Assembly: GCA_021844065.1 (NCBI GenBank)
Contig: JAKBUE010000006.1
Location: forward strand, 40,477-104,476
Direction of reading: 5' to 3'
Length of the DNA: 64,000 nucleotides
From: a bacterium
Lineage (GTDB): Bacteria; Patescibacteriota; Patescibacteriia; 2-12-FULL-60-25
Positions 1 to 64,000 of this stretch are shown piece by piece (the stretch's first letter is position 1; each line of letters starts with the position of its first letter). Below the pieces are notes generated by a model. It saw only the letters and a program-made list of their open reading frames with translations. It was not told the DNA's origin and did no database searches. The position numbers and the translations under genes are program-made.

Positions 1-1
1 G

Positions 2-1273
2 GTAGTCACTCTCAAGCAAGGAGACTACCACGAGGAAACACTGGGGCGGATCATGTCTGCCGCACCTTTTTTCAAAGCGGTCGAGACGTTCCGCTATGAC
101 GAACAGAATCGTCACACACCCTGCCTGATCACCTGCTCCTCACGCCAGCAGGCATATGACTTGAGCAAATACCTCAATGCCCATCATCCCCGCCACGCGC
201 CGCCGCCGAAACTCATCCTAGGGGATACGTCGGACCGCGAACGAATTCTGGAGTTCTTCGACAAAAACGTCATAGATACCCTGATATCCGTGAACGTTCT
301 GGTTGAAGGATGGGATGCGCCAAGCTGCAAACTCCTCATCGACCTAGCACCATCGCTTTCGGTGGTCAAAGCCACACAGAAATTCTGCCGTGTTCTGACC
401 CGGGACGAGGACAAGGAAGCCCGTATCTTCATGATTTTGCCACGCAACTTAATCAGATCGCCGGTCATGCCTATGGAGCTGTTAGTTCCAGACCTGGAAG
501 GATACGATGCCGGGGACTTGTTGGATGCACGCTCCGCAAAACGTAAAGCTACGGAACTATCGAAGCTCAAACATCATCCACGAACGCATCCCGTAGAAGA
601 TGTCGAACTCAAGTCGCGCATCCTACTGGTACATCGCGTGGAAAAACCCCTACTCAACCCAAAAGACGACGTCCGGATACGCTCTGTCTTTGGCAGCAAC
701 CCGCTGTTCTCACCCTTATACCCATGCAAGTTCTCCGGATTCCGCAATCTGTTTTTCCGGCACGCCCTCTTTACCGGCCGTGCCGACCACCTGTTGCGAC
801 ATCTCGGTTACCGTCCGAGTTCAGCCAGCTACATGCAGATGCTGGCGCGACTATTCCCCTCGGGTGCAGCGAACGTCATTCTCGCCGAAAAAAACCCTTC
901 GGGCGACGACTGTGAGAACGATCGCAGGACGCTCATCGAAGCGACGCTCTCCGGCCTGCCGTCGAACGACACAGAAAAACGGCGCTTCCAGGAAATTTGG
1001 CGCGCTGTAGGAGGACTGTCGGTTACAGACGAGAATCCGGAAGATGACCTTGACCAGCTGCAGATGATAACCGCGCTGCGTCATCTACTTGGTTCATGGC
1101 TCGTGGACGATCCACGACTTAAGGTGCTCCTTCTGCATTACGGCTTCGAAGGAGAAGAACAGAACCTTACCGAGATTGCGGACAACGCCCTCTACTTGCC
1201 TCCAGACGAAGTACGAAAACTCCACCGAGAAGCCCTCATTCTCATAGAAAAAGCGTTGCTGAGCATGGTTTAA
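2..1273 (+). CDS. SF2 helicase C-terminal domain protein, 5'-truncated by the window edge; C-terminal region resembles sigma-70 region 4 HTH
   Basis: The reading frame is open to the window start. Helicase motif V/VI-like segment 'LISVNVLVEGWDAPSCKLLIDLAPSLSVVKATQKFCRVLTR'. The C-terminus 'LTEIADNALYLPPDEVRKLHREALILIEKAL' resembles a sigma region 4 helix-turn-helix. Confidence 0.55.
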   Translation, partial: VVTLKQGDYHEETLGRIMSAAPFFKAVETFRYDEQNRHTPCLITCSSRQQAYDLSKYLNAHHPRHAPPPKLILGDTSDRERILEFFDKNVIDTLISVNVLVEGWDAPSCKLLIDLAPSLSVVKATQKFCRVLTRDEDKEARIFMILPRNLIRSPVMPMELLVPDLEGYDAGDLLDARSAKRKATELSKLKHHPRTHPVEDVELKSRILLVHRVEKPLLNPKDDVRIRSVFGSNPLFSPLYPCKFSGFRNLFFRHALFTGRADHLLRHLGYRPSSASYMQMLARLFPSGAANVILAEKNPSGDDCENDRRTLIEATLSGLPSNDTEKRRFQEIWRAVGGLSVTDENPEDDLDQLQMITALRHLLGSWLVDDPRLKVLLLHYGFEGEEQNLTEIADNALYLPPDEVRKLHREALILIEKALLSMV

Positions 1274-1366
1274 ATCCCACGTCAGCAATACTACCTCATC
1301 CGGCCGCCCCACTCATGGGCGGCCTTCATCATTTAAGGACATCCCTCATTCCTAACCAGGGTATGC

Positions 1367-1999
1367 TTACCCCTTCCTCAACACTATCGCCAGCTCGTCA
1401 ATCAGCATCTTCTCCCCTTCCATGCCCGGCTTTGGCACATCATAACGCAATGGCACCTCCAAATATTGGATTCCGATTTTCGTCAATTCCAGCTGCAATG
1501 AATTCATGTCTACCTTGTGCGTTCCCGGCAACGGAGCGTATCCCGCAGGTGGATCGAAATCCTCTTTGGCGAAAATATGGATCGCCATCCCGCCTGCAGC
1601 CAAGGAATCATAAGAATTCTTGAGTACTTTCGATTGCTTTTCCGGCTCTACGAAACGGACCAGCACATCGCCATATACGACATCGTAAGGACCGCCAGGC
1701 AAAGGTTCGGTCGCATTATGCTGTATCACGCCAGGCACGCCGGAAAGATGTTCCGTTTCCACGTCTATGGTCAATAGCTTGACCGGCCTACCCAAAATGG
1801 ATGAAAAAATCCTCTCATGTTCCGGGACGAACCGCTTGTCGGCGCAACCCAAGACCAAGACCGCCGCCTCCGGGCCGTTCATCCTCGGCAACCCCAATGT
1901 CCCGAACACTTGCCGTAACCCGATCTCCTTGACCTGGACATGTACGGCTATCTCACTATCCGATTTTTCCATGTATTTCTTATGATATTCGTTCAGCAT
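1367..1999 (-). CDS. hypothetical protein (possible Rossmann-fold enzyme)
   Basis: 210-aa ORF, compact spacing to neighbours, no recognisable motif beyond 'VLVLGCADKRF'. Confidence 0.45.
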   Translation of the reverse strand: MLNEYHKKYMEKSDSEIAVHVQVKEIGLRQVFGTLGLPRMNGPEAAVLVLGCADKRFVPEHERIFSSILGRPVKLLTIDVETEHLSGVPGVIQHNATEPLPGGPYDVVYGDVLVRFVEPEKQSKVLKNSYDSLAAGGMAIHIFAKEDFDPPAGYAPLPGTHKVDMNSLQLELTKIGIQYLEVPLRYDVPKPGMEGEKMLIDELAIVLRKG

Positions 2000-2000
2000 A

Positions 2001-2843
2001 TTGGCCTATTTTGATTACCCGGACATTTTAACACATCCTTGGCTCCTTTGGTCTGAAAAGTTTGTTTATGGCCTGTATTTTTGCTATAATCCACGCAATA
2101 TGAACACACCTTTAATCGGCCTTTGGGCTCTTATCCGCGAAACCTGGCAAAGCTTCATCAAGACTTGGAGCCAAACCACTAAAGTCTCGATCTGGTTCGT
2201 CTATATCGGACTGCTGGAATTCGTCGATCTGGCCCTGGTCAAGTTCGTGCCCTGGCTGGCTCCCACCTACCTTCTGATCATCATCCTGGTCAGCGTCGGT
2301 GCGTTATGGGTCACCATCCGCGTCATCCTTTCGGTCCTGCACGAAGAAGACAATAAGCCGCAAGACGATAAAGCCGACCAAAACAAGGCTTGGGTGCTCA
2401 TTCTGCCGATATTATGGATCGCCTCTCTTCAAGTTTTGGTCCTATTCGGGGCTTTCCTGCTTTTCATCATCCCGGGCATCTACCTAGCCATTACGCTTGC
2501 CTTTACCCAACTCGTCGCAGTTGACCAAGGATTAAAAGGCACCAAAGCGCTGGCTGCATCACACAACCTAGTCAAAGGCCATTGGTTCCAGGTCTTGTGG
2601 CGAGTTTTCTTTGGTGGGTTAGTACTCTCGATACCTCCCATGGTGCTCACCATCGTCATCTACGCCATCCTCGGCTTCGCTATCGGCCCGAACCGCTTCA
2701 TGCTGCTCGTAGGCTCCAAAAGCACGGATCCTCTGTTCAGCGGCACCATGACTTTAGTGAGCAGCGTGATGCAAGCCGCTTTCGTCCCGCTCTTCATCAT
2801 CCTCCAAGTCAAGATCTACCGCGCGTTGCAGAAAACCAAATAA
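2001..2843 (+). CDS. hypothetical polytopic membrane protein
   Basis: 280 aa with multiple hydrophobic segments (LLIIILVSVGALWVTIRVILSV, LVLFGAFLLFIIPGIYLAITLAF). Confidence 0.55.
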   Translation: MAYFDYPDILTHPWLLWSEKFVYGLYFCYNPRNMNTPLIGLWALIRETWQSFIKTWSQTTKVSIWFVYIGLLEFVDLALVKFVPWLAPTYLLIIILVSVGALWVTIRVILSVLHEEDNKPQDDKADQNKAWVLILPILWIASLQVLVLFGAFLLFIIPGIYLAITLAFTQLVAVDQGLKGTKALAASHNLVKGHWFQVLWRVFFGGLVLSIPPMVLTIVIYAILGFAIGPNRFMLLVGSKSTDPLFSGTMTLVSSVMQAAFVPLFIILQVKIYRALQKTK

Positions 2844-2846
2844 GCT

Positions 2847-3749
2847 ATGTCTGACAAATCACCCATCGAGCTCCCGAGTTCATCGACTCCGGAGACTAGT
2901 TTTCCGCTACCGCGAGACACGGCACCAGCCTCTGCGGTCAAAACCGAATCAACAAGGTTCGAAGCTGCAGACCATGAACTGATGGAGGAAGTGGTCAAGA
3001 TCGCATCCCTCAAGATGAACCTCACCGTGCCTGCCGAATTCAATCCGCAGAACCAACCTGGTTTCTTCATGTTCACGCACCGTTCCACGGGCAGTCTGGA
3101 TCGCATAGAATTCCCGCCGGAGAATGAATTGGCGCAGATGAAAGTGACCGAATCCCTTGCCGTCCTGCCCAGCGAAGCGGCCGTTTACGAAACGGAAATG
3201 GTCAACGAACAACGGACCGTGACGAAACCCGCCCTCTGGGGGCTCATGCAGAAGAAAGAGACACAGACCGTCCAAGTCCCTAAACAAAAATTCGTACGCA
3301 TGCGTCCTAAGCTCTTCAACGAATACGTCCCGGATGGTGCCGCGGAACCGGCCTACCGTTTCATCTACCAAGCCCAAGACGATGCTGGAGAAGGCCTCTA
3401 TCGCGAACCGTACCAAGGCGGATCAAGACGAGCGCAACTCACCTGCAATCTCGTCTTGCCGGAATCCGTAGCCCTGAAATTGCTGGAACGCATCAAGAGC
3501 AGACCCGAGTTGATCGGCAAGATATTCCAGCTGGCGGCGGAACGGCATTTCGGCATGCCGCAGGAAGCCTACGAAAAAGGCACGCCCGAAACCGACAATA
3601 AACCTCTAGGTCCGCCCTACGAGGCATGGCGCGCCAAAGACGGAGGGACCAGCCGCCTCTATCTGATGGATTTCTCTAAAATCGACGCTACTGCCCGTGC
3701 ACGGATAAAAACCAGTTCCCTTGACCCAAGGAACATCATCGAACACTAA
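2847..3749 (+). CDS. hypothetical protein
   Basis: 300-aa ORF starting 4 nt after the preceding stop; protein-like composition. Confidence 0.5.
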   Translation: MSDKSPIELPSSSTPETSFPLPRDTAPASAVKTESTRFEAADHELMEEVVKIASLKMNLTVPAEFNPQNQPGFFMFTHRSTGSLDRIEFPPENELAQMKVTESLAVLPSEAAVYETEMVNEQRTVTKPALWGLMQKKETQTVQVPKQKFVRMRPKLFNEYVPDGAAEPAYRFIYQAQDDAGEGLYREPYQGGSRRAQLTCNLVLPESVALKLLERIKSRPELIGKIFQLAAERHFGMPQEAYEKGTPETDNKPLGPPYEAWRAKDGGTSRLYLMDFSKIDATARARIKTSSLDPRNIIEH

Positions 3750-3809
3750 GCGCTGGCCGGAAACGGCCCGCGCTTTCATTTTTAGCCTCTTAATGTAAAC
3801 TAATCGGGT

Positions 3810-5345
3810 ATGAAACTTATCCCCATCATCGGACTCGAGGTCCATGCCCAGCTCAAGACGGAATCCAAGATGTTCTGTACTTGCCCCAATGTCGGTGATT
3901 CCGCTCCTCCGAATACCGCCATCTGCCCCATCTGCACCGGCCAGCCCGGAGCCCTGCCGGCGCTGAACGAAAAAGCACTCGAACTCGGGGTCAAAGTCGG
4001 CATCGCCCTGAACTGCGTCATCCCCGACAAAGCCGTCTTCGACCGGAAGAATTATTTCTATCCTGACCTGCCCAAGGGCTATCAGATTTCCCAGTTCCAC
4101 TTCCCTATCGCCTTGAACGGCAGCATCGAAATCGATGTTCCGGGTCAAAAACCACCGCGTGACAGGATAACCATCGGCATCACTCGCGCCCACCTCGAGG
4201 AAGATGCCGCGAAGAATTTCCACGCCGGTGGAGATGAACATGCGACCTACGTCGATTTCAACCGCTCCAGTACACCGCTCATCGAGATCGTGACCGAGCC
4301 CGATATCCGTTCGGCGCTCGAAGCCAAGACCTATCTGCAGGAACTGCGCGCCATCCTCCGCACCATCGGCGCTTCTGACGCGGACATGGAGAAAGGTCAG
4401 ATGCGCTGCGACGCCAACATTTCGCTCCTCGCAGTGGATGACGCCAACATGCCGTTACAGAGCACGCTTAATCCGAAGATCGAAGTCAAGAACCTCAACT
4501 CTTTCCGTGCCGTCGAACGCGCTTTGGAATACGAGATAAAACGCCAAACCAAACTCTACGAATCCGATCTGCTGCCTGTCGGATCCACCAGGGGTTGGGA
4601 CGAGAACAAGGGCGAGACGTTCGAACAGCGCACCAAAGAGACGTCAGCGGATTACCGCTACTTCCCGGAACCTGATCTGCCGCCACAAGAGATGGTCGCT
4701 TTGCGCGAAAAATGGGAAGGCCGTCTGCCGGAACTGCCTGCCGCGAAAAGATCGCGTCTGCAGGAAGAATTCTGGTTCACCCCTGCCGACGCCGCTTTCC
4801 TCGTGGCGAACGACGGTTGGGCCGATTACGCCGAACACGTCATGGGTGAGCTCGGAAGCTGGTTGGAGGCGACTGACGATTCAGACGCTTCTGGCGGAGA
4901 ACTGATGGACGAAAACAAGAAAAAAATCGCCAAACTGGCAGGTGGATGGCTGACCTCGAAACTCGCCGGTCTGATGGCCGAACGCAATATGCAGATCGCG
5001 GATCTGAAGATCGAAGCGGAAGATTTCGCCGAGTTCCTGAAAATCCTCTATAACGGCGAGATCAACAGTTCGAACGGACAGAAATTGCTGCAGCTCATGG
5101 TGGACAACGGCGGTGACCCATCGCACATCATGGAAGAACACAACCTGGGCCAGAACATGCCGGAGGAAGAACTCAAATCCATCGTGGAACGGACCATCCT
5201 CGAGAATCCCGACAAAATCGAACAGATCAAAGCCGGAAAAGTCGCCGTACTCAAATGGTTCGTGGGCACCATCATGAAAGCCACCGAAGGCCGCGCGAAT
5301 CCCAAGAAAGTCGAGGATGAGATAAACCGTAAACTTTCGCTCTAG
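3810..5345 (+). CDS. gatB: Asp/Glu-tRNA(Asn/Gln) amidotransferase subunit B
   Basis: N-terminus 'IIGLEVHAQLKTESKMFCTCPN...YFYPDLPKGYQISQ' is a diagnostic GatB signature; length 511 aa. Confidence 0.95.
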   Translation: MKLIPIIGLEVHAQLKTESKMFCTCPNVGDSAPPNTAICPICTGQPGALPALNEKALELGVKVGIALNCVIPDKAVFDRKNYFYPDLPKGYQISQFHFPIALNGSIEIDVPGQKPPRDRITIGITRAHLEEDAAKNFHAGGDEHATYVDFNRSSTPLIEIVTEPDIRSALEAKTYLQELRAILRTIGASDADMEKGQMRCDANISLLAVDDANMPLQSTLNPKIEVKNLNSFRAVERALEYEIKRQTKLYESDLLPVGSTRGWDENKGETFEQRTKETSADYRYFPEPDLPPQEMVALREKWEGRLPELPAAKRSRLQEEFWFTPADAAFLVANDGWADYAEHVMGELGSWLEATDDSDASGGELMDENKKKIAKLAGGWLTSKLAGLMAERNMQIADLKIEAEDFAEFLKILYNGEINSSNGQKLLQLMVDNGGDPSHIMEEHNLGQNMPEEELKSIVERTILENPDKIEQIKAGKVAVLKWFVGTIMKATEGRANPKKVEDEINRKLSL

Positions 5346-5354
5346 TGTTTTGGT

Positions 5355-5747
5355 ATGGAAAAAGTCAAGCTCGAGCCAGACATAAAAGCCGAACAGCCTA
5401 AAAGTTTCGACAGTTTCGACGACATACCTAAGGATCCGAAGCAAGAGGGTTTGCGCCCTGACCGGCAGTACGCTGGCGGTCCTCCTGACGAAACGATCAG
5501 CGTCGCTGGCAAAAAATACAAAAAACAAGCCGCCCTTACCGCATACATCAGGGACTTCACCGGCCAAACGGCACAAACCAGGCCTTATACGGAAAAAGAA
5601 TATTATTCCCACTCGACCGAAGGTGTCGGACCGGGACCTGGATGGGACTTCAGACGTGGATACATGAAAGACGGATGGGGTATCGATGATGGCGACCCCT
5701 CCCGCTTATCAGACCTTCCTCTTTACGAACTAGTGCCCGTAGAATGA
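5355..5747 (+). CDS. hypothetical protein
   Basis: 130-aa ORF directly after gatB. Confidence 0.4.
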   Translation: MEKVKLEPDIKAEQPKSFDSFDDIPKDPKQEGLRPDRQYAGGPPDETISVAGKKYKKQAALTAYIRDFTGQTAQTRPYTEKEYYSHSTEGVGPGPGWDFRRGYMKDGWGIDDGDPSRLSDLPLYELVPVE

Positions 5748-5755
5748 TCGAAAGA

Positions 5756-6715
5756 TCATCCGCACAACGTGCCGTAATAACCTAACCATTCCCCCACGGC
5801 CTTAACGGCTTCGTCTTTTTCTTTGAACCAAAGGATCCGCTTGTCGCGCTTGAACCAAGTCTCCTGCCTCTTCGCATAACGATGCACGGATCGCTTGGTC
5901 AGCTCCACCGCTTTTTCGAAGGACTCTTCGCCTTTGATGTATTTCAAGAGCTCCCTATAACCGATCGAGGTCATGGCCGGGGCGGATTCCGCTATGCCCT
6001 TGTCTTGTGCTTTACGTATCTCTTCGACCCATCCTTCCTGCAGCATGTTGTCGATAGATCTGTCGATCCTGGCATAGAGCTCTTCACGCGAACGCTTGAT
6101 GCCGACCTGCAGGGCTTCGACCAAGGGTTTACCTATTTTTTTCTGTTTGGTGAACGGTTTGCCCGAAAATGTAGCCACTTCCAACGCCCTGATCACCCGC
6201 CGCGGGTTCTTGAGGTCAACGGCTTGCGACGCATCCGAATCCAACTTCAGGAGCAGATCGACAAGTTCCGACAATGGTTTTTTTTCGTACGCCGCCCTTA
6301 GGGCCGGTTGCGGCGGGATCTGCGGAAACGAATAATTATCGACTAATGACTTTATATATAGTCCGGTTCCGCCGACTATCAGCGGTATGTGCTTCCGCTT
6401 GCTGATCCCACGTATCGCCTTCATCGCCTTGTCGCGCCATTCGGTCACGGTGAACATCTTTTCCGGCTCCAAGAAGTCCATCAGATAATGCGGGACTTCT
6501 TGCACCATGAAGGCGCGTTGCCCTTCGTACTTGCCTCGTTTACCCGAGGGCTTGCCTGTACCGATATCGAATCCCTTGAATATCTGGCGTGAGTCGGCAT
6601 TTATGACTTCCCCGTCAAAAGACTTAGCCAAGGCTAAACCTAAATCGGTTTTTCCGGCTGATGTCGGACCGACCACGCAGACCACTCTGGGCAATGCTTT
6701 GGCCACCCTGCTCAT
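5756..6715 (-). CDS. miaA: tRNA dimethylallyltransferase
   Basis: P-loop 'VVCVVGPTSAGKTDLGLALAKSFDGEVINADSRQIFKGFDIGTGKP' is a typical MiaA N-terminus. Confidence 0.9.
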   Translation of the reverse strand: MSRVAKALPRVVCVVGPTSAGKTDLGLALAKSFDGEVINADSRQIFKGFDIGTGKPSGKRGKYEGQRAFMVQEVPHYLMDFLEPEKMFTVTEWRDKAMKAIRGISKRKHIPLIVGGTGLYIKSLVDNYSFPQIPPQPALRAAYEKKPLSELVDLLLKLDSDASQAVDLKNPRRVIRALEVATFSGKPFTKQKKIGKPLVEALQVGIKRSREELYARIDRSIDNMLQEGWVEEIRKAQDKGIAESAPAMTSIGYRELLKYIKGEESFEKAVELTKRSVHRYAKRQETWFKRDKRILWFKEKDEAVKAVGEWLGYYGTLCG

Positions 6716-6719
6716 GCCT

Positions 6720-8069
6720 TCATGATAACAATCTGCCCATTAAACGCCATGTCTGTGCCTCAAAAATATGTACGGGGACGATTTTACCCACCAATGATGT
6801 ATCCTCGGAGTCGAAAACTGTGAGTTTCAGGTGCTCGGAATTCCCGCTCGCTTTACCGTTCTCGACCTTCTCAACCAACACCTTAACAACCTTATCCACA
6901 TAGGCCTGGTTTTTTGCCAAGACCGTCTTTTCCATGAGCATCTGCAGATCGTTCCATCGATCACGCTTTACCTCCGTAGGCACGTCATCTTCGTATAGTT
7001 TAACCGCCAAAGTCCCGCTCCTTTCGCTATACTGCGCGGTATAAGAAATATCGAATGCGCATCTTTCGTACAGATCGACGGTCTCCGCGAACTCTGCATC
7101 CGTCTCTCCGCAAAAACCCACGATGATGTCGGTGCCTAAAGCCAGATCCGGCTGGCGAGACCTGATCTTGTCCACTATTCCTAGATATTGATCGCGTGAA
7201 TATTTCCTGTTCATCCTTTTAAGCACGGTGTCGGAACCCGCCTGCACCGGAAGATGCAGGAAACGCACCTGCTTTGGGAGACCTAAAGCGTCTATCACCT
7301 CATCCGTCATGTTCGATGGATACGCCGCCGTCCAATTCAGTCTCTCGAGTTTCTTTATCTGATTGATTTCCCACAAGAGCGCCGCGAAATGGTCGCTGTA
7401 TGGATTCCCCTCCGAAAAATTTTCCGGATCAGGCGCACGATATGCATTTACCGCCTGACCAAGCAAAGTCACTTCCAATACCCCAGCATCCGCCAACTCT
7501 CTCGTTTCACGCAGGACATCTTTCACCGATCTGTTGCTCTCCAGCCCGCGCGCGTAGGGAACGACGCAATAAGTGCAGAAATTATTGCACCCTGTCTGTA
7601 TAGTCACATAAGCCTGCGCCGAAGGAAGACGTAAAGGTCTTATCTTGAGATAATCCGTTTCCGTCCCGCTTCCGTTGACCAATTCCGGCCGCAACTCCGC
7701 GATCCAGCGTGGCAAGTTGACCATGTCGCGAGTCGGAAAGAACAAATCCACATACTGCAGGCGTTTCCTTAGCGCTCCATCGTGGTCCCTTCCGGCCATG
7801 CATCCGGTGACGGCGACGATCAATCCAGGGTTCGTTTCCTTCAGCTCCTTATAATCCTTCATCTTACCGAAAATCCTTTCCTCTGCGCTTTGCCTGACGG
7901 AGCAGGTGTTCATCAGGATCAGGTCGGCCTCGGCCTCGGCCTCCGTCGCGCTGAATCCGATCTCTGACAGCAAACCGGCGATCCTTTCGGAATCGTTCTT
8001 GTTCATCTGACAGCCGAAGGTGACGATATGGTATTTAGGCATGCAGTTACGGTTGATGAAAACTATCAC
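6720..8069 (-). CDS. miaB: tRNA-i6A37 methylthiotransferase (radical SAM)
   Basis: 'YHIVTFGCQMNKNDSE...LILMNTCSVR' is the MiaB MTTase N-domain, followed by a radical-SAM 'CNNFCTYC'. The true start is probably MPKY at about 8039. It is adjacent to miaA. Confidence 0.9.
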   Translation of the reverse strand: MIVFINRNCMPKYHIVTFGCQMNKNDSERIAGLLSEIGFSATEAEAEADLILMNTCSVRQSAEERIFGKMKDYKELKETNPGLIVAVTGCMAGRDHDGALRKRLQYVDLFFPTRDMVNLPRWIAELRPELVNGSGTETDYLKIRPLRLPSAQAYVTIQTGCNNFCTYCVVPYARGLESNRSVKDVLRETRELADAGVLEVTLLGQAVNAYRAPDPENFSEGNPYSDHFAALLWEINQIKKLERLNWTAAYPSNMTDEVIDALGLPKQVRFLHLPVQAGSDTVLKRMNRKYSRDQYLGIVDKIRSRQPDLALGTDIIVGFCGETDAEFAETVDLYERCAFDISYTAQYSERSGTLAVKLYEDDVPTEVKRDRWNDLQMLMEKTVLAKNQAYVDKVVKVLVEKVENGKASGNSEHLKLTVFDSEDTSLVGKIVPVHIFEAQTWRLMGRLLS

Positions 8070-8141
8070 ACTTCTAATCCCATGGCCAGGACCGATTCAA
8101 CCCGTGTATAATGATCGATGGCACTAACAAAAAGGAGACCC

Positions 8142-8579
8142 ATGGGAACTTTCGTCAGGTGCCCCCAGTGCGATCAATTCCTCGTACCCATATCGCACAT
8201 CTGCGTCAACCCGAAGTGCAGCACCAATCGGCCGACGGACAGGCCGCGCACCAGCAAGCCCAGCGCCGAAGATGCGCAGACCGCCAGCCAAGCGCCCACG
8301 AATCCGTGCAAACTTTGTCACAAGAGCATGCCGGAGAATGCGCGCTACTGCCCCTACTGCCGAGCACCCGCCAGACCATCGGCTACGGCCGCCTATCACA
8401 TCTTGGACAACACAAGATTCATTCCTCCGCCACTGCCGCGGATCGAGGAGGACGACGCCGATGACGACGACGCTCCGCCCACCCCGCGCGACTCCGGACA
8501 AAGTGGATTCCGCAAAAAATTCACGGCGCCGGACGTGCACGAACTGGAGGCCTCATGCGGCGGCAAAAAAGGCCGTTGA
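8142..8579 (+). CDS. double zinc-ribbon domain protein
   Basis: 'CPQCDQF...CVNPKC' and 'CKLCHKS...CPYCRAP'. SD AAGGAG sits 6 nt upstream of the ATG at 8142. GC-rich patch with overlapping alternative ORFs in other frames. Confidence 0.5.
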   Translation: MGTFVRCPQCDQFLVPISHICVNPKCSTNRPTDRPRTSKPSAEDAQTASQAPTNPCKLCHKSMPENARYCPYCRAPARPSATAAYHILDNTRFIPPPLPRIEEDDADDDDAPPTPRDSGQSGFRKKFTAPDVHELEASCGGKKGR

Positions 8580-8646
8580 CCGCACTCGGTCCTACCCTTG
8601 ACCCGCCCCTCTCCTGGCGGGTCGCACTTTAGGCTATAATATCCGC

Positions 8647-8814
8647 ATGCCCATCACCGCCGAACAGAAAGTCGCCATCAAAAAAATCCTTGCCGGATAT
8701 CATCGACGTACGAAGCAGATCGTGCATGACTTCAGGCACAAGGCAGTCAAGGCAGTGGAAGAGGTCGATCGACGCAAAGTGGAAGGTATCAAAGAAAAGA
8801 TCCAGACGGTCTGA
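8647..8814 (+). CDS. small hypothetical protein (55 aa)
   Basis: ORF MPITAEQKVAIKKILAGYHRRTKQIVHDFRHKAVKAVEEVDRRKVEGIKEKIQTV; a TATAAT sits at 8635-8640 just upstream (possibly leaderless); followed by a terminator. Confidence 0.3.
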   Translation: MPITAEQKVAIKKILAGYHRRTKQIVHDFRHKAVKAVEEVDRRKVEGIKEKIQTV

Positions 8815-8818
8815 AGAC

Positions 8819-8856
8819 CATCATCCCGGGACAAGACCCGGGATGATTTTTATTTC
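8819..8856. terminator. bidirectional rho-independent terminator
   Basis: hairpin catcccggg-acaaga-cccgggatg followed by a T-run; lies between convergent genes. Confidence 0.6.
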
Positions 8857-10124
8857 TTCAGTTCCTCTTCTATCGCCAACAGTCGGTTGTACTTTTCCAC
8901 CCTTTCAGAGCGGGATAACGAACCCGTCTTGATATGTTCCGCCCCGCTTGCGACGGACAGATCGGCGATAAACGTATCGTCCGTTTCGCCGGAACGATGC
9001 GAAACGATGACCGCAAATTTCGCCGCTTGCGCCATCTTGATGGCCTCTACGGTTTCGGTCAACGATCCTATCTGATTCAGCTTAATGAGGATCGCGTTAG
9101 CCGCCTTCTCCTTGATGCCGCGCGCCAACCGTTCGATGTTCGTGACGAAGAAATCATCTCCCACGATCAAAGATTTCTTTCCCAACAAAGGCAAGGATTT
9201 TTTCCATGCTTCCCAATCGTCTTCAGCGAAAGGATCTTCGATCGAGATCAAGGGGTATTTCTTCTGCCACTCCTGATAACGCTTCGTCAATTCATCGGCA
9301 GAATATTCTTTCCCGCCCTCAGCCTTGAAGATATATACCTGGCGCTTCGCGTCATAGAATTCGCTCGAGGCCACGTCCGTCGCGAGCGCGATTTCCGAAC
9401 CCGGCTTGTAGCCAGCTTGCTTTATCGCCCGCACCAGCAACTCGAAAGCGTTCTCGACGGTCTGCAATTTTGGCGCGAATCCTCCTTCATCACCTACCGT
9501 CGTGGCGAATCCGTTCTCTTTGAGCATCTTGGCCAAGACGTGAAAGGTCTCCGCTCCGGCGCGTACTCGCTCCGAAAACTTCTTCTGCAGGGGCATAAGC
9601 ATGCATTCCTGTACGTCCAAAGACCAATCCGCATGCGCTCCGCCGTTCAGTACGTTCATCATCGGTACCGGCAGACCGGCTTTCTTCTTGAATTCGAAAG
9701 TCTGGCGCAAAGATTTCCATAACGGCATCTTGCGGTGTACCGCGACAGCCTCGGCCAACGCTAAAGAGACCGAAAGTATGGCGTTCGCGCCTAAACGTGA
9801 TTTATTCTTCGTGCCGTCCAGCTCGATCATCACATGATCGATGTCCTCTTGTCTTACGGCGTCTATCCCCATCAGGACAGGGGCGATGATTTTATTCACG
9901 TTCTCGACGGCTTTCAACACACCCTTGCCGCCATAACGCTTACCGCCGTCACGCAATTCCAAGGCTTCATGCACGCCTGTCGATGCGCCGGAGGGGACTT
10001 TAGCCTCGGCAGATGCACCAGACTGCAGCGTAACGCGACAGGCTACGGTAGGATTGCCGCGCGAATCCAAGATTTCACGCGCCAAGATAGAAGATATTTT
10101 TGATGATTTCGGCATATTTTTCAT
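8850..10124 (-). CDS. eno: enolase
   Basis: 'ILAREILDSRGNPTVACRV' N-terminus and 'SHRSGETDDTFIADLSVA' active-site region. Confidence 0.95.
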   Translation of the reverse strand: MKNMPKSSKISSILAREILDSRGNPTVACRVTLQSGASAEAKVPSGASTGVHEALELRDGGKRYGGKGVLKAVENVNKIIAPVLMGIDAVRQEDIDHVMIELDGTKNKSRLGANAILSVSLALAEAVAVHRKMPLWKSLRQTFEFKKKAGLPVPMMNVLNGGAHADWSLDVQECMLMPLQKKFSERVRAGAETFHVLAKMLKENGFATTVGDEGGFAPKLQTVENAFELLVRAIKQAGYKPGSEIALATDVASSEFYDAKRQVYIFKAEGGKEYSADELTKRYQEWQKKYPLISIEDPFAEDDWEAWKKSLPLLGKKSLIVGDDFFVTNIERLARGIKEKAANAILIKLNQIGSLTETVEAIKMAQAAKFAVIVSHRSGETDDTFIADLSVASGAEHIKTGSLSRSERVEKYNRLLAIEEELKK

Positions 10125-10160
10125 ACATAATATAACAAACTATCCTCGTCCTGTCCCGAC

Positions 10161-10682
10161 TTGACCAGAAGAAGCAAGGCAAGCATCATTTCAGATAATG
10201 ATCATATGCCTTATTCCCCAGACTCCCCTCAATCCAACCAAACCAAGACTCCCGAAACCGGAACCGAAAACGCTTCTGAACGCAAAAACTTCACCCCTGA
10301 AAAGCTTAAGTCAGCGATCATGGACTGGGTTGCGAATGAAGGTCTCGAGCTCATGAGCAATGTCCCGATTGCTTTTGAGAACTGTCTGGACGTCGTCCTG
10401 CCGGAGATGCTGGACGAAAAAACAGATGCGGCAATCTTGGACTTCTGCTCTACCCACTCGGATGAATTCTTCCGTACCACCGCGGCCGGAACGGGCACTT
10501 TTTATTTCATGGATATTCCTCTTTATGAATTCGTATCGGACGACGATTATTTTGAGATAAAGCCAGTACCGATCCATCGGAAAAACAACAAAGAGTACTC
10601 GTTCGATCAAGAATTCGTCTCACGGCTCGGCGAAGCGGTCGACAGACTCTTCACCCGACTCAAGCATGAGAATCTATTGTAG
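10161..10682 (+). CDS. hypothetical protein
   Basis: 173-aa ORF. Confidence 0.45.
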   Translation: MTRRSKASIISDNDHMPYSPDSPQSNQTKTPETGTENASERKNFTPEKLKSAIMDWVANEGLELMSNVPIAFENCLDVVLPEMLDEKTDAAILDFCSTHSDEFFRTTAAGTGTFYFMDIPLYEFVSDDDYFEIKPVPIHRKNNKEYSFDQEFVSRLGEAVDRLFTRLKHENLL

Positions 10683-10968
10683 ACCTAATTTTAGCGTCCC
10701 TTTTCTCTAAAGCCCTCTGCAGCTTGGAGAGTTTATAGCCTATCCATACCACGATTCCGGTGACGATCAAGGCGTAAAGATATTTCGCCCATAAACCGCT
10801 TAGGTCACCGAAAATCTGTTTGAACGTCATTTGGACCGCATCGTTCCAGGCCAAAGCAGCGACCAGAGCGAACGCGCTCGTCATGAGCTCCAGCGTCTTC
10901 TTGAAGATATTTAATCGTAGATTGAACTGTGCTTGAGTTTCGTTGGGCTTTTGCTCTTCTGCCGGCAT
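10660..10968 (-). CDS. small membrane protein
   Basis: 102 aa with two hydrophobic helices (LMTSAFALVAALAW, LYALIVTGIVVWIGY). Confidence 0.45.
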   Translation of the reverse strand: MPAEEQKPNETQAQFNLRLNIFKKTLELMTSAFALVAALAWNDAVQMTFKQIFGDLSGLWAKYLYALIVTGIVVWIGYKLSKLQRALEKRDAKIRSTIDSHA

Positions 10969-10975
10969 ATTTTTC

Positions 10976-12190
10976 TTACTTCTTGATTAATGCCGTCAAG
11001 CCCGGCAACTTGCCTTTCTTGACGATGAATTCCAGCATAGCGCCACCTCCGGTGGAGATGTGGTCGAACCACTCGTCCATGCCCGATTCCATGACCACAG
11101 GCAAAGTATCGCCTCCGCCGACCACGCCATAAGCCTCACCTTTGCTGCGGATGGCCATGGCACGCGCAATCACCATTGAACCATGCGAGAATGTCGGGAT
11201 GTCCGCTACGCCCAAAGGACCGTTCCACACGATCGTCTTCGCCTTCTTGATCTCCGCCGACCACGCCTGCATCGTCTGCGGTCCGATATCGCCGATAGCG
11301 TCCGTCTTCTTCACTTTGCCGACGAGACAGGCCGAAGCTTTGGCGCCTGGAGCCACTTTACGCGCCACCACCACGTCGATCGGCAATACGATCTTGGGGT
11401 TCTTCATCATCTTCTTGGCTGCGGGCAGACCTTCTTTCTCAGTATAGGACTTCCCTATCTCGAGCTTCTTGGCTTGGAAGAAAGGGTGAGCCATAGCGCC
11501 GCCGATCATGACTTTATCCGCCGTCTTCAGCAGTGCTTCTATGACAGGCAGCTTCGTGGTCAGCTTGGCGCCGCCGATCAAGGCGATGTAGGGATGTTTC
11601 GGCTTACCCAGTAGTTTATCCAACGCTCCGACTTCCTGCACCAATGTCGGGCCCGCATATGCCGGCAGTTGTTTGGCGATCGCAACGATCGATGAATGCA
11701 TCCTATGGCTGGATGCGAAAGCGTCGTTCATGTAGAAATCGGACAAAGCTGCATAAGCTTTCGCCAACTTCGCATCGTTCTTCTCCTCGCCCGGATAGAA
11801 TCGCACGTTCTCCAGGAGAAAAACATCTCCTGCGACAGCTCGCTTGAGCCTAGCCACCGCCTTCTCCAGACCCGCTTTTTCATCCAACGCATAACCCAAG
11901 AATATCGGCTTTATCCCGGATCCTGCCGGCAGACGTTTCAGCAGGTTCTCTGTGCTATATTCCGCTTCCCGCTTCTTGGGGCGTCCCAGATGCGTCGCGA
12001 CCAATACGATGGCTCCGCGCGCCGCGAGATCCTTGACCGTCTGTACGGATCTGGTGATCTTCAACGACTCATCCGCGGCGAATGCGCCTTTGAGCGGCAC
12101 ATTCCAATCGACGCGCAAAAAAATCTTCTTGCCTTTCAGGTTCTTGCTCGGCGGTAAAAGAGGTAATTTCATGGCAATAGGATAACACAA
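10976..12190 (-). CDS. pgk: phosphoglycerate kinase
   Basis: 'KKIFLRVDWNVPL' N-terminus, 'VLVATHLGRPKK', and 'GGGDTL' hinge motif; the start is probably MKLPLL at about 12172. Confidence 0.95.
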   Translation of the reverse strand: MCYPIAMKLPLLPPSKNLKGKKIFLRVDWNVPLKGAFAADESLKITRSVQTVKDLAARGAIVLVATHLGRPKKREAEYSTENLLKRLPAGSGIKPIFLGYALDEKAGLEKAVARLKRAVAGDVFLLENVRFYPGEEKNDAKLAKAYAALSDFYMNDAFASSHRMHSSIVAIAKQLPAYAGPTLVQEVGALDKLLGKPKHPYIALIGGAKLTTKLPVIEALLKTADKVMIGGAMAHPFFQAKKLEIGKSYTEKEGLPAAKKMMKNPKIVLPIDVVVARKVAPGAKASACLVGKVKKTDAIGDIGPQTMQAWSAEIKKAKTIVWNGPLGVADIPTFSHGSMVIARAMAIRSKGEAYGVVGGGDTLPVVMESGMDEWFDHISTGGGAMLEFIVKKGKLPGLTALIKK

Positions 12191-12205
12191 TCGCGCACCC
12201 GATAA

Positions 12206-12790
12206 CTAATCTTTTTCGGATTGTGCCGACCAAGACTGTCCGATGATTCGCAAAGCCCTGAGGTTGGCTGGGTCGACCACTCTCTCCATGGCTTCGGCGA
12301 TAGATAACCACTTCGCATCAAGGAATTCCGTAGGATCAACGGCGAAATCCTTTCCGTCGGTATGGACTGCGAACCAGACGTCGAAATGTAGCTTGCATGG
12401 CTGCACGATGTTATCGATCGGGGTCATCGTCAGAAGAAACGGCTTCTGATCTACCGATGAAGCATTCTTCGTCCCGAGCTCTTCACCCATCTCCCGATTC
12501 AGTGCCTGCAACAACGTTTCCCCCGCATCGACGTGGCCACCCGGCGAAAGCCACATGCCGGCTTTTTTATGCAAAATCATGAAGACTTTACGACTCTCGG
12601 AATCAATAGGTAAAAAGTAAACGCAGATATGTGACTGTGCATTTTCGTCCCGCGTCAAAGCGCCTTCTTCAGACCTACGGACATACTTTTCGTAAGTCTC
12701 TTGGTTGTCGCAAATCACGCGGTCGACAACCTTTTTGAACGATTCCTGTGTACCCATATATTTCTTGGTTCTTCCCATTACTTCTGTCAC
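12206..12790 (-). CDS. NUDIX hydrolase
   Basis: Nudix box 'GGHVDAGETLLQALNREMGEELG'. Confidence 0.8.
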   Translation of the reverse strand: MTEVMGRTKKYMGTQESFKKVVDRVICDNQETYEKYVRRSEEGALTRDENAQSHICVYFLPIDSESRKVFMILHKKAGMWLSPGGHVDAGETLLQALNREMGEELGTKNASSVDQKPFLLTMTPIDNIVQPCKLHFDVWFAVHTDGKDFAVDPTEFLDAKWLSIAEAMERVVDPANLRALRIIGQSWSAQSEKD

Positions 12791-12814
12791 TGCCTGGAAT
12801 TGCCTATTTTCGGT

Positions 12815-13723
12815 CTAAATCCCCACCTCGACCAACACGATCTGCGGACGGGCCAGAAGTCGCGGACGCGCATCGCACTCCCCCAACCCATTACTTATGA
12901 TGCACGGCACGCCATTGATCCGCACTTCACCGCGCTCGACCCTGCGTCCTAGCTTTGCCGGTATGGGACGCAAAGAACCGATCAACGGAAAACGGACTTG
13001 TCCGCTATGCACATGTCCGCACAAGACCAGATCCGTATCGCCCTCCTTAAGATCAAGGAGCATGTCAGGCTCATGCGCCAGAATGATATGCGCCGTTTCC
13101 GCCGAAGATCTTCTCTTCATCATCGGGCTACCATGCCAAGGATCATCCAGGCCCAAAACCTCCAATTTGCGCCCGCCACGCTCCACGTCCACGACACTAT
13201 TCGTCAGGTCCGAATAACCCAGGCCTTTCACATAAGCCACGATTTTTTCTGGAGCATCGAAATAATCATGGTTGCCCATCACGAAATATTTACCCAATGG
13301 CGCCTGCAAATCGCGTAGCGGTTCAAGTTCACTGATGGTGTCAGCCCTGTAACACACATAGTCCCCGCCCAACAGGATCAGATCTGGTTTCAAAGCCTGT
13401 ACCTCACGCGCGACACGCGCGAACCAATCACGGAACCTGAAGTCACCCGCATGGAAATCCGAAAGCAGCGCGATCTTGATCCACTCACTCGGTTCTTTCG
13501 CCAAGGCACTGCGATATCGAATCACTTCTAACCTTTGCGGCTCGATGAACACGCCGTAAGCCAGTATCCCCTCGCAGGCCAACATCAACCAGCCTAAAGC
13601 GATCCACATCCCTCCGAAAGAAAATCCGATATAGGCCAAAAAGAAACCAACGAGCGCTACAGACGCCAAAACGATATCGAACGGTTTCTTAAGGCTCCGC
13701 GATCTACGCAGGTCTATGCTCAT
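12815..13723 (-). CDS. membrane-anchored metallophosphoesterase
   Basis: N-terminal TM helices followed by calcineurin-like motifs 'GDYVCY', 'VMGNHDYF', 'ILAHEPD'. Confidence 0.7.
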   Translation of the reverse strand: MSIDLRRSRSLKKPFDIVLASVALVGFFLAYIGFSFGGMWIALGWLMLACEGILAYGVFIEPQRLEVIRYRSALAKEPSEWIKIALLSDFHAGDFRFRDWFARVAREVQALKPDLILLGGDYVCYRADTISELEPLRDLQAPLGKYFVMGNHDYFDAPEKIVAYVKGLGYSDLTNSVVDVERGGRKLEVLGLDDPWHGSPMMKRRSSAETAHIILAHEPDMLLDLKEGDTDLVLCGHVHSGQVRFPLIGSLRPIPAKLGRRVERGEVRINGVPCIISNGLGECDARPRLLARPQIVLVEVGI

Positions 13724-14742
13724 TTTTTGCCTATATTCTTCGCCGCGATAAGCGCTATCTCAGCCAAGCGATGTGAATAACCCCACTCGTTGTCGTACCA
13801 AGCCAATACTTTGACCATATCCCCTGCCACGACCTGGGTGAACGGCAAATCCACGATGGAAGACGCCGGGTTACCTATAAAGTCGGAGGACACGAGCGGT
13901 TCTTCAGACACCTCCAAGATGCCTTTATACATTGCGCTTTTTGACGCTTTCTTGAGCGCGGCGTTGACTTCATCTTTGGTCGTCTTACGTTTGAGCAGGA
14001 ATGTGAAGTCAGCCAAGGAGACGCAGGGCGTAGGTACGCGGATGGAGATGCCGTCAAACAATCCCTTCAGCTCCGGTATCACTTCGGTCGTTGCGATCGC
14101 TGCGCCGGTCGTGGTGGGCACCATGTTCTGCGCCGCCGCCCGGGCACGCCGTAGATCCTTGTGCGGACCGTCCTGCAGCACTTGGTCGGCCGTATAGGAA
14201 TGCACTGTGGTCATCATGGCTTTCTTCACGCCGAAGACTTCGTGCATGATGGCTGCCACCGGTGCGATGCAATTCGTCGTGCAACTCGCGTTGTTTATTA
14301 TCTTCGCCGTCTTTCCGGCTTCCTTCGCGTTCACTCCGATGACATGCGTCGGCACGTTTCCGCCCTTGGCCGGAGCGGAAAGGATGACCAACCTCGCTCC
14401 CGCCGTGATATGCTGTCCTGCGCCTTCTTCGGTCGTGAACCTGCCCGTACATTCCAAGACCACATCCACCTTCATCTTGCCCCAAGGCAACATCTTCGGA
14501 TCCTTATCAGCGAACACTGGGATCTTCTTCCCGTTCACGATCACGTTATGTTCATCGAAGCTGACGTCCTTTGCCCAAGCGTGATAGGTGGAATCATGCT
14601 TCAGCAAATGGGCTAAAGTCTTGGAGTCCGTAAGGTCATTGACGGCTACGACATTGAATCCAGGCTTGTCGAAACCGGCTTTGAATACGTTGCGGCCGAT
14701 ACGACCGAAACCGTTGATGGCGATATTTGGCATACGAAGCAA
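13720..14742 (-). CDS. gap: glyceraldehyde-3-phosphate dehydrogenase
   Basis: 'NIAINGFGRIGRNVFKA' N-terminus and 'ASCTTNCIAPVA' active-site Cys. Confidence 0.95.
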   Translation of the reverse strand: MLRMPNIAINGFGRIGRNVFKAGFDKPGFNVVAVNDLTDSKTLAHLLKHDSTYHAWAKDVSFDEHNVIVNGKKIPVFADKDPKMLPWGKMKVDVVLECTGRFTTEEGAGQHITAGARLVILSAPAKGGNVPTHVIGVNAKEAGKTAKIINNASCTTNCIAPVAAIMHEVFGVKKAMMTTVHSYTADQVLQDGPHKDLRRARAAAQNMVPTTTGAAIATTEVIPELKGLFDGISIRVPTPCVSLADFTFLLKRKTTKDEVNAALKKASKSAMYKGILEVSEEPLVSSDFIGNPASSIVDLPFTQVVAGDMVKVLAWYDNEWGYSHRLAEIALIAAKNIGKK

Positions 14743-14858
14743 TTAAAGATAGGTCATTAGATGTTAATCATTCTCGATAATGATACTTCCCCCGCCGAAA
14801 AACCAAAAGCCCCGGTTATACGGGGCTTTGATTATTGAGTGCTCTACTTGCTGCAAGC

Positions 14859-15533
14859 CTAGAAGAATATCTTTATCTCACGGGTCTCTTTGCTCGTGCT
14901 GCCGTCGGCTTTCTTGACCAACACATCGTATTCGATCGTACTGTCGTCCTGCCAGCGTACCGAAAGCATTGATTCATCCGGCGTACCTACACCGCTCGAT
15001 TCCGTATATCGGTTGAACAATACGACATGCCTTAGCTTGTTTTCCGAGAATGACTCCACGCCCAAACCCATCTTCCCCGGGGTGACATCGTCGTAGCCGG
15101 CATATTTAGTTCCGTCCGGGGAATAAGCGCCTCTGGTCAATATCCCCTTATAGCCTGAACTATCAGCCTGTCCCGGCGTCGTCGACGCGGGGTTCGTCAT
15201 CGCACCCGGCGTTGAGGTGTCGTCCATCATGGGAGGTGCCGCTGGCGGCGTCATTACCTCGCCGGAGGAAAAATTCTGCAGACTGCGCTGCATCCATTGC
15301 AGACGTAATTGCGAGTCGGATAATTCGCGGTTCAACGAATCGACGTCGCGCTGCTGGTATTCGAGACGCAGGTAGCTGACGAGCATGACCCAGGCGAAAC
15401 CCAAAGACAGGACAGTGATCAACACCCAAATCAAAGTCATCGGTTGGTTGCAGCATACGGGCTCTTTGCTCGGCTGACTGCTCTTCTTGCTTGCGGCAGC
15501 TGCGCTGCGTGTGCGTAATGTACGGGAAGGCAT
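14859..15533 (-). CDS. hypothetical membrane-anchored protein
   Basis: Single N-terminal TM (LIWVLITVLSLGFAWVMLVSYL), followed by a coiled-coil and a P/T-rich linker. Confidence 0.5.
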   Translation of the reverse strand: MPSRTLRTRSAAAASKKSSQPSKEPVCCNQPMTLIWVLITVLSLGFAWVMLVSYLRLEYQQRDVDSLNRELSDSQLRLQWMQRSLQNFSSGEVMTPPAAPPMMDDTSTPGAMTNPASTTPGQADSSGYKGILTRGAYSPDGTKYAGYDDVTPGKMGLGVESFSENKLRHVVLFNRYTESSGVGTPDESMLSVRWQDDSTIEYDVLVKKADGSTSKETREIKIFF

Positions 15534-15657
15534 AAAGTTCGGGATTAAAAAATTACTTGCCTATATTTTACACCAGTTCCAGTAATATGTGAACCATGAG
15601 CATCCATCATGCGCTTACGATGCGTCACTTATCCTATTAACATGCTAAAATGACGGC

Positions 15658-16608
15658 ATGTTGGAAGTCATCCTCTTGCTCTTGGGTTTTGCCTTGCTCA
15701 CGAAATCCGCCGATTGGCTGATCCGCGGCGCAGAGACGCTGGCCGAGCGCTACAACCTTTCGCAGAACTTCATCGGGCTGACCATCGTCGCCATCGGCAC
15801 ATCCGCCCCGGAATTGGCGGTCAGCATCCTCTCGGTCAACCAAGGTTCTGATGCATTACCAGTCGGGAATATTTTAGGCAGCAACCTGGCCAACCTTCTG
15901 CTCATCCTTGGCATAGTGGTGTTGGCGAAAAGGATCAAGGTAAAAAAGTCGACATTCAACATCGGTCTGCCGCTCAACCTTTTGGTCAGTCTATTCGTCG
16001 CCCTGATGGTTACGGGCGCCTACTCGATAACGCGGACTCCGCACGTACTCACAGGATTCGACGGTATCCTGCTGTTGTGCACCCTACCTCTCTATCTATA
16101 CTTCGCGTTTTCCGTCTATCGTGGCGAACAGACGGCGCATAACGTTTCGCGACGGAAGCTGTTGCTGTCATATGCTTCGATCGCCGTAGGCATCATCGGC
16201 CTGGCCATAAGCGCAGACTGGATAGTCATCAGCGCACTCGATCTCGCTAAGATGATGGGCGTTTCCGAAAACCTCTTCGGACTGACCATCGTCGCACTGG
16301 GGACTAGCTTGCCTGAACTCGCCACTTCGATCACCGGCATGATCCGCAAGAAACATGATCTTGTCGTTGGTAATCTGATAGGGTCCTCGCTCTTCAATCT
16401 GATTTTCATCCTGGGCTTCACTGCCCTGCTGCACGACCTACCGTTCAACGACTTGCAATTCATCGATCTGATTGCGGTCGGACTTACTTCGCTCTTGATT
16501 TTCATCATGCTGCTTTTCAGCCGCGATAAGTGTCTAGGTCGCATCCACGGTCTGATCCTGGTCGGCGTCTATGCCGCATATCAAGCGCTAAGGATCTATT
16601 TAGGATAA
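15658..16608 (+). CDS. Ca2+/Na+ antiporter, CaCA family (YrbG-like)
   Basis: Two alpha-repeats, 'GTSAPELAVSI' and 'GTSLPELATSI', in a 10-TM protein. Confidence 0.8.
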   Translation: MLEVILLLLGFALLTKSADWLIRGAETLAERYNLSQNFIGLTIVAIGTSAPELAVSILSVNQGSDALPVGNILGSNLANLLLILGIVVLAKRIKVKKSTFNIGLPLNLLVSLFVALMVTGAYSITRTPHVLTGFDGILLLCTLPLYLYFAFSVYRGEQTAHNVSRRKLLLSYASIAVGIIGLAISADWIVISALDLAKMMGVSENLFGLTIVALGTSLPELATSITGMIRKKHDLVVGNLIGSSLFNLIFILGFTALLHDLPFNDLQFIDLIAVGLTSLLIFIMLLFSRDKCLGRIHGLILVGVYAAYQALRIYLG

Positions 16609-16612
16609 ACCT

Positions 16613-19234
16613 ATGGAAAGCGAAATAACCAAATACGGCATTCCTGCCACCTTCTGGTCCTTGAGCGCCGAGGAAACGCTCGCGGCGCTGCACTCGACGC
16701 CGATCGGGTTGTCGCAGCTCCAGGCCGAGGCTCGTCTGAAGGAATTCGGTCGCAACGAAATCCAAAGGCATGAGATGCTTTCCAAGACCAAGATCCTGAC
16801 GCGTCAATTCAAGAGCCCGCTGATCGTGATCCTGATCTTCGCCGGCTTGCTTACCATCGTCCTGGGGGAATGGGTCGATGCGACGGCTATATTCGCCGCC
16901 GTCGCAGTCAACACGGCCTTAGGTTTCTGGCAGGAATATAAAGCTGGCAGCGTATTGGAAAGCCTGGTCAGCTACATCCGGGTTTTCGCACGGGTCAGAC
17001 GGGAAGGTCACGACATCGAGATCGAAGCCAGCGGTCTTGTGCCGGGAGACATCATCCGGATATCGCAAGGCGACCGCATACCTGCCGACTGTCATCTCAT
17101 CTATACCAATAACCTCGAGATAGACGAATCCATCATCACCGGGGAATCCTTGCCCGTCAAAAAAACACCGGACAAGCAACCGGCTGGCTCGGCCTTGGCC
17201 GAGCGCTACGACCTTGCGCTCGGCGGTAGTCTGGTGGTGCAAGGTTTCGGCGACGCGGTAGTCACCGGAACAGGACATGACACTGAATTCAGCCGCATAG
17301 CCTCACTCGCCTCTCGGACCAAAGAGACGGAAACGCCGCTCCAAAAAACCGTAGCCGGCTTCACGGTTCGCGCCAGCTTGGTCTTGGGCGGCCTGACTTT
17401 GCTTTTTTTCATGATCGGACTTTTCGAGGGAAACCCCTGGTTGGACATGCTGCTCATTTCAGTAGCGATCGCGATTTCCGCGGTACCCGAGGGACTACCT
17501 ATTGCGCTGACCGTCATCTTGGCTGTAGGTGTTGAACGTTTGGCGAAACGTGGCGGAGTAGTCCGCAAATTATTGGCCGCCGAAACCCTCGGTTCCACCA
17601 ACCTCATCCTGACCGATAAGACGGGTACGTTGACCCAGGCTAGCATGAGCATCTCCTCTATCCTTCCGTTCAATGCGCAAGGCAGAGAGGCCGAAGACCA
17701 TCTTTTACGGGATGCCCTGCTTGAGACCGACACGGTCATCGAGAACCCGGAAGATGGACCGCTGAATTGGCGCATGGCAGGCAAACCGCTCGAGACTTCG
17801 TTGGTCCGTGATGCGGCGTTAAGAGGCGTAACCCTGCCCGACATCCTAAAAAAAATCGAGGAGGTGGATCGGCTGCCTTTCGATTCTAACCGCAAATATT
17901 CCGCCGTCAGCATACGTGAAGACCACGGATTCAAGACCATCATCCTCGGTGCGCCGGACATCATCCTGGAATACACCGACCTGCCGGCGGACACGCGCGC
18001 CACTATCCTCAAAGTCATCGATGAGCACGCCAAGAGCGGCGAAAGGATACTGGGCGTGGCGAGTAAACACCATGAGCATCAACCGCATCTGCACGACATG
18101 CATTTCTCCCAATTAAGCTTCCGCGGCTTGATCGCTTTGCGCGACCCGTTGCGCCCAGACGTAAAGGCGGAAATCGCGAAGATAGAGAAAGCCGGTGTAC
18201 GAACAATCATCGTCACAGGAGATCACGCCGGGACAGCGGTCTCCGTCGCCCAAGAGATCGGCCTGTTCGGTGAGGGAGACACGGTCGTCACCGGATCGGA
18301 GTTAGGCAAGTTGACCGAGGGCGAGATCCTTTCCATCCTTCCGAAAGTCCGCGTCTTTGCCCGCGTCACGCCAGAACAGAAGCTGCAGATCGTACGTTAC
18401 TTCCAGCAATCTGGATACCGTACGGCCGTGACCGGTGATGGGGTCAACGACGCCCCAGCACTTCAGGCGGCCGATATCGGCATCGCCGTAGGCGCAGGGA
18501 CCGAGGTGGCGAAGAGCGCATCCGACCTCATCTTGCTGAACAATGACTTCGCAACCATCGTCGCAGCCATCGAAGAAGGTCGACGTCTGATCTCGAACAT
18601 CCACAAAGTCATCGTCTATCTTCTGGCTGATGCGTTCGATGAGCTGATCCTGATCGGCGGAAGCATGCTTTTAGGGCTACCCATCCCCTTGAATGCGCTT
18701 CAGATCCTCTACATCAACATGTTCTCCGATAGTTTCCCGGCTATCGCTTTCGCCTTCGAAAAACGACACGATGGGATACGCACGCCGCGCCAACCCAGCG
18801 GAGGCCTGCTTGATCGCGAAATGCGTTTTCTCATTCTCGTCATCGGCACCCTGACCAGTCTGTTGCTTTTTGTCTTGTACTTCATGTTACGTCATCTGGG
18901 CGCACCGCACTCCTTCATCAGCACATTCATGTTCGCGACCTTCGGCACCTACACCTTATTCGCCGCCTTCAGCCTGCGCAGCCTCAAATCCAGCATCTTC
19001 ACTTTTAACCCGTTCGGCAACATCCGCCTGACGATAGGCGTAAGCATCGGCGTCGTCCTGACCATGGCCGGAGTTTACCTGCCGCCACTGCAGAAGGTCC
19101 TCGGCACCGTGCCGCTCCCCTTCGAATGGCTTGTCGCGGTGTTCGCCATCGGCATCGGCAACGTGGCCATGCTCGAACTGGGCAAATACTTCATGCGACC
19201 AAAACATCCGACGAAGAAACTCACCAAACCATGA
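16613..19234 (+). CDS. P-type cation-transporting ATPase (type IIA Ca2+-ATPase-like)
   Basis: 'DKTGTLT' phosphorylation site, 'TGDGVNDAPAL', 'PEGLP'; 873 aa. Confidence 0.9.
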   Translation: MESEITKYGIPATFWSLSAEETLAALHSTPIGLSQLQAEARLKEFGRNEIQRHEMLSKTKILTRQFKSPLIVILIFAGLLTIVLGEWVDATAIFAAVAVNTALGFWQEYKAGSVLESLVSYIRVFARVRREGHDIEIEASGLVPGDIIRISQGDRIPADCHLIYTNNLEIDESIITGESLPVKKTPDKQPAGSALAERYDLALGGSLVVQGFGDAVVTGTGHDTEFSRIASLASRTKETETPLQKTVAGFTVRASLVLGGLTLLFFMIGLFEGNPWLDMLLISVAIAISAVPEGLPIALTVILAVGVERLAKRGGVVRKLLAAETLGSTNLILTDKTGTLTQASMSISSILPFNAQGREAEDHLLRDALLETDTVIENPEDGPLNWRMAGKPLETSLVRDAALRGVTLPDILKKIEEVDRLPFDSNRKYSAVSIREDHGFKTIILGAPDIILEYTDLPADTRATILKVIDEHAKSGERILGVASKHHEHQPHLHDMHFSQLSFRGLIALRDPLRPDVKAEIAKIEKAGVRTIIVTGDHAGTAVSVAQEIGLFGEGDTVVTGSELGKLTEGEILSILPKVRVFARVTPEQKLQIVRYFQQSGYRTAVTGDGVNDAPALQAADIGIAVGAGTEVAKSASDLILLNNDFATIVAAIEEGRRLISNIHKVIVYLLADAFDELILIGGSMLLGLPIPLNALQILYINMFSDSFPAIAFAFEKRHDGIRTPRQPSGGLLDREMRFLILVIGTLTSLLLFVLYFMLRHLGAPHSFISTFMFATFGTYTLFAAFSLRSLKSSIFTFNPFGNIRLTIGVSIGVVLTMAGVYLPPLQKVLGTVPLPFEWLVAVFAIGIGNVAMLELGKYFMRPKHPTKKLTKP

Positions 19235-19256
19235 ATGCTCGATTCGGACCTCTGGA

Positions 19257-19967
19257 TCATTCACTAGTCGCCTGTCCCGTCCTCCACTCCTCGATTTTCT
19301 TATGGTCTCCGGATAACAGCACTTCCGGCACCTTCCATCCTCGATAATCCTCCGGTCTTGTGTATTGCGGATACTCCCGGCTCTCACCGTCGTTCCACGA
19401 CTCCTGATCCAAAGATGCTTCTTGCCCCAAGACGCCCGGGCGCAACCTGACGACCGCATCCAACATGACGAGTGCCGGCAGCTCCCCTCCGGTCAGTACG
19501 TATTTCCCGATCGAAAACTCTTCGTCGGCCAATTTCTTGGCCACGCGCTCGTCCACCCCCTCATATCGTCCGCACAAAAAAACCAACCTGTCATACTTGG
19601 ACAGACGTTTCGCATCCGCTTGCGAAAATATCTTTCCTTTGGCCGAGGTTAGGATGATCCTGGTTTTCCTTGCTGCGGCTGTCTTGCCGCCCGCTTTGTT
19701 CCGTAGTTTAAGGCTCATCAAGGCACGATGGAACGGCTCGACTTTCATCACCATCCCAGGTCCGCCGCCGAACGGCTTGTCGTCCACCGTCTTCCTTTTG
19801 TCGTCAGTCCAATCACGCAGCTGATGTACACGCGCGTCAAGAAGTTTCGCCTTCTTCGCCCTTCCCAAGATGGAATGATCCAGATATCCCGGGAACATCT
19901 CCGGAAAAACCGTCAGGACATCTGCGCGCAAAGTTTTTTTCTTGCTCATACCCACATTTGATAACAC
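19257..19967 (-). CDS. trmD: tRNA (guanine37-N1)-methyltransferase
   Basis: 'VLTVFPEMFPGYLDHSILGRA' and 'GGGPGMVMK' are TrmD signatures. Confidence 0.9.
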   Translation of the reverse strand: MLSNVGMSKKKTLRADVLTVFPEMFPGYLDHSILGRAKKAKLLDARVHQLRDWTDDKRKTVDDKPFGGGPGMVMKVEPFHRALMSLKLRNKAGGKTAAARKTRIILTSAKGKIFSQADAKRLSKYDRLVFLCGRYEGVDERVAKKLADEEFSIGKYVLTGGELPALVMLDAVVRLRPGVLGQEASLDQESWNDGESREYPQYTRPEDYRGWKVPEVLLSGDHKKIEEWRTGQATSE

Positions 19968-20174
19968 ACCTTTCGTGTTCCGGATAGACCCTCCATCTCC
20001 CAGCCATTTTATTTCCTAACCCTCTTCCCTCCAGCCCGCAGGGTGAGCCATATTCTTAGCCGAGGATGTGTCCGCCCCGCCGCTCGCGAGCAGCGGGGTG
20101 AGAGATAGGCTAAGACGAGCCCCGCAGGCAAGAATATGGCTCACCCTGCGGGCATCCCCTCTCTTGCTCAGATA

Positions 20175-20202
20175 CAAAAAATCCGCCGTAGCGGATTTTT
20201 TG
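20175..20202. terminator. rho-independent terminator hairpin
   Basis: aaaaaatccgc-cgta-gcggatttttt, downstream of the KH-domain gene. Confidence 0.6.
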
Positions 20203-20218
20203 TTGCTTGAATTCGAAT

Positions 20219-20587
20219 TTATATTCCCAAGTCTTCCAGATCCTCATCAGTGACCAAGCCTGCCTCACCTCGACCTGCGGCTGGAGCCTGACCCTGACTC
20301 TGTTCGCGTCTTTCCTGATGTTCACGACGCATGCCCTCCGGTTCATAGATGACGAGGCCGACACGAGCGTCTTCCTTGGCACCCACGGTGCGCAACAGGA
20401 TGCGCAAGGCCTTTGCCGTCTTACCGGCGCGACCGATGACATAACCCATGTCTTCTGGGTTGACATACAAGGTGATCTTCACGCCCTTGCTGTCGATTTC
20501 GCGCTCCGTCCGGACGTCGTCTGGATGGTTAACGATTGACTTAACTACGTATTCAATGAACGCCTGATCCTTATGCGTTTCTGCCAT
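20219..20587 (-). CDS. KH-domain RNA-binding protein (KhpA/YlqC-like)
   Basis: 'VGRVIGRAGKTAKALR'-type GXXG KH motif ('YVIGRAGKTAKALRILL'); in the conserved position between rpsP and trmD. Confidence 0.75.
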   Translation of the reverse strand: MAETHKDQAFIEYVVKSIVNHPDDVRTEREIDSKGVKITLYVNPEDMGYVIGRAGKTAKALRILLRTVGAKEDARVGLVIYEPEGMRREHQERREQSQGQAPAAGRGEAGLVTDEDLEDLGI

Positions 20588-20736
20588 AGCAGTATTTCCC
20601 GGGTACGTACCCGATGATTAGGAATTTATTGCGGCCTTGTGGCCATGTGTTAAGGAATACGGTCAAACCGTATCTGTGAGCCACGATAGCACTTAATGCC
20701 TAAAGAATCAACACCCGACAGCGAAAAAACAGGCCA

Positions 20737-21048
20737 TTAAGCCTGTTTTTTCTTCTCCAACTTCTCTTTGCGTTTCTTTGAGATGCTGAGCTTTTTGCGT
20801 TTTTCTCCTGTGACAATCTTCTGGTCCAATAGCAGGTTCCAGACGGTATCCGATGCTTGTGCGCCCTTATCTAGCCAATATTTGACACGTTCTACCTTGA
20901 AATCAATGACCGAAGGGGTCGCAATCGGGTTATAAGTACCCAAATTCTCTAGATATTTACCCCAAGGATCCTTGGTTTTTTCGGAAACAATCAACCGATA
21001 GCTTGGCTGTTTCTTCTTGCCGACCCGGGAAAGACGGATAGTAATCAT
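20737..21048 (-). CDS. rpsP: 30S ribosomal protein S16 with a Lys-rich C-terminal extension
   Basis: 'MITIRLSRVGKKKQPSYRLIV' is the S16 N-terminus. Confidence 0.9.
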   Translation of the reverse strand: MITIRLSRVGKKKQPSYRLIVSEKTKDPWGKYLENLGTYNPIATPSVIDFKVERVKYWLDKGAQASDTVWNLLLDQKIVTGEKRKKLSISKKRKEKLEKKKQA

Positions 21049-21221
21049 GATTTTTGCTTAAAACTAAGTGTTTTTACGGCGCAAAATGCGCTATTGAGCT
21101 TGACGGTGCGCATAACATACGCCTTTTCCGCTCCCCCGTCAAGTTATCCACCTTGACAAAAAGCCCGATTTTATATAGCTTCTCGAATCGCACCTTCACC
21201 GGCTGGAGGACCATGGGCAAA

Positions 21222-22196
21222 GCTAAAAACATCGACAGATTCCCCGATAAACCGCCACAAAACAAGGGCGTCCGGTATCGGGCATGGCTGGAAAGCCAAG
21301 TCCTGCTGTTCCATGAGATACTCCGCGGCTTGGCCGAGGGAGTCATCGTCATGACGCCGGACTTCGGCATCACTTTCGTCAACCCATCCGCCGAAGAACT
21401 GCTTCGCTTAAGCCAGACAGACCTGTCCGCGCTTTCCATCGAGGGTCTCTTCTGCGATGAACGGGGATATGACTGCGGCCACAAGCTCATCCGTGACGGA
21501 ACCAACAACCCTCCCCAACCCAAGCTCGTACACCTGCGTGACAACCCGAACATCACAGTCGAGGCCAGCGTATCCTTCCTCAAGGTTGGCGACGAGACCG
21601 TCCGCATCATCATCAAGATCAGGGACGTCAGCTTCGAACTGGCGCAAAAGAAAAAGCTGAAGATGCAGGCAGAGACCGATCGCCTCACCGGCTGTTTCAA
21701 CCGCTGGTGGTTCGAGGAAGAATACGTGCACAGACTGGAGGCTGCCCGCGGATGCAAAAGCTGGATCGGCCTCATCTTCATCGATCTGGATGGTTTCAAG
21801 CGATACAACGACGAATCCTTCCTCTGGGGAGATCGCCTGATCAAGATGGCCGCGGACATCATACGCTCCGTCCTGCGCCCTGGAGACAGCCTCGTCCGGC
21901 CAGGCGGAGATGAATTCGTCCTGCTCTGCCTCGACATCACCCCCAAGACCGTCATGGACATCGCCCTGCGGATACAGACCGCACTGCGTTCACGCGACCT
22001 GCGCATGCCGCGGGATCCCGAACAAAGGTTCAACCTAACGGCATCGATCGGCGTCTCAGTATTGAACGGTACGGATGAACGCCTGGAGCAGCTCCTGGAT
22101 TTCGCCCAGGACGCGAAACGCCAAGCGAAACTCCGCGGCAAAAACTGCATCGTCTCCCTCCCGGACGAAATTTCCGACCAAGTAGTCATCCACTAG
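21222..22196 (+). CDS. PAS-GGDEF diguanylate cyclase
   Basis: PAS-like 'VIVMTPDFGITFVNPSAEELL', 'FIDLDGFKRYND', and an intact 'GGDEF'. The ORF is open from 21054; the start was chosen at MGKAK. Confidence 0.75.
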   Translation, partial: AKNIDRFPDKPPQNKGVRYRAWLESQVLLFHEILRGLAEGVIVMTPDFGITFVNPSAEELLRLSQTDLSALSIEGLFCDERGYDCGHKLIRDGTNNPPQPKLVHLRDNPNITVEASVSFLKVGDETVRIIIKIRDVSFELAQKKKLKMQAETDRLTGCFNRWWFEEEYVHRLEAARGCKSWIGLIFIDLDGFKRYNDESFLWGDRLIKMAADIIRSVLRPGDSLVRPGGDEFVLLCLDITPKTVMDIALRIQTALRSRDLRMPRDPEQRFNLTASIGVSVLNGTDERLEQLLDFAQDAKRQAKLRGKNCIVSLPDEISDQVVIH

Positions 22197-22282
22197 TCCC
22201 GCCTTCTCGCCCTCCGAAACTCATCGGGGGGCGTTGCTTTTTGCGGATTTACCGCTTGACGACCACGGGTTAAGATAGGCAT

Positions 22283-22741
22283 ATGAAAGATAGCAAAAAA
22301 GAGAAAAAACAGGCGACCAAAACGAACAAAGAAAAACGCTTCAGATTCGCTGCCGAACAACTCGCTCTAGAGCGTAAACGGCACCTCGCTCTAGCCCAAG
22401 AGCTCCTCAAGGCACACCAACAAGGAGCAAAATCATTCGCATTCGCCGCGAACATCAAAAAACACCTTGTCTTGGCTAACGCTAATCCCGAAGATATCGG
22501 CATCAGCGATGAAGAACTGGACGACCTTGAACTGGAGTTGATAGCACAAGCTGAAGAAGAGATGGAATCCCTACGACGTCACCCTGATTCTGCCCGGCTA
22601 CTTATTCTCACCCGGGATATGCGGCAGGCCGGCTACTCCCCCGCGTTGCTCGGTACGACTACAGACGAACTGAAGGAGCTGAATGAAAAAGCCAAAAAAC
22701 ACGAGGCCTCAAAAGAAACTAATCCTGATTTCTTTGCTTGA
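22283..22741 (+). CDS. hypothetical charged/coiled-coil protein
   Basis: 152-aa K/E-rich ORF. Confidence 0.4.
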   Translation: MKDSKKEKKQATKTNKEKRFRFAAEQLALERKRHLALAQELLKAHQQGAKSFAFAANIKKHLVLANANPEDIGISDEELDDLELELIAQAEEEMESLRRHPDSARLLILTRDMRQAGYSPALLGTTTDELKELNEKAKKHEASKETNPDFFA

Positions 22742-23660
22742 TGCTATGCAGCCAAAATATTTCGTCGTTTTTTTCATTATCTCATTAGCCAGCTTCAGTG
22801 CCGGTTGCACTAAACAAACCACCATACATTCCCAAGACCAAGCGTCTTCGCCTGTCATTGATGCACACGATCCTGCAACAGCGAAGAGCTTTGAAGCTGC
22901 ACCGCAACAACTTCTGGGCGGCGACCGAGATGCACATGGTTGCATCGGATCTGCCGGATATTCCTGGTGCGAGTCCACAAACAGATGCCAACGGCCCTGG
23001 GAAGAAAAATGCCCTGAAACTGCTCCACCTCCTACGGAACATTCCGCTGTCCGGATCCGCTCCAATATCTACGGCTTCTCGGATACGCCCGACTGCTATT
23101 TCTTCGAAAACGCAGACTACACTGGTTTCGACCTGCTTCAGGCGTTACAGGACGAAGGTCCCGGGCAGTCTGTCCAAAAGCAACCCGTTTTCTATACCCC
23201 GGATAACGTAAAGAAACTTAACCAGAGCATTACGTCCGAGCTAGCCAAAAAAGAAGAGAAATTCCGTGCCGTCTCGGCCTGCCACCTCGCATCAGGGTTA
23301 GACGTAGTTTCTGGAGTCATCTGGCCCATGGACCGAACTTGGGATGAACCCGACTACAAAACCGAAGAAGCTGCATATCGCGCCTATCTGAATCAGCTGC
23401 GAGATGCCAGCCGCGTGCTGATCGTTGACCAAAGCAAAGTAGCCGTCGTTCAAGGTTTACCCTTACATGGTCCGACCGTCACCGGCGGCGACGTGGAATC
23501 CTGCCGTGCCGAAAAATCTGACTCAAACATAACCTGGAAATGCTTCACAGGCATGGATTTAGACGAGACTACAAACCAACTCGGCGACCCGCATTACACG
23601 ACCTGGACGCTCTCTCGAGATGGGCGCGTGCTGAAGAAGACCGATACGGTGGAACCGTAA
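22742..23660 (+). CDS. putative lipoprotein
   Basis: Signal peptide plus lipobox-like 'SLASFSAGC'; the ORF is open from 22683. Confidence 0.5.
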
Positions 23661-23740
23661 AAAACAAAGAAGCGCACCAGAGAGAGGAGCGCAATGTCCG
23701 TCTTGCGACGGTACGCTTCCTGTCTCGCGGTGCGCGAGAG

Positions 23741-24436
23741 CTACTCCCCCACCTTCTGCAACACGAACATCGTGTGATAGAAGTGAAGGTAGCGGAACAT
23801 GCTGGAGTCGAACGAGGTCTCGTTCACGAGCCGGACGGCTCCAAGGCTGTCAAAGATCGCCCGCCACTCTTCCTTGGAGTGGTTTCTCCCCTCGCTGTGG
23901 ACCTCCGCGTTGAGGAGGGCGTCGGAGATGGCATTCGTTTGACGCTGGCGAGCATCCTCCGGAGTGTCTTCGAGGATGATGAGACGACCACCGACCCGCA
24001 GCACCCGAAGCGCCTCCTTGAGCACGGCCATCTCATCCGCTGCATGGTGCAGGACGAACAGGATGGTGACGTTATCGAAGCGGCTGCTCTTGTACGGGAG
24101 ATGCTCTCCGTCGTACGTAGCCAGTTCGATCCTGTCCGTCTGGGCGAGTCTGCGCGCACAGGGTGCGCCGATAAGCCACATGCCCACGTAAAGGACGTGA
24201 GCACGGACGTCGACAGCACTTACCGTCATTCCAGTGCGGCTCAGCAGGGCCGCAATGTGGCCGGCGCCGGTACCGATGTCCAGCACGGTTCCGGGCAGGG
24301 TGTGCTGGATGAGCTTGTCCGTGAAGAACTGAGCCCGTCCGAACGCCGGCTTCCGGATCGCCAACTCGACGATTTCGCCCCAGAAGATGTAGCCGATGAA
24401 AAACGCGACGAGAAGAGCGACTGCGATCGGACCCAT
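23741..24436 (-). CDS. class I SAM-dependent methyltransferase with an N-terminal TM helix
   Basis: Motif I 'VLDIGTGAGHIAALL'. Confidence 0.7.
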   Translation of the reverse strand: MGPIAVALLVAFFIGYIFWGEIVELAIRKPAFGRAQFFTDKLIQHTLPGTVLDIGTGAGHIAALLSRTGMTVSAVDVRAHVLYVGMWLIGAPCARRLAQTDRIELATYDGEHLPYKSSRFDNVTILFVLHHAADEMAVLKEALRVLRVGGRLIILEDTPEDARQRQTNAISDALLNAEVHSEGRNHSKEEWRAIFDSLGAVRLVNETSFDSSMFRYLHFYHTMFVLQKVGE

Positions 24437-24775
24437 GTTTTTTCTCCTGCTGGTTGTAAAGGTCTACGTCGTTTGAGGATTTCCCCTGAATCCAATCGCT
24501 TCGGATCGGATATTGAACACAGTCTCACGCATCTTTGTAGCGATTTTGACCAAAAAATATAACACAAAACCCGGCTTTTGTCAACCGGTCCTAGCGATAA
24601 ATGTCTATAAATGAAGGGCTTTTCTCTACTAAGCCCATTTTATGAAACAGGTAAACGCATATCTAAACGCGGAAGAGTTTCCACCCTCCCGTGTGCTCTT
24701 CCCACCAATAGTAGGCACCTCCCGGTTCCCAAGCCCTCCCCTGTTCGCCGCAGCTGGCGGAAATATTCAAAAATA

Positions 24776-24804
24776 ATTCCCACCGTATTGGTGGGAATTA
24801 TTTT
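24776..24804. terminator. terminator hairpin downstream of tRNA-Glu
   Basis: aattcccacc-gtatt-ggtgggaatt with T-runs on both sides. Confidence 0.5.
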
Positions 24805-24879
24805 TGGTAGCCCCTAGGGGAGTCGAACCCCTCTTAACGGCTTGAAAAGCCGCTGTCCTAACCGATAGACGAAGGGGCC
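24805..24879 (-). tRNA. tRNA-Glu (anticodon UUC)
   Basis: Manual fold: 7-bp acceptor stem (G1-U72), U8, D stem, anticodon stem GCGGC/GCCGU with loop UUUUCAA, T-loop GGTTCGACTCC, 3' ACCA encoded. Confidence 0.85.
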
Positions 24880-25005
24880 ACGGTGCGCAGAGGATAAACA
24901 AATAATTCGCTTTAGTCAAGCATGCGGACTTACCTAACTATCTTGACTTTTTGCACATTTTGTGGCTTAACTAACTGCGCCCTTTAACCCATTCTGGAGG
25001 TCAGG

Positions 25006-26214
25006 ATGCCGGAGAAAAAAAGCGGCTTGGGCATCTGGATCACTCTACTCAAGCTCATCTTTAAATTCGCTGGTAAGGCCTTGGCGACACTTGCCCAGCT
25101 CTTCAAGTTCGGCAAGGTCGGTGTAGCTATCTCTTTCGGAGTCTACTCCGCCATCTTCAACTGGAAGTTCGCCAGCGTCCTTCTGTTCAGTCTATTCGTA
25201 CACGAGTACGGACATGTCTGGGCCATGAAGCGCGCTGGAATGCGCATCCAAGGGATGTACTTCATCCCATTTCTTGGCGCCGTCGCCGTCGGTAAAGGTG
25301 ACTTCCCTTCACGTAGCGCAGAGGTCAAGATCGCGCTCATGGGGCCGCTATGGGGCTTCACGCTGACGCTTGCGACCTACGGAGTCTATGAAATGACCCG
25401 AGAGCCGATTGTCGCTGCCATCGCCGGTTGGATGGCGTTGATCAATATCTTCAACCTGCTCCCCATCATGCCGCTGGACGGAGGCCGCGTCTTCCGTAAC
25501 ATCGCCCTCTCGTTCACAGGCTGGACCGGAGTCCTGCTCTTCCTTGGTACCTGCGCCCTGTCCTTGCACCTTGCGATGAACTTGGGGCTCTCGCTGATCT
25601 GGATCGTGATAATCCTCGGGCTCTTCGAAAGCGTGCGTGACCTGTTCCGCTCTGTCAGGAACAACCGCCGGCAACAGATGGCCGAGGACCTAGCTCCGCT
25701 CTTCGGAGTCGAGCCGCAGCCCAAAGCTGTAGCCGCAGCACTGCTACAGCTAAACGAGGAATACAAGAAATGTCTCGTCGATAGGCAGGACGGGAAGTTC
25801 GTCAGCAGCCTGACGGATAACGATCTTACAGACTACCCGCTGCTTTCTCGTGAAAGGATTCGCATTGCTGCCGCGCAAGGCTGGAGGGAAGTTCTAATCC
25901 TCAAGCTAGATACTGATGCGAATAACGATGCTCAACGGCTAGTTGTATGTATCATTCCTACGCTCTTCCGTCCCCTGGGAGACCTCCTCAAAAAAAATCT
26001 ACGCAACACCAGTTGGCTAGTGGAAGGCGACGTGCCTAATCAGATATTCAGCGAGCTGCACACCTACACAGGCAATGGCGCGCCGTTAAGCAGGGTTGGC
26101 ATCGCGGCGTCCGCTCTGGCGTACATCATCTTGACCATAGCTCTCTTCAGCCTCCTCTTCGCCACGAAACACGTCCCCGGAGCTGATATGGCCTTCGCCG
26201 TGTTCGTGCACTGA
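25006..26214 (+). CDS. M50-family (site-2 protease-like) membrane metalloprotease
   Basis: 'HEYGHVWAM' HExxH within a TM helix plus 'LLPIMPLDGGRVF' LDG motif. Confidence 0.75.
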   Translation: MPEKKSGLGIWITLLKLIFKFAGKALATLAQLFKFGKVGVAISFGVYSAIFNWKFASVLLFSLFVHEYGHVWAMKRAGMRIQGMYFIPFLGAVAVGKGDFPSRSAEVKIALMGPLWGFTLTLATYGVYEMTREPIVAAIAGWMALINIFNLLPIMPLDGGRVFRNIALSFTGWTGVLLFLGTCALSLHLAMNLGLSLIWIVIILGLFESVRDLFRSVRNNRRQQMAEDLAPLFGVEPQPKAVAAALLQLNEEYKKCLVDRQDGKFVSSLTDNDLTDYPLLSRERIRIAAAQGWREVLILKLDTDANNDAQRLVVCIIPTLFRPLGDLLKKNLRNTSWLVEGDVPNQIFSELHTYTGNGAPLSRVGIAASALAYIILTIALFSLLFATKHVPGADMAFAVFVH

Positions 26215-26221
26215 AACTCAC

Positions 26222-26262
26222 CCGTCGCCCAAAAAGCGACGGGTTCCTCGTTTTATTAAAAA
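26222..26262. terminator. rho-independent terminator
   Basis: acccgtcgc-ccaaaaa-gcgacgggt followed by a T-rich tail. Confidence 0.6.
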
Positions 26263-26328
26263 CTTAAGACCGCGCAGACCCTAATGGGCGCGCGGTCACA
26301 GGTAGGACAAACAATCGGTTCTCAAGGA

Positions 26329-26886
26329 TCAATCGACTCCTGGATCATGGTCAGGCGATACATCCGGTTCCGGACCCTCGGTGCTCGGCCTGACGTATTG
26401 CACTATCTGCACCCCAGGTTGGTTCAACATGGCGTTGAAATCGATCACGGGTTTGACCTTGCCGAGCCAGCGTTGGCGGAAAATCTCCGCGTGCAAAACG
26501 ACTTTCTCGCTCTCAGAACGGCGTTCACCGAAACCCGGGATTGGCCTAGCCCAACCGCCAAGCCTCCTGAATGCATCGACAGAGAAGGTGCGGAAGCCGC
26601 GTCGCGAGACCTCAAGTTCCCATCTCGCCCATTCGGCGTGAAGCTTGTCGAAGCCCCTACGCTCCCCCATGTAAATTTCGCTGACTGCGTCGCCGAAAAC
26701 CGCTCCAGCCCTGCGGTAACGCTCGAGCACATCGGCATCAGAAAGCAGATACTGCCAAACGCGCCTGAACCAACTGAAAAACCACATATTTGCCTCCTGG
26801 GATGTTGGCGTATACGAAGGAGCTGCAAGGCGACGTGAGGATAACCGAAAACCGCCAACAGGTCCAGCCGACCTAATTTGGCGCAC
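26329..26886 (-). CDS. hypothetical protein
   Basis: W/R-rich protein-like ORF on the same strand as the downstream gene; an alternative + strand ORF at 26284..26838 is judged less protein-like. Confidence 0.4.
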   Translation of the reverse strand: MRQIRSAGPVGGFRLSSRRLAAPSYTPTSQEANMWFFSWFRRVWQYLLSDADVLERYRRAGAVFGDAVSEIYMGERRGFDKLHAEWARWELEVSRRGFRTFSVDAFRRLGGWARPIPGFGERRSESEKVVLHAEIFRQRWLGKVKPVIDFNAMLNQPGVQIVQYVRPSTEGPEPDVSPDHDPGVD

Positions 26887-26899
26887 GGTGCGTCCCGAG

Positions 26900-28078
26900 C
26901 TATCTCACTAGGTAATTCTTGAACCTCGCTATCTGCTCGATGAGCAAAGTATTCGCCGCCAAGATTATGACGAAGATCAGAATCAATGAATTTCCTCCCA
27001 AGAATATGCCGCCCATGATGGCGACTATCGAAGCGCCCATGATGGTGACGATATTATCCATGCCTACACCGACGATGGCGTCGCCAATCCTGCCTTTGGG
27101 ATTGACCGAAAAATTATGCACCACGATCATCTCGCCCATGCATCCTATGAGGCCAGCCAGGATACCGGTGATGACGAACGGGATATGCGTCAGGTGCGAA
27201 AAGGTCTCCATCGATTTGACCATGCTTTCGGCCGCGAAGAGTATAGCCACGCCAGCCAGCAACAGATCGGCCCAGATGCGCACCGATGATTTCTTGTCGT
27301 AGTATCGCTCCTCTTCACGTATCTCAGCCACCGGGGATTCCGGCCTATCGCTTTTACGGAAGACGTACAGCGTACCGACGGCCATCAGGAACAAAGCTAT
27401 GCCCACAGGCAAAACCAGTTGGTACAGATCGCCGCCATAGATATTCGCCGAATCCTTGACCCTGCCGAAAAGGACCATGCTGATCGCCACGAAAGCGGTC
27501 AACAGGGTCAAAGCGGTCAAGATCCTGATTGCACCATCCATCTCTTTCACGCTCGGCTTAATCGTGTGATCCTTCACTGGTTTGAGCCTGCCCCCTGCCT
27601 TGAAAGGAGGGAACATCAGAACCGTCTTTTTCCTCGCGTTGGCCAGATTCTGGCGGTAGATGCACCATACCGCATGCAAAATGTTGTAGACGTTGGAGCC
27701 GAAAGTCGTCGAAGCGGCGATGATGGCGAGGTTCACCGCACGGAGATAATCGGTATCCCTGACCTGCAACGAAATGATGGCGGCCATCACACCGATGACC
27801 ATATCAGGGAAAGCCGTACCCATAGCCTGCAGAAAACCACCAGCTAATTTGGTGCGATCCTTGAGCACATCCGTCGTCTCTTCGATGACTTTAGCCGTAC
27901 CGCGGAAGACGAATCCGATACCCACGACGAAGATGATCAGGATGGCCAACGATTGGATCCACCATTCAGTCGTACCTTCGAGCATGTAATCGACGATGAT
28001 GAATCGTAATCCCAAGGCGAAAACGACGTAGGCGACGAGTTTGAGCCACTGGTTTTTCAAGAACATAATTGTTGGCAT
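26900..28078 (-). CDS. polytopic membrane transporter, possibly a CaCA-like cation antiporter
   Basis: About 10 TM segments, 'MGTAFPDMVIGV' alpha-repeat-like motif; the assignment is tentative. Confidence 0.4.
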   Translation of the reverse strand: MPTIMFLKNQWLKLVAYVVFALGLRFIIVDYMLEGTTEWWIQSLAILIIFVVGIGFVFRGTAKVIEETTDVLKDRTKLAGGFLQAMGTAFPDMVIGVMAAIISLQVRDTDYLRAVNLAIIAASTTFGSNVYNILHAVWCIYRQNLANARKKTVLMFPPFKAGGRLKPVKDHTIKPSVKEMDGAIRILTALTLLTAFVAISMVLFGRVKDSANIYGGDLYQLVLPVGIALFLMAVGTLYVFRKSDRPESPVAEIREEERYYDKKSSVRIWADLLLAGVAILFAAESMVKSMETFSHLTHIPFVITGILAGLIGCMGEMIVVHNFSVNPKGRIGDAIVGVGMDNIVTIMGASIVAIMGGIFLGGNSLILIFVIILAANTLLIEQIARFKNYLVR

Positions 28079-28220
28079 GATTTTACCATGGTTTAGGCCC
28101 GGATGATAAGCAAAAAATATACGACGAGGCGTTAGATCACCAAAAATATGACCCTTGACTTTTTTGCCTCAAACTGCTAAAAAAACAGTCCCCCGCAACT
28201 TCCCAACACAATAGAGGTGT

Positions 28221-29117
28221 GTGATGTCTGATAACGATTTCGTCGCTGTCCACGACGGTGATCACCATGCCAATGACGCCCTCGGCGTCGCCATCATGCA
28301 GTGCGTCAAGCCTCACCTGGGCGTGATGCGGTCGCGCGACCCCAGAGACTACTCACGCTGCGCCGCTCGCATCGACGTCGGCGGCAAGTACAACCCCGAC
28401 ACCGACGACTTCGACCACCACCAGGAAGGTGGAGCCGGCGCTCGCCTCAACGGAGTTCAGTACGCCGCCAGCGGTCTTGTCTGGGGAAAATACGGCGTGC
28501 AGATCTGCGGTGACCTTGAAGTCGCAGACCTGGTCGATAGCGACTTCATCCAAGCAGTGGATGCCGAAGACACCGGCCAGTGCACTTGGCGCGAACCTGA
28601 CGAGACCGGCCTGGCGCCTTTCACCTTTACCCGTGCCGTGGAAGCGTTCAATGTCCGCTGCGACATGGAACGCGGACCGGATTCACGGCTCAGAGCCTTC
28701 CGCTTTGCGGTCGACTACTGCCGAAAGACCTTGGAGTTGCAGATCAGCCTAGCGCGGACCAGCGTCTCGTTACGCGATCCGATCCTCGGTATTGCACAGC
28801 CACACGACAAGGTGCTCTGCTTCGACGACGACATCCCATGGCAATACACCGTCTGCAAGTACCTCCCGGATGCGTTGTTCGTCGTCTACCCGCGCAGCAA
28901 CAAAAGCTGGGCCGTACGCGCCGTACCTCTCACACCCACAAGCTTCAGGCTCCGTCGTTCCCTACCCGTCGCTTGGTGCGGCAAGAGTGGACCAGAGCTC
29001 GTGGCTGCGAGCGGTGTCGCCGACGCCACTTTCTGTCACATCGCCGGCTTCATCGCCATCACCAAGACACGCGCCAGCGCGCTAGCCCTGGCCGAGCGCG
29101 CCCTTCCTCTCCCCTGA
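28221..29117 (+). CDS. MYG1/UPF0160-family metal-dependent hydrolase
   Basis: 'VAVHDGDHHANDALGVAIM' matches the MYG1 N-terminal HDG.FH.DEAL-type motif, plus 'DHH'. Confidence 0.6.
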   Translation: MMSDNDFVAVHDGDHHANDALGVAIMQCVKPHLGVMRSRDPRDYSRCAARIDVGGKYNPDTDDFDHHQEGGAGARLNGVQYAASGLVWGKYGVQICGDLEVADLVDSDFIQAVDAEDTGQCTWREPDETGLAPFTFTRAVEAFNVRCDMERGPDSRLRAFRFAVDYCRKTLELQISLARTSVSLRDPILGIAQPHDKVLCFDDDIPWQYTVCKYLPDALFVVYPRSNKSWAVRAVPLTPTSFRLRRSLPVAWCGKSGPELVAASGVADATFCHIAGFIAITKTRASALALAERALPLP

Positions 29118-29212
29118 CTTTCCTTCGAGCCCCCGTGCATCCAGCCCGGGGGTTCATGCTATCCGGGAACTTGTCGACCAAAAATAACCGTGCTATCGTC
29201 ATTGTACAATTT

Positions 29213-29410
29213 AAGAGTTATCAAGAGCGCAGGAATCCCCGAAATATTTCGGGGTGCGGGATCTGGCCCGCCACGACCTGCCGACAACCTAGTCTGAAAA
29301 ACGGATCAAGGTGTCACCTCCAGCCCAAATCCAGTCGAGTCTAACTCGACGGGTCGTTGGGAAAGATAACCGCAGCAACGGCGCCTTTCACCAACGTGAG
29401 AGGTTTTTTC
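29213..29410 (+). ncRNA. SAM-I riboswitch (aptamer plus intrinsic terminator) in the metK leader
   Basis: 'TTATCAAGAG...GGGATCTGGCCCG...GACAACC...CAAGGTG...AAATCCAG...GATAAC' matches the SAM-I consensus (AUCAAGAG / GGGAcUGGCCCG / GCAACC / P1 closing GAUAAC). A terminator gcgcctttcacc-aacg-tgagagg+T6 lies at 29383-29409. Confidence 0.7.
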
Positions 29411-29535
29411 ATTCTAATTTTCCATAATTCAGCAAGGTCGCATCTGACTTTTTCTGCAGCGAGGACCTGTTCAAGACATAACAGACGAGCCCCGCAGCGC
29501 AGAAAAAGCCAGATAACGACCTCGCTTCCCACTCT

Positions 29536-30588
29536 ATGCTTCTTCCCTCCAAGACCTATACGGTCGAAAGCGTTACCTCCGGACACCCGGACAAGGTGTG
29601 CGACCAGATTTCTGATGCCATACTCGATGCCTACTTGGCACAAGACCCTAAAAGCCGCGTCGCCATAGAATCATTCGGCAGCCACGGGCTACTCGTCATC
29701 GGCGGCGAAGTGACAAGCACGGCGCAAGTCGATGGCGAAGCTGTCGCACGTCAGGTCTACTCCGATATCGGCTATCCCGAAAATCTGAAGATCATCACCC
29801 ATATCGCAGCGCAATCTCCGGATATCGCACAAGGCGTGGACACCGGTGGTGCTGGCGACCAAGGCATCATGTACGGTTTCGCGACCGACGAAACAGCGGA
29901 AAAGATGCCTCGCGCCGTCGTCCAAGCACATGCGCTGGCCAAAGGCTTGGAAGACTTGCGACGTAACGGTTCCCTCCCCTGGCTCAGACCTGACGGTAAG
30001 ACCCAAGTCACCATCCATGACAACAGACTGGAATCCGTTCTCGTCAGTTGCCAACATTCTGCCGATGTTTCGCAACCCGAAATCCGTTCATCCTTGATCG
30101 AAAGACTCATCACTCCGATCATCGGCGACCTGACCGAAATAGAGGTCCTGACGAATCCGACCGGTTCGTTCATTCCCGGCGGCTTCGAGGCAGACGCCGG
30201 ATTGACGGGCAGAAAGATCATGGTCGATACGTATTGCGGCCTAGCTCCGCATGGCGGCGGAGCTTTCTCCGGTAAGGATCCGACCAAAGTCGACCGCTCC
30301 GCTGCCTATATGGCTCGCTTCGTCGCCAAGAACATTGTCGCCAACGGAATCGCGAAGTCCTGTCTTGTCTCAGTCGCCTACGCCATCGGCCGTGCCGATC
30401 CTCTCATGGTGCAAGCCGTCGACCAGGACGGAAAAGAAATTGACCGAGACGTGTTATCTCGGTTCGACTTCCGACCTGCTGCCATCATAGAACGTCTTGA
30501 TTTAAGACGACCGATCTATAGGCAGACGGCCGCATACGGACATTTCGGCAAATCCAATATGCCTTGGGAACAAATCCTAGATCTCTAG
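29536..30588 (+). CDS. metK: S-adenosylmethionine synthetase
   Basis: 'TVESVTSGHPDKVCDQISDAILDAYL' N-terminus, 'GGGAFSGKDPTKVDRSAAY'. Confidence 0.9.
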   Translation: MLLPSKTYTVESVTSGHPDKVCDQISDAILDAYLAQDPKSRVAIESFGSHGLLVIGGEVTSTAQVDGEAVARQVYSDIGYPENLKIITHIAAQSPDIAQGVDTGGAGDQGIMYGFATDETAEKMPRAVVQAHALAKGLEDLRRNGSLPWLRPDGKTQVTIHDNRLESVLVSCQHSADVSQPEIRSSLIERLITPIIGDLTEIEVLTNPTGSFIPGGFEADAGLTGRKIMVDTYCGLAPHGGGAFSGKDPTKVDRSAAYMARFVAKNIVANGIAKSCLVSVAYAIGRADPLMVQAVDQDGKEIDRDVLSRFDFRPAAIIERLDLRRPIYRQTAAYGHFGKSNMPWEQILDL

Positions 30589-30646
30589 TGACCAAAATCC
30601 GCTTTACAGCAAACCGACTGAGGCAAAAAAAACGATTTAAAATGAA

Positions 30647-30682
30647 CGCCCCGCCGTTTTTCTTCACGGCGGGGCGGTGGGG
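30647..30682. terminator. bidirectional terminator
   Basis: aacgccccgccg-tttttcttca-cggcggggcg, between convergent metK and the MVP-like gene. Confidence 0.6.
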
Positions 30683-40182: not shown

Positions 40183-41250
40183 TCAATCTTCCTCGTCTTC
40201 ACCCTGCTTTCCGCTCTTAAGCGCGGTCACCATGTCATCCATGTCCCCCTCTAGGATGTTCTGGATACTATGCCAAGAATGTTTGATGCGATGGTCGGTG
40301 ATACGGTCCTGCGGATAGTTATAGGTCCTGATCTTTTCTGAACGGTCGCCATGTCCGATCTGCGAACGACGTTCCGCATCCAATTCGCTATGCTTCTTCT
40401 CTTCCTCCAACTCCCACAAGCGCGCTCGCAAGATCGTCATCGCGCGCTCCCGGTTCTGCAGCTGCGAACGCTCATCTTGGCAGCTCACCACGATGCCCGA
40501 CGGCATATGCGTAATGCGTACGGCCGAATATGTCGTATTCACCGACTGTCCGCCTTTGCCTCCGGCGCAGAAAGTATCGATACGCAAATCCTTGTTGTTG
40601 ATCACGACTTCGGTTTCCTCGATTTCCGGCAAGACCGCGACGGTCGCTGTCGAGGTATGGATGCGTCCGGCTTTCTCGGTCGTCGGGATGCGCTGCACGC
40701 GATGCACGCCTGATTCGAACTTGAACTGGCCATACGCCCCTTTGCCTTTGATGCCGAAGACGACTTCCTTGAATCCGCCCTGTTCCGCTTGCGATTCCGA
40801 GATCAGCGCAGCTTTCCAGCCTTTCCGTTCGGCATAGCGCGTATACATGCGGAAAAGATCCGCCGCGAATAAGGCTGCCTCTTCTCCACCCGTTCCGGCT
40901 CGTATCTCGATGATCACGTCATTCTCGTCGTGCGGCTCTGGCGGGACAAGCGCGATTTCGAAAGCTGCCGTCGCATCAGCCAGCCTTTTTTCGGCCTGCG
41001 GCAACTCGAGTTGCGCCAACTCTTTGAGGTCGGTCTCGTCCGACGCTAATGCCACGCGCAAATCCTGCATCGCCCGTTCGGCTGCAGCATACTCATCCGC
41101 TGCCGCGACGACCCGTTGCGCTTGGTCATAAGCACGCGAAAGATCACGGAACTTCTTTTGGTCCGCGATCGTCTCCGGTCGACCCAGATCGTCTTCCAGC
41201 TTCTTGAGTTTTTCGCGCACTTCCAGTGCGGCTTTCTTAAGATCAGGCAT
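40183..41250 (-). CDS. prfA: peptide chain release factor 1
   Basis: '[13 protein letters not shown]', '[14 protein letters not shown]' (PxT-type), '[11 protein letters not shown]' GGQ motif. Confidence 0.85.
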
Positions 41251-41343
41251 ATGTTTTCGCTTACATCGTACCACGTACTGGCTTCTTCAAGCTTCGGCTA
41301 TTACAAAACCGCCATCTTGTAACGGCGGTTCTGTCTTTGATAT

Positions 41344-41655
41344 CTAAGCTTCTGAAAGTTGCGAAGGATTCTTCTGCGCTTTCTTGGCTTCCTTCTGTGC
41401 GGCGCGCTTGACGGTCTTCGCCTTCTTGCCGGTCGTCTTCGCGCCTTTTTCGTCCTTGGCTTGCTGGCGTTCTGCGAACTTCTCGACGCGACGCGCGGTG
41501 TCGATCAACTTCTGTTTTCCTGTATAGAAAGGATGGCACTTGGAACAAAGCTCCACGTGGATCTCTTCGATCGTCGAACCGACGGTCATTTCGTTACCGC
41601 AAGCACACACGATCTTCGCTTTCGGATAGTATTTTGGATGGATTGCCGCCTTCAT
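41344..41655 (-). CDS. rpmE: 50S ribosomal protein L31 with a Lys-rich C-terminal tail
   Basis: '[10 protein letters not shown]...[12 protein letters not shown]...[14 protein letters not shown]'. Confidence 0.9.
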
Positions 41656-41761
41656 ATTAGTGGCGAGAATATATCAAATGTCTGATATTTTGGCAAGTCT
41701 CATCGCTCCTGATGGCCGATTATTGCCCGGAAACGCAAGGCATGGCAATCTACGCAGCATG

Positions 41762-42775
41762 AAAACCGCTGACTTCGACTATATCCTGCCACCCGAAAGC
41801 ATTGCCCAAGAACCCGTACGCCCTCGCGACCACTCCAAGTTGCTCGTACTTGAGCGTGACACCGGCGCGCTGAAACATCAGCATTTTTATGATATCGGCG
41901 ACTATCTCCGTCCTGGAGATCTTCTGGTCGTGAACCGTAGCAAAGTCTTCAAAGCCCGTCTGCTTACCCAAGACCCATCAGACGTCGAGATATTCCTCCT
42001 ACGACCGGATGGTGACTATTGGGTAGCGCTCGCCAAACCCGGACGCAAGTTAAAGGTAGGTTCGACCGTCAAATTCGCCGATGGTTCTGCTTGCGACGTA
42101 ATCGGGAAAAAAGATGATGGGACGGTTCTTCTGGACTTCAGGAAGACTCCGGAAGAAGTCCTCGCCCTGACCGACAAGATAGGTGAAGTCCCGACGCCGC
42201 CATATGTCGGAAAAAAAGTTTCTGACGCCGCCGATTATCAGACCATTTATGCCAAAGAGATAGGTTCGGTCGCCGCACCGACGGCTGGCTTCCACTTCAC
42301 CCCGGAGCTGATGGAAAAACTCAAATCACAAGGCATCGGATTCGCCGAAGTCATCCTGCATGTCGGACTCGGCACGTTCAGGCCGATGAAGACCGAGACG
42401 CTGGAGGAACATGAGATGCACGAAGAATGGCTGGATATACCCACCGAAACCCTCGAAGCGATAAGACAGACTAAACATGAAGGTGGCCGTGTCATCTCCG
42501 TCGGCACGACGACCGTACGCGCCCTAGAATCAGGCATCACACACGGCTTCACTAAACTCTTCATAACTCCGGGTTACAGATTCAAGACCGTCGATGGCTT
42601 GATCACGAATTTCCATTTACCTAAATCCACGCTCATCGTGCTCGTCTCATCCTTCGTCGGTGAACATAATGATGATGCAGACTGGGGCCGTCGTACCGTT
42701 CTGACTGCATACAAAGAAGCGATCGCTAAAGGTTACAGGTTCTACTCATTCGGCGACGCGATGCTGATAATTTAA
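41762..42775 (+). CDS. queA: S-adenosylmethionine:tRNA ribosyltransferase-isomerase
   Basis: 'DFDYILPPESIAQEPVRPRDHSKLLVL...GDLLVVNRSKVFKARL'; the ORF is open from 41660. Confidence 0.9.
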   Translation, partial: KTADFDYILPPESIAQEPVRPRDHSKLLVLERDTGALKHQHFYDIGDYLRPGDLLVVNRSKVFKARLLTQDPSDVEIFLLRPDGDYWVALAKPGRKLKVGSTVKFADGSACDVIGKKDDGTVLLDFRKTPEEVLALTDKIGEVPTPPYVGKKVSDAADYQTIYAKEIGSVAAPTAGFHFTPELMEKLKSQGIGFAEVILHVGLGTFRPMKTETLEEHEMHEEWLDIPTETLEAIRQTKHEGGRVISVGTTTVRALESGITHGFTKLFITPGYRFKTVDGLITNFHLPKSTLIVLVSSFVGEHNDDADWGRRTVLTAYKEAIAKGYRFYSFGDAMLII

Positions 42776-42782
42776 CCATTCT

Positions 42783-42832
42783 GTCATCCCGGACTTGATC
42801 CGGGATCCAGAAACCGTCATCCCTTTTTTCTT
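42783..42832 (+). terminator. terminator hairpin (a member of the 'GTCATCCC...CCGGGATC' repeat)
   Basis: tgtcatcccgga-cttga-tccgggatcc ... gtcatcccttttttc. Confidence 0.5.
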
Positions 42833-43051
42833 GCCACCTTTTTAGTAAAGGTGGCGCCAAAAGCGCCGGCTAGACTCCACTCGCCGGGAAAATCCATCGA
42901 GACTCACTACGCCCCCGCCCGCAACGCCTGAGCGTAGCGATGGCGGGCAGGTCACTATACGCTGCGCTTGACGTTCGGCGTTTACGCTCGCTTTCGACGG
43001 GTGTTTCCTACGGCTCGGTCGCATGCCGGCATGGGGCGAAAACTTTTTTAT

Positions 43052-43098
43052 AAATAGAAGGCCCCGGTGTACAGCTTGTACCCGGGGCTTCTTGGTCC
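43052..43098. terminator. GC-rich bidirectional terminator hairpin
   Basis: gaaggccccggtgtacagcttgtacccggggcttc flanked by A/T runs on both strands. Confidence 0.5.
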
Positions 43099-43702
43099 GA
43101 GACTTGGACCGATGTGGAGGCGCGCGACGCGGTGTCGTCGCGTTGGTGCGTCGCGCTCAGTTGCAGAATCCAGGAAGGGTTCGCGTGCTGCTCAGCGGCG
43201 CGGCGTAGTGTCGTCCGCCGACTGACGCTGAGCAAGTGTCGAAGTCAGCTACCCGAAGTCGTCGATCGTGGCCATCGTGGCCTCGTTGTTCCCGTTCAGC
43301 TCGCGAGCTCGGAGCCCGTGAACTGGTCCTCGTGCAGCGCGTAGTCGCCGGCGCCGGTGAGGAACATGGTCGATGTCGAACTGCGGTTGTCGTGGCGCGC
43401 CGTCGTCAGCTTACAGATATGATCGCTCAGCAAACGGACGCTACCCATAGTTGCTCTTCTCCTTCGGCATGACGTCGCTCTCCTTTTTTCTCTGCGTTTT
43501 TCTTTCCCGCCACCGAAGTGACGGTGCCCTCTGCGGGGCGGCGTGCTGAATGCTTAGCATTCAAGCACGTCTAGCCGATCCTGTCAAGCCTAACCAGGAG
43601 GTTTCATGTCCCTATCCCCCAACACCCTCCAGATCACTGCGACGACCCAGAAGATGAAAAGGATCAGGACGGCTGAACCGAAGCACCAAATGGCTGCCAT
43701 CC

Positions 43703-44209
43703 TTACCTCCACGCCGGATGCTGCATGGTCCGCAGATTCTGCTCACGAGCGGCAATCAACTGATCAAGGAACTCCTTGATCTGTTCGGCCGCCGCTGCAG
43801 CATCTGCCGTCAGGCAGGGCCATGGACTCATCCGGAAGATACCGTTCAGGATATCCGCCGGATTGGCCGGCATCCCTTGGTAGCGCGGAATCACGTGCCA
43901 ATGCAGATGCTCGATTGCTTCGCCGATCGAACAGACGTACACCCGCTGAGGATTCATGGCCCGCGCCACAGCCTCCGCCACGTCACGCAGCAGGAGGCCG
44001 AGCGTCACAGACTCTTCCGCCGTTATCAAGTACACATGCTTCACGTGCCTCCTGGCGCGGACGATCATGTGCCCCTTGAGCGGGGAAAAGGTCGCGTCGC
44101 CAGGATTCAAGGCGTGATCCACGCTCCAGTGGTCGTCGCTGTAGAGCACCCCGCCTGGTGCCACGACCTCGCCTGCGTTCAACTGGCATGCCAAACATCT
44201 CTTCTTCAT
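43703..44209 (-). CDS. HIT-family hydrolase
   Basis: Histidine triad 'HLHWHVIPR'. Confidence 0.75.
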   Translation of the reverse strand: MKKRCLACQLNAGEVVAPGGVLYSDDHWSVDHALNPGDATFSPLKGHMIVRARRHVKHVYLITAEESVTLGLLLRDVAEAVARAMNPQRVYVCSIGEAIEHLHWHVIPRYQGMPANPADILNGIFRMSPWPCLTADAAAAAEQIKEFLDQLIAAREQNLRTMQHPAWR

Positions 44210-44276
44210 GGACAGCTCCTCCGTCGAAAGACCCGTCCGTAAAATAACCACAGTTCACGGACAGCGTCAAAGGCAC

Positions 44277-44633
44277 TTAAAGTATGTTCTCGATCAACCT
44301 CAGATTAGGCCTTTCTCCAGGCAAAACAAGAATCGCCAAAGCATCAACTTGATATTCGACGTCTTCAAGGGCTTTATCTCGAAGATAAGTCTCGACTGCT
44401 CGCGTCAAATGTTTGAGCTTAGTCGGCGTAATCGACTCTTCGGGATAGCCGAAATCCAGGCTATGCCTCGTCTTGATCTCGACGAAATGCAGCTTGCCCT
44501 CTTTTTCGGCGATCAGGTCTATCTCACCCAATCGGCAACTCCAGTTGCGCGCTACGACCCTGAATCCGCGCGAGACAAAAAAGGACGCGGCAAGATCCTC
44601 GCCGCGATTCCCGAAAACCCTTCGTTTGTCCAT
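44277..44633 (-). CDS. yraN: YraN-family (UPF0102) endonuclease
   Basis: 'RNWSCRLGEIDLIAEKEGKLHFVEIKTR'. Confidence 0.7.
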   Translation of the reverse strand: MDKRRVFGNRGEDLAASFFVSRGFRVVARNWSCRLGEIDLIAEKEGKLHFVEIKTRHSLDFGYPEESITPTKLKHLTRAVETYLRDKALEDVEYQVDALAILVLPGERPNLRLIENIL

Positions 44634-44657
44634 CCCCCGAGCCTTGATTACCGATCG

Positions 44658-45110
44658 TTATTTCTTCTTCGGTAACCACTTATTGATGCTCTCTTCTGCC
44701 AGACGCTTCTGCCTGATCTTCGGTATTTCAACTGACCAATAACGATAGATCGTCCAGAACCAAATGCCTACACCGATAAGCCAGAAGATATACAACACCC
44801 GCATCGACAAGACGTTGATGCGTTCGAAAGTGAAGAACTGCAGCAGGAGTCCGACCAAAGACATGGTCACCGCAAGATTACCCAAGCGACCGATGGCCCG
44901 TTTTACCAGCTTATCCTGTTTCGATTTACCTTTTACGAAATAAGCCGCTATACCGGCGACGAACAACAATCCGAAAAACACCCACAGCGCGATATCGACC
45001 CAAAACATGAACGGCGTCGGGCTTAAGGCGAACCAATAGTGTAACGTAAGTGGTGGAGGTAGCTGCATATATTTGCCCCAAAGACTGCCAGAAAAACAAC
45101 CAATAGGCAA
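44658..45110 (-). CDS. hypothetical membrane protein
   Basis: 150 aa with 3-4 TM segments. Confidence 0.5.
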   Translation of the reverse strand: MPIGCFSGSLWGKYMQLPPPLTLHYWFALSPTPFMFWVDIALWVFFGLLFVAGIAAYFVKGKSKQDKLVKRAIGRLGNLAVTMSLVGLLLQFFTFERINVLSMRVLYIFWLIGVGIWFWTIYRYWSVEIPKIRQKRLAEESINKWLPKKK

Positions 45111-45172
45111 GCACTGCCGGCTTCTTCCGTCGTTTCTGTTTTTTATCGGAAACCGAAAATCAAACCTTCTGC

Positions 45173-45799
45173 CTAGGACGACGGAGCTGAATCCTCTAAT
45201 TGCTTATCCGTCCTGTAATATATCAATCCGTAATGGTAGGGCCCTGCTTCGAAACTGTCGTGATATTCGATCAAAGGCGACTCAAGTACTTTTTTCGCTT
45301 CTTCGGCATCTATCCGCTTGTCAGGCGCAGGACCAAGAGGGCTCGCCGTGGTTTTCCACTCCACCACCACGATGCGGCTGCCGGGCCGCGCCAGTCGCGC
45401 CATCTCGCGCAGAAGCTGCGGTTTGTTCTGGGAAAGGTAAAGGTTATTGATCAGCAACGTCAGGTCTAAAGACCCTTCATCGATCCGCGTAGCACCGAAG
45501 ACATCGATATCTGACCAGACAGGGAAGACGTTCCAGAACTGTTGATCTTTGGCTCTGCGTTCGATCTGGTCCAACACGCTCCTTTGGACATCGACGGCAT
45601 ATACTGCGCCCTGGGCTCCGACGAGCTGCGCGGCCGGGAATACGAAATGTCCCAAGGAACCGCAACCCAAATCGGCGACACGATTACCCTGCCTGATCCC
45701 CACGCGCTCCAGCAGCTTGAATGGGTTGATGAGTTCTGTGCCGCTTTGGTTCACCATATTATTTTTGTTGCGGGAATAATGCCGCGCCGAGCGTTGCAT
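45173..45799 (-). CDS. class I SAM-dependent methyltransferase
   Basis: 'VADLGCGSLGHFVF' motif I. Confidence 0.7.
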   Translation of the reverse strand: MQRSARHYSRNKNNMVNQSGTELINPFKLLERVGIRQGNRVADLGCGSLGHFVFPAAQLVGAQGAVYAVDVQRSVLDQIERRAKDQQFWNVFPVWSDIDVFGATRIDEGSLDLTLLINNLYLSQNKPQLLREMARLARPGSRIVVVEWKTTASPLGPAPDKRIDAEEAKKVLESPLIEYHDSFEAGPYHYGLIYYRTDKQLEDSAPSS

Positions 45800-46013
45800 T
45801 CAGGAACGCAGTCCACATATCGGTCGCCCACAGGAAGCCGACAAGGATCAGGATGAGACCGATTGTCTTGTACATGATGTTCGTGCCTCCTCCACCGAGC
45901 TTGGCATCAGCCCATGCGATTGTCCCGAAAGTTTCGATGAACTTCCTTGTTTTCCATACGAACACGAAACCGATGGCCACAAGGACCAGACCGATGATGA
46001 TGCGAGTAATCAT
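45759..46013 (-). CDS. small two-TM membrane protein
   Basis: 84 aa (IIGLVLVAIGFVFVW / LILILVGFLWATDMW); overlaps the upstream gene's end. Confidence 0.4.
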   Translation of the reverse strand: MITRIIIGLVLVAIGFVFVWKTRKFIETFGTIAWADAKLGGGGTNIMYKTIGLILILVGFLWATDMWTAFLNATLGAALFPQQK

Positions 46014-46034
46014 ATTGAGCCCATTATAGCAAAT

Positions 46035-46928
46035 TTACTTGAACTCCGCCCTCTCTCCGTCTTGCGCGACGACCGTATCACCGAAAAATCCTGAAGCGCG
46101 CACTTCGGAGATCATGACCTGCGGTTCGTCCAATCCCATGTAATGCACTAACCACAATCTTTTAGCTCCGCTTTTCAACGCGATGTCACCGCATTGCCTC
46201 GGCCCCATATGGCCATAGCCTCCGGTGTACTCCTGTCCGACCCTGACCTGACAATCCGCGATCAACAAATCCGCGCTCTGCGCCAAAATCCGGGCTCCCT
46301 CGCAGAGTCCCGTATCGCCCGTATATGCGACTGTGCCATACGGAGTCTCCAACCTGAACCCCATGGCTGGATGTTTTCCGTAGCCGTGATAGACGCTGAA
46401 CGCTTTCAAATTTATCCCTGGCTTGAGTTCTTCCTCGAAGCCGTCATCCATGGCTATGAACTGCGGCGCGAACTCGTTCCAGTAACCGCCGTCATTCTCC
46501 GGCTGATGCCAATTCCATACTTGAGGGAAGTCACGCGCCAACGTCTTCTGCAGATAGATCTTCATCTCCGCCGTCCTCGCATCATGCGTACCCCACAGAT
46601 GACGGCAAAGTTTGGCCTGGATGAGTTGGGGCAGACAGGCGTGATCCGGATGCGCATGCGTGACTGCGACATGCGTTATGAGCCCATAATCTATTCCGGC
46701 GGCCTGCAACCTGAAGCGTATCCCTTCGCTGCAATCGAAAAGGATATTCAGGCCATCGACTTCGATCAGATAGGCGGGCGGCTGACGATCCGGGATATGG
46801 TGAACTCCGTTCACGCAAATCCCCGTGCCCAAAGCTAAGACTTTCAATGACATATTTAATAGTATAGAACTTTCTCGTTTGGATGCAGAACAAGGAAAAA
46901 CCGAGCAACGGAGCGACCCGCCCGCCAC
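46035..46928 (-). CDS. MBL-fold metallo-hydrolase
   Basis: 'HVAVTHAHPDH' metallo-beta-lactamase motif; the start is probably MSLKVLALGTG at about 46860. Confidence 0.7.
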   Translation of the reverse strand: MAGGSLRCSVFPCSASKRESSILLNMSLKVLALGTGICVNGVHHIPDRQPPAYLIEVDGLNILFDCSEGIRFRLQAAGIDYGLITHVAVTHAHPDHACLPQLIQAKLCRHLWGTHDARTAEMKIYLQKTLARDFPQVWNWHQPENDGGYWNEFAPQFIAMDDGFEEELKPGINLKAFSVYHGYGKHPAMGFRLETPYGTVAYTGDTGLCEGARILAQSADLLIADCQVRVGQEYTGGYGHMGPRQCGDIALKSGAKRLWLVHYMGLDEPQVMISEVRASGFFGDTVVAQDGERAEFK

Positions 46929-47075
46929 GCTTGCCGAGCAAGCGAGGCATTGCGGGCGCGGCGCGTACTGGAGCGTACGCGGAGCGAATGGCGCAGGTTA
47001 TGACACCGTTATGCGCCAAACGAGGAAGTTCTTACATGATACGCGACATGCGGGATGATTTGTAGGGGCGCTGGA

Positions 47076-47624
47076 TCAACCTAAAATAGCATCCCGTACT
47101 TCCGGCACCTCGATCTCCCCCAACTCATCACCTAAGTGCTTTAGATGCAGAAGATGTAACCGTGCATCAAATTGCTCCGCCAAAAATTTCCCCTCCCCTA
47201 TCGGTACAACATCATCGTCATCCGAATGGAACACGAACCATGTTTCGGCCCTTTGTCTGATCTTCCCGAAATCGATCGGCTCTTCGAACCAACCGACGAA
47301 CCTGTGCTTCAGACGCTCGATGACCGGACTTGGATACTCCCGACAGAATCCTGCGACCAAAAGTATCTTTTTTATTCTCCACTCACCGACTTCCAACGTC
47401 TTAAGCAACGCATACGTCCCCAAGGAATGCGCCACTACGATTTCCGGCTGTCCCGACAGTCCTACGCCTATTTTTTCCATCCACGTAGCCAAAGACGTTT
47501 CGTCACCTAACGCGACACTAGCGACCTCGAATCCACGTGACGTTAGTCCGTCGCTTAAACGCTTCAGCCATCCTGCATCAACCGGACTCTTATAACCATG
47601 GATCAATAAGGCTCGCATACGCAC
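47076..47624 (-). CDS. RBBP9/YdeN-family serine hydrolase
   Basis: 'ALLIHGYKSP...IVVAHSLGTYALL' alpha/beta-hydrolase nucleophile elbow. Confidence 0.65.
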   Translation of the reverse strand: MRMRALLIHGYKSPVDAGWLKRLSDGLTSRGFEVASVALGDETSLATWMEKIGVGLSGQPEIVVAHSLGTYALLKTLEVGEWRIKKILLVAGFCREYPSPVIERLKHRFVGWFEEPIDFGKIRQRAETWFVFHSDDDDVVPIGEGKFLAEQFDARLHLLHLKHLGDELGEIEVPEVRDAILG

Positions 47625-47757
47625 CTAAGATACCACAAACCCCGCTTGTTAAGAGCGGGGTTTGGTTTATTTCTATTTTGATTTTCTCTCCTTCTCATCC
47701 CGTCCGAATCTCTTCAGATGGGAAGTTGAAGGGAGAATCGAGAACCGACCCTCCTTT

Positions 47758-48102
47758 TCAGGCTGCACGAGCGACGATGAGCGTGGCGTGGACGGCTTCC
47801 GCGACTTCTCGGGAACCCGTCCAAAACTCCAGGATCCCGCCGAAAACCTCGACCCAGCGCCCAGTCAAACCGAGCTGATGGACACCATCGGCGCTGAAAA
47901 CGCCTTTGCCGCGGATGACGCGACGCGTTGATGCCAATCCGATGGCGTTTTCGGTCAGTGCGCTGTAATGGACGCCGTCGTCCGTCTTGAAAGGCACGAG
48001 ACGCACGCTACCAGAGGACAGCGTCACGGAATACATCACTCTCACGACGACCTCCAAAGAACATGACTTCTTCTCGTAACGCTTCAGGGATATTCCACCC
48101 AT
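47758..48102 (-). CDS. hypothetical protein (GC-rich island)
   Basis: 114-aa ORF. Confidence 0.4.
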   Translation of the reverse strand: MGGISLKRYEKKSCSLEVVVRVMYSVTLSSGSVRLVPFKTDDGVHYSALTENAIGLASTRRVIRGKGVFSADGVHQLGLTGRWVEVFGGILEFWTGSREVAEAVHATLIVARAA

Positions 48103-48220
48103 CAGTCATAACAAGATTCTTCGCCTTCGGCTCCGTCGTCGAGTATATCGACAACGCGGCTGAAGGGAGGACAGAAGGACTCTGTTCTCGACCTTGAGGT
48201 AGGTAGACTAGGCGTTGCGC

Positions 48221-48982
48221 CTAGAGTATGTCGCCGGGAGCATAGTGCAACGGCGGCCAGTGCGCCTTGATGGTCTTGATGATCACCGCGAGCTCCTCGA
48301 TGCTGGAGGCCTTCACGAACTGCTTCGAGCCGTGAACGGGTCCCGACATCGGACGCCCCTCCCTGTCCTTCTTGTCAGAGAACGGGAAGTTCTCGAGGCC
48401 GAGCGAAGGCAGGTAGGTGCTGACAAAGAAGATGCCGTACGCGGGGTTGTACTGCACCGCCCAGGCGTGGCCGGCGATGTACGCGCCCTGGGCACAGCCG
48501 TCCTGCACGCCGAAGGGCACGCCGTCGACGAGCTGGAACAGCCCCTTCATCTTCTCGAACTCGGCCTTGGCGGCCTCGACGCGGGCAGCGGCGTCTGCGT
48601 ACAGCTTCTCGAACTCGACGAGCTGTGCGTAGAACCCTTCCTTGTTGATTCCGCCCTCGCGACAGATGCTGCACGCCGCGAGCCACCACGTGGTCTCGCT
48701 GTCCGGGCTCATCTCGACGGCCTCGCGTCGCACCTGCTCGACCGCCTCCGGCGTGTACGCGCCGTGCAGGATCGCCGAGAGGCGCTGTTTGTCCTCGGGG
48801 ATGAGCCCGAGCGCGCAGGCGATGCCGGCATCGAAGCCGGGTGCGTTCGCGTCGTCCCCAGTCGGAATCCGCGACGTGAGCGACCCGACGGCGTCGATGT
48901 ACGACGGCCAGTTACCCAGAGCAGCGAGGCGAGAAGCGGCGGCGGTGGCAGTAGCGACGAAATTCGACATGGTAAACCTCAT
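48221..48982 (-). CDS. hypothetical protein (GC-rich island)
   Basis: 253-aa ORF; GC about 62% gives spurious ORFs in other frames. Confidence 0.5.
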   Translation of the reverse strand: MRFTMSNFVATATAAASRLAALGNWPSYIDAVGSLTSRIPTGDDANAPGFDAGIACALGLIPEDKQRLSAILHGAYTPEAVEQVRREAVEMSPDSETTWWLAACSICREGGINKEGFYAQLVEFEKLYADAAARVEAAKAEFEKMKGLFQLVDGVPFGVQDGCAQGAYIAGHAWAVQYNPAYGIFFVSTYLPSLGLENFPFSDKKDREGRPMSGPVHGSKQFVKASSIEELAVIIKTIKAHWPPLHYAPGDIL

Positions 48983-49103
48983 TGGAAAGACCGGACTCCC
49001 TCGGAATCTCCGAACGCCACATGCGCTCAGAGAACCGGTCGGGATGCCAAACGCTGGATGCGCTTGGCAATTTGGAAGGTGCGGAGGAGTGGACTGATCA
49101 CGA

Positions 49104-49616
49104 CTACATGTAGCAGAAATCGCTTCGATGGTTCGTGGCGGGCGAGAGCGTCTTGCCCAAGCGCACGCTCTCCGCGATGGCGTTGGCGACGTTCATGTCG
49201 TCCGTCCAGAACTCGTGGGTACCGTTGCAGAGGATCCACGATCCGAAATGGCCGAGACGCTTCCCGTCGAGGCTGAAGATTTCGCCGTCGCGGATGACGC
49301 GGCGGTGGTCCCCAGCCTTGGACCAGTCAGCGTAGCCGACCGGCTCACCCTTGTCGTTGAGCGTAGCCTTCATGGGGATCGTGTAGTCCCTTCCGTTCTC
49401 GGAAACGAACTCGACGACGTGGACGGCACGACTGTCGGCGGCAACGCAATAGCTCGTGTACATGACTACACCTCGAAGGTTCAAGACACTGGTCTCAAGC
49501 AGCCGCAGGGATTCCTCCCGTTGTACATACTTGAGCTCCAGCTGTCCGCTCGATTTACCGACTTGTTCAGTCAGAAACTCACGCGGATAGCCAGCTTTAA
49601 CATGACAAGATAACAT
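49104..49616 (-). CDS. hypothetical protein (GC-rich island)
   Basis: 170-aa ORF. Confidence 0.5.
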   Translation of the reverse strand: MLSCHVKAGYPREFLTEQVGKSSGQLELKYVQREESLRLLETSVLNLRGVVMYTSYCVAADSRAVHVVEFVSENGRDYTIPMKATLNDKGEPVGYADWSKAGDHRRVIRDGEIFSLDGKRLGHFGSWILCNGTHEFWTDDMNVANAIAESVRLGKTLSPATNHRSDFCYM

Positions 49617-49781
49617 ATTTTGATACTTTTGTCAAGGTATATACTTACAAAAAATGTTTCTAAATTTAGACATTTTTATTTAGCTAAATTAAGGCAAAAG
49701 TTAATTGATTATTATAAAACCGCGATAAACATTAAGGCTGGACAAGCAAACCCCTTTTCTATACCATAAGCCAACAATTAT

Positions 49782-49793
49782 GGACGCCTAGCT
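49782..49793 (+). repeat. 12-nt duplicate of the tRNA-Val 5' end (ggacgcctagct)
   Basis: Exact copy of the first 12 nt of the tRNA-Val gene, lying 62 nt upstream of it. Confidence 0.6.
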
Positions 49794-49843
49794 TCCCCCT
49801 CCGTAAAACTACGGGGGACAGGACGCGAGGCACTAGAAAATTT

Positions 49844-49920
49844 GGACGCCTAGCTCAGTTGGTTAGAGCGTCTCGTTTACACCGAGAAGGTCAGGGGTTC
49901 AAATCCCTTGGCGTCCACCA
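49844..49920 (+). tRNA. tRNA-Val (anticodon UAC)
   Basis: GGACGCC acceptor, D-loop AGTTGGTTA, anticodon stem UCUCG/CGAGA with loop UUUACAC, GGTTCAAATCC T-loop, CCA encoded. Confidence 0.9.
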
Positions 49921-49924
49921 TGCA

Positions 49925-49952
49925 AAAAACCCGCGAAAGCGGATTTTTTGCT
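49925..49952 (+). terminator. terminator after tRNA-Val
   Basis: aaaaaacccgc-gaaa-gcggatttttt. Confidence 0.5.
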
Positions 49953-50032
49953 ATTTCGACTTTTTGTCATCCCAGGCTCGACCCGCCTGCCGGCAGGCAG
50001 GTCCGGGATCTAATCTGTAACCAAATAAAAAA

Positions 50033-50620
50033 CTAACGTTTCTTACTCCCCATCATTTCCTTATATTTCTCGCAAGTCGATTTTACATTCTCCAGTTCTT
50101 CCGCAAATTTCTGCTGAAACGACAGATAATATCCGGCGTCCAACTTAGTCCAGACATCTTTCGACTCAAACGGTAAAAGTTTAGCCTCCGCTTCTTTAGT
50201 CTTTTTCCATAGCCTCTCCAAGACTGACTGCACATTCGGATCCGAGAATTCCTCGACTAAAGCACCGACTTCCTGCATATCTTTTTCGCGCTTTTTGACC
50301 ATCTCATCCAATTCTTTTTTCCCCTCTCCGACCATCATCAAGACTTCATATCCTGCGTTGGCCCGCAACAAGACTTCTCGCAGATCTTCCGGCGCCACCG
50401 CATCACGCAAATCCTGCGTGGCCGCCTTTCCTGCCAAACCGACGATGAATTCCGCTGCCCTGACTAAACTCTGTTCACGCTCCTGTTGCCAGCCTGCCAT
50501 GATCTTTGGATCGTTCGCGAACGGCTTATCTTTCAACGAAGCCAGCCTCGCATCAGCAGACGCAAGCATGCGCTGATAATGCTCTTGCGGGCTCAATGTG
50601 GATTGTTCGGGATTAAACAT
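50033..50620 (-). CDS. hypothetical protein
   Basis: 195-aa K/E-rich ORF. Confidence 0.5.
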   Translation of the reverse strand: MFNPEQSTLSPQEHYQRMLASADARLASLKDKPFANDPKIMAGWQQEREQSLVRAAEFIVGLAGKAATQDLRDAVAPEDLREVLLRANAGYEVLMMVGEGKKELDEMVKKREKDMQEVGALVEEFSDPNVQSVLERLWKKTKEAEAKLLPFESKDVWTKLDAGYYLSFQQKFAEELENVKSTCEKYKEMMGSKKR

Positions 50621-50784
50621 ATTGAGAGCATCTTATCCGAAGCGGCAATTCTTGACAAAAGCAGCTTCCCCCCGGCTCCGCAACAGCAGAACAGCGGGTA
50701 GTCATTCCGCTGTTTCAGTTTAGATCCGTAGTCACCGAACCGGTTATTAGGCTGAAGGAAAGGACATCAGTGTCCTGGCTAGGG

Positions 50785-51117
50785 TTAAAGGTGCTGGCGT
50801 AAGGTCAACTTGCACCCATCCAACAGGACAATTGTCTCCCTCACGCAGTCGACGACTGAATACAGAGCACCGTATTCATCCGGCAAGTAATCGGCGAAAT
50901 TATCCGCCGCTTCGGTCGACCACTCACGGGCATATCGCCCCGGGTCGTAACCGACTTGCTCGAACCCCGGGCACTCATTCTTCCCCTTGCTGTCGATCTG
51001 CACGACGAGTCTGTCGCTCAGGACTTCGCACCCCACGATTGCCTTTGCGTGCCCGTCGTCACCAGCAAGATCCACGACTGCACAGTGTTCCGCTAAGAAC
51101 TTCTTTACGTTTTCCAT
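50785..51117 (-). CDS. hypothetical protein
   Basis: 110-aa ORF. Confidence 0.45.
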   Translation of the reverse strand: MENVKKFLAEHCAVVDLAGDDGHAKAIVGCEVLSDRLVVQIDSKGKNECPGFEQVGYDPGRYAREWSTEAADNFADYLPDEYGALYSVVDCVRETIVLLDGCKLTLRQHL

Positions 51118-53106
51118 ACATCCCTCCTCTTCCGTATCCGACCTAAGTCAGATGCAAGAGAGGATGCGGGACGTAGAGTAACGTGCCCGCTCCAGAAGAA
51201 TATGCGATGGACCGAAGTCCTTTCCTTTGCGGATTTACCCCGCATCGGATCTGATGTGCCGACGTTTCCTGAAGCCGTCGGTCACAGGAACCATGGGCTC
51301 TACCTCTGCGCTGTTCGGACGCAGCGGATTTTTCGTTCAGCAGCGCCTCTCCAGGAGGATGCCAGGAACGCCCGTGGAACCTAGTTGAAAGCAGCGAGAC
51401 CTTCGCTACCCCGCTTTAGCCGTCGCACCGGCTAAGCGTCATCTGTCTCCGTAGCTGCTGGCCAGCGCCGGAGGTTCTCCTTAGATGGAAGTTGGTTGCC
51501 GAGACTTCCTTCCATGGCCGGTGTTGCCGCAAGAGCATTGCCTAAGGCTGGCGTCAGATGATCGCCGCAACCCGTAAAGATCGGCTTTCGATCCTTGCGG
51601 CTTGCGGTAATCAGAAACTATTTTTTTCTGCCCTCTTCCGTCTCCGATGTCGCCATCAGCTGCGGGAGAGGATGCGCGAGTTCGGAGTAACCGAGCTCGC
51701 GCTCCAGGAGAGAAACGATGTGCCACCGACTGACCTGCAATTTAGCAGCGCCGGTCAACACTTGGTGCCGCGGACACCTCCCTCAGCCTCAAGTCGAGGT
51801 CCTGTTAGGTTGGAGGTGTGCGCACACCTCCTTCGGGAACCACTCTGGGCCCCACGACGCATGGCTGTCGATTCAGCTTTGCGCCGTACACAATCTGGAG
51901 ACCATTGCCCCAGTGCGTATACGGGGTTTCCGTTACGCATTCGCCTACCCGCGCCGACCCACGGTGTAACCGTTAGGCGGACCAACGGATCGGGGGACTC
52001 CCCGAAGCAGACGACAAATGGTTGTGCACCACCCGGTCCTCGCACAGACTTCCGATGTTCAGAGGTCTATGTGAGGACCGGATTATCGATTATCCAAAGT
52101 GCTTTTCCCCCCTTCCATCCGGGACGTATGACGTTCTGGCCGGGAGAAGGCGTGCGAACCGGAGTTACCCAGCTCGCACGACACGAGAGGATGCACTGAC
52201 GAAGACTTATCTACGCAGACTTAGGTCCTTTCGGCCCTATGCCCTTGCAGACTCCCGCGGTCACCCGCAGGTTCGGTGGCAAACATCGCAAGCAGTGGCC
52301 TGCCGCTCGCTGACGATTCCCTCCTCGGGTTTAATGATTCACCCCACGAAGCTTGGCTGGAGCATCCAGTGCGGCCAGACTCCGCCGGATCCAGCAGGGG
52401 CCAAATGAAGGGCCGCACACCGCCGAATCCGTAACGTTGGAATTTGAGGTTCAACTGAATTTGGTCAGGTCCCTCATCTGACGGCGCCGTTTTGGGTACC
52501 GATTTAACGGTCCCGGATTAGGTTTTGCGGCGCGGTCGGACGAAGGACCTGATTTTTCCAGGTGCCTCATCTTTTTACTTGAAGGTTCAAACCGTTTCTC
52601 ATCCTCGAACAATCGTAATCTATCACAAGTCAAAATATTTGTCAAGAGCTACATTACATAATTATATATTTGATACTAAATTTGCATATTTTATTGAATA
52701 TTTATGTATAATATTTTTCTACGTTAACACGCTATAAGAAAAGATAAATTCTGTCAGTCTAACCATTGACAAAAAAATAAAATTACGCTATATTTTTTTG
52801 CGTAATCTGGCACAAGTCGTTTTTCGACCACCCAGGCTACTCGCCCTTACTTATCCCATCTACACGCCCAGCTATCCCCCATTAGCAAGGAACTTCCTGC
52901 GACGTCCGTCAAAGATCGGACAAAGTGCGACGACCAAAACCTTGTCCAAGGTCGCATGTCCACGCAGGAAGGAGGTCCAAATGGGAAGCGGAAGCTGAGG
53001 CAATACCCCACTTAGCCTTTCAGGCGGTGGGGTTTGTCGTATCTGATGACACAAAAAAGCTCAAAAAAACGCCTTTGCTGAACCATGAATCTTAAAAGCT
53101 TAAACG

Positions 53107-53862
53107 CTAATTTTTCCCGAATTCCGGCAAATCCTCTGCACCTTTCCAAGCCAACCCGAACAAAATGCGGTATGTATCGGCTAAGACCTTATTTTCCGCG
53201 ATGACCCCTGAAACTTTCCCCTTGAAAGAGACCATAGCGACTTTATCGCCGTAGATGATCACATCACCGAAAAATTCACCCAATTCAGCCGGCAATAGCC
53301 TCGCCTCTACGCCTTCTCGAACCCTCGAAACCTTTCCGGCCAAAAGCGCCTGCCCTTTAGCTTTGAATTTCGCGATTATCTTTTGCGCCGATTCAAGTTC
53401 TTGTGCAGAAAAGACATTTTTGACCGCATCTAGATTCGCTATCTCATAGGTCATCTCGGGATGGCTTTCGACCAAATCATGCATTATCGCCTTCAGCCCT
53501 TCGATGCCTTCATAGAATTTTACCGTCGGTCTCTCGCCCTTCCTCATCAGACGCAGGTCTTCGATGACCGCCTCTATCTCCCCCACTTTGCTGGACAGCA
53601 CATTGACCTGCGACCTTCCGAAATCCACCAGTCTTTCCGGCGGTTCCGCGGCGTACAAATTCCTCTTTCCTTTGACTATCGAGGTCATCAGGCCCTTCTG
53701 TACCAGCTGGTCGATGGCGAGATAGGTCGCTGGCCGGGAAAAACCGGATTTTTTCACCAACAACTGGGCTTGAGCTGGTCCGGTCTCCAAAGCCGCCATA
53801 TATACAGCGACTTCGCTTTCGTTAAGACCGATTGATTTTATGAGACTCCGATAATCAGGCAT
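53107..53862 (-). CDS. TrmB-family transcriptional regulator
   Basis: N-terminal wHTH 'ESEVAVYMAALETGPAQAQLLVKKSGFSRPATYLAIDQLVQKGL' plus a C-terminal TrmB-like domain. Confidence 0.7.
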   Translation of the reverse strand: MPDYRSLIKSIGLNESEVAVYMAALETGPAQAQLLVKKSGFSRPATYLAIDQLVQKGLMTSIVKGKRNLYAAEPPERLVDFGRSQVNVLSSKVGEIEAVIEDLRLMRKGERPTVKFYEGIEGLKAIMHDLVESHPEMTYEIANLDAVKNVFSAQELESAQKIIAKFKAKGQALLAGKVSRVREGVEARLLPAELGEFFGDVIIYGDKVAMVSFKGKVSGVIAENKVLADTYRILFGLAWKGAEDLPEFGKN

Positions 53863-53986
53863 GCGTGGATGATACAGTAAACGCAGTGTTTTTTGAATTC
53901 TTTAGTGAAACTATATTCAAAATTTTTTTCGCGGCAAAAGGAGAAGCGCCGTGGTTCTCACGGCGCCCAGTGGAGGCAGAGCAAGG

Positions 53987-54835
53987 TCAGTACACATGCA
54001 GCTTGTTGAGCAAGCTATCTTGGAAAATCGCGAATCCGCCTGCGTAGTGCAAGGAGGCGTAGCCGCCTGCGTTGATCAGCGTCGAATTGCTGTCGTACCC
54101 AGGGTAGGTTGCGATGAAAACATCGTAGCTCGTTCCGATGGCCAGGTCAGTGTCGGTCTTCCCCGTCCATCCCTCCGAAACGGAGATGTGGGAGAAGTAT
54201 CCGTAAGCCCACACCAGCACAAGGCCGTCGTTGCACGACGAGATCTCCAGCGTGTCGCCGATTCCGCCCTGGTGGCCTTGGTAGATGCCCCAGCCCGGAC
54301 ACTCATCGATCATTTGCCAGGCATACGCGTCAGGCCACACGCTGAGCGTGCTGATCTCACCGTAGGTGGAGTTGTTGTTTTGCGTCGTATCCCACGTCAG
54401 CAACTCCTCGCAGCTCGGGCAGTAGAAGGCGGCATCAGGCGCTGCGTCTTCACCGACTTCGTCAGATGCGTCGACCGCTGCATCATCAGGTGCGTCTTCG
54501 TCGGCTTCGACAGACGTGTCCTGGACCACATCAGGAAGGGCATCCTCGCCGACTTCGGCTGCCACATCCGGAGCAACATCGCTGACCGCATCCGATGCGT
54601 CGGCTGACCCATCATCAGTTGCATCAGGTGGCGACATACCGTCAGCTTCAACGGACGTATCCTGGGCCGCATCGGCAGTCGCTTCCTCAGTCGCATCATC
54701 GGACGCATCCGGAGATGCGTTGACGGACACTTCGGTCTTCGCGTCCGAAGAGCACCCCTGCCAAACCGGCGACAAAACGGCAATCGAACCCAGAAGGCAA
54801 AGGAACGTTCTGTTCTGCATGACGACCTCCTTCAC
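53987..54835 (-). CDS. acidic lipoprotein (paralogous family member 3)
   Basis: Signal peptide and lipobox 'VWQGCSS'; Asp/Ala-rich linker; Cys-containing C-terminal domain related to 38107..38964 and 39027..39707. Confidence 0.6.
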   Translation of the reverse strand: MKEVVMQNRTFLCLLGSIAVLSPVWQGCSSDAKTEVSVNASPDASDDATEEATADAAQDTSVEADGMSPPDATDDGSADASDAVSDVAPDVAAEVGEDALPDVVQDTSVEADEDAPDDAAVDASDEVGEDAAPDAAFYCPSCEELLTWDTTQNNNSTYGEISTLSVWPDAYAWQMIDECPGWGIYQGHQGGIGDTLEISSCNDGLVLVWAYGYFSHISVSEGWTGKTDTDLAIGTSYDVFIATYPGYDSNSTLINAGGYASLHYAGGFAIFQDSLLNKLHVY

Positions 54836-54885
54836 AGACTGGCTTCAACGTAGCAGAGGCCTATACTGACGTCAATCCATCTTTC

Positions 54886-54925
54886 CCACAAAACAAAAAA
54901 CGACGTTTAACGTCGCCTTCTGTTT
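54886..54925 (-). terminator. terminator downstream of tRNA-Leu
   Basis: On the minus strand: ggcgacg-ttaa-acgtcgtttttgtttt. Confidence 0.55.
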
Positions 54926-54947
54926 TCTGGTTTCGCGTCTAACGCGA

Positions 54948-55034
54948 TGGTGCGCAGGAGAGGATTTGAACCTCCATGGGGTTGCCCCCGCTAGCCCCTC
55001 AAGCTAGTGCGTATACCAATTCCGCCACCTGCGC
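54948..55034 (-). tRNA. tRNA-Leu (anticodon GAG), type II with a long variable arm
   Basis: GCGCAGG/CCTGCGC acceptor, 3-bp D stem, anticodon stem CUAGC/GCUAG with loop UUGAGGG, variable arm CGGGGGCAACCCC, T-loop GGTTCAAATCC, CCA encoded. Confidence 0.85.
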
Positions 55035-55042
55035 TTGCTTTT

Positions 55043-55867
55043 CTAGATGCCCGTCAGATTAGCATTATGCCTGGCTTTTTGCAATCCCTCGCCTTCGGGG
55101 CTTATACGTCTGTTCCTCCCTGTCACGAAACGCAATTTTTTGGGTTCTACACCTATCTCGAACCTCATTCCGTTGGCTGCATAATAGTCAGCCTTGACCT
55201 CCACCGGCTGGTCGCTGACTATGTTGCCGGAGCTCAAGAATAATCGTGTGACCGGAGCTTCAGCTTTACGGAAAAATCCCGAGCCCGCTTTCTCTTCTAC
55301 CGGTTTCACTATCACCTCCAATAGGCCATCCTTGGCGTCCGCCCATTCGGGTTTAGCTTCAGTCAGACTCCCCAAATTACGGATGAAGATAGAACCGCCT
55401 TTATAGGGCGAGATGCGATATTTTCCCTCGACTTCTATCGCGGCATTAGTATTGGATAACGAGATCTCGGATAAAAAATATCGGTCATCCAACCGACCGA
55501 CATCCAACCACTCGATCAACCTGGCGCTCAAGACGTCACATGCCCCGGCCCCGATAGGAATCCCCAAAAGACTTGCCACATTCGTCGGCGGTCCTACCGG
55601 AATATATGCCAATGTGACCTGCATGTCCGGTAAAAACCACAGGACTTTATCCAATGTCCTATCATTGCCCACTACCACGACTGTAGTGTCACTATCCTGC
55701 ACCAAACTCTGCACGATGTCTCTGGCATTACGGAACAAAGTCAGACGACCGACCCTTCCCGTAAGGTCCAACGACGCCAACCTTGCATCGACCTCCGACA
55801 GCACGTGCTCGAATTTACGATCGCTTAAGAAATCGTCATAGATGAACGCGTAGTTGCCGTGGCGCAT
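55043..55867 (-). CDS. DAGK/YegS-family lipid kinase
   Basis: Diacylglycerol-kinase catalytic-domain-like 'TTVVVVGNDRTL...YIPVGPPTNVASLLG'. Confidence 0.6.
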   Translation of the reverse strand: MRHGNYAFIYDDFLSDRKFEHVLSEVDARLASLDLTGRVGRLTLFRNARDIVQSLVQDSDTTVVVVGNDRTLDKVLWFLPDMQVTLAYIPVGPPTNVASLLGIPIGAGACDVLSARLIEWLDVGRLDDRYFLSEISLSNTNAAIEVEGKYRISPYKGGSIFIRNLGSLTEAKPEWADAKDGLLEVIVKPVEEKAGSGFFRKAEAPVTRLFLSSGNIVSDQPVEVKADYYAANGMRFEIGVEPKKLRFVTGRNRRISPEGEGLQKARHNANLTGI

Positions 55868-55891
55868 ATCTTTGCACCCTGCCGCAGGGCG

Positions 55892-56347
55892 CTAACTTTC
55901 CTTGGCGGCGTTTTTCGCCTCGCTTTGCCGCGGTGCAGGAGCGGACTTGACTTGCCCGACCATGAACTTACCGTTAAGTGCGGCCCCGGCTTCGACGATT
56001 GCCGTCTCACAGGTCACGTCGCCCTGGACCTTAGCGGTCGCTTTGAGCTCCAGCCTTCCGGAGACGTTGATCGTACCTTCCACATCGCCGGCTACGACCG
56101 CATTCGCTGCGCTGACGTCTGCCTTAAGGCGAGCTTCGTTACCGACGGTCAACAGACCGTTAGTGCTGACATGACCGTTGACTTGTCCCTCGATCATGAC
56201 ATCTCCCTGGCTATCGAAATCGCCTTCGACCTTCACCCCCTTGGCGATGACGGTCATCCCGTTTGATACACTGTTTGGCATAAAATTTTTGGTTTCCGGC
56301 ATTTCCTGCCGTTTTGGTGATGAAAACATACGTGCATAAAGTACCAA
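55892..56347 (-). CDS. bactofilin
   Basis: Beta-helical repeats 'VKVEGDFDSQGDVMIEGQVNGHVSTNGLLTVGNEARLKADVSA...'. Confidence 0.7.
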   Translation of the reverse strand: MVLYARMFSSPKRQEMPETKNFMPNSVSNGMTVIAKGVKVEGDFDSQGDVMIEGQVNGHVSTNGLLTVGNEARLKADVSAANAVVAGDVEGTINVSGRLELKATAKVQGDVTCETAIVEAGAALNGKFMVGQVKSAPAPRQSEAKNAAKES

Positions 56348-56387
56348 AAAAGGCTTAAGAACAAAACCAAATTGTCAAAGGTCCGGT

Positions 56388-57968
56388 TCAGACCAAGCCA
56401 CAAGGCAATTTTACCGTAAATACGCTCCCGCCACGCTGTTTGTCGCAGACGACTCCGATCGATCCACCGGCTGCCTCGATAAGTTGTTTTACGATATACA
56501 GACCCAAACCAGTCCCATCGGTCTGATGGCTTCTCCCGACCTTTCCGCGATGGAATTTCTTGAACAGGTCCCGGCACTCATCATCCGTAAGTCCTGGTCC
56601 GCTGTCCGCCACTTTCAACTCCAAACTCCTGCCTGCCAATGTCACGCTCACTTTGATCCCGCCGTTGTCGGTATATTTGACCGCATTATCCAACAGATTG
56701 AACAGCACATTCTCCATGACCTCCCTATCGATATCTAACCGTTGCGGGATCAGATCGCTTATCTCAAGATCCAGCTTCAGATGCTTGGCGACAGCCACGG
56801 TCTCCATCTCTTTAACTATCTTCCCCAATTCGAGCCTGACGTCCGTCGGGACTTGCGATGTCTGATATTTGCCCATCTCGAGGCGCGAAGCGTTCAGGAA
56901 CGTCTCCGACAACGACAACAGGCGCGTCACAGTATCCTGCATCTGACCGACCATGGTCTTGGCTTTATCCGGCAATTCGCCTAAATCGCCATTCACCAGC
57001 ATGGATGAAGCTGCCCTGACGCCGCCCAGCGGTCCTCGGAGCTGATGCGCTACCATGTCGATGAAATCTGATTTCGCTTCCTCGAGAAGTCGGAGCTGCC
57101 GATTAGAGTCTTCCAGGATAAGACGCTTCGTCCTCTCCCCTTTGACGGTCCTGATCGCCACCAAACCGAAAACTCCGACGATCAAGGAACCGAGGATTGC
57201 GACTACGACCTCTTCAAGCTCGTCAGAACGCAAAACGATGACCAAGGCATAAGCCGCCAACAGCAGGAAAAAAGCTTCCAGGCTGCCGAACTTCACATCC
57301 AAGAATCCTGTCCGCACGAAAGCCATCAACGACAGCACCAAAAAAGATGCGGCGATGAAAGGCATCAATAGCCCCGTCGGGATCGGACCGATAATCACCT
57401 GCAGGACTCCGGCGATCATGAATATCGTCAGGATGACGATGCCGTAGACGGCACGGCGCCTGTCCAAAGTCGTCTCGGTCTTGGATATGGCTTGCGGGTA
57501 TAGCTGGAAGGCTACATGCAGCGTCGCCAAGGCATACAAAATAATGACCAGGATCGCCGCTCCTTGCAGACAAGCTTGTTGCGGCAACCAGACGAAATTA
57601 AGTTCCCGCGCCAAAATCGCGGAAAAAAGCAGTATCGTAGCCAGAAACGAGGAAAAATAGAACAAACCGACGTTACGACGGACGCTGCGCGATGAAAGAT
57701 AGGACGAGGCATGCATCACGATGGCCGGACCGAAACATACGGAAAAATAGAAATAGAATTTCCAACCTAGGATTTGCCAATGCGGAAGCGGAGCGTTAAG
57801 GCTGACGAACCAATCAGCCAAAGTCCACATGGCCAAAGAGAACGTCATGAGCGCATAAAGTACGTTTCCTGTGCCCCACTTGTTCCTCCACCATGCGATG
57901 AATCCCAAAATCAAAGCCGCGACACCGGCGCCGACCGTCAAAGAAAGCTCTAGTGGTACTAGCTGCAT
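56388..57968 (-). CDS. membrane sensor histidine kinase
   Basis: Polytopic N-terminus, HisKA 'MVAHQLRGPLGGV', HATPase 'DNGGI...GTGLGLYIVKQL'. Confidence 0.85.
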   Translation of the reverse strand: MQLVPLELSLTVGAGVAALILGFIAWWRNKWGTGNVLYALMTFSLAMWTLADWFVSLNAPLPHWQILGWKFYFYFSVCFGPAIVMHASSYLSSRSVRRNVGLFYFSSFLATILLFSAILARELNFVWLPQQACLQGAAILVIILYALATLHVAFQLYPQAISKTETTLDRRRAVYGIVILTIFMIAGVLQVIIGPIPTGLLMPFIAASFLVLSLMAFVRTGFLDVKFGSLEAFFLLLAAYALVIVLRSDELEEVVVAILGSLIVGVFGLVAIRTVKGERTKRLILEDSNRQLRLLEEAKSDFIDMVAHQLRGPLGGVRAASSMLVNGDLGELPDKAKTMVGQMQDTVTRLLSLSETFLNASRLEMGKYQTSQVPTDVRLELGKIVKEMETVAVAKHLKLDLEISDLIPQRLDIDREVMENVLFNLLDNAVKYTDNGGIKVSVTLAGRSLELKVADSGPGLTDDECRDLFKKFHRGKVGRSHQTDGTGLGLYIVKQLIEAAGGSIGVVCDKQRGGSVFTVKLPCGLV

Positions 57969-58029
57969 GTCTGAAAAACAGGATTATTTTATCCTGTTTT
58001 CATCCATAAAGCCATTTTTTGCTTACCGT

Positions 58030-59880
58030 CTACATCTCCTCCGGCACCGGAATGCCCAACAGATCCAGTCCCAGTATCATCACCGACGCGACGGATGCGG
58101 CCAGACGCAAGCGCGCTTCCTTGACGCCTTCTTCCGCCGTCAGCACCGGCACGTCGCGATAAAAATCATTCACCGCTTGAGCGGTCTCGAAACACCAATG
58201 CGCCACGGCTGTCGGCTTGAGTTCGGCCGCGGCACGTTTGCAGACGATCGGAAACTCAGCCATCTTGAGCGCCAGCTTCTTCTCGCCCAGTTCTTTCAGT
58301 TGCCGCATATCTTCGCTTTGTCCGAATTTTCCCGGTTCCCACCCTGCCTTCTTCAGGATCGAGTTAAGACGCGTCACTGCATACTGGATGTACGGTCCCG
58401 TATCGCCATCGAACGCCAAGGATTTCTCCAGATCGAAGACGATGACTTTGTCGCTGTCCTGTTTCAGCATCCCATACTTCAGGCCTCCCATGGCGATGCA
58501 CCAAGCCACATGCTCGATCTTCCCGTCCGGCCAATCTTCATGTCGCGTCGTGGTCTCCTTGCGTGCGTAAGCCAAAAGCTCGTCACGGAACGACTGGTAA
58601 GTGACGATATTGCCTTCGCGACTCGACATGGCACCGGACTTCAAGGTCAAGAATTCATACCCCACGAACTCCAGCTTCTTTTTCAACCCCATCAGCTCCA
58701 GCGTCCGGGAAAGTTGTTTGAAATAGAGGCTTTGCCGATTATCTATCAGATGCAGACTGCGCTCGAGCTTGGGATATTCCTCGAACTTCAATTGTGCTAA
58801 GGCCAAATCCTTGGTCGAATACAAGGCTGTCCCGTCAGACCGGCGTATGACGAACACGCCTAACTTTTCAGCCTCCAGGTCCACGATGACGGCGCCTTGG
58901 CTCTCTTTGGCTATGCCGGATCGCAACAAGGCATCCACTTGCTGCTGCCCTCGATCGACGACTTCGCTCTCGAAATATTGCCTGTCGATCAGCACCCCCA
59001 GCTCCTGGAAGATCTCTTGCATCTCGATCACTGACCAGCGTCGTGTTTCCTGCCACAGCTTGTTCCACGCCGGATCCCTGGCCTCCAATTTCTGCTGCAC
59101 CAAAGAGACCTGTTTCTTCCATTCCTCGTTCTCATCCAAGAGTTTCGTCGATTCGGCATAGATGTGACCCAGATAATTTCCTGTCCGGTTTTCCTTGGAG
59201 ATGCTGTGCAGCACCTGATCCGCCATTTCGATGGAAAAATTCTCCAGCACATGGTCCGCCCAAGCGTCGTCCGGCATGTCGGGCGGTGGTGTCTGCCCTT
59301 TCTTGAGTTTAGGCTTGGGTTGGGCGACCTTATCCGAATGCTGACGCACCAACAGCCACAGGCATTTCGAGACATGCGCACCAACGTCACCGTGATAGCT
59401 GGCCGAGATGACTTTCCATCCGTCCAACTGCAACAACCTTCCGAGGCTTGAGCCGAGGACCAGATTACGCAGATGGCCAACGTGCATCTCCTTATGCGTG
59501 TTCGGCTGCGCATACTCGAGCATCAGCTGCCGGTCCCTGCCTTCTTCCGTAAAACCGTATTTCTTGGCCATGTGCTCCACATCCTGGATGACGCGCAACG
59601 CCAAATCCGATGTCTTCAATACTATGTTCAGATACGGACCAGCCGCTTCCGCCTTCTCGATCGAATGATCGTTCACTTTGGATATCTTGGCCGCCAAATC
59701 CTTCGCCACCTCCGCCGGGCTGGTTGATTTCGATTTGGCTATCTTGAAACAACCATACGCCAAATCGCCCATCTCGCGCTTAGGAGGCAGGACCAGCTCA
59801 TCGCTCTCCACGGGTATTTCCGCGGCCTCGCCGATCCTTCTCGCGACATGACTCAATATCGCATCCCAAGAATAGTTCAT
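58030..59880 (-). CDS. argS: arginyl-tRNA synthetase
   Basis: 'HVGHLRNLVLGSSLGRLL' HIGH region and 'KMSSREGN'-like loop ('AMSSREGN'); ends with Met as is typical for ArgS. Confidence 0.9.
   Translation of the reverse strand: MNYSWDAILSHVARRIGEAAEIPVESDELVLPPKREMGDLAYGCFKIAKSKSTSPAEVAKDLAAKISKVNDHSIEKAEAAGPYLNIVLKTSDLALRVIQDVEHMAKKYGFTEEGRDRQLMLEYAQPNTHKEMHVGHLRNLVLGSSLGRLLQLDGWKVISASYHGDVGAHVSKCLWLLVRQHSDKVAQPKPKLKKGQTPPPDMPDDAWADHVLENFSIEMADQVLHSISKENRTGNYLGHIYAESTKLLDENEEWKKQVSLVQQKLEARDPAWNKLWQETRRWSVIEMQEIFQELGVLIDRQYFESEVVDRGQQQVDALLRSGIAKESQGAVIVDLEAEKLGVFVIRRSDGTALYSTKDLALAQLKFEEYPKLERSLHLIDNRQSLYFKQLSRTLELMGLKKKLEFVGYEFLTLKSGAMSSREGNIVTYQSFRDELLAYARKETTTRHEDWPDGKIEHVAWCIAMGGLKYGMLKQDSDKVIVFDLEKSLAFDGDTGPYIQYAVTRLNSILKKAGWEPGKFGQSEDMRQLKELGEKKLALKMAEFPIVCKRAAAELKPTAVAHWCFETAQAVNDFYRDVPVLTAEEGVKEARLRLAASVASVMILGLDLLGIPVPEEM

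Positions 59881-64000: not shown

What the first reader, a model, noticed from the sequence alone, without database searches (positions are those of the whole stretch)
51118..52640. About 1.5-kb GC-rich ORF-free segment; candidate large structured RNA or decayed element
In an otherwise tightly packed genome, 1.5 kb has no credible ORF in any frame. Translations are R/P/S-rich junk, and the listed ORFs overlap on both strands as expected from composition alone. The segment contains strong local palindromes, for example the perfect 20-mer ggaggtgtgcgcacacctcc near 51800, and is bounded on the right by a 460-bp AT-rich promoter-like stretch. I checked by eye for RNase P, tmRNA and SRP signature motifs and did not find convincing matches. 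Large ncRNAs (GOLLD, ROOL, HEARO/omega-RNA-like, a group II intron remnant) or a degraded gene remain possible.
Basis: seen in the sequence. Interest (0 to 1): 0.55.

Follow-up and report, generated by a model that had tools for sequence, protein, structure and literature searches.

The report
Tandem structured RNA array, Ro60-locus derived
The 1.5-kb gene-free stretch holds three tandem, diverged copies of a roughly 500-base folded non-coding RNA on the minus strand, belonging to an undescribed RNA family that in related ultra-small (CPR) bacteria sits directly upstream of the Ro60 RNA-quality-control gene, which this genome appears to have lost.

Summary
Window 51118-52640 has no credible ORF and folds far better than shuffled sequence. 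It is not one 1.5-kb RNA. It is three tandem units of 508, 481 and 512 nt, each ending in a conserved ~90-nt two-hairpin module.

No Rfam family matches. The organism is a Candidatus Uhrbacteria (Patescibacteria/CPR) bacterium.

Nine related loci have the layout promoter -> ORF-free RNA region (0.65-3.2 kb) -> TROVE/Ro60 gene. Eight of them also have the TrmB regulator upstream.

A conserved sigma-70 promoter, consensus-fold energies and G·U patterns place the RNA on the window's minus strand, which is the Ro60 strand in relatives.

The relatives' RNA core shows strong covariation: 32 compensatory pairs against 13.9±2.6 in shuffles.

The window shares the promoter, the module and a three-helix "domain X" with that family. 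It lacks both the Ro60 gene and the Ro60-linked core ("domain 1"). A small fast-evolving ORF follows instead, with its Shine-Dalgarno sequence inside the last module hairpin.

Best reading: a co-transcribed array of structured ncRNAs derived from a Ro60-linked RNA locus. Its function is unproven. A relic left after Ro60 loss is the main rival. Transcription and any protein partner are inferred, not shown.

The parts
52617..52645 (-). Sigma-70-type promoter of the array: -35 TTGACA (52645-52640), 17-nt spacer with TG, -10 TAGATT (52622-52617). The inferred transcription start is near 52610.
   Evidence: Scan (10 of 12 matches, TG present). In alignment A3 TTTGTCAAG, and T, A, G and the final T of the -10, are invariant in all 7 aligned loci. 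The same element (TTGACA-N17-TAGAAC or TATAGT) is in L022 and L023. The start site is inferred.
52104..52611 (-). Unit 3, promoter-proximal, about 508 nt. It has a 5' leader, a long 5' hairpin (arms 52465-52489 and 52528-52552), domain X (about 52320-52397) and the terminal module. Boundaries are approximate.
   Evidence: Repeat spacing; fold z -4.6 on the minus strand; hairpin I1; domain X alignment. blastn finds similarity to C-type units of relatives only at domain X.
51627..52107 (-). Unit 2, about 481 nt. It has a 23-bp hairpin (52033-52081), domain X (about 51832-51893), the palindromic hairpin 51812-51831 and the terminal module.
   Evidence: I2, I20; z -7.0; domain X and module match L009.
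51119..51630 (-). Unit 1, about 512 nt. It has no recognisable domain X. Its terminal module abuts the ORF110 start codon.
   Evidence: z -5.25; module 83% identical to the module of the TROVE-proximal unit of L009.
52104..52203 (-). Module 3. In RNA sense it reads CAUCC linker, hairpin H1 (GUGCGAGCUGGG/CCGGUUCGCAC), then hairpin H2 (CCUUCUCCCGG...CCGGAUGGAAGG).
   Evidence: nhmmer E 6.9e-16; pattern hit; H2 pair counts.
51627..51725 (-). Module 2: CAUCG linker, H1 (plus-strand arms 51674-51685 and 51691-51702, loop UUACU) and H2 (about 51630-51670).
   Evidence: nhmmer E 2.9e-20; inverted repeat I20; H2 covariation.
51121..51210 (-). Module 1: CAUCG linker, H1 and H2. The 3' strand of H2 (GGAAGAGGAGG, complement of 51122-51133) contains the Shine-Dalgarno sequence of ORF110, 6 nt before its ATG.
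   Evidence: nhmmer E 2.9e-18; sequence read; the same arrangement occurs in L007.
50785..51117 (-). ORF110, a 110-aa acidic protein of unknown function. It is the first gene downstream of the array on the same strand, and it sits where relatives have the TROVE/Ro60 gene.
   Evidence: It is 49% identical to an ORF lying between the array and TROVE in L007. No Pfam, NCBIfam or PADLOC hit. Only 6 clusters in 1.84 billion representatives.
52640..52800 (.). AT-rich divergent promoter region (GC 0.24-0.37).
52766..53040 (+). Neighbouring conserved small transcription unit. It has a promoter TTGACA-17-TATATT (52766-52794), an RNA of about 240 nt, SD plus mini-ORF MGSGS* (52981-52998) and a terminator hairpin (53006-53040). 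It is part of the conserved locus, not of the array.
   Evidence: The mini-ORF and terminator are conserved in L007, L011, L015, L017, L020 and L022.
53107..53862 (-). TrmB-family HTH regulator, conserved at this position in 8 of the 9 related TROVE loci. It is a candidate regulator of the divergent promoters (inferred).
   Evidence: Pfam PF01978, E 5e-11; synteny.

Best explanation
The segment is a tandem array of three paralogous, highly structured non-coding RNA units of about 480-510 nt on the minus strand.

**Proposed mechanism**
- A conserved sigma-70 promoter at 52645-52617, probably controlled by the adjacent TrmB-type regulator, drives one roughly 1.5-kb precursor. It runs through units 3, 2 and 1 into the small gene ORF110.
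- Each unit ends in a conserved two-hairpin module: a CAUCG linker, H1, then H2, whose stem carries a nearly invariant CCUCUCCCG/CGGAAGAGG sequence.
- Units 2 and 3 also carry a conserved three-helix 'domain X'.
- The module most likely marks unit ends, as a processing or 3'-end-protecting structure or as a protein-binding site.
- In unit 1 the module also sequesters the ORF110 ribosome-binding site.

**Family context**
- The array belongs to an undescribed RNA family of Candidatus Uhrbacteria and other Patescibacteria.
- In relatives the family lies between the same promoter and the Ro60 (TROVE/Rsr) gene on the same strand, as bacterial Y RNA genes do.
- The window's lineage has lost Ro60 and the Ro60-linked core ('domain 1'). 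It keeps only the accessory 3' portions, now triplicated. Its units therefore probably act independently of Ro60.

**Shown:** non-coding nature, repeat anatomy, conserved structure, strand, synteny, and the co-occurrence of domain 1 with TROVE.

**Inferred:** transcription, processing, regulation by TrmB, and any protein partner or function.
For: **Anatomy**
- Three module copies, with 0 expected by chance. nhmmer gives E 1e-16 to 1e-20, and there are no copies elsewhere in the 64 kb.
- Fold z-scores are -3.5 to -7.3.

**Family and synteny**
- The locus TrmB - small RNA - AT-rich promoters - ORF-free array - TROVE is found in L007/L008, L009, L011, L015, L017, L020, L022 and L023. L024 has the array and TROVE without an adjacent TrmB.
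- There are 19 module instances across loci.
- Domain X occurs in units 2 and 3 and in the A-type, C-type and L009 units.

**Strand**
- The promoter is conserved.
- RNAalifold on six alignment blocks gives z -8.2 to -10.6 in TROVE-strand sense, against -2.5 to -7.6 on the other strand.
- The energy difference between strands is -21 to -30 kcal/mol in five of the six blocks, where -2 to -8 (sd 4-5) is expected from composition.
- The window-type units themselves give z -8.5 against -5.9.
- Helix P1 of domain X has a G·U pair in all 11 aligned sequences in minus sense (sequences, read by eye).

**Covariation**
- H2: 6 of 15 pairs carry compensatory changes.
- Relatives' core: 107 pairs, 95.9% of cells paired, 32 compensatory pairs against 13.9±2.6 in shuffles (0 of 500) and 7-12 in slid controls.
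- Domain 1: 12 compensatory pairs against 6.9±1.5 (0 of 500).

**Ro60 link**
- Covariance model R1 (domain 1) hits all 9 TROVE loci on the TROVE strand. This includes L024, which was not in the training set (E 8.6e-10 and 2.6e-8).
- R1 hits none of the TROVE-less TrmB loci (window, L002, L013, L018, L019).

**Not coding**
- No Pfam hits for the ORFs inside.
- No 3-nt periodicity: 147 against a null of 148.8±4.2. Only 15 of 73 indels are multiples of 3.

**Age of the unit type**
- The same unit type occurs next to TROVE in L009, whose TrmB is about 70% identical. It is therefore older than the loss of rsr.
Against: - There are no expression data. Transcription, unit boundaries and processing are all inferred.
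- Only about 30-40% of each window unit (the module and domain X) has detectable homologues in other species. The 5' halves are lineage-specific and cannot be tested for covariation.
- Strand signals inside the module are mixed. A conserved C·A mismatch in minus sense would be a U·G pair in plus sense, and unit 3's inner H2 stem pairs better in plus sense.
- Between two near-identical strains, changes in predicted helices are kept about as often as broken: 31 against 29 in minus sense. Unit 3 also has a hypervariable patch. This fits weak constraint.
- The genome apparently lacks Ro60 and domain 1. The only functional lead from relatives therefore does not transfer directly.
- Covariation in the window-type alignment is modest, with a covariation term near 0.
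Confidence: 0.55

Rival explanations
1. **Relic.** The array is a non-functional remnant of the Ro60-linked RNA locus. After rsr and the domain-1 core were lost, the remaining 3' portions drift. They are still transcribed, or not, without any role.
For: - No TROVE gene in the 64-kb window. No TROVE cluster sits on this genome's 1.52-Mb or 0.6-Mb contigs among the best 120 of 296 homologues.
- Domain 1 is absent.
- Unit 3 has a hypervariable patch, and kept and broken pair changes between strains are about equal.
- Most of each unit has no homologue elsewhere.
Against: - Three copies have diverged to about 62% mean column identity. All still keep the module, strong folds (z to -7.3) and a shared consensus fold (z -8.5).
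- Both promoter hexamers are intact.
- The same unit type coexists with rsr in L009, so it is not a product of decay.
- Small CPR genomes rarely keep 1.5 kb of junk. This last point rests on general knowledge, not on a test here.
Confidence: 0.25
2. **Cis-acting leader.** The 1.5 kb is a long structured 5' untranslated leader that controls ORF110 (and, in relatives, rsr). It would act by sequestering the ribosome-binding site in H2 and perhaps by structural switching. It would not be a set of free-standing RNAs.
For: - The ORF110 SD lies in the 3' strand of H2 of module 1, here and in L007.
- No convincing terminator lies between the units.
- The same promoter would serve the RNA and the downstream gene.
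Against: - Modules 2 and 3 are followed by no ORF.
- In TROVE loci the last module is about 130 nt from the TROVE start and is not its SD.
- Leaders of 1.5-3.2 kb built of repeated 0.5-0.9-kb units with heavy covariation are far beyond known bacterial leaders.
- This reading can coexist with the best explanation for unit 1 alone.
Confidence: 0.15
3. **Plus-strand RNAs.** The functional RNAs are on the plus strand, antisense to the ORF110/rsr direction. Each would begin with the module and carry Y-RNA-like motifs.
For: - By eye, plus sense gives a conserved U·G pair in the outer H2 stem and G·U pairs in unit 3's inner hairpin.
- It also gives sequences resembling the Ro-binding motif (UGGACCGAAG at about 51207; GACGAAG twice) and a T-arm-like GGAUG-UUCGAAG-UAUCC in relatives.
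- Plus-strand fold z-scores are similar to minus-strand ones.
Against: - No plus-strand promoter lies upstream, where the ORF110 coding sequence abuts unit 1.
- The consensus-fold test favours the other strand by roughly 3.5-5 sd in 5 of 6 blocks, and also for the window-type units.
- The GNCGAA motif is not positionally conserved.
- Domain X and domain 1 have invariant G·U pairs only in minus sense (sequences).
Confidence: 0.05
4. **Known family, pseudogene or repeat element.** The segment is one of these: a known large RNA (GOLLD, ROOL, HEARO/omega RNA, OLE, group II intron, RNase P, tmRNA); a degraded protein gene; a dispersed repeat such as a MITE; or a CRISPR-like array.
For: Its size, GC content and hairpins superficially resemble large ncRNAs, and it has repeats with a regular period.
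Against: - No Rfam match at gathering score, and none better than E 0.87 in the region. The same holds for relatives' arrays.
- No Pfam hits, no codon periodicity, and frame-breaking indels.
- The module occurs only inside the array in the window.
- In the sister genome the pattern hit only this one locus on the 1.52-Mb contig.
- The stretches between modules are partly homologous to each other and 400 nt long, and no cas genes are nearby.
Confidence: 0.03

Closest known systems
Bacterial Y RNAs (Yrn1, YrlA, YrlB), the non-coding RNA partners of Ro60/Rsr (Chen et al. 2014, PMC4201824)
   Same: - In relatives the RNA family is encoded within 0.1-3 kb of the Ro60 (TROVE) gene on the same strand and probably in the same transcript. 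This is the criterion used to find bacterial Y RNAs.
- Several RNA genes can sit side by side at one rsr locus, as yrlB and yrlA do in Salmonella.
- Domain 1 of the relatives is a long bipartite stem of about 100-135 nt closing a variable insert. This is Y-RNA-like in size and outline.
   Different: - No sequence or covariance-model similarity was found.
- Units are 0.5-0.9 kb, against roughly 100-200 nt for Y RNAs as I recall (not measured here).
- No consistent GNCGAAN0-1G motif, and no tRNA-like domain detected.
- Units end in a repeated two-hairpin module unknown in Y RNAs.
- The window's own units lack domain 1, and the genome lacks Ro60.
Large structured bacterial ncRNAs of unknown or recently studied function (OLE, GOLLD, ROOL, raiA)
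   Same: They are hundreds of nucleotides long, built of many helices, supported by covariation, restricted to certain lineages, and found as ORF-free GC-rich gaps in compact genomes.
   Different: - No Rfam model matches.
- The tandem-array organisation with a shared terminal module has no counterpart in those families.
- The genomic context differs: a TrmB/Ro60 locus in Patescibacteria.
Polycistronic ncRNA or mRNA precursors punctuated by stable stem-loops (intercistronic REP-type hairpins, rRNA/tRNA operon processing stems)
   Same: A repeated stable hairpin element sits at the end of each segment of one transcription unit. This could define processing sites or protect 3' ends.
   Different: - The module here is locus-specific rather than genome-wide.
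- Its stem sequence is nearly invariant.
- No processing has been demonstrated.

Membership tests
Bacterial Y RNA / YrlA | Encoded within about 4 kb of the Ro60 (TROVE/Rsr) gene on the same DNA strand | tested here: not met
   - The window has no TROVE gene in 64 kb (tblastn).
- No TROVE cluster lies on this genome's large contigs among the best 120 homologues.
- The feature is met for the homologous arrays in 9 related loci.
Bacterial Y RNA / YrlA | GNCGAAN0-1G motif near the 5' end (proposed Ro60 contact) | tested here: inconclusive
   A regular-expression scan on both strands of 8 loci finds scattered matches, none positionally conserved across units. L023 has GUCGAAG close to the inferred 5' end; others do not.
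Bacterial Y RNA / YrlA | tRNA-like effector domain with T-arm and D-arm mimics | tested here: not met
   - ARAGORN finds no tRNA-like gene in the array.
- The Rfam tRNA model gives no hit at E<=10 in the window array, E<=5 in the L011 and L007 arrays, or E<=0.1 in L015 and L022-L024.
- UUCGAA-containing loops exist in relatives but do not form a canonical T-arm in RNA sense (by eye).
- Caveat: it is not known whether a tRNA model would detect true YrlA.
Bacterial Y RNA / YrlA | Physical binding to Ro60 | not testable with these tools
   Needs a pull-down or EMSA.
   cmscan of the whole window at gathering thresholds finds only 3 tRNAs. A permissive scan of 50600-53150 gives a best E of 0.87, to miRNA hairpin models.
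Uhrbacteria/Patescibacteria Ro60-locus RNA family (defined here) | Terminal two-hairpin module (CAUCG linker, H1, H2 with CCUCUCCCG/CGGAAGAGG) | tested here: met
   Three copies in the window (E 1e-16 to 1e-20) and 19 across loci. H2 shows covariation.
Uhrbacteria/Patescibacteria Ro60-locus RNA family (defined here) | Conserved promoter, TrmB and small-RNA synteny, with the RNA on the promoter-defined strand | tested here: met
Uhrbacteria/Patescibacteria Ro60-locus RNA family (defined here) | Domain X (three helices P1-P3, P1 CGGNG/CNUCG with a G·U pair) | tested here: met
   Present in units 2 and 3. Not recognisable in unit 1.
Uhrbacteria/Patescibacteria Ro60-locus RNA family (defined here) | Domain 1 core (covariance model R1), the element that co-occurs with TROVE | tested here: not met
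   With filters off, only hairpin-only matches of 12 bits or less appear in 50600-53100. True instances score 28-115 bits.
CRISPR array | Short identical repeats separated by unrelated spacers, with cas genes nearby | tested here: not met
   The repeats are about 90 nt and diverged, the intervening 400 nt are partly homologous to each other, and no cas domains occur among the neighbours scanned.

The most novel reading that the evidence does not exclude
The window exposes a previously undescribed class of large, modular structured RNAs in Patescibacteria.
- A Ro60-linked core (domain 1 and its roughly 430-nt surroundings) would be the CPR counterpart of Y RNAs, but several times larger and embedded in 0.65-3.2-kb arrays.
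- The window's three units would be accessory members of the class. They would have become autonomous functional RNAs, for example a scaffold for another protein or a processed stable RNA controlling ORF110, in a lineage that discarded Ro60.
Probability: 0.35. Interest if true: 0.8.

Novelty: new variant of a known kind. Interest (0 to 1): 0.65.

Why it matters
- **Ro60 biology.** Bacterial Ro60 is known from a few model species, where it works with small Y RNAs. These data suggest that in Patescibacteria, which have tiny genomes, Ro60 is instead linked to much larger, heavily structured RNAs arranged in tandem arrays. These have their own conserved promoter and, in eight of the nine TROVE loci, an adjacent regulator. 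That would widen the known range of Ro60 partner RNAs.
- **Testable material.** It gives concrete RNAs to test, with defined domains, covariance models and candidate protein partners.
- **A natural experiment.** In the window, Ro60 and the Ro60-linked core are gone but the accessory units remain in triplicate. This can separate the Ro60-dependent parts of the RNA from the independent parts.
- **Scarce class.** New large structured RNAs are rare and have often led to new biochemistry.

Tried and rejected
- **Rfam.** Scans at gathering and permissive thresholds on the window and on relatives' arrays found nothing.
- **DNA pattern scans.** The viral hit L001, the genome hit L005 and the metagenome hit L021 are chance matches in unrelated sequence. 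The first metagenome scan found nothing.
- **Plus-strand reading.** I first favoured it from G·U pairs seen by eye in the module, a UGGNCGAAG motif like the Ro-binding site, and a T-arm-like hairpin. I dropped it after the strand-resolved consensus-fold test with column shuffles, the conserved promoter and the window-type test.
- **Silent-cassette or antigenic-variation idea.** This would make the units donors for the hypervariable ORF110. The array has no DNA similarity to ORF110 or to anything else in the window. No translated comparison was run.
- **Strain comparison (haplotypes A and B) as a test of structural constraint.** An alifold-based count looked perfect but is biased. The unbiased count is about even, so it is inconclusive.
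- **ORF110 function.** No family hits. The word-index search found only the query itself. Exhaustive HMMER found 5 relatives. The single-sequence AlphaFold model is unreliable (pLDDT 46), so I did no fold search.
- **MAFFT alignment of H1.** It is out of register across module subtypes, so H1 covariation is reported only from reading the sequences.
Full report
**1. Observation**

Window 51118-52640 lies between the ATG of a minus-strand 110-aa ORF (50785-51117) and an AT-rich stretch.
- The ORFs listed inside it overlap on both strands and are R/P/S-rich. The six longest have no Pfam hit.
- GC is 0.53-0.61. Only about 52600-52800 is truly AT-rich, at 0.24-0.37.
- The 20-mer palindrome is at 51812-51831.
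- Each third of the segment folds much better than dinucleotide shuffles on both strands, with z -3.5 to -7.3.

A motif of about 90 nt recurs three times with spacing of 508 and 478 nt. A degenerate pattern derived from it hits exactly three times, with 0 expected. An HMM of it finds no other copy in the 64 kb.

**2. Known families**

- Rfam 15 at gathering thresholds finds only three tRNAs in the window.
- A permissive scan of 50600-53150 gives nothing better than E 0.87, to miRNA hairpin models.
- ARAGORN finds no tRNA or tmRNA in the segment.

**3. Organism and related loci**

The adjacent TrmB-family regulator (53107-53862; Pfam) is encoded identically in GCA_027425155.1 and in two Logan assemblies. 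Its homologues are annotated as Candidatus Uhrbacteria or Patescibacteria.

I fetched loci through TrmB and TROVE homologues and one metagenome pattern hit. This gave nine related loci with the same layout: L007/L008, L009, L011, L015, L017, L020, L022, L023 and L024. The layout has four parts.
- TrmB, present in all but L024.
- A small convergent transcription unit with a mini-ORF and terminator.
- An AT-rich region with two divergent promoters.
- An ORF-free stretch of 0.65-3.2 kb, followed by a TROVE/vWA_Ro60 gene on the same strand as TrmB.

The TROVE protein matches NCBIfam 'RNA-binding protein Rsr' weakly.

The window has no TROVE gene (tblastn). None of the best 120 TROVE homologues sits on this genome's 1.52-Mb or 0.6-Mb contigs. 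ORF110 occupies the place of TROVE. A 49%-identical ORF lies between the array and TROVE in L007.

**4. Strand**

I first read the plus strand as sense, for three reasons seen by eye.
- G·U pairs in the module.
- A UGGNCGAAG sequence resembling the Ro-binding motif of Y RNAs.
- A T-arm-like hairpin in relatives.

Three independent lines overturn this.

(a) A promoter TTGACA-N17-TAGATT with an extended TG points leftwards into the array. Its -35 and the T, A, G and final T of its -10 are invariant in seven aligned loci. The same element precedes the RNA in L022 and L023.

(b) I ran RNAalifold on six blocks of the aligned arrays of L020, L017, L011, L009 and L007.
- In TROVE-strand sense, z is -8.2 to -10.6 against column shuffles. 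On the other strand it is -2.5 to -7.6.
- In five of the six blocks the energy difference between strands is -21 to -30 kcal/mol, where composition predicts -2 to -8 (sd 4-5).

(c) The window-type units themselves give z -8.5 against -5.9.

Signals inside the module remain mixed. I conclude that the RNA is on the window's minus strand. In relatives this is the Ro60 strand, as for known bacterial Y RNAs (PMC4201824, read).

**5. Structure and covariation**

*Module.* In RNA sense each unit ends with a CAUCG linker, then hairpin H1, then hairpin H2.
- H1 stems differ completely in sequence between subtypes yet always pair. The loop is U(U/C/A)ACU-like. I read this from the sequences.
- H2 has 6 of 15 pairs with compensatory changes.

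*Domain X.* This is a helix P1 (CGGNG/CNUCG with a G·U pair in all 11 aligned sequences), a helix P2 (GGCUN/NAGCC, with the fifth pair covarying as G-C, U-A or C-G) and a helix P3. It occurs in units 2 and 3, in the TROVE-proximal unit of L009, and in the A-type and C-type units of relatives. I read the pairs from the sequences.

*Relatives' core.* For the roughly 430-nt core shared by A-type and C-type units (nine sequences), RNAalifold predicts 107 pairs.
- 95.9% of cells are paired.
- 32 pairs carry changes on both sides, against 13.9±2.6 in shuffles (0 of 500) and 7-12 in slid controls.

*Domain 1.* The long-range stem called domain 1, aligned across 11 sequences including L015, L022 and L023, has 12 compensatory pairs against 6.9±1.5 (0 of 500).

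*Not coding.* The arrays show no 3-nt periodicity of substitutions (147 against 148.8±4.2). Only 15 of 73 indels are multiples of three.

**6. Link to Ro60, and what the window lacks**

A covariance model of domain 1 (R1) finds 16 matches.
- All lie upstream of TROVE on the TROVE strand, in all nine TROVE loci.
- They include L024, which was not used in training (E 8.6e-10 and 2.6e-8).
- There are no matches in the TROVE-less TrmB loci L013, L018 and L019, or in the window and its sister strain.
- With filters off, the window gives only hairpin-only matches of 12 bits or less.
- An HMM of the whole core matches L022 (E 4e-15) but not the window.

blastn similarity of the window units to relatives is confined to the modules and domain X. 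The window therefore keeps the promoter, the module (three copies) and domain X (two copies). It has lost Ro60 together with the Ro60-linked core.

A unit of the window type, with a module 83% identical to unit 1 and a domain X like unit 2's, sits next to TROVE in L009. That unit type is therefore older than the loss of rsr.

**7. Strain comparison**

Two haplotypes exist: the window and L003, against L002, L004 and L006 (alignment A2).
- By my reading of A2, the array is about 96-99% identical between them. ORF110 and its downstream spacer are only roughly 55-60% identical, which looks like an allele replacement.
- Unit 3 has a variable patch at about 52320-52475.
- An unbiased count of how differences affect the predicted pairs of the other haplotype gives 31 kept and 29 broken in minus sense, and 20 kept and 35 broken in plus sense. 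This is at most weak evidence of constraint.

**8. Interpretation**

*Shown:* a non-coding, strongly folded, tandemly triplicated element on the promoter-defined minus strand. It shares three conserved features with an RNA family that covaries strongly and co-occurs with Ro60 in Patescibacteria.

*Inferred:*
- One precursor of about 1.5 kb runs from about 52610 into ORF110.
- The module marks unit ends, through processing, 3' protection or protein binding.
- In unit 1 the module sequesters the ORF110 Shine-Dalgarno sequence, which lies in the 3' strand of H2, 6 nt before the ATG.
- TrmB regulates the divergent promoters.

In relatives the family is best seen as a Ro60 partner RNA, working like Y RNAs. 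It fails the membership tests for Y RNA/YrlA on motif, tRNA-like domain and size. In the window the Ro60 link is broken, so the units either work without Ro60 or are a relic.

I favour function at roughly 60:25 over relic, for four reasons.
- Three old copies still share a fold.
- The promoter is intact.
- The same unit type coexists with rsr in L009.
- Compact CPR genomes rarely keep junk (general knowledge, not tested here).

**9. Novelty**

Full-text searches for Ro60, TROVE or Y RNA together with Patescibacteria or CPR, and for structured RNAs in Uhrbacteria, found no description of these RNAs. Rfam 15 has no matching family. The scans available here found the window-type pattern in only one other genome, and the broader module pattern in only one true metagenome contig, L020, plus a chance hit (L021). 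The real distribution is unknown.

Noticed in passing
window 52766-53040 (+): A conserved small transcription unit lies between the array promoter and the 3' end of TrmB. It has a promoter TTGACA-17-TATATT, a roughly 240-nt RNA, a strong SD, a 5-codon mini-ORF MGSGS* (52981-52998) and a terminator hairpin (53006-53040). The mini-ORF and terminator recur in L007, L011, L017 and L020 (MGSGS), L015 (MGSGR) and L022 (MSSGG). No Rfam match.
   Followed up: partly
window 50620-51117 (-); alignment A2 columns 67-530: By my reading of A2, ORF110 and its downstream spacer are only roughly 55-60% identical at the DNA level between two strains whose flanks are about 99% identical. This looks like an allele or cassette replacement. 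The protein family is tiny, with 6 clusters among 1.84 billion representatives, and has no known domain.
   Followed up: partly
window 52614-52631 and 52801-52818: An 18-nt direct repeat, CGTAATCT(AT/GG)CACAAGTC. One copy overlaps the -10 of the array promoter and the other lies at the start of the small plus-strand unit. It may be an operator for the TrmB-type regulator.
   Followed up: no
L024 5084-5172 and 5677-5808; L022 5537-5628; L023 5535-5783 and 5846-5943: The domain-1 covariance model detects the element upstream of TROVE in distant Patescibacteria, including one locus with no adjacent TrmB. The RNA therefore tracks Ro60, not TrmB.
   Followed up: yes
L011 about 7340-7500 and equivalents in L017, L020 and L009 (C-type units): By eye, the strand UGCUUGG can pair with an upstream CCAGGCA (the 5' hairpin) or with a downstream CCAAGCG (domain 1, helix 1). 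These two helices are mutually exclusive and might form a conformational switch.
   Followed up: no
L007 8942-9016: A near-perfect hairpin of about 75 nt lies directly upstream of the TROVE start codon. It produced spurious miRNA-model hits (E 7e-6). It is absent from the other loci.
   Followed up: no
window 52320-52475: There is a hypervariable patch in unit 3 between the two strain haplotypes, with many substitutions and 1-nt and 3-nt indels. The rest of the array has only scattered single differences.
   Followed up: partly
window 50630-50658 (-) and about 50680-50715 (-): ORF195 (50033-50620) appears to have its own promoter, TTGTCA-17-TAAGAT. A hairpin followed by a U-rich run, seen by eye, follows ORF110. 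The array-ORF110 transcript may therefore end before ORF195.
   Followed up: no
window 49844-49920 (+) and 54948-55034 (-): tRNA-Val(TAC) and tRNA-Leu(GAG) flank the locus at a distance of 1-2 kb. There is no evidence that they are linked to the array.
   Followed up: no
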